From Promethearchaeota archaeon (GTDB lineage: Archaea; Asgardarchaeota; Lokiarchaeia; Sigyniarchaeales; SOKP01): a DNA stretch of 26,473 nucleotides. Below the pieces are notes generated by a model, which was not told where the DNA came from, did not search any database, and worked only from the letters and a program-made list of their open reading frames with translations. The translations under genes were made by a program, and so were the position numbers. The stretch spans positions 1-26,473 of the forward strand of contig JAGXNO010000045.1 in assembly GCA_019894975.1 (NCBI GenBank). Reading direction: 5' to 3'. Below, in pieces: positions 1 to 26,473 of this stretch (its first letter is position 1; the number at the start of each line of letters is the position of its first letter).

Positions 1-12
1 ATCTCACTGAGT

Positions 13-594
13 TCAAATTCTTGTTTTGTAGAAATAGAGGTTTTTTCTTCGGTTTTTTTTTAAATTTTCACCAAATTTAATAATGTACCATATCTCTATA
101 GTTACCCCTATAGTTGTAATTATAAACGGGGCAAGAAAATGTATATATTCTATCAGAAATCCACCCAAAACTCCTGTAGGAATTCCACCAATACCTCTAA
201 CAGCATGAACAATTCCAAAGTTTTCCCCTTTTCTGGATTCACCAAGATCAGTCATCATGGATAACTCGGAAGGGATGAAAGTCGATGCTGTTGCACCCCA
301 AAATATTTGACATAGAACCAATAACGGAATTAATAATGATGTATTTCCAAGGCTCCAAGTGATCCAAGTTATAATATTAAGTGGGAAAATTATCAACCCA
401 AAAGATACACAAAAAATCAACGACTTTTTTATTCCAATTTTATGTGTCAATTTACCTGCTGGAATCTGGAAAATGATCATGGAAATACTAAATACAAGGC
501 TCAATATTGCCAAATCATCAACATTTATGTTATAATTTTCCTGTAAACCCGCATTATAGACACTTCCGGTGATCTGCCATATGAATATATCCAT
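13..594 (-). pseudogene. MFS transporter, C-terminal half only (about 6 TM helices); N-terminally truncated
   Basis: Hydrophobic helices with MFS-like motifs (QIPAGKLTHKIGIKK resembles motif A; ESRKGENFG; GGFLIEYI). Only 193 aa. The frame is closed by an in-frame TAA at 619-621, and only 70 bp separate it from the PAN stop, so there is no room for the N-terminal half. Confidence 0.6.
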
Positions 595-664
595 GGTTAG
601 AAAAATGGTTTGAGTTGATTAAGAAGAAAAATAAAAATGAGTTTCAAAATTTCTACTTTGCATC

Positions 665-1876
665 TTAAATGAAAAGCGATAAGGGGCCTTGATCTCTACT
701 TTTAATCATCATTGTCTTATCGATTGCATCTAAAAAGTCCTCATTTGAAATAACTTCAGAATTTCTTCTTATTGCATACATTCCGGCTTCTGTACAAATA
801 CCTTTGATATCAGAACCATTTGTATCTTTGGTAAGCTCTACTAATGCTTTAAGATTTATCTCATTTTCGATATGCAAATTTCTCATATGAATTCTAAATA
901 TAGACTCTCTCGCTTTATCATCAGGTAGGGGAAATTCAACTATTCTGTCAAATCGACCCGGTCTTAACAAGGCAGGATCTAATATATCAATTCTATTCGT
1001 TGCTGCTATAAATTTTATATTACCCCGCTCATCAAATCCATCTAATTCACTTAGGAGTTGCATTAAAGTCCTATTGACTTCTCTGTCTCCTGATGTCGCA
1101 TCATCCATTCTAATCGAACCTATTGCATCTAATTCATCAATAAATAAGATCGTGGGGGCTTTTTTTTTAGCCAGTTTAAAAATTTCTCTCACATATTGAG
1201 CCCCCTCACCGATGAATTTATGAACTAATTCAGTTCCAACTACTTTTATAAATGTAGCATTAGTTTCATGAGCAACAGCTTTCGCCAGCAATGTTTTACC
1301 TGTTCCAGGAAAACCATAAAAAAGAGCCCCTTTAGGAGGATCTATACCGATTTTTTTAAACAATTCAGGTTTCATTAAAGGTAATTCTATTATCTCTCTT
1401 ACTTCTTGAATTTGATCATTCAATCCACCAATATCATCATAAGAAACATCAAATGGAGTATCTATTATCTCCATTCCTTTTACGAATGGATCAATCTCAT
1501 TAGGTAAAATTTCCATTACAGTAAAATTTCTTTGGTTTAAAGCTACTCTTAGACCAGGAGATAATCTAACGTTCTGAAGTTTTCTACTAACTTTAACAAC
1601 ATAACTTGCATTAGGGGGGCAATTTACAATAGTACGGTCATTTTTATCATCTAGAACATCAATTATGTTAGCAGTCATAAGAGGTATTTCCTCAAAACGC
1701 TCGACTTCTGTTTTAAGCCTATTTTCTTCGTATTCTAAGTTTGACAATTCTGGCTTTAACGTATCTATTTCATTTTTAAGATTTTTAATTTTTCTTTCAA
1801 GATATTGAATATATGAAGAAATATCTTCATTATTCTCTGGTTTTCTGGAATTATTGTTAATTTCTGATGATGCCAA
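665..1876 (-). CDS. pan: Proteasome-activating nucleotidase (AAA+ ATPase)
   Basis: N-terminal coiled coil and OB region, YDDIGGL, Walker A GFPGTGKT, pore loop KFIGEG, Walker B ILFIDELD, SRH ATNRIDILDPALLRPGRFDR, C-terminal LFI (HbYX-like). TTG start. Confidence 0.93.
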   Translation of the reverse strand: MASSEINNNSRKPENNEDISSYIQYLERKIKNLKNEIDTLKPELSNLEYEENRLKTEVERFEEIPLMTANIIDVLDDKNDRTIVNCPPNASYVVKVSRKLQNVRLSPGLRVALNQRNFTVMEILPNEIDPFVKGMEIIDTPFDVSYDDIGGLNDQIQEVREIIELPLMKPELFKKIGIDPPKGALFYGFPGTGKTLLAKAVAHETNATFIKVVGTELVHKFIGEGAQYVREIFKLAKKKAPTILFIDELDAIGSIRMDDATSGDREVNRTLMQLLSELDGFDERGNIKFIAATNRIDILDPALLRPGRFDRIVEFPLPDDKARESIFRIHMRNLHIENEINLKALVELTKDTNGSDIKGICTEAGMYAIRRNSEVISNEDFLDAIDKTMMIKSRDQGPLSLFI

Positions 1877-1967
1877 TTTTTGTTTCAGAACTTTTTTTAT
1901 TAATTAAGATTAGTAAACTAACCAAGAGATATAACTTTTAACTTTTTGATCCCCATACTCCTCTATT

Positions 1968-2819
1968 TCATTGGTTTTTCATTTCATTTAATTTTTTATC
2001 TATCACTTCTCGCATATATTTGAATCCTGGAGTTAAATTCTCATTTAATTTTGGAATCAATTGTCTTAAAGGAAACTTTAAACCTTGACCCGCGCCTGTT
2101 TGAAATAAATTTTCCAATACATAGAAAATGTAGCTTGCAGGCATTCCAATTCCTAGTTCGTGATCTTGAATTCCAGCGAATGAGCGATCACCAGTGCCAG
2201 GGATGACGATTTGAGCTTTTTGGGTAATAAACGGCATTAATCCGCCCTTAGAGCAACTTTCTCCGAAACCTTCAAAGGTTGATTGTATTCTATATTTGCG
2301 TTTGTGTTCATAATTTAATGCGTTTATAATGTATGTGAGTTTTGGTCCATCACAATAAATCAAAATAGAATCTGGAATAACAGGTGTTTCTGTTAGCGGA
2401 GAGACAATTACGCCACGATATGCTAACTCTATTATATTTTTAAAGTTATTCGCATAAGTATGTTCTGCTCTCCTTTTTTCAGCTTGAACGTCTTTTGACC
2501 ATTTTTGACGTACTTGAGATTCTGTGAATTCTTCCATCGTGAGAGGAACCCATCCATGCGCGACGGAGGACGGAGTGCAAAAATTGTCCGCTGCTGTAAT
2601 GGATAATTTTTGGCGAAATCTACGAGCATAAGTAAAAGCTTGGCAGATTGACACATTCTCTCCATTATCGATAGGTCTTCTAACTCCCGGAGGGATCTCC
2701 TTTTTAAGATCTTTTATATACTTTATCGATACTGGAAACGAATCAAGATGTAGTTTATTAAATATTTCTTCTCCAGCATTTTGATAATCCTCTAAAGTCA
2801 TATTTTTATTACTCATCAT
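1968..2819 (-). CDS. DUF169 (COG2043) family protein
   Basis: Motif pattern LDSFPVSIK, CQAFTYARR, NFC, SPL..PDSILIY, ESCS, PGTGDR, ELGIGMP, recognised as typical of DUF169. Confidence 0.8.
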   Translation of the reverse strand: MMSNKNMTLEDYQNAGEEIFNKLHLDSFPVSIKYIKDLKKEIPPGVRRPIDNGENVSICQAFTYARRFRQKLSITAADNFCTPSSVAHGWVPLTMEEFTESQVRQKWSKDVQAEKRRAEHTYANNFKNIIELAYRGVIVSPLTETPVIPDSILIYCDGPKLTYIINALNYEHKRKYRIQSTFEGFGESCSKGGLMPFITQKAQIVIPGTGDRSFAGIQDHELGIGMPASYIFYVLENLFQTGAGQGLKFPLRQLIPKLNENLTPGFKYMREVIDKKLNEMKNQ

Positions 2820-2864
2820 ATATTCAACTTTTATTATTCGTTTTATTAATGTATTTTTAATCTC

Positions 2865-3695
2865 TTATTTCTTAATTCTTTTTCTTAAATAATCCCACAC
2901 TCCCGGTTCAACAGGATTTTCGAAAATAGTTCCTGCGGATAACATAGGGTTTAAATGAGGGATTCCAAAAGGAGCAAAACTCAACTTTTTACCTGCAAGA
3001 AATAAATTATCAAGTACCATTTCTAATTTGGATTCAGGTATTGAAAATATCATTTCATGGTCTTGAACTGCGGCTAATACACGATCTCCCATGCCTGGTG
3101 AAACAACTTGACATTCATTTGTTTTATACGTTCGAACGATTCCTTCCTTACAAGAAGCTTCCATTCCGTTAAAGTGGCTTGTAATGCATTCTCCATTGTA
3201 AGTCGCAGCCAATATTAGATGGGAAAGACTTAAAGGCGAAGTATATATCATTACTACATCTGGTTTGACAATTGTCATGTTTAGTGGTGATACCACAAAA
3301 CCTTGAATTTCTCCAAGATCTAACATGACATCTAACTCCCGAGACTTCTTTTCTGCTTCTGCATTTCTTTTGTATCTCGCTTTACTCTCCCAAGCTTTAT
3401 AGACATCATCTGGATCTGCTGTTTGTTCCAAACCAAAATATTTTATTGATACTGGTTTACATGCAATATCGTCAGCTTGTAAATAAAAAGAGAAACCTGA
3501 ATGTCTACACCATGTATAAATTAAACAAGCGGGGATATCTCGACCAAATACTTTATATGGTCGAAGGGCATTTGATGTAACTTCCTCACCCGGAGGTATC
3601 ATTTTTATTGCAACAGGATACGTCATTAACTTCAATTTATTAATGAAGGTTTGACCCATTTCTTTATACTTCTCCAATTCTTCCATAAGCTTCAC
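2865..3695 (-). CDS. DUF169 (COG2043) family protein, paralog of the downstream gene
   Basis: LMTYPVAIK, CLIYTWCR, IAC, SPL..PDVVMIY, EASC, PGMGDR, EMIFSIP. GTG start preceded by an AGGA. Confidence 0.8.
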   Translation of the reverse strand: MKLMEELEKYKEMGQTFINKLKLMTYPVAIKMIPPGEEVTSNALRPYKVFGRDIPACLIYTWCRHSGFSFYLQADDIACKPVSIKYFGLEQTADPDDVYKAWESKARYKRNAEAEKKSRELDVMLDLGEIQGFVVSPLNMTIVKPDVVMIYTSPLSLSHLILAATYNGECITSHFNGMEASCKEGIVRTYKTNECQVVSPGMGDRVLAAVQDHEMIFSIPESKLEMVLDNLFLAGKKLSFAPFGIPHLNPMLSAGTIFENPVEPGVWDYLRKRIKK

Positions 3696-3881
3696 TTTTA
3701 TGTCCTATTTACTTTCTAAAAGTTCCATATCTTTTAAATCAAACTAAAGATTTGAAAGAACCGAGTTTACTTGTCCTTTTAGACCTTTTGAAACTAACTT
3801 GAAGAGAAATATATATAGATTAATAATTTAAAAGCGATTTTTTAAAAAAAAAAGAAAAACATTCATGACTATAGTAGTTAA

Positions 3882-3887
3882 GAGGTG
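3882..3887 (+). promoter_or_regulatory. Shine-Dalgarno site GAGGTG
   Basis: GAGGTG 5 nt upstream of ATG 3893. Confidence 0.6.
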
Positions 3888-3892
3888 TAATA

Positions 3893-5251
3893 ATGGAAGT
3901 AAATAACAAAACAAAAATACTACCAATAATAGACAAGTACCCCAAAGTCTATGATGAAATCTATAAAATTAATCCAAGGGTAAAGCGTTTCAAAAACCCG
4001 ATTGCTCGCAAAACTATAGGTAAGAAAGCTACAGTAGAATGGGTATCAGATTTATTGAACATCCCAATTGAGAAACTCATCTCTATAATTCAAGGGTCTG
4101 TTGAATCAAGTAGTGGGGAAATGACATATGAAGAACGTAAGGACATCTTGAAAGATCTTCTATTAAAAATACATGAAGGTGGAGAATTCGAAGAGCTTAA
4201 AGAAATGTTTAGAAATGCTGTGGGAGACATAACTGCTCCTGAAATAGGCCAATTAGAACAGGAGTTAATTAACGAGGGTTCATTGGAAATTAAAGATATT
4301 GCTAAGTTAAGCGATTTACACGTGGCATTATTTAAGGAATCTTTAGATGAAAAACCAGATTTCGACACAATCCCGGGTCATCCTATTCATACTTATCTCC
4401 AAGAGAACATCGAGATAATCAATTTGATTAGACAAATTAGGTCTGCACAAGGAGAGGAAAAATTAAGATTGTTTAAAGAACTCTCTCAGGTAGAAATTCA
4501 CTATACTCGAAAAGAAAACCAAGTATTTCCCATATTAGAAAAAATTGGAATATCTGGTCCACCTCAGGTAATGTGGGCAGTTCATGATAAGATTAGGGCA
4601 GGATTAAAAACAGAAAAAGCAGAAGATATTGAATCAATATTAGAACAGGTCGAAGATATGATTTATAAAGAGGAACATATTCTTTTTCCAATGATATTGG
4701 AAGGATTCGAGGATGTTGATTGGGTGAGCGTCCGTGAAGGTGAAGAAGAGATTGGATATGCCTTCGGAGTTACCCCCGGAACAGATTGGAAGCCAATTAC
4801 AGCTGGTGATGTTCACAAACCTGTAGAAGTTGAGGCTATAGGAGATAAACTTAATCTTGATGTTGGAAATCTATCTCCAGAACAAATCAATATTATGCTT
4901 AAGGCTCTACCAGTTGACATTACATTTGTAAACGAAAAAGATGAGGTTGCCTATTATTCTGACACCGAAGATAGGATTTTCCCTCGAAGTAAGGGTATCA
5001 TTGGAAGAGCGGTTCAAAATTGCCATCCTCCTAAAAGCGTACACGTTGTAGAAGACATTCTAAAAAAGTTTAAATCTGGTGAAAAAGATGTGGCAGAATT
5101 TTGGATACAAATGGACAGTAATTTTATATTGATTCGTTATTTTGCTATGCGAGATGAAGAAGGGAAATATGTAGGCACGCTAGAAGTTTCTCAAGAACTT
5201 TCACGGTTAAGAGCACTTGAAGGAGAACGACGATTAGTTCAGTGGTCTTAA
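3893..5251 (+). CDS. DUF438 / hemerythrin-like / PAS_10 domain protein
   Basis: DUF438-like EIGQLEQELI; hemerythrin-like HPIHTYLQEN, HYTRKENQVFP, MWAVHD, MIYKEEHILFP; C-terminal PAS LPVDITFV...IIGRAVQNCHPPKS...GKYVGTLEVSQ. Confidence 0.88.
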   Translation: MEVNNKTKILPIIDKYPKVYDEIYKINPRVKRFKNPIARKTIGKKATVEWVSDLLNIPIEKLISIIQGSVESSSGEMTYEERKDILKDLLLKIHEGGEFEELKEMFRNAVGDITAPEIGQLEQELINEGSLEIKDIAKLSDLHVALFKESLDEKPDFDTIPGHPIHTYLQENIEIINLIRQIRSAQGEEKLRLFKELSQVEIHYTRKENQVFPILEKIGISGPPQVMWAVHDKIRAGLKTEKAEDIESILEQVEDMIYKEEHILFPMILEGFEDVDWVSVREGEEEIGYAFGVTPGTDWKPITAGDVHKPVEVEAIGDKLNLDVGNLSPEQINIMLKALPVDITFVNEKDEVAYYSDTEDRIFPRSKGIIGRAVQNCHPPKSVHVVEDILKKFKSGEKDVAEFWIQMDSNFILIRYFAMRDEEGKYVGTLEVSQELSRLRALEGERRLVQWS

Positions 5252-5348
5252 TCTATATATATAATTAGAATAAATATTTCGAAGAATCAATTATTTCATT
5301 CCAAATTAATAGTCAATATTTTTATCTATTTTTTCATTAATTTATTTT

Positions 5349-5783
5349 ATGTCAGATTTAAAGCCAGTTCTATGGGAAGATTATGAAATTGGTCAATCCG
5401 CAGAATTTACAAAAACTATTACCGAAGAAGACGTTATGAAATTTGCGGAAGTGACAGGAGATTTCAATCCTATTCACGTGAATCCTGAATATGCAAAAAC
5501 ACAGATGTTTGGAAAGCAAGTAGCACATGGTGCTTTGAGTTCTGGGTTAATTTCGGCTGTTTTAGGGTTTAAATTATTTGGTCCAGGTATTTTATATGGT
5601 GGTCAAACAGTAAAATTTGTTGCTCCGGTATTTTTCGGTGATACATTAACTGCTGTTGCTACAGTGAAAGAAAAGTTTGCCAAAAAAGAAGGTAAATTAA
5701 AGTTTATTATCTGTGATACTATAGTAAAAAACCAAGATGATAAAGTAGTAACTTCGGGAGAAGGAACAATAGTTTTTATGTAA
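5349..5783 (+). CDS. MaoC family (R)-specific enoyl-CoA hydratase / dehydratase
   Basis: Hydratase motif FAEVTGDFNPIH...VAHG, followed by FVAPVFFGDTL. Confidence 0.92.
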   Translation: MSDLKPVLWEDYEIGQSAEFTKTITEEDVMKFAEVTGDFNPIHVNPEYAKTQMFGKQVAHGALSSGLISAVLGFKLFGPGILYGGQTVKFVAPVFFGDTLTAVATVKEKFAKKEGKLKFIICDTIVKNQDDKVVTSGEGTIVFM

Positions 5784-5846
5784 AACTCTAAAAAATTTAT
5801 TTCTTTTTCATATTTTTTAGTCTTTCTAGAGCTGCTTCATACTTTT

Positions 5847-6416
5847 TTAGTATTCAATTCCATATCGAGCAGTTAATCCTTGTGACGAATAATAATGCTT
5901 TATCATTCTCATCTCTGTAACTAAATCAGCAATTTCCTTTATTTTAGGATGCATCTTTGGGCCCCCTGTAAGGATTAACTCAACCTGTTCAGGTTTATTT
6001 TTTATCAACTCTAACACAGGCTCAACGGTAATTACATTCATAGATATAGCAACCCCAACCTCATCAAGAATAACAATGTCATAATCATCACTCATAATAG
6101 TTTCCTTAGCAAAATCGAGAGCTTTTGTTCCCTCATTAATATCAAAATCACTTGGTTCTGCTATTAGATCGGGACTGCCAAACTGTTTTAGATCAAAGTT
6201 TGATATGCCTTTAATAGCTTCTATTTCCCCATATTTATAATTTCCTTTCATAAATTGAATCATATAAACTTTAAATCCATGACCCGTTGCGCGTACTCCT
6301 TGACCTATTGCTGCGGTTGTTTTACCCTTAGGCACTACTGTTTATATCACAGTTGTTTTACCCCTTCCAAAGTATACCTGCACTAGACCAAGTTTTAGTC
6401 GTTTTCTATCACTCAT
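5847..6416 (-). CDS. cobO: Cob(I)yrinic acid a,c-diamide adenosyltransferase (CobA/CobO/BtuR family), interrupted by a 30-nt insertion; predicted exons 6416-6358 and 6327-5847, 179 aa spliced
   Basis: ATG 6416 reads MSDRKRLKLGLVQVYFGRGK[TTVI*TVVPK]GKTTAAIGQGVRATGHG...QFMKG...ILDE...ADLVTEM...GIEY. The family N-terminus (GLVQVY.G) lies upstream of the GTG 6335 used by the ORF track, in the same frame but behind a TAA at 6342-6344. Confidence 0.85.
6316..6363. repeat. 12-bp direct repeat GTTGTTTTACCC (6316-6327 and 6352-6363)
   Basis: Two perfect copies 36 nt apart, at the cobO insertion site. Confidence 0.9.
6328..6357 (-). other. Candidate 30-nt BHB/BHL (tRNA-type) intron in cobO mRNA
   Basis: RNA reads GGGU-AA^A-AC(A)ACUGU-GAUAUAA-ACAGU(A)GU-GCCU-AA^G: 4-bp helix GGGU/GCCU, two 3-nt bulges and an internal hairpin. 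Excision restores GGA AGG GGT AAG GGT AAA ACA ACC (GRGKGKTT). Confidence 0.65.
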
Positions 6417-6539
6417 TTTATCAGATTTTTTAACTAATTTTTTATTAGTTAAATGAATGGTTTCTTTCATTTTAATTTTATTGAATAATAAATTAGCAAT
6501 CTCAAACTGTTATAGAATTTAAAAATTATCAATATTTTA

Positions 6540-7820
6540 ATGAGTTTAATGAATCCTTTAAAATTGATTGAAGGTTTAAAGATTGAACTACAAAAATTTG
6601 GAGAAAAACTAACAGAAATTTTTCCAGAGAGAGTAAAAAGGTTATCAGATCAAAATTTTTCGAAAGTTTGGGGGATAGATGTTAATAAATTAAAAGTCAG
6701 ATTAAGAAAAGGGTCTGAAATAACTACGACAGCTATTGAGGAATTAAGGAATAACTTAAATTAGTTATTAGGTGAAAAATCGGATACTTGTCTGAAATTA
6801 ATTGATAAATTCAATAAAAAAGAGATTCAGCCATTCGACTTTATTGAATCACTGAGGTGGGAAATTGGGCAATATTCTGGTTTAATTGAAGTTCTAGATG
6901 AAGAAATCTCAACTCTTTTATTTGAAAATCCGAGATATATTGTTTTTTTAAAACAATGCTTGAATAATCCTAATTTTCCTCAATTTAATCCAAATAAAAA
7001 ATTTTCAATTCGAAAATTAAATAAATTCAAGGCTATTTTTCATCAGATTTTTGAAGATAAGGCAGAAAATTTCATTTTAATGATTGAGAATTATATTTCA
7101 AACAATTCTGATTTACCAGAATATTCTCATCACCAATATTCTATAAAGTATCCCCATATTTTTGATAAGATTGATACAGTAGAAAAAGCGTATTGGTTAG
7201 GATTCTTTTGTGCTGATGCGAGTTTATTTGTCCGACCTACCAATAAATATGAAATTTGTTTAGAAATTTCAAGTAAAGACAAAGCAGAACTTTACAAACT
7301 TGCGAAATTTGTAGGAATTGACGAAAAGCGTATTAAGGATCGTGTAAGGTTAGTTAAATTAAAGGAAGGGAAGATTTCATTATCAAAGATGTCAAAATTG
7401 AGATTTTTATGTCTCCCAATGGGAGAGGCATTAATTAAAAATGGTAAATTTGGATCCGGTTCCGAAGATGGTAAGAAAAGAGTACCAAATATTATTAAAA
7501 AATTATTAAGAATTGCGTTTAAAAAAGATCATACTTTAACGGAATCACAAGAAGGGAAAATTAGTTTAACTTGGTTATTGGGTTATTTTGATGGTGATGG
7601 TACCGTTTATTATGATAGAAAAGGATTGAAATTTTCTGGGGAAATCATATCATCGAGTAAAGCACTACTCGAAGATATGAAAGATGTATATAAAATAGAA
7701 AATATAATTGGATTTAAAGATAAGAATCAAGGAACCTATAGATTAGCTATTGGACCGGATATCTATAAAAAGATGATGTCAATTTATCCTAAGAGTTTAC
7801 AACGAAAAAGACCCGGATAA
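6540..7820 (+). pseudogene. Free-standing double-motif LAGLIDADG endonuclease-like protein (426 codons) with a single in-frame TAG at 6762-6764
   Basis: ORFs 6540-6764 and 6960-7820 are in one frame, joined by 65 open codons. LAGLIDADG-type helices EKAYWLGFFCADAS (~7182-7223) and WLLGYFDGDGT (~7572-7604). Two approximate N-terminal repeats. Confidence 0.75.
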
Positions 7821-7946
7821 TTCCAAAGTAAACTTGCACTAACCCTTCTTTCAATCTTTTTCTACTTGACCTCATTTTTTTACCTAATAGTTTATTAAAT
7901 TTTGAAAAGAATTAAAACTTTGTAAGAAGCGCACGAAATAGAAACT

Positions 7947-9674
7947 TTACTTAGTTGATATCTCTTTAGCTTTAGCTAGGAACTCATCCAGATTCCTTCT
8001 AATTTCTATTTTGTTAAATTTTCCAACGCTAGTTCGAGGTATTTCATCGACAATTACCACAAGTTTAGGAAGCATCCATTTGGTTATCTTCCCTTTATCC
8101 ACTCCTTCGGTTTTGAGAAATTTAATTAGATCTTCTTCCTTCTTATTAGAATTAGGGACGAGTTTCATTATAGCCATAGTTTTTTCCCCCCATACTTCAT
8201 CTGGAACTCCTACAAAAGTAGCTTCGAGTATAAAATCAGCCATGGCAGCTAAATTTTCAAGTAACACAGTAGGAACCATTTCAGCCCCACTTCTTATAAC
8301 ATCCTTCATCCGATCCACAATTACGATAAAGTCTTCTTCATCAACTTTGGCAACATCTCCGGTATGAAACCACTCATCATACCATACCTCAGCAGTTTTT
8401 TCTGGATTTTTATAATATTTTTCCATTATCCAGGGACCACGAATTACTATCTGTCCAATGGATTCATCATCGTGAGGAACAGAGTTCCCATTTTCGTCAA
8501 CTACATCTACTTCGAGACCAGGTATTGGTAATCCTGTTTTCACTCTCACTTCATCTAATTTTTCTTTTGACCAATCTCTCATGTATTTCTTAACAAATGC
8601 TCCTACAGTAGTTGGCGCAGTTTCAGTCATTCCATATCCTGATCTTGCTGTAAATCCAGGAATCTTTTTCTCTATTTTGTCTTTTAATCCTAATGGTAAG
8701 GCTCCACCACCTACGCTAACCTGAACTAAGGAACTCAAATCATATTTATCAATATCTTCATACTCTAAAAGCAATGCTAGAATTGTTGGAACTACAGCAA
8801 CCGTTGTTACTTTCTCATTTTGAACTAATTCGCAGAATCCATCAACTGTGAATGTCCCAGGTAGCACAATCTTTTGTGATAGGAACACATAGAAGAAGGG
8901 GGCGCCCCAAGCATGGATATGGTATAAGGGTGTGATCATTAGAGGAATAGAATTTTCACCGAGATGAACAAGTGTAGGATCGTTTTGAAAACCACTATAA
9001 GCAATCATATGTAAGGTAAAGATATAAAGTGCCCTATGGGTGTATATGGCACCTTTTGGTAATCCCGTAGTACCAGTTGTGTAACAGAGAGTAGCGTAAT
9101 TATCCTCACTTAAATAAGGCCATTCGAATTCATCTGATTCTTGTTTGAGCAGCACCTCATACTCATAAAGGTTCGCAATTTTCGTATCAGGTAATCCTGG
9201 TTTATCTGACATATATACAAATTTCTCAACGGTGTTTTTTATCTTATCATAAATTGATTCTACAAGTGGTAGGAGGACATCATCAAAGAAAATAATTTTA
9301 TCTTCTGAATGATTTACTGTAAAAATAATGTGATCTTGGGCAAGTCTTATATTAATTGGATGGAGTAAAGCCCCACTGCAAGGAACGCCATAATAAAGCT
9401 CAAGATGTCTATGTGTATTTAGAGCCATTGTAGCAACTCTATCACCAGGCTTACCTGCTTTGCCAGGTTTAACATCTAAAGCCTTTAGGACGTTTGCTAA
9501 ACGACAAGTACGCTTGTACCATTCAATCCACGTAAAACGGTAATATTTACCAGTAACATGGTTTCTATATACAACACCTACCTCATTTGGATAAACTTTC
9601 ACTGGTCTCTTCATTAAGGTTGTAAGAAGTAGAGGATAGTGCGAACTAAATTCTGGATATGTTTTATTTACCAT
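7947..9674 (-). CDS. Long/medium-chain fatty acid--CoA ligase (AMP-forming acyl-CoA synthetase)
   Basis: AMP-binding YTTGTTGLPKG, GYGMTE, WFHTGD, VDRMKDVIRSG, catalytic Lys in PRTSVGK. Confidence 0.93.
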   Translation of the reverse strand: MVNKTYPEFSSHYPLLLTTLMKRPVKVYPNEVGVVYRNHVTGKYYRFTWIEWYKRTCRLANVLKALDVKPGKAGKPGDRVATMALNTHRHLELYYGVPCSGALLHPINIRLAQDHIIFTVNHSEDKIIFFDDVLLPLVESIYDKIKNTVEKFVYMSDKPGLPDTKIANLYEYEVLLKQESDEFEWPYLSEDNYATLCYTTGTTGLPKGAIYTHRALYIFTLHMIAYSGFQNDPTLVHLGENSIPLMITPLYHIHAWGAPFFYVFLSQKIVLPGTFTVDGFCELVQNEKVTTVAVVPTILALLLEYEDIDKYDLSSLVQVSVGGGALPLGLKDKIEKKIPGFTARSGYGMTETAPTTVGAFVKKYMRDWSKEKLDEVRVKTGLPIPGLEVDVVDENGNSVPHDDESIGQIVIRGPWIMEKYYKNPEKTAEVWYDEWFHTGDVAKVDEEDFIVIVDRMKDVIRSGAEMVPTVLLENLAAMADFILEATFVGVPDEVWGEKTMAIMKLVPNSNKKEEDLIKFLKTEGVDKGKITKWMLPKLVVIVDEIPRTSVGKFNKIEIRRNLDEFLAKAKEISTK

Positions 9675-9805
9675 GTTTTATCTCCAAGGATTTTTTTCGT
9701 AACTAATATCTTAATTCATAGTTCTATAATTTATAATTTAGATCATAAAACCGTCATTATTTTTATTTTAATCGTTATTGTTTAAATACTTTAAATTAGG
9801 CGATT

Positions 9806-9842
9806 TCATTCTCAATTCTTTAATTTGATATATGATTATATT
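9806..9842 (+). promoter_or_regulatory. 37-bp upstream element, copy 1 (before the flavin oxidoreductase gene)
   Basis: TCATTCTCAATTCTTTAATTTGATATATGATTATATT; 34/37 identical to 13222-13258. Confidence 0.6.
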
Positions 9843-9867
9843 GCTTAATTATTAAATTCAAAATAAC

Positions 9868-11007
9868 TTGATTTACACCATGCTTGCGAAACCAAAAAAA
9901 ATAGGGAATGTAGAGATTAAAAATAGGTTCGTGAGATCTGCAACTTATGAGGGAATGGCTACTGAAAAGGGTGAAATAACAGATAATCTAATAAATTTTT
10001 ATAAAACCTTATCAGAAGGAGGATGCGGATTAATAATAACTAGCTATGCTTTTGTCCAGCAAAATGGGAGAGCCCAAAATAAACAGATTGCAGTATATCA
10101 TGACAGTTTCATTCCGGGTTTAAGAAAAATTGCGGATACTGTTCATAAAAACGGTGAAGGTTGTAAAACAGCGTTACAAATCGTTCATGCAGGTCGTCAA
10201 TCCCACCATGTTAAAGAAACAATTGCCCCTTCAGCAATAATGGAAGGTTTTATGAATATTATTCCTAAAGAGATGTCTAGAGATGATATTGAAGAGACTG
10301 TTGAAGCTTTTGCTCAAGCAGCAAGAAGGACGAAGGAAGCAGGTTTTGACGCGGTTCAACTGCATGGTGCTCATGGATATTTAATAAGCGAATTTTTATC
10401 ACCATATACAAATAAACGAACAGATGAGTATGGTGGTAATACTGATAATCGAATACGATTTGTTGAAAACATCTGTAAGAAAAGCAGAGAATTAGTTGGA
10501 GATGACTTTCCAATTCTCATTAAAATGAATTGTGATGATTTTCTAGAAGGGGGAATTACTCTTGAAGAATCTAAAAAAATCACAAAACTGCTTTCAGATA
10601 TTGGATTTGATGCTATAGAAATAAGTAGTTGTATGTGGGAAACAGTTAAACGAAAGAAAAAAGATATTGGTTGGAGACCTACATTTATTCCAGAAAGTCG
10701 AATGGCTATTGGATCTGTGAATGAAGCTGCTTATCATCTACCTTACGCTAGAGAAATTAAAAAGGAAATTGATATTCCATTAATATTAGTCGGTGGAATT
10801 AACTCAATTGATTTAGTTGAAGAGATATTAGAGAATGGGGATGCTGATTTCGTTTCATTTAGTCGACCATTAATTCGAGAACCAAATCTGCCAAATAGAT
10901 GGATAAAAGGCATTGGAAGCGCTCTTGTTGAATGTGAATACTGCAACAATTGTGTATTAACTTTGGCTAAAGAAGGGCTTCATTGCACCAAAAAAGAAGA
11001 ATCTTAG
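9868..11007 (+). CDS. NADH:flavin oxidoreductase, old yellow enzyme family
   Basis: NRFVRSAT, QIVHAGRQ, GFDAVQLHGAHGYL, NKRTDEYGG, SRPLIREP, C-terminal CxxCxxC...C. Start is TTG 9868 or ATG 9880. Confidence 0.92.
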   Translation: MIYTMLAKPKKIGNVEIKNRFVRSATYEGMATEKGEITDNLINFYKTLSEGGCGLIITSYAFVQQNGRAQNKQIAVYHDSFIPGLRKIADTVHKNGEGCKTALQIVHAGRQSHHVKETIAPSAIMEGFMNIIPKEMSRDDIEETVEAFAQAARRTKEAGFDAVQLHGAHGYLISEFLSPYTNKRTDEYGGNTDNRIRFVENICKKSRELVGDDFPILIKMNCDDFLEGGITLEESKKITKLLSDIGFDAIEISSCMWETVKRKKKDIGWRPTFIPESRMAIGSVNEAAYHLPYAREIKKEIDIPLILVGGINSIDLVEEILENGDADFVSFSRPLIREPNLPNRWIKGIGSALVECEYCNNCVLTLAKEGLHCTKKEES

Positions 11008-11319
11008 ATTAGTTTAGTTCGAATTTTATTTTTTATCTCTATCTTTAAATTTATGAATTTAGATGAATGAAAGCAAATTAGTGACTTTAGAAGAAAAAGG
11101 TTTACTTTATCTTCAAGAGAGGGATTATAAAAGAAAAATAAGTTATAATTAAATATGAAAATATAATTTATATACTTAAAAAATCCAATTAAAAGTGTAA
11201 AAAAAATATCTAAAAGATTCTTATTTTTCTTAAGTATATCAATAGTTGTAAGTCTGCTTTTCGTATCTTCAAAGATATCATTAAACCCATTCTATTCTTC
11301 CTATGCACAGCAAACAGGA

Positions 11320-13152
11320 ATGGATTATCAACATAATATTCTCATAGAACGTCCAAAAATATCTGTCGTTCACGAACTAATTTCAATTGACGGAAATGCT
11401 GATTTCCATACTCAAGCGTTGAATGAAGGGTGGTCTGGAAATGGAACGGTAGGTAATCCATATGTTATTGAGGATTATATCATAACTAATAATCGTTCCA
11501 ATCAACATGTAATATATATTCAAAATACAAATGTGTATTTCATTATTCAAAATGTCACTGTAAAAATCACCAGATATGCTTTTGATAAAAGTGGCTATTA
11601 TCTAAATAATGTCAAAAACGGAGAACTAAGGAACAATACCGCTACTGGCACTGATCCATTTCATTTTTTTTATGGTTTCTACCTTCAAAACTCCACCAAT
11701 AATATCTTAACAGGAAATGACGTCAATAATACTTATAAAGGTTTTATTCTCAATAATTCTTCTAATAACCTCTTGATGGACAATATCGCTGTTACTAATT
11801 ATTATGGATTCTGCTTTCACTCCTCCGCCAATAACACATTCATGGAGAATACCGTTAATAATAATTATAGAGTTGGTCTTCATCTCTATAACTCTGCAAA
11901 TAATACATTGACCGAAAATTTATTTAACAATAATGGAATTCTTATAGAGAGCGACACAATAGAAAAATCTATTCAAAATGTAGTGGAAAATAATACTGTG
12001 AATGAAAAAGACTTAATTTATCTTCAGAATGAAGTAAGCATTATTATTTCTTCTGATGCAGGACAGGTTATCCTCGTTAATTGCTCATCCATTCAAATTA
12101 AAAATATTATAATTGAAACGAAAGCATCAGTGCCATTTTTATTACTATTCAGCGTAAATATCTCAATAACTAATAGTACTGCTAATAATAATTATTATGG
12201 ATTCTATCTACAATATTCTACCAATAGTTTTTTGACTGGTAATACCGCCAATAACAATGATGATTCTGGTTTTCATCTCTGGTACTCAACGAATAACACC
12301 CTATTGAGTAATAACGCCAATGATAATTCTAAGGGTATCTACCTTCAATATTCCACCAATAATACTTTAACTAGTAATAAACCTAATGAAAATAGAGATG
12401 GAATCTATCTCTATACATCCCCCAATAATATTTTAACTGACAATGTACTTGTTAACAATGGATTTGGTATGCTAAGTTATACAGTAGAAGATTCAATTCA
12501 AGCTTTAGTTAGAAACAATACTATAAATCAAAAGGACTTGATTTATCTTCAGTATGGGATGGATAATGTTATTTCTTCAGAAGTTGGGCAAATAATTCTT
12601 GTTAATTGCTCATCCTTGCGAATCGAAAATCTTGTTTTTGAAGAGAGAATATCAACAGCATTTTCATTACACTTTAGTACAAATATCTCAATAATTAATA
12701 ATACCTTCAATAGTGTTTTTACTGGCCTTCATCTTTGGTTTTCCAACAATAACACTCTGATTGGTAATACTGCTTGTAATAGTATTAATGGTTTTACACT
12801 CTATACATCCACCAATAACACCCTGTTAGACAATACTGCTAGTAACAATCATATTGGTTTTTTTCTCTATGCATCCTCTAATAATACCTTGATAAACAAT
12901 ATCGCCAATTATAACTATGAATATGGTATTTACTTAGGCTTAAGCAATTATAATAAAATTCGTGGAAACACATTATTATATAGTGGAAATGATTGTATTG
13001 TTCAGTTTGATTGCATAGGAAACATTATTTTAGATAATATATGTGAAGATGATGGTACAATAATTTCAAGTTATAATTTAGTGTTTATATTAGGAATCCT
13101 TGCTCTTGTTTCTTTGATATACATTAAAAAACGATATATCAAAAATAAATAG
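11320..13152 (+). CDS. NosD/CASH right-handed beta-helix surface protein with a C-terminal Loki-CTERM-like anchor; true start probably upstream
   Basis: GNGT..NPYVIE N-cap, many GFYL.YS.NN.L..N.A.NN repeats, C-terminal ISSYN + TM helix + basic tail. The same frame stays open upstream to 11167 and encodes a signal-peptide-like KKISKRFLFFLSISIVVSLLFVSS. Confidence 0.85.
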   Translation: MDYQHNILIERPKISVVHELISIDGNADFHTQALNEGWSGNGTVGNPYVIEDYIITNNRSNQHVIYIQNTNVYFIIQNVTVKITRYAFDKSGYYLNNVKNGELRNNTATGTDPFHFFYGFYLQNSTNNILTGNDVNNTYKGFILNNSSNNLLMDNIAVTNYYGFCFHSSANNTFMENTVNNNYRVGLHLYNSANNTLTENLFNNNGILIESDTIEKSIQNVVENNTVNEKDLIYLQNEVSIIISSDAGQVILVNCSSIQIKNIIIETKASVPFLLLFSVNISITNSTANNNYYGFYLQYSTNSFLTGNTANNNDDSGFHLWYSTNNTLLSNNANDNSKGIYLQYSTNNTLTSNKPNENRDGIYLYTSPNNILTDNVLVNNGFGMLSYTVEDSIQALVRNNTINQKDLIYLQYGMDNVISSEVGQIILVNCSSLRIENLVFEERISTAFSLHFSTNISIINNTFNSVFTGLHLWFSNNNTLIGNTACNSINGFTLYTSTNNTLLDNTASNNHIGFFLYASSNNTLINNIANYNYEYGIYLGLSNYNKIRGNTLLYSGNDCIVQFDCIGNIILDNICEDDGTIISSYNLVFILGILALVSLIYIKKRYIKNK

Positions 13153-13221
13153 TTAGATAATCTCCAATTTTAATGTGCAATCCGAAATCTTTAATTCATT
13201 GAATAAATAAAAAGAGCTCTG

Positions 13222-13258
13222 TCATTCTAAATTCTTTAATTTGATAAATAATTATATT
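13222..13258 (+). promoter_or_regulatory. 37-bp upstream element, copy 2 (before CoA-transferase-like subunit A)
   Basis: TCATTCTAAATTCTTTAATTTGATAAATAATTATATT; 34/37 identical to 9806-9842. Confidence 0.6.
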
Positions 13259-13316
13259 TTGCAAAATTAAATACACACTAGTTTTATAAAAAATTAAATT
13301 GAATATGTGTTAAGAA

Positions 13317-14177
13317 ATGAAAAAAAGCAAGGTGTTATCTTTAGAAGAAGCGATTTCTACTTATATTCAAGATGGGGATCTTGTTGGAATAGGAGGGCTT
13401 TCTTTTTGGAGAAAAGCAACCAGTGCGTGTCGTGAATTAATTAGACAAAATAAAAAAGACCTATCAATATGTACATTCGTTGGTGGATTAGAAGTAGATA
13501 TGCTCATAGCCGGAGGGTGTGTTTCAGAAGTAAGAAGTTGTTTTGTAGGTATGGAAATATTTGGTATGGCCCCACACTACAGAAAAGCTGTTGAGTCTGG
13601 CTCTATAAGGATTTCTGAAGAAAGTGAAGCGACAATCGCTTTAGGATTAAGAGCATCCTACTTGAAAGTACCATTTATGCCTTTAAAAGGTATCATTGGA
13701 ACTGATTTGGCAAAAGTCAGGAGCGATATCAAACAAATCGAAGACCCTCTTGGTTCAGGAACTCAGGTTATGGCTGTTCCTAAAATAGATTTAGATGTAG
13801 CTATTTTACATGTACCCTATGCTGATGAGTATGGTAATGGAAATATTGCAGGTGCTGTGTGGATGGATGCGGATATGGCAAAAACAGCAAAAAAAACAAT
13901 TATTATCTGTGAAAAGCTAGTAGAAACAGAAGACATTCGCTATTTACCGGGAAAAGCACAGTTGCCGATGCAGACTACTACTGCTGTTGTGAAAATGCCT
14001 TTTGGTGCCCATCCTACAAGTTGCTATCCCATATATACATTTGATCCGAACCACATCCAGACATATCTCAAAACAGATTTCAATGATTATAGAAAGAAAT
14101 ATATTGAAACTAAATCTCATGCTGACTATTTAGAAAACGCGGGAGGCGCAAAAACGATATTAGATATACTGTTATAA
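13317..14177 (+). CDS. Family I CoA-transferase fold, subunit A (GctA/IpdA-like)
   Basis: SLEEAI..IQDGDLVGIGG, LGLRASYLKVPFMP, DVAILHVPYADEYGN, PFGAHPTSC. Confidence 0.88.
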   Translation: MKKSKVLSLEEAISTYIQDGDLVGIGGLSFWRKATSACRELIRQNKKDLSICTFVGGLEVDMLIAGGCVSEVRSCFVGMEIFGMAPHYRKAVESGSIRISEESEATIALGLRASYLKVPFMPLKGIIGTDLAKVRSDIKQIEDPLGSGTQVMAVPKIDLDVAILHVPYADEYGNGNIAGAVWMDADMAKTAKKTIIICEKLVETEDIRYLPGKAQLPMQTTTAVVKMPFGAHPTSCYPIYTFDPNHIQTYLKTDFNDYRKKYIETKSHADYLENAGGAKTILDILL

Positions 14178-14215
14178 AATATTTTTCATAATCTATAACA
14201 TAAAAGAGGATAAAT

Positions 14216-15001
14216 ATGGTAGAAAAAAACTCTACATTAAAATTAATTGAAAATAGAAGGACAATTCGAGCTTACAGCAAGAAAGAGCTAACACAAGAAG
14301 AAATTAATACAATCATACATGGAGCAATGAGAGCACCTACAGCAGGGAATATGATGATGTATTCTATTCTCCAGATAACAGATCAAGATATAAAAGATAA
14401 GCTTGTTAAAACTTGTGATAATCAGCCACACATCGCTAAAGCTCCACTGGTTCTAATATTTCTAGCAGATATGCAACGATGGTGGGATTATTTTTCGATT
14501 AGTAAAGTGCCTGAATTATGTGAGGAGATTGGAGAAAAATTCGATACACCTCAAGAATCCGATTTACTTCTTGCTTCTTGTGATGCATTAATAGCAGCTC
14601 AAAATGCGGTTATAACAGCAGAATCTTTAGGAATTGGATCCTGTTATATTGGTGATATTATGGAAAACTATGAAATTCATCGAGAAATGTTCAACCTTCC
14701 GAAATGGGTATTTCCAATCGCGATGGTATGTTTTGGTTACCCAAGAGGTGATAAAGAGAAAATTCCTTTAACATCACGTTTTCCTCAAAAATTCATCCAT
14801 TTCAAAAATAAATATCAGAGATTAAGTGAGGAAGAATTAACAGAAATGTTTCAGAATTCAGATAGGAAAATTGTAGATAAAAAAGCTAAAAATATGGGAC
14901 AAGAGGTGTATCTTCGTAAGACTGGAGCTGATTTTACGAAAGAGATGAGAAGATCTGTTAAAGCGGCAATTAAAGTATGGTTATCAGAAAATGATGAATA
15001 A
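14216..15001 (+). CDS. Nitroreductase, NfsA/FRP-like
   Basis: RRTIRAY, APTAGNMMMYSI, DALIAAQNAVITAESLGIGSCYIG, FGYP. Confidence 0.9.
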   Translation: MVEKNSTLKLIENRRTIRAYSKKELTQEEINTIIHGAMRAPTAGNMMMYSILQITDQDIKDKLVKTCDNQPHIAKAPLVLIFLADMQRWWDYFSISKVPELCEEIGEKFDTPQESDLLLASCDALIAAQNAVITAESLGIGSCYIGDIMENYEIHREMFNLPKWVFPIAMVCFGYPRGDKEKIPLTSRFPQKFIHFKNKYQRLSEEELTEMFQNSDRKIVDKKAKNMGQEVYLRKTGADFTKEMRRSVKAAIKVWLSENDE

Positions 15002-15024
15002 AATTCTATTAGGAGGAAAATGAG

Positions 15025-15909
15025 ATGGTGGAATATTCGAAAGATTATACGATCGATGAAATGATGACAGTTTTAATGGCTAGAGAGGTCCAAAATGACG
15101 ATATAATGATCGTGGGGGTTGCAACTCCACTAGTATGGGCGGCTTTTACATTAGCAAAGGTGACTCATGCTCCTGATGCTATCTATCACTATATCATGGG
15201 AAATACTTTTGTAATGGAACCTCGACAAGTGAGTTTACTCTATCTTGAAATGAATACTGCAAGGGCTTATCGATTTCAGGACAGTGTAGAATGTACATTG
15301 GAATCACTTCCTTCTGATAAACTGACTACTATTGAATTCTTTAGACCCGCCCAGATCGATCAATATGGAAATACAAATAATATATGTATTGGGGATTGGA
15401 AAAAGCCAAAAATAAGACTTCCTGGAGCTGCAGGCATATTAGATTTCAGTATGTTTTATGCTCGTGGATCTTTCCTCTATACGCCTCGACATGATACAAG
15501 AACCTTTGTTCCAACCGAAAAACTTGATTTTATATCTGGGGTAGGATTTCCTGATGGAAAACCTTCCATATGTGGGGGATCAGGTCCGCAGTGCGTTATT
15601 ACAAATCTTTCTTATTTAGAATTTGATGATGATACGAAAAAAATGAAATTAGGATCAATTCACCCCGGGATTAAACTTGAAACTGTAAAAGAATCAACTG
15701 GATTTGAGCTAATCTTACCAAATGAGTTGCAGGAAACGATACCACCAACGATAAAGGAAATTAAATTACTAAGGGAAAAAGTAGATCCATTAAATATTAG
15801 AAAGCTAGAAGTTCTTTCAGGAAATGAACGTGAAGAGCTTCTAGACGATGTAATACAAAAAGAATTGGCAAAACAAAATAAGTTCCCAAGGTTACTAAAC
15901 AAATTATAG
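15025..15909 (+). CDS. Family I CoA-transferase fold, subunit B (GctB/IpdB-like), catalytic Glu absent
   Basis: AQIDQYGNTN, RLPGAAG, LDFISGVG, GPQCVITNL, SIHPG, TGFEL, LLREKVDP. SD AGGAGG at 15011-15016. Confidence 0.88.
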   Translation: MVEYSKDYTIDEMMTVLMAREVQNDDIMIVGVATPLVWAAFTLAKVTHAPDAIYHYIMGNTFVMEPRQVSLLYLEMNTARAYRFQDSVECTLESLPSDKLTTIEFFRPAQIDQYGNTNNICIGDWKKPKIRLPGAAGILDFSMFYARGSFLYTPRHDTRTFVPTEKLDFISGVGFPDGKPSICGGSGPQCVITNLSYLEFDDDTKKMKLGSIHPGIKLETVKESTGFELILPNELQETIPPTIKEIKLLREKVDPLNIRKLEVLSGNEREELLDDVIQKELAKQNKFPRLLNKL

Positions 15910-15932
15910 TAATTGTTAAACAAAATGTATGG

Positions 15933-16760
15933 TTGATAATGAATTCTCGTGAAAGAGTAATATTAACTTTAAATCATACAGAGCCTGACAAGGTTCCTAT
16001 TGATTTGGGTGATTATGTAACAGGGATTCATATAATCGCATATCGCAACCTCCTTGATTATCTAGGAATCGAAGACAAGAACATTGGATTCAATAATTTT
16101 GCTGGGCAGACGGCAAATCCATGCGAAGAGCTTTTAGAGCGTTTTGAAACCGATACTAGATGGCTTCGAGCACCATTAGCATTTCTGCCAGAGAAGTTTA
16201 AACCTGCAGTGGAAGGAAAGTTCCAAGGAATATGGGACCAATTTGGTGTGTTTTGGGGAATCGATGCAGAGAAAGAACTTGATGAAATTCTCTACTATGA
16301 TCCTGTTATTAATCCGTTGAGTGAGATGACAACAGTCAAGCAAATCAAAGATTATAACTGGCCTGACGGAACGGATGATAATCACATGATCGGCCTAAGA
16401 GAAAGAGCAAAGCGACTAAGAGAATCCACACCGTATGCTATTGTTACAAGCCCGTATATAGGTAATCTTTTCGAGACCACAACATGGCTATTCGGATTCG
16501 ACAAGGCGTTACGTCATCTTGTAAGAAATCCTGAATTAATTGTTGCTGCCATGGAAGAACTGGAAAAGTACTGGTATGACTATGCTACAACATTCTTGAA
16601 TAAGATTAAGTTTGGGGATGAACATTATGTGGATATAGTTTGCCTTCAAGGAGACCTTGGTACACAATCAGGACCCTTTATGAATCTAAAGAGAATTTAT
16701 GAAATACATAGATGCCTGCTTCAACTGTTACTGTATGAGAAATCTCGTCAATGTCAATAA
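15933..16760 (+). pseudogene. Uroporphyrinogen decarboxylase / MtaA-CmuA methyltransferase family protein, C-terminally truncated near 16703
   Basis: MNSRERV..TLNHTEPDKVPIDLG, WDQFGVFW, YNWPD, GDLGTQSGPFM. The C-terminal third is missing; the last ~18 codons are the antisense of another gene. Confidence 0.75.
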
Positions 16761-17163
16761 TTCGGTCCAATTTTTTCAAATCTAAAATGATCCCACCAGA
16801 AGGAGCTGTGATCCCGAGACCACTTCCCCCAGCGAAAGGCACTATAGGAATAATGTACTGATTTGCTAAACTGACAATTTCCTGTACTTCTTCTGTCGTT
16901 TCAGGAAAAACAGCAAAATCAGGCATTACAATTCTGTATACTCCCTTAGCTACTGTGGTTCTTCTTAGAGGAATACCCCCAGGTAATTATGAGTACTTGT
17001 AAGAGAGTAGTTGTGATTCATCAGTGACAACATCCTCCTTACCAACTATCTTCGTTAGAGCCATTTGAATTTCTAACTGCTTCTCTTCAAGCTCAGGTTT
17101 CCTCCTTAGATATGAGGTGAACGAGAGCTTGAGCTTTTCTTTCTCAATCGTTTTATAAAACAT
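16678..17163 (-). pseudogene. FAD-binding oxidoreductase (GlcD / FAD_binding_4 type), N-terminal fragment with an internal TAA at 16987-16989
   Basis: The two minus-strand ORFs are in one frame: IVGKEDVVTD..LLSYKYS*LPGG...MPDFAVFPETTEEVQEIV...IPIVPFAGGSG...GGIILDLKKLDRIIDID...VTVEAG, after which family-like sequence ends near 16705. Likely start ATG 17163 after GGAG. Confidence 0.75.
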
Positions 17164-17320
17164 CAATTCTCCATTCTTTTTGATTTTATTTGTGCTTAAA
17201 CTTAAATATATAAGCAAATAATCCTTCTAAAAAAAAATTATAAATGATGAATTGAAAAAATAATTTTTTAACTAAAGCTCTTGAAAACTAATTAAAATAG
17301 AGAAAAGGCTGTCTTTTTCA

Positions 17321-18382
17321 CAAGTCTTCAAAAAATTATCTAAAATTGCTCATGCAGACACCTATATTTATAATAGGTTATGCGACGTAATCGTAACTGA
17401 TCCCGCTAATGGGGTAATGGGGATTTTAAATTATGATACGTTGAAATGGGATGAGAATTTAGCAGATAAGTATGAAATCCCCGTTGAATTATGGCCTGAT
17501 GTTTATTTCTATAGAGATTTTATAGGAGAATTATCTAATGTAGCTGCTAAAGATTTAGGATTGAAGCAAAACATTCCAATATTTATGGGAGGAGGGGATC
17601 AACAATGTGCAGCATTAGGATTAGGAGTTATTGAAGAAGGGCAAGCTAAGATTACTACAGGTACTGGAACTTTTATCGATTATGTTACTGATAGAAGAAT
17701 AAAGCCATCTGAAGAAGCTCCCATCTTTTCTTACCCCTCTGTTGTCAAAGGTAAGTGGAATATTGAAGGTTCTATAATTGGAACAGGATCTATTCTTAAA
17801 TGGTTTAAAGATAATTTTTCTCAATTCCAAATTAACCAAAGTATTGAAGGGAACAAAAATATTTATGATATGTTGGCAAATGAAGCATCAACTATACCAC
17901 CTGGTAGTGAAGGTTTACTATTCATACCTTTATACATCTTTAAAAAAGGTACTATACATGGATTAGGGTGGAATCATACAAGAGCTCATTTTATACGTGC
18001 CATTATGGAATCTGCTTGCTTAGGTGCTCAAATGAATCTTCAATTGTTAGAAGCTATAGGATGGAAAAAAGTATCAGAAGTAAGAGTTGATGGTGGGGCT
18101 ATGAACAGCCCATTATGGGCGCAAATTCTTGCTGACGTAACTTCTAAAAAGATTCTAATTCCTGAAGTAAAAGATGCTGCTGCTTTAGGTGCTGGAATAT
18201 TAGTCTTCTGCAATTCTAAGAGATATAAAAGTTTAGATAATGCGGTAACTAATATGATAAGATTTACTGATGTAAAAGAGCCAATTGAACACAACGTAAG
18301 CGTATATAAAACATTATACAGGATTTTTGTGCAAGAACTCATCAATATTGATGGGAAAAAAAGAGTAACAAGAGACTTATAA
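17321..18382 (+). pseudogene. FGGY family carbohydrate kinase (xylulokinase/glycerol kinase-like), N-terminally truncated
   Basis: GGGDQQCAALG, TTGTGT, PPGSEGLLFIP, RAIMES, DGGAMNSPLWAQILADV, AAALGAG. The frame extends upstream of ATG 17417 (QVFKKLSKIAHADTYIYNRLCDVIVTDP) to a TGA at 17282-17284. The N-terminal DxGTT phosphate-1 motif is absent. Confidence 0.72.
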
Positions 18383-18468
18383 CTTCATAAAAAAACTTTT
18401 CACTGTTAATTAATTACTTATTTATATCAAAAAAGAAATTTTTCATTGGGTTTGAGCGATATTAATAT

Positions 18469-21400
18469 ATGAATGTAGCTAATAAACTCCAATTACTTTA
18501 TATTCCCGCAACGTATTGGAATGATCCATCAAGTGATTTTGAATTAATTTCTAAGGGAAAAAAGCCTCCTGTAAAAAGTAGCTTTTTCATCTTATGGATT
18601 CCTTCAAATCAATCAGATGAAGAACTCACTGAGCATATCAAACTTACATTTCCAAGTATACCACCAAAAAAACTTCTAACCTGCAAAATTAATCTTGCAA
18701 TTCCTTCTGATATATCAAAACCAGAAAGAGATGAAAACTATTCAAATAATTATTTTGAAGTAATATCACATATCGGAAAAATAATACCAATTTTACCGGC
18801 TATAAAATTACTTTACCAATTGGAAATATTTGAAAATTTAGATCGAAGTAGAATTCATTATAGTAATTCCATTAAAACATGGGCTCTTCTAACAAAATTA
18901 GTATTTGAACTATTAAATAGAGGTCAATTTATTCCTGTAATAGAACCAACCATGGAGAAGCTGTATAGTAGCCGATGGCGGTTAATTTTAAAATCTCAAT
19001 ATGATAACAATCGATTTAAATCAATTTTAAATCATAGTCCTTGGGTAGCCTTTTGTCTTCCTATAAATAATTTTCATGACAAAGGTGAAATTAAAACGAA
19101 TGGTCTTTGGCACCCTTCTTACCTTTTTTCAACATTTTTGGATAGTGTTGGGGATTATTTGATACGTTCCACCTTAAAGAAAAGTAAATTTCAAACTTTT
19201 GATGAATTTTATAGCGCTGAAATAAAAAGAGAAGAAAATCCAGATTTTAGACAAAATTGGGATTACAAATTCCTCAAAACACTTATTAAAAAAGATAACA
19301 GTTTCAAAGTTGAAGAATTTTATGAATCTATTTTACCAACATTAATTCAGAATTGGACTCAATCTGCTTTAGGATTCCAATTAGGGTATGATTTTATGCT
19401 GAGTTTGGAATTAAAATATCCAGAAAAAGTAGAAGATGGTTGGATATTAAAAATTTCCCTGTTATCTCATGATGGCGCCACATCTATACCTTTAAATGAG
19501 CTCTGGGGAGGGCAAAATTTAAAAACGGAGAATTATTCAAACCTCATTGAAAGTGATGAGCACTATTTAGAGATAATTTTAAGAGCTTTAGGAACTGCAT
19601 CAAAAATATTTCCCCCAATTAAGAAAGCTTTTTTAAATGACATTCAACATGAGATTGAACTTACTTCGAGTGAAGTAATGGATTTTTTAAAATACCCAAA
19701 AGATTTATTAATTCAAAGTGGATTCAATATTGTTCTACCTGAAGTATTTACATTTGAGGGAAAGCAACGTTTAACTACTAGTTTAATCATTCGTTCAAAA
19801 GAGGATGCGAAGAAAAAAAAAGGATTAACTAGTGTTTTACCATCTATATTTGATATCGATTCAATGCTAGACATTAAATGGGATGCAAGAATTGAAGGAA
19901 AGAAAATTACAGAAGAAGAATTTAATAACTTAATTGATTCTAATGAACCTTTAGTCAAATTAAATGGAAAATGGGTATTAATTGATCAAAAGAATGTCGA
20001 AGATCTAAGGAATATTAAAAAATTCCGCGTGAATAGTTATATAGATGCCTTAAAACTGGGATTAATTGGCAAAGTCCAACTACAAGAAAACGGTTCTAAG
20101 TTTGATGTAATCGTTGAAGGAGAATTAAACGAAATAATCACACGAATACAATCTATAGAATCTTTTGAAGATATCCCTTGTCCTTCAACTTTTAATGGAA
20201 AACTACGTGACTATCAGGAAGTCGCAATTAAATGGATGGGAAATATGACAAAACTTAATTTTGGATTGTGTTTAGCCGATGACATGGGTCTTGGAAAAAC
20301 TATTCAAGTAATTGCATTTCTACTTTATCTAAAAGAAATTTATCCTAAAAAAAAGGGTGGGATTTTAGTTGTGTGTCCTACTTCAGTGCTATTTAATTGG
20401 CAACGTGAATTTAGAAAATTTGCACCAACTTTAGAAGTAATTCTTCATCATGGCCCTAATCGATACAAAAATCCCTCAGAGATACCAGAATTTTTAAAAG
20501 CACATCGAATTTTCCTAACATCTTATGGGACTATAAGAAATGATATTGATTTCCTCGAAACAATTCAGTTTAGTGGCATTATTATAGATGAGAGTCAAAA
20601 TATGAAGAATAATACTTCAAAACAAACCCAAGCAATATACAAACTGAAAAGTCAATATCGAATTTGTTTAAGTGGGACACCAATAGAAAATCGTTTACTT
20701 GAGTTATGGTCACTTTTTAATTTTCTAAATCCTGGACTTTTAGGAAATAGAGAGGAGTTTCAAGAAAGATTCATCTTACCTATTGAACGATTTCAGAACC
20801 AAGAAGCAATTAATGATTTAAAGACAATAATCGCTCCCTTTATTTTACGTCGTGTTAAATCAGATCGATCAATAATAAAGGACTTGCCGGAAAAAAATGA
20901 AATGAAGATAACAATAGAATTGACTAATGAACAAATGAGACTATACAAAGATCTTACCGAAGAAACATTAATAACGATTGATGACGATACAATCGATAAT
21001 AGGAAGAAGAGGGGATTAATCTTAGCATTATTAGTTAAATTAAAGCAAATTTGCAACCATCCTTATCATTATCTTAAGAAAGATATCGATTCATTAGGAA
21101 CAGATAGGGAAATAAAAAACATTATTTCCCAATCAAATAAATTGGAAAGATTGTTAGAAATGACTGATGAAGTAATTTCTAATGGAGAAAAGGTCTTAAT
21201 TTTTACCCAATTTACACAAATGGGAACGATTATAAAAAAGATACTTGAATGGAAGTATAACTTTAAAATTCTCTTCTTTCATGGAAGTGTCCCTGAAAAG
21301 AAAAGGAGCGATATAATAGATGATTTTCAATCTGAAGAAATTGATAGTCCTCCAATATTAATTTTATCATTGAAAGCTGGGGGGACAGGTTTAAATTTAA

Positions 21401-21666
21401 CTCAAGGAACAACAGTTATTCATTTTGATAGGTGGTGGAATCCTGCAGTTGAAGATCAGGCTACAGATCGAGCTTATCGAATTGGTCAAAAATCTGTAGT
21501 GAACGTTTATAAATTTATTACTCATGGAACAATTGAGGAAAAAATCGACATATTATTAGAGGAAAAACGAGATTTATCTGAAAAAATCGTGACTTCCACA
21601 GGAGAATCTTGGATTTCTAATTTGAATACTGAAAAACTAAAAGAATTATTAGTGTTAAGTGATTAA
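18469..21666 (+). CDS. SNF2 family DNA translocase/helicase with a DUF3670-like region
   Basis: LRDYQ, LADDMGLGKT, IIIDESQ, LSGTPIEN, LRRVK, LKQICNHP, SLKAGGTGLNL, HFDRWWNPAVEDQATDRAYRIGQ. Confidence 0.93.
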   Translation: MNVANKLQLLYIPATYWNDPSSDFELISKGKKPPVKSSFFILWIPSNQSDEELTEHIKLTFPSIPPKKLLTCKINLAIPSDISKPERDENYSNNYFEVISHIGKIIPILPAIKLLYQLEIFENLDRSRIHYSNSIKTWALLTKLVFELLNRGQFIPVIEPTMEKLYSSRWRLILKSQYDNNRFKSILNHSPWVAFCLPINNFHDKGEIKTNGLWHPSYLFSTFLDSVGDYLIRSTLKKSKFQTFDEFYSAEIKREENPDFRQNWDYKFLKTLIKKDNSFKVEEFYESILPTLIQNWTQSALGFQLGYDFMLSLELKYPEKVEDGWILKISLLSHDGATSIPLNELWGGQNLKTENYSNLIESDEHYLEIILRALGTASKIFPPIKKAFLNDIQHEIELTSSEVMDFLKYPKDLLIQSGFNIVLPEVFTFEGKQRLTTSLIIRSKEDAKKKKGLTSVLPSIFDIDSMLDIKWDARIEGKKITEEEFNNLIDSNEPLVKLNGKWVLIDQKNVEDLRNIKKFRVNSYIDALKLGLIGKVQLQENGSKFDVIVEGELNEIITRIQSIESFEDIPCPSTFNGKLRDYQEVAIKWMGNMTKLNFGLCLADDMGLGKTIQVIAFLLYLKEIYPKKKGGILVVCPTSVLFNWQREFRKFAPTLEVILHHGPNRYKNPSEIPEFLKAHRIFLTSYGTIRNDIDFLETIQFSGIIIDESQNMKNNTSKQTQAIYKLKSQYRICLSGTPIENRLLELWSLFNFLNPGLLGNREEFQERFILPIERFQNQEAINDLKTIIAPFILRRVKSDRSIIKDLPEKNEMKITIELTNEQMRLYKDLTEETLITIDDDTIDNRKKRGLILALLVKLKQICNHPYHYLKKDIDSLGTDREIKNIISQSNKLERLLEMTDEVISNGEKVLIFTQFTQMGTIIKKILEWKYNFKILFFHGSVPEKKRSDIIDDFQSEEIDSPPILILSLKAGGTGLNLTQGTTVIHFDRWWNPAVEDQATDRAYRIGQKSVVNVYKFITHGTIEEKIDILLEEKRDLSEKIVTSTGESWISNLNTEKLKELLVLSD

Positions 21667-21675
21667 AAAGAAGAG

Positions 21676-22626
21676 GTGATAAAAATAGATAACCGAAGAA
21701 AAGAATTCATGGATAATAGGAGAATCAAGCGTAATAAACAAGGTACTCCTCAAAGAAAGACAGAATATGAAAGACAACATACTCACGAAGAAGTAGAACA
21801 AATTAAAAAAAATCTTATAAACTTTGCTAAAACTTCTTGGGGAAAACAATGGATTCAGTCAAACTTAAAAATAGGACGTCCCTTCAGAATGCAAAGAGGA
21901 ATAGAGTATGTAAAAGATAAAAGACGAATAGATAATCTTTCAATTATCCCTGGTCAGATTTTTGCAACAGTACAAGGGACCGCTCCAACACCCTATCGTG
22001 TAAAAATAAAGTTTGAAACCATCCTAGAAGAAGATTGGAAAATTATTTTGGACAGACTTACAAATAAAATCATTAATCTTATAGAATTATTAGAAGGATC
22101 CTTACCAGAAGACATTATTACTATTTTTAATGAGAATAAATGTTCATTATTCCCAGATGCATCACAAGGTCTAAATGCCACGTGTTCTTGTCCTGATCAG
22201 GAGATTCCTTGTAAACATATTGCTTCTGTAATTTTATATCTTGCACGCGTTATAGATTTTAATCCATTTTTATTACTGGAATTAAGAGGGAAGACTAAGA
22301 GTGAAATATTTAAGGATTTAAGTCTAGCTCAGCCATTAAAAAATGGAAAAAAATTGGAAAAAGTTAGCACAGATCAAAAAATTGAATCCAAATTTAATGT
22401 ACCAAAAATCTCTATTCAAGAATTATCAAATAGGCAAAAAAAATCAGGAGAAGATGATTTTAATATTGATTTTAAGCTAATAAAACCAGGAAAAATCATA
22501 GAGACATCAGAGAATTTAGGAGTACCTCAAAATATTGAAAATAAGGCTTTTGAAATTGTCTTACGAGCAATTTATCAAAAAATTACTTCTGAGATTTATT
22601 CCTTGTCTTTAGAATTTGTGAAATAG
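21676..22626 (+). CDS. SWIM zinc-finger protein (SNF2 partner)
   Basis: WGKQWI, RMQRGIEY, ATVQGT..PYRV, LFP, CSCPD...CKH, NPFLLLELRG. Starts 9 bp after the SNF2 stop; exact start codon uncertain. Confidence 0.88.
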   Translation: MIKIDNRRKEFMDNRRIKRNKQGTPQRKTEYERQHTHEEVEQIKKNLINFAKTSWGKQWIQSNLKIGRPFRMQRGIEYVKDKRRIDNLSIIPGQIFATVQGTAPTPYRVKIKFETILEEDWKIILDRLTNKIINLIELLEGSLPEDIITIFNENKCSLFPDASQGLNATCSCPDQEIPCKHIASVILYLARVIDFNPFLLLELRGKTKSEIFKDLSLAQPLKNGKKLEKVSTDQKIESKFNVPKISIQELSNRQKKSGEDDFNIDFKLIKPGKIIETSENLGVPQNIENKAFEIVLRAIYQKITSEIYSLSLEFVK

Positions 22627-22777
22627 AAAGATGATCCCTTGCACTGATATTACAGGTGTTTACTCAGTCGAAAATGTGTTAACGATGGTGGAGACTTATA
22701 AGAAAAATAGAAAATACCCCACTAATTTGTTAACAAAAAAAATGTTAGTTAAGGATAAAAGAGGGTAAAAATAATCC

Positions 22778-22993
22778 TTACTTATTAATTCTTTTGAGTA
22801 TTAAAAGACCTAAAGCCATGATTCCGCCAATTGCACTCCAGATTATGGCAGTCCAAAGCCATGCTAATATGTTACCCGGGAAGAAGGGATAAAATATCCA
22901 TAAAATTACCAAAACGACTGCCCAGATAGTCCCAATTATTTTTTCGTTTTTTTCACTCTCGATCATAAAAAATATGGTACCCATTACACTCAT
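22778..22993 (-). CDS. Small two-TM membrane protein, function unknown
   Basis: Two clear hydrophobic helices and a basic C-terminus. Confidence 0.6.
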   Translation of the reverse strand: MSVMGTIFFMIESEKNEKIIGTIWAVVLVILWIFYPFFPGNILAWLWTAIIWSAIGGIMALGLLILKRINK

Positions 22994-23395
22994 ACCTTCA
23001 ACATTTTTAGGGTGAAATTAGGCTAACTATATAATTCAATCGTAGACAAGTAGAACATAATTCAATTAAATGATTTTTTTAAATACATTCCTGTGAGATA
23101 TATTTTCCTAAAAAAACTATAAAAAAATGGAAGAAACATTGATAAAGAGTAAAGAAATTACTGTATTCAATTTTTCCAATGAAAATCTCCTTAGATAACA
23201 ATATCTCTACAAACTAAATAACGTGAAGATGTTATCCAGAGTTCAATTTCTATACACGAAGAGGGGTTCTAACTATGTTCTATACCAAAAGTTTAAATAT
23301 GTGACAAAAACATCAAAACATGCAAATTTATAAAAATGTAAATATTGCAAAAAAAATTGACAAAAATAAATATCTAATTTATAAGGTGAAAAAAA

Positions 23396-26032
23396 TTGAA
23401 TATAAAAAAAATTTTATCACTTGGACTAATATTAGTTCTTTTATTTCCAATGCTTTACTTACCGCTTTCAGTAAATAATCTTAATTGTACACATAATGAT
23501 GAACAAAAAGACCAATCATCTTTAAAATCACATAATACACCGTTGATTACACCACCCCTTCTTGAACAGTGGTCTGATAATTATTTTAAAGCCTCTTTTT
23601 CAGTAACAAATAATTTTGTGAATAACGAACATGTTTTTAGAGTATATGCTTATCTTGATTATAATAGAGAAGCAGACACTGATGACGGAGGTAAATTTCA
23701 TGATGGAAGTTCCCACAAAAGAAGAGGTCCTTTTATATGGGCTTTTCCTCCAAACGATGATCCTTATACAGAAGTGCCTTTTAGCAGTTCTTTGAATCCA
23801 AAAGAGAGTTTTATGGGGGAAAGAAGAAAGTGGACACATGATGGACAACAAATACCAATAACGAAGATCTATAATTTTGAATGGGATAATCCACTCGAAC
23901 CGAATCATAATCCAGGAGACATAAATATCGTAATTCAAGTTTTATGGGCACATGATACATTTGATGTAATAGAATGTATAGAAATCCTTGGAATTCCGGT
24001 GTGTGCAGTTAATCTCGGTAAATATTATCGACACTTTTACTGGGAAACTAAAATATATAGTTTTGATTTACTTACTAGAGAAATGGAGATTTATGATGAC
24101 GATCCTGAGCCCCCCATAATTCCGACCGAATCATGGCTCCCGTTTCCGTTTAATCCTATTAAACTACCACCATTTATACTTGATAATATGTTAACTTTCC
24201 CACTTGAGGTTTGTGCCTATGATTTGGGGACTAGCGATCCTCATCCTTATAATGCGATAACTTTTGGTTCAGTTAATGTGTATAACGGTGAATACCTTTC
24301 AGGAGAAGATGAATTAATAGAGGCGGTTCCATTTGGTGATGACATATATGCTTATTGGTATAAATATGACATACCAAATAATTATGAACCAGGAACACAT
24401 CCATTAACTTTAAAAGTTTGGGATAAAGATTATGACGGATGGGCTGGTGATCGGTTGTCAGATTCACATGAAGTTATTTTTACAGTAATTGATGATGATA
24501 CAACCGAGCCTGACGTTCAATTTCTCAATGATTGGGTAATTGAGGACTGTGATGCTCATCTTGAAATGATTATAAATGCGACTGATCCGTCTGGAATTAG
24601 TAGCGTTATTGCAGTGTTCGAAGGTTTGGAATATCCATCATTTTACGACAATTCTATAGAAAAATATCGTATAGAAATACCAAATCCTAAAGAACCAGAT
24701 ACCTATAGTGTAGACATTCATGTATGGGATAATGATGACGATGGTTGGGGTGAAGATCGAATGGAATATACGACAACAAAAGAATTTGAAGTTGTAGATG
24801 ATGATATATTAGAACCTGAAATTTTTTATACATATACGGGAGATGGAACTGATGGGAATTCTGGAGCCTTTGAAGTGACCGCTTCGGATGCGTCTGGGCT
24901 TACTGTTGATCCTACTGGAACTTATCTAGTATCAAATATTCTAGGAACTCATGAGATCCCCATTGTTGCTACAGATGATGATAATGATAGACTAGGTGAT
25001 TGTTTAACCACAACTCTAGTACTTTCACAACAAATAGTTGACGATGATATAAACAAGCCTTACATTGAAAATTTAATGATAACCGTTGATCCTCTTTGGG
25101 TAAACATAAGTTTTACTGCTATAGACGACCTTCAACTTCATGGTGATGATGATGAAGGATTAAGCAATATTGATGTCTATGTGGATGGTAATTTAATTCA
25201 TAGTGGTAGTTCTCCGTTATATGCAACTGCGTATGACTTCTTCTTGCCTAATGACTGGATATGGATGCCTGGCAATTATGACATTCAAATTGATATTACT
25301 GATGCAGATGATGATAGAACTTCAGATAGCTTATCAAACACGATTTATGGACAATTTGAGATAACTTTAGATGTGATGTACCAGTATGTTATGTGGCTAT
25401 GTGAAGAGATGAATAACTATATTTATGACCATGGAATTGTAGCTCTCTACGGAGTTGTGACTCAGAAATTAGTCAAAATCCAAGCCCTATTATGGGATGC
25501 ATATCAATTGATTCAAGATGGTTATCTTCATACAGGATTAGTAAGACAAAAAATGGCTGAGATTAAGTTAGAAATTGCTGAAACCAAGACAGAGTTGATG
25601 ATCAGTAAACAATCTATGAGTATAGAACATTTTGAGTATCTTCAGGAGTGTATTCGTGATGTTCGCAGTAGAATCATTGAGTTAATGGGACTAAGTATCG
25701 GAGAGTTTAGTCATGACATTTCACTTGTAGAGATTGATGTATATAATCTAAGAGATTTTGTTGAAGATAATATCAATGCAACAGATTCAGAAAATCTAGT
25801 GAATGCAATTACATTGACAGCAGAAAAGCTTGAGAATGCAATTTTTGATATTTCATTGGATAAATCTACAGAAGGATCGTTAATATCGGCACTAAATGCA
25901 TTAGATAATGTGAGAACCGAAGTCGTAGCTTTAAAACGAAAAGGAAAAATCTCAGAAGATTTACAATTAGAACTATTAGCAAAAATCATAATAATACAAG
26001 GGAATATTATATTACTAATACTAGATATATAG
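23396..26032 (+). CDS. Secreted acidic multi-domain protein with about four Asp-rich beta-sandwich-like repeats and a helical C-terminal domain
   Basis: Signal peptide MNIKKILSLGLILVLLFPML; recurring (I/V)xDDDxxxP and DxDxD...D motifs; SD AGGTGA at 23384-23389 before TTG. Confidence 0.8.
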   Translation: MNIKKILSLGLILVLLFPMLYLPLSVNNLNCTHNDEQKDQSSLKSHNTPLITPPLLEQWSDNYFKASFSVTNNFVNNEHVFRVYAYLDYNREADTDDGGKFHDGSSHKRRGPFIWAFPPNDDPYTEVPFSSSLNPKESFMGERRKWTHDGQQIPITKIYNFEWDNPLEPNHNPGDINIVIQVLWAHDTFDVIECIEILGIPVCAVNLGKYYRHFYWETKIYSFDLLTREMEIYDDDPEPPIIPTESWLPFPFNPIKLPPFILDNMLTFPLEVCAYDLGTSDPHPYNAITFGSVNVYNGEYLSGEDELIEAVPFGDDIYAYWYKYDIPNNYEPGTHPLTLKVWDKDYDGWAGDRLSDSHEVIFTVIDDDTTEPDVQFLNDWVIEDCDAHLEMIINATDPSGISSVIAVFEGLEYPSFYDNSIEKYRIEIPNPKEPDTYSVDIHVWDNDDDGWGEDRMEYTTTKEFEVVDDDILEPEIFYTYTGDGTDGNSGAFEVTASDASGLTVDPTGTYLVSNILGTHEIPIVATDDDNDRLGDCLTTTLVLSQQIVDDDINKPYIENLMITVDPLWVNISFTAIDDLQLHGDDDEGLSNIDVYVDGNLIHSGSSPLYATAYDFFLPNDWIWMPGNYDIQIDITDADDDRTSDSLSNTIYGQFEITLDVMYQYVMWLCEEMNNYIYDHGIVALYGVVTQKLVKIQALLWDAYQLIQDGYLHTGLVRQKMAEIKLEIAETKTELMISKQSMSIEHFEYLQECIRDVRSRIIELMGLSIGEFSHDISLVEIDVYNLRDFVEDNINATDSENLVNAITLTAEKLENAIFDISLDKSTEGSLISALNALDNVRTEVVALKRKGKISEDLQLELLAKIIIIQGNIILLILDI

Positions 26033-26033
26033 C

Positions 26034-26070
26034 TTTTTTTTAATTATATTTTATTTTTTTTTTTATTATT
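26034..26070 (+). terminator. T-rich archaeal terminator-like tract
   Basis: Long oligo-T runs directly after the stop at 26032. Confidence 0.5.
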
Positions 26071-26089
26071 GTTTTGAGTGAGTATTAAA

Positions 26090-26473
26090 ATGAAAAAGAA
26101 TGTCAAAATATTGAAAAAATTGTTTTTAACGTTTATCTTATTTAATTCAGTTATATTTATTGCATTTTTTAATCAATACTTCTATTGCAGTAATAGTTTT
26201 AACAGAAATTATAAGCAGGATTATGATGAAAATGAGAATTATCTACGATCATCATTCACTCTCACATTTACCGAAAATTTTCAAACTCAGACTTATAGAA
26301 ATGAATCTATTACAAATTCAACTGGATGGGGAAAAGATTACTTATCTTTAATCCATCAAGAAGTAATCAATCTTTCAAATTATGATTACAACTTTGATCA
26401 AATTAATTCAATTAGATCCCAGGGTAATTTACTATTTTTAGCAGATAATTCATTTGGGTTAAAAGTGCTAAAT
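26090..26473 (+). CDS. Secreted LVIVD-repeat-like protein, 5' part (runs off the window)
   Basis: Not in the ORF track because it has no stop in the window. ATG 26090 opens 128 codons: MKKNVKILKKLFLTFILFNSVIFIAFF...GWG...SQGNLLFLADNSFGLKVLN; the end resembles the LVIVD repeat (GNxxYVAD...GLxIxD). Confidence 0.7.
   Translation, partial: MKKNVKILKKLFLTFILFNSVIFIAFFNQYFYCSNSFNRNYKQDYDENENYLRSSFTLTFTENFQTQTYRNESITNSTGWGKDYLSLIHQEVINLSNYDYNFDQINSIRSQGNLLFLADNSFGLKVLN

What the first reader, a model, noticed from the sequence alone, without database searches (positions are those of the whole stretch)
6328..6357. Candidate bulge-helix-bulge micro-intron in a protein-coding gene (cobO) of a probable Asgard archaeon
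Seen: from ATG 6416 the minus strand reads ...GTA TAC TTT GGA AGG GGT AA|A ACA ACT GTG ATA TAA ACA GTA GTG CCT AA|G GGT AAA ACA ACC GCA GCA. The 30 nt between the bars hold an in-frame TAA and fold as AC(A)ACUGU-GAUAUAA-ACAGU(A)GU. The hairpin is closed by a 3-nt bulge (AAA), a 4-bp helix GGGU/GCCU (two G-C, two G-U) and a second 3-nt segment (AAG). Possible exon-exon pairings lie beyond it (UACU/GGUA; UGC-A-GGU/ACCGCA). The pair next to the outer bulge is G/G, so this is the relaxed bulge-helix-loop form. Established: the archaeal tRNA-splicing endonuclease EndA cuts after the second nucleotide of each bulge and RtcB ligates; CobA/BtuR proteins carry a GxGKGKTT P-loop; the well-known archaeal mRNA intron is the one in crenarchaeal cbf5. 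Applying the EndA rule gives YFGRGKGKTTAAIG exactly, in frame, in a 179-aa protein with no other stop or frameshift. Inference: this is an EndA-type intron in a metabolic mRNA, so B12 adenosylation would depend on splicing. It also suggests such micro-introns may be hidden as apparent pseudogenes or wrong starts in Asgard genomes.
Basis: partly seen in the sequence, partly recalled or inferred. Interest (0 to 1): 0.92.

Follow-up and report, generated by a model that had tools for sequence, protein, structure and literature searches.

The report
tRNA-type mini-intron splitting Asgard cobO
The only vitamin-B12 adenosyltransferase gene (cobO) found in this Asgard archaeon is broken inside its ATP-binding loop by a 30-base hairpin shaped like an archaeal tRNA intron, and comparison of 29 such genes indicates it is cut out of the mRNA, which the papers I could search confirm for only one archaeal coding sequence (cbf5).

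Summary
On the minus strand, cobO (start ATG 6416) is interrupted at 6357-6328 by 30 nt carrying an in-frame TAA. Removing them gives a 179-aa CobA/CobO protein with the canonical GRGKGKTT P-loop.

The insert is not a lesion. Inserts of 29-33 nt lie at the same codon in 29 loci (5 of 44 sister species plus metagenome contigs). Eleven have lengths that shift the frame.

Evidence for splicing:
- Only one pair of cut positions restores FGRGKGKTT in all 21 distinct sequences, and it is the pair the EndA rule predicts.
- The 4-bp helix and 8-bp inner hairpin are paired in 96% of cells (32-60% when slid), with four compensatory pairs.
- An unguided RNAalifold run on 139 nt finds only this element.
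- Exon synonymous sites inside the helix are fixed in carriers (Arg third base G in 23/26 versus 3/82 non-carriers).
- Exon 1 stays under purifying selection.
- The genome encodes two EndA paralogues and RtcB.
- purA and eS30 in the same genome obey the same rule.

The outer helix is absent, so this is the relaxed HBh' form. Earlier notes of this scan report the same class in other genes of this genome and in other Asgard genomes. The papers I could search do not.

The parts
6358..6416 (-). cobO exon 1: ATG 6416 to the second base of the first P-loop Lys codon (MSDRKRLKLGLVQVYFGRG + AA)
   Evidence: The start is homologous to the MSxxRKRLK start of intron-less orthologues. Among carriers the last 11 codons show 0 nonsynonymous against 1-8 synonymous codon differences per pair.
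6328..6357 (-). 30-nt HBh'-type (relaxed bulge-helix-bulge) intron, AACAACUGUGAUAUAAACAGUAGUGCCUAA, with an in-frame TAA at 6344-6342
   Evidence: It is single-copy in the genome and has no Rfam match.
5847..6327 (-). cobO exon 2: third base of the Lys codon, then GKTTAAIG... to stop TAA 5849-5847
   Evidence: Pfam PF02572 positions 13-172 of 172, E 7.6e-50. It aligns to solved CobA structures 1g5r and 4hut from the P-loop KGKTT onward.
6360..6363 (-). Helix H, 5' strand (exon nucleotides GGGU: third base of the Arg codon plus the Gly codon)
   Evidence: Pairs with 6333-6330 and is paired in 97.6% of cells across 21 sequences. These synonymous sites are constrained in carriers only.
6357..6359 (-). 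5' three-nucleotide bulge AAA; inferred cut between 6358 and 6357
   Evidence: G053 and G044 have AAU here, which places the third bulge base in the intron.
6349..6356 (-). Inner helix h', 5' arm ACAACUGU
   Evidence: Four of its 8 pairs show double-sided compensatory changes.
6334..6341 (-). Inner helix h', 3' arm ACAGUAGU
6330..6333 (-). Helix H, 3' strand (intron nucleotides GCCU)
   Evidence: Pair types seen across carriers are GU/AU/GC, GC/GU and UG/CG/UA.
6327..6329 (-). 3' three-nucleotide segment AAG, not closed by an outer helix; inferred cut between 6328 and 6327
   Evidence: The third base is always a purine, so it completes a Lys codon, while the first two bases vary (AA, AU, AG). 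No outer helix is found.

Best explanation
The 30 nt at 6357-6328 are a relaxed bulge-helix-bulge (HBh') intron in the cobO pre-mRNA.

In the transcript, exon bases GGGU (Arg third base plus the Gly codon) pair with intron bases GCCU to form the 4-bp central helix. An 8-bp intron hairpin stacks on it. That leaves a 3-nt bulge (AAA) on the 5' side and a 3-nt unpaired segment (AAG) on the 3' side.

The inferred steps are as follows. The host's heteromeric tRNA-splicing endonuclease (two EndA paralogues, on contigs C22 and C55) cuts after the second nucleotide of each 3-nt segment. RtcB joins the exons and probably circularises the intron. The join rebuilds the Lys codon AA|G and the Walker-A loop GRGKGKTT, so a full 179-aa ATP:corrinoid adenosyltransferase can be translated. 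Unspliced mRNA would give only a 28-residue peptide, or a 162-aa protein lacking half of its P-loop.

Shown here: the structure, its conservation and covariation, the single-nucleotide position of the boundaries, selection on both exons and on exon bases within the helix, and the presence of the enzyme genes. Inferred: the cleavage and ligation themselves.
For: 1. Inserts of 29, 30, 31, 32 or 33 nt lie at the identical codon in 29 loci (21 distinct core sequences): 5 of 44 congeneric species genomes plus metagenome contigs. Eleven of the 29 have lengths that are not multiples of 3, and all 29 unspliced reads hit stop codons.
2. When both cut sites are slid by -3 to +3, only the canonical pair (0,0) restores FGRGKGKTT in 21 of 21 distinct carriers. 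Shift +1,+1 gives 20 of 21 and every other combination gives 8 or fewer.
3. 96.0% of cells are paired, against 32-60% with the 3' partner slid. Four pairs carry double-sided compensatory changes (18 cells), and 0 of 500 shuffles reach the observed paired fraction or covariation score.
4. RNAalifold on 139 columns, given no structure, predicts exactly these 12 pairs and nothing else.
5. Exon synonymous sites within helix H differ by carrier status. The Arg third base is G in 23 of 26 carriers and 3 of 82 non-carriers. The Gly third base is a pyrimidine in 26 of 26 carriers and 44 of 82 non-carriers.
6. Among carriers, the last 11 codons of exon 1 show 0 nonsynonymous against 1-8 synonymous codon differences per pair. 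Exon 2 synonymous-to-nonsynonymous ratios resemble those of non-carriers. No carrier has a second lesion.
7. The genome has two EndA paralogues and RtcB. Paralogue 1 is closest to chains 3p1z_B, 3ajv_B and 2zyz_B. [quoted passage not shown]
8. The same cut rule restores purA (32 nt, rebuilding GLSWG-D-EGKGK) and fits eS30 (31 nt) in the same genome.
9. cobO is the only CobA-type match in the genome and no PduO-type enzyme was found.
Against: There is no RNA evidence.

The fold of the single sequence is not significantly more stable than shuffles (z = -0.95 and -1.3).

The outer exon-exon helix of a canonical BHB is absent, so the 3' cut site is not in a closed bulge. Two carriers have an A.C mismatch in helix H, and several have one mismatch in the inner helix.

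The sequences compared are related, so the shuffle and Fisher figures overstate independence.

The L1 loop and catalytic residues of the EndA paralogues were not examined.
Confidence: 0.85

Rival explanations
1. The insert created a new start: translation begins at the GTG/ATG inside the insert (GTG 6335 in this window) and yields a working 162-aa CobO. Exon 1 is then a dead remnant.
For: Most carriers have ATG or GTG three codons before GKTT (MP[IKRM]GKTT), always in frame with exon 2. Public gene callers predict exactly these 162-aa proteins.
Against: Exon 1 is under strong purifying selection in carriers (0 nonsynonymous in its last 11 codons), and its synonymous sites are tuned to pair with the insert. 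L127 has ATA at that position, not ATG/GTG/TTG. The product would lack the first glycines of the Walker-A loop GxxxxGKT, which all 82 distinct non-carriers keep as GRGKGKTT. That the NTG overlaps helix positions needed for pairing is inference.
Confidence: 0.04
2. A plain inactivating insertion: cobO is a pseudogene in the carriers.
For: The insert carries stop codons, and the window does contain genuinely decayed genes: an FGGY kinase lacking its N-terminus and an FAD_binding_4 fragment.
Against: All 29 carriers, spanning about 70-99% protein identity, have no second lesion. Selection on both exons is unrelaxed. The insert's structure covaries. cobO is the only adenosyltransferase found in the genome.
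Confidence: 0.03
3. Translational recoding: ribosomes bypass the insert (as in phage T4 gene 60) or read through or shift frame.
For: A stop codon and a hairpin lie just after a Gly-Lys take-off region. In G000 and G024 an 11-12-nt direct repeat (GGGTAAAACAAC in G000) flanks most of the insert.
Against: Matched take-off and landing codons are not conserved: the landing triplets are AUA, AUG, AGA or AAA, and the repeat is absent in most carriers. Hopping between the Gly codons would delete two P-loop residues. Lengths of 29-33 nt and multiple stops exclude readthrough or a single frameshift. The covarying 4-bp exon-intron helix, with boundaries exactly 2 nt into each flanking triplet, is specific to EndA substrates.
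Confidence: 0.03
4. The insert is removed at the RNA level, but by something other than EndA and RtcB: another nuclease-ligase pair, or excision of the DNA.
For: No enzymology was done here, and the 3' site lacks a closed bulge.
Against: The geometry and cut positions match the EndA rule to the nucleotide. 30 nt is too small for a self-splicing intron (established knowledge). Every DNA assembly of a carrier retains the insert.
Confidence: 0.05

Closest known systems
BHB intron in the cbf5 (pseudouridine synthase) pre-mRNA of Crenarchaeota (Desulfurococcales, Sulfolobales; Watanabe 2002; Yokobori 2009, PMC2738675)
   Same: A short intron inside an archaeal protein-coding sequence that often has a relaxed cleavage motif. 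It is thought to depend on a hetero-oligomeric, broad-specificity splicing endonuclease, and it shows lineage-specific presence and absence.
   Different: It is in another gene (a metabolic P-loop enzyme, not an RNA-modification enzyme) and another phylum (Asgard). Presence and absence vary among species of a single genus, and alleles are mosaic around the intron. Splicing of cbf5 was confirmed experimentally; here it is not.
[quoted passage not shown]
   Same: The motif is the same: a 4-bp helix flanked by 3-nt segments, cut after the second nucleotide, with one outer helix missing. The size range and presumed enzymes are also the same.
   Different: The host RNA is an mRNA with no tRNA body to help recognition. 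The exon half of the helix must also encode Arg-Gly, which shows up as codon-choice constraint.
BHB intron in the 5' UTR of Haloferax volcanii HVO_1309 (PMC7714728)
   Same: An mRNA substrate of the archaeal splicing endonuclease that gives a circular excised RNA.
   Different: That intron lies in an untranslated leader and does not interrupt the reading frame. Here the coding sequence cannot be read without excision.
IRE1/RtcB-dependent splicing of XBP1/HAC1 mRNA in eukaryotes (from my own knowledge)
   Same: Non-spliceosomal removal of a small (26-nt in XBP1) hairpin-bounded intron from a coding sequence, with ligation by RtcB in metazoans.
   Different: The endonuclease (IRE1) and the motif are different, and the eukaryotic event is regulated by stress. 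Nothing here indicates regulation.

Membership tests
Archaeal BHB-type intron (EndA substrate) | Central 4-bp helix flanked by two 3-nt bulges on opposite strands | tested here: met
   The 4-bp helix is paired in 97.6% of cells across 21 sequences, and the 3-nt 5' bulge is closed on both sides. The 3' 3-nt segment follows the helix at the correct position but is not closed by an outer helix. This is therefore the relaxed HBh' form, not the strict hBHBh' form.
Archaeal BHB-type intron (EndA substrate) | Outer exon-exon helix h closing the 3' bulge (strict form only) | tested here: not met
   RNAalifold on 139 columns finds no conserved pairing outside H and h'. The position next to the 3' segment is G/G in G000. 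Relaxed forms lacking this helix are known substrates of (alpha-beta)2 EndA (PMC5829648).
Archaeal BHB-type intron (EndA substrate) | Exon boundaries lie after the second nucleotide of each 3-nt segment | tested here: met
   Only this pair of positions restores FGRGKGKTT in 21 of 21 distinct carriers.
Archaeal BHB-type intron (EndA substrate) | Structure maintained by compensatory substitutions | tested here: met
   Four pairs show double-sided changes (18 cells), and 0 of 500 shuffles reach the observed covariation score.
Archaeal BHB-type intron (EndA substrate) | Host encodes a splicing endonuclease able to cut relaxed motifs, and an RNA ligase | tested here: met
   There are two PF01974 paralogues (C22, 101 bits; C55, 66 bits) and RtcB (563 bits). 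Heterotetramer formation and the L1 loop were not examined. Their presence in Asgard is taken from PMC5829648.
Archaeal BHB-type intron (EndA substrate) | Actual cleavage and ligation: spliced mRNA and a circular intron | not testable with these tools
No public protein equals a spliced product.
CobA/CobO/BtuR ATP:corrinoid adenosyltransferase (PF02572) | Significant match to the family profile over its whole length | tested here: met
   Exon 2 covers profile positions 13-172 of 172 at E 7.6e-50. It aligns to solved CobA 1g5r and 4hut.
CobA/CobO/BtuR ATP:corrinoid adenosyltransferase (PF02572) | Intact Walker-A P-loop GxGKGKTT | tested here: met
   It is present only after excision: YFGRGKGKTTAAIG. 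That is identical to all 82 distinct intron-less relatives.

The most novel reading that the evidence does not exclude
cobO is one instance of a genome-wide, EndA/RtcB-dependent mRNA-splicing layer in this Asgard genus. Tens of protein genes, housekeeping and metabolic, would carry 29-37-nt tRNA-type introns. These introns are polymorphic between sister species. They co-evolve with the codons they pair with, and they are gained, lost or moved between alleles by homologous recombination that breaks at the intron. In this reading the closest archaeal relatives of eukaryotes already depend on routine splicing of coding mRNAs, and standard annotation hides it as truncated genes.
Probability: 0.6. 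Interest if true: 0.9.

Novelty: new member of a known kind. Interest (0 to 1): 0.8.

Why it matters
In the papers I could search, splicing of an archaeal coding sequence by the tRNA-splicing endonuclease is confirmed for one gene only, cbf5 in Crenarchaeota. There is also one 5'-UTR case in Haloferax (PMC2738675, PMC7714728).

A second, unrelated gene in Asgard archaea, together with purA and eS30 in the same genome, shows that this route is not a one-gene curiosity. It is found here in the lineage closest to eukaryotes.

The cobO case is unusually informative. Its 29 carriers and 82 distinct non-carriers show the boundaries to the nucleotide, covariation, and the imprint of the intron on exon codon choice.

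It also has a practical consequence. Public annotations call these genes as 162-aa proteins starting inside the intron, so metabolic reconstructions and pseudogene counts for Asgard genomes are affected.

Finally, it gives a small, defined substrate of about 60 nt for testing what an Asgard EndA recognises outside a tRNA.

Tried and rejected

2. Joined message among public proteins. No protein among the 120 best relatives equals the spliced product of G000 or of any carrier. P0019, whose exon 2 is identical to carrier L069, comes from metagenome DNA scaffolds and is an intron-less mosaic allele, not an RNA product.

3. De novo genome-wide census. I scanned for BHB/HBh' geometry whose excision fuses open frames, using a parallel-pairing decoy as control, then added codon-usage scores, a no-frame-open-across filter, and helix GC and bulge filters. 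Real and decoy counts stayed nearly equal (for example 41 against 21 perfect-helix hits with both flanks at least 60 codons, and 28+31 against 27+40 after the GC filter). The motif carries too little information, the scan also missed eS30, and I draw no count from it.

4. Long-range exon-exon helix seen in the 111-nt fold. It is not conserved.

5. MITE-like or repeated element. The insert is single-copy. A 16-nt match on C11 is chance.

6. Known RNA family. No Rfam match.

7. Insert tied to a rearrangement. Carrier G002 keeps the upstream neighbour of non-carriers, and carrier L069 keeps the conserved upstream motif.

8. Counting gains and losses on the cobO tree (at least 3 events forced). 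This is unreliable, because exon 2 recombines independently of exon 1 plus the intron.

9. cdhC lead from earlier notes. The PF03598 domain lies in an intact 327-aa frame, and I did not locate the reported insert.

Full report
**What is there.** The window is a whole 26.5-kb contig (C115) of a 3.9-Mb, 95% complete metagenome-assembled genome. Sources name its closest CobO relatives as Promethearchaeota, Lokiarchaeota and other Asgard archaea.

On the minus strand, ATG 6416 opens a frame reading MSDRKRLKLGLVQVYFGRGKTTVI*. The frame then resumes as ...PKGKTTAAIGQ... down to stop 5849-5847. Removing 6357-6328 gives a 179-aa protein with YFGRGKGKTTAAIG. Exon 2 alone matches Pfam CobA_CobO_BtuR from profile position 13 to the end (E 7.6e-50), and it aligns to solved CobA structures from the P-loop KGKTT onward.

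GGGU (exon) pairs with GCCU (intron 3' end). A 3-nt bulge AAA follows, then an 8-position inner helix with one A.A mismatch and a 7-nt loop holding the TAA. On a single sequence this fold is not significant (z = -1.3 and -0.95), so the case has to rest on comparison.

**Comparison.** Of the 54 genomes searched in this genus (G000 included), 44 have a cobO orthologue. Five of those 44 (G000, G002, G024, G053, G044) carry an insert at the same codon, and the rest read GRGKGKTT without interruption. A scan of metagenome contigs raised this to 29 carrier loci with 21 distinct core sequences. Insert lengths are 29 (5 loci), 30 (9), 31 (4), 32 (2) and 33 nt (9). Eleven of them shift the frame, and every unspliced read runs into stops. 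That excludes a tolerated in-frame insertion, readthrough or a single frameshift.

**Boundaries.** I slid both cut sites independently by -3 to +3 and asked in how many distinct carriers the junction still reads FGRGKGKTT. Only the pair (0,0) works in all 21. Shift +1,+1 works in 20 and fails in the G053 type, whose bulge is AAU. All other combinations work in 8 or fewer. Coding constraint alone therefore places the exon ends after the second nucleotide of each 3-nt segment that flanks the 4-bp helix. That is the position at which archaeal EndA cuts a BHB motif. The cut rule itself is established knowledge, and PMC5829648 describes the motif.

**Structure.** On the 57-column alignment A1, the 12 pairs are formed in 96.0% of cells, against 32-60% when the 3' partner is slid by 1-3 columns. 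Four inner-helix pairs show double-sided compensatory changes (UA/CG, AU/GC, AU/GC, UA/CG; 18 cells). None of 500 shuffles reaches the observed paired fraction, compensatory-cell count or covariation score. Helix H varies by single-sided changes that keep pairing (GU/AU/GC, GC/GU, UG/CG/UA), with an A.C in two sequences.

Given 139 columns and no structural hint, RNAalifold returns exactly these 12 pairs and nothing else. So there is no conserved outer exon-exon helix.

**Selection.** Among carriers, the last 11 codons of exon 1 show 0 nonsynonymous against 1-8 synonymous codon differences per pair. Exon 2 has synonymous-to-nonsynonymous ratios like those of non-carriers. No carrier has a second lesion.

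The exon bases that form helix H are synonymous sites, and they are fixed only in carriers. The Arg codon ends in G in 23 of 26 carriers but in 3 of 82 non-carriers. The following Gly codon ends in a pyrimidine in 26 of 26 carriers against 44 of 82 non-carriers. These sequences are related, so the nominal P values overstate independence. Even so, the direction is what an exon-intron RNA helix under selection predicts, and a DNA lesion, a new start or a bypass signal does not predict it.

**Machinery and context.**
- G000 encodes two EndA paralogues (C22 and C55) and RtcB.
- Paralogue 1 is closest to chains 3p1z_B, 3ajv_B and 2zyz_B. From my own knowledge, these are catalytic subunits of crenarchaeal heterotetramers. 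Paralogue 2 is more divergent.
- cobO is the only CobA-type match in the genome, and no PduO-type adenosyltransferase was found.

**Not a one-off.** Following leads from earlier notes of this scan, I located purA and eS30 in G000 and applied the same mechanical rule.
- In purA, a 32-nt insert (H GGGG/CCCU, bulges AGG and AAA) is removed. This rebuilds GLSWG-D-EGKGKFVDY, with the Asp codon GAC formed across the junction.
- In eS30, a 31-nt insert fits (H CUGG/CUAG paired 4 of 4, both bulges AAA) and joins GSLTKAG to KVKMQTPK.

My own de novo census was noise-limited and gives no count. The scan's earlier notes describe the same class in more genes of this genome and in other Asgard genomes, some with RNA-derived contigs. 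I did not verify those notes.

**Rivals.**
- A new internal start giving 162 aa is what public gene callers predict. It is contradicted by selection on exon 1, by codon tuning of exon 1 to the insert, by the lack of a start codon in L127, and by the loss of half the Walker-A loop.
- A pseudogene is contradicted by 29 otherwise intact carriers. True remnants in the same window look quite different: an FGGY kinase lacking about 144 profile positions and an FAD_binding_4 fragment.
- Translational bypass lacks conserved take-off and landing codons, and hopping between the Gly codons would shorten the P-loop.
- A repeated DNA element is excluded by copy number.

**Side observation.** Carrier and non-carrier alleles are mosaic around the intron.
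- G000 is 96-100% identical to L102 through the upstream region, exon 1 and the intron, then 78% identical from the first base of exon 2.
- G000's exon 2 and downstream region are 94% identical to the intron-less L059, which is unrelated upstream.
- Carrier L069 and intron-less L140 are 98.6% identical from exon 2 onward and unrelated upstream.
- L060 and P0002 repeat the pattern at protein level.
- Carriers resemble each other somewhat more in exon 1 than in exon 2.

An assembly chimera is unlikely, because intron-bearing and intron-less alleles share only about 8-12 nt at the junction (inference). Recombination that ends at the heterology is the simplest reading. It means the scattered distribution on the cobO tree cannot be turned into a count of gains and losses.

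**Literature.** In the library I could search, cbf5 is the only archaeal coding sequence with confirmed BHB splicing, and one 5'-UTR case is known (PMC2738675, PMC7714728). Asgard papers report abundant tRNA introns but no mRNA introns (PMC11291895 and bioRxiv 10.64898/2026.10.13.758758). Subscription-only papers were not searchable.

**Verdict.** This is very probably (0.85) a relaxed BHB intron removed from the cobO mRNA by the tRNA-splicing enzymes. It is a new member of a kind known in print from one gene. Direct RNA or enzymatic proof is missing.

Noticed in passing
window 6327-6328 (3' splice site); loci L102, L103, L059, L069, L140, L060: Alleles are mosaic with a breakpoint at the intron. 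G000 matches L102/L103 at 96-100% upstream and through the intron, but at 78% from the first base of exon 2. Its exon 2 and downstream region match intron-less L059 at 94%. L069/L140 and L060/P0002 repeat the pattern. This suggests recombination between intron-bearing and intron-less alleles that ends at the heterology.
   Followed up: partly
G000:C86 about 62.9 kb (+), locus L143: purA is split by a 32-nt insert (H GGGG/CCCU, bulges AGG and AAA). The same cut rule rebuilds the Asp codon GAC and the motif GLSWGDEGKGK. The gene lies at a contig end.
   Followed up: yes
G000:C108 about 5.9 kb (+), locus L146: The ribosomal protein eS30 gene is split by a 31-nt insert (H CUGG/CUAG, bulges AAA and AAA) that joins GSLTKAG to KVKMQTPK. 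Two registers give the same product.
   Followed up: yes
window 6960-7820 (+): A free-standing LAGLIDADG_3 homing-endonuclease-like ORF (286 aa) lies just upstream of cobO. The whole upstream region of G000 is unlike that of congeners, which share a roughly 264-aa divergent neighbour and a conserved AATAATAGAGTATTTCAAAATATAATAAATTA motif before the cobO start.
   Followed up: partly
window 17285-18382 (+) and 16681-16986 (-): These are true gene remnants. One is an FGGY carbohydrate kinase lacking the first ~144 profile positions of its N domain. The other, on the opposite strand, is a fragment of an FAD_binding_4 domain (positions 1-73 of 139) that overlaps the end of ORF 15933-16760. No intron-like explanation was found.
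   Followed up: partly
window 13-594 (-): An MFS_1 transporter covers only profile positions 9-166 of 347 and ends at a stop 12 nt from the contig edge. It may be truncated, or it may be interrupted just at the contig end.
   Followed up: no
window 6352-6363 and 6316-6327 (-): There is a 12-nt direct repeat, GGGTAAAACAAC (end of exon 1 plus start of the intron, against the start of exon 2), so the unspliced frame reads GRGKTT, mimicking the P-loop. A similar repeat is in G024, but it is absent or inconsistent in most carriers. It may be a footprint of origin or a coincidence of Lys-Thr-Thr codons.
   Followed up: partly
proteins P0004, P0007, P0011, P0055 and about 20 other clusters: Public annotations, including NCBI records named cob(I)yrinic acid a,c-diamide adenosyltransferase, call a 162-aa protein that starts at the ATG/GTG inside the intron. 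The gene is therefore systematically mis-started in databases.
   Followed up: yes
window 1968-2819 and 2865-3695 (-): Two tandem DUF169 paralogues (283 and 276 aa) lie next to a proteasome-activating AAA ATPase (665-1876).
   Followed up: no
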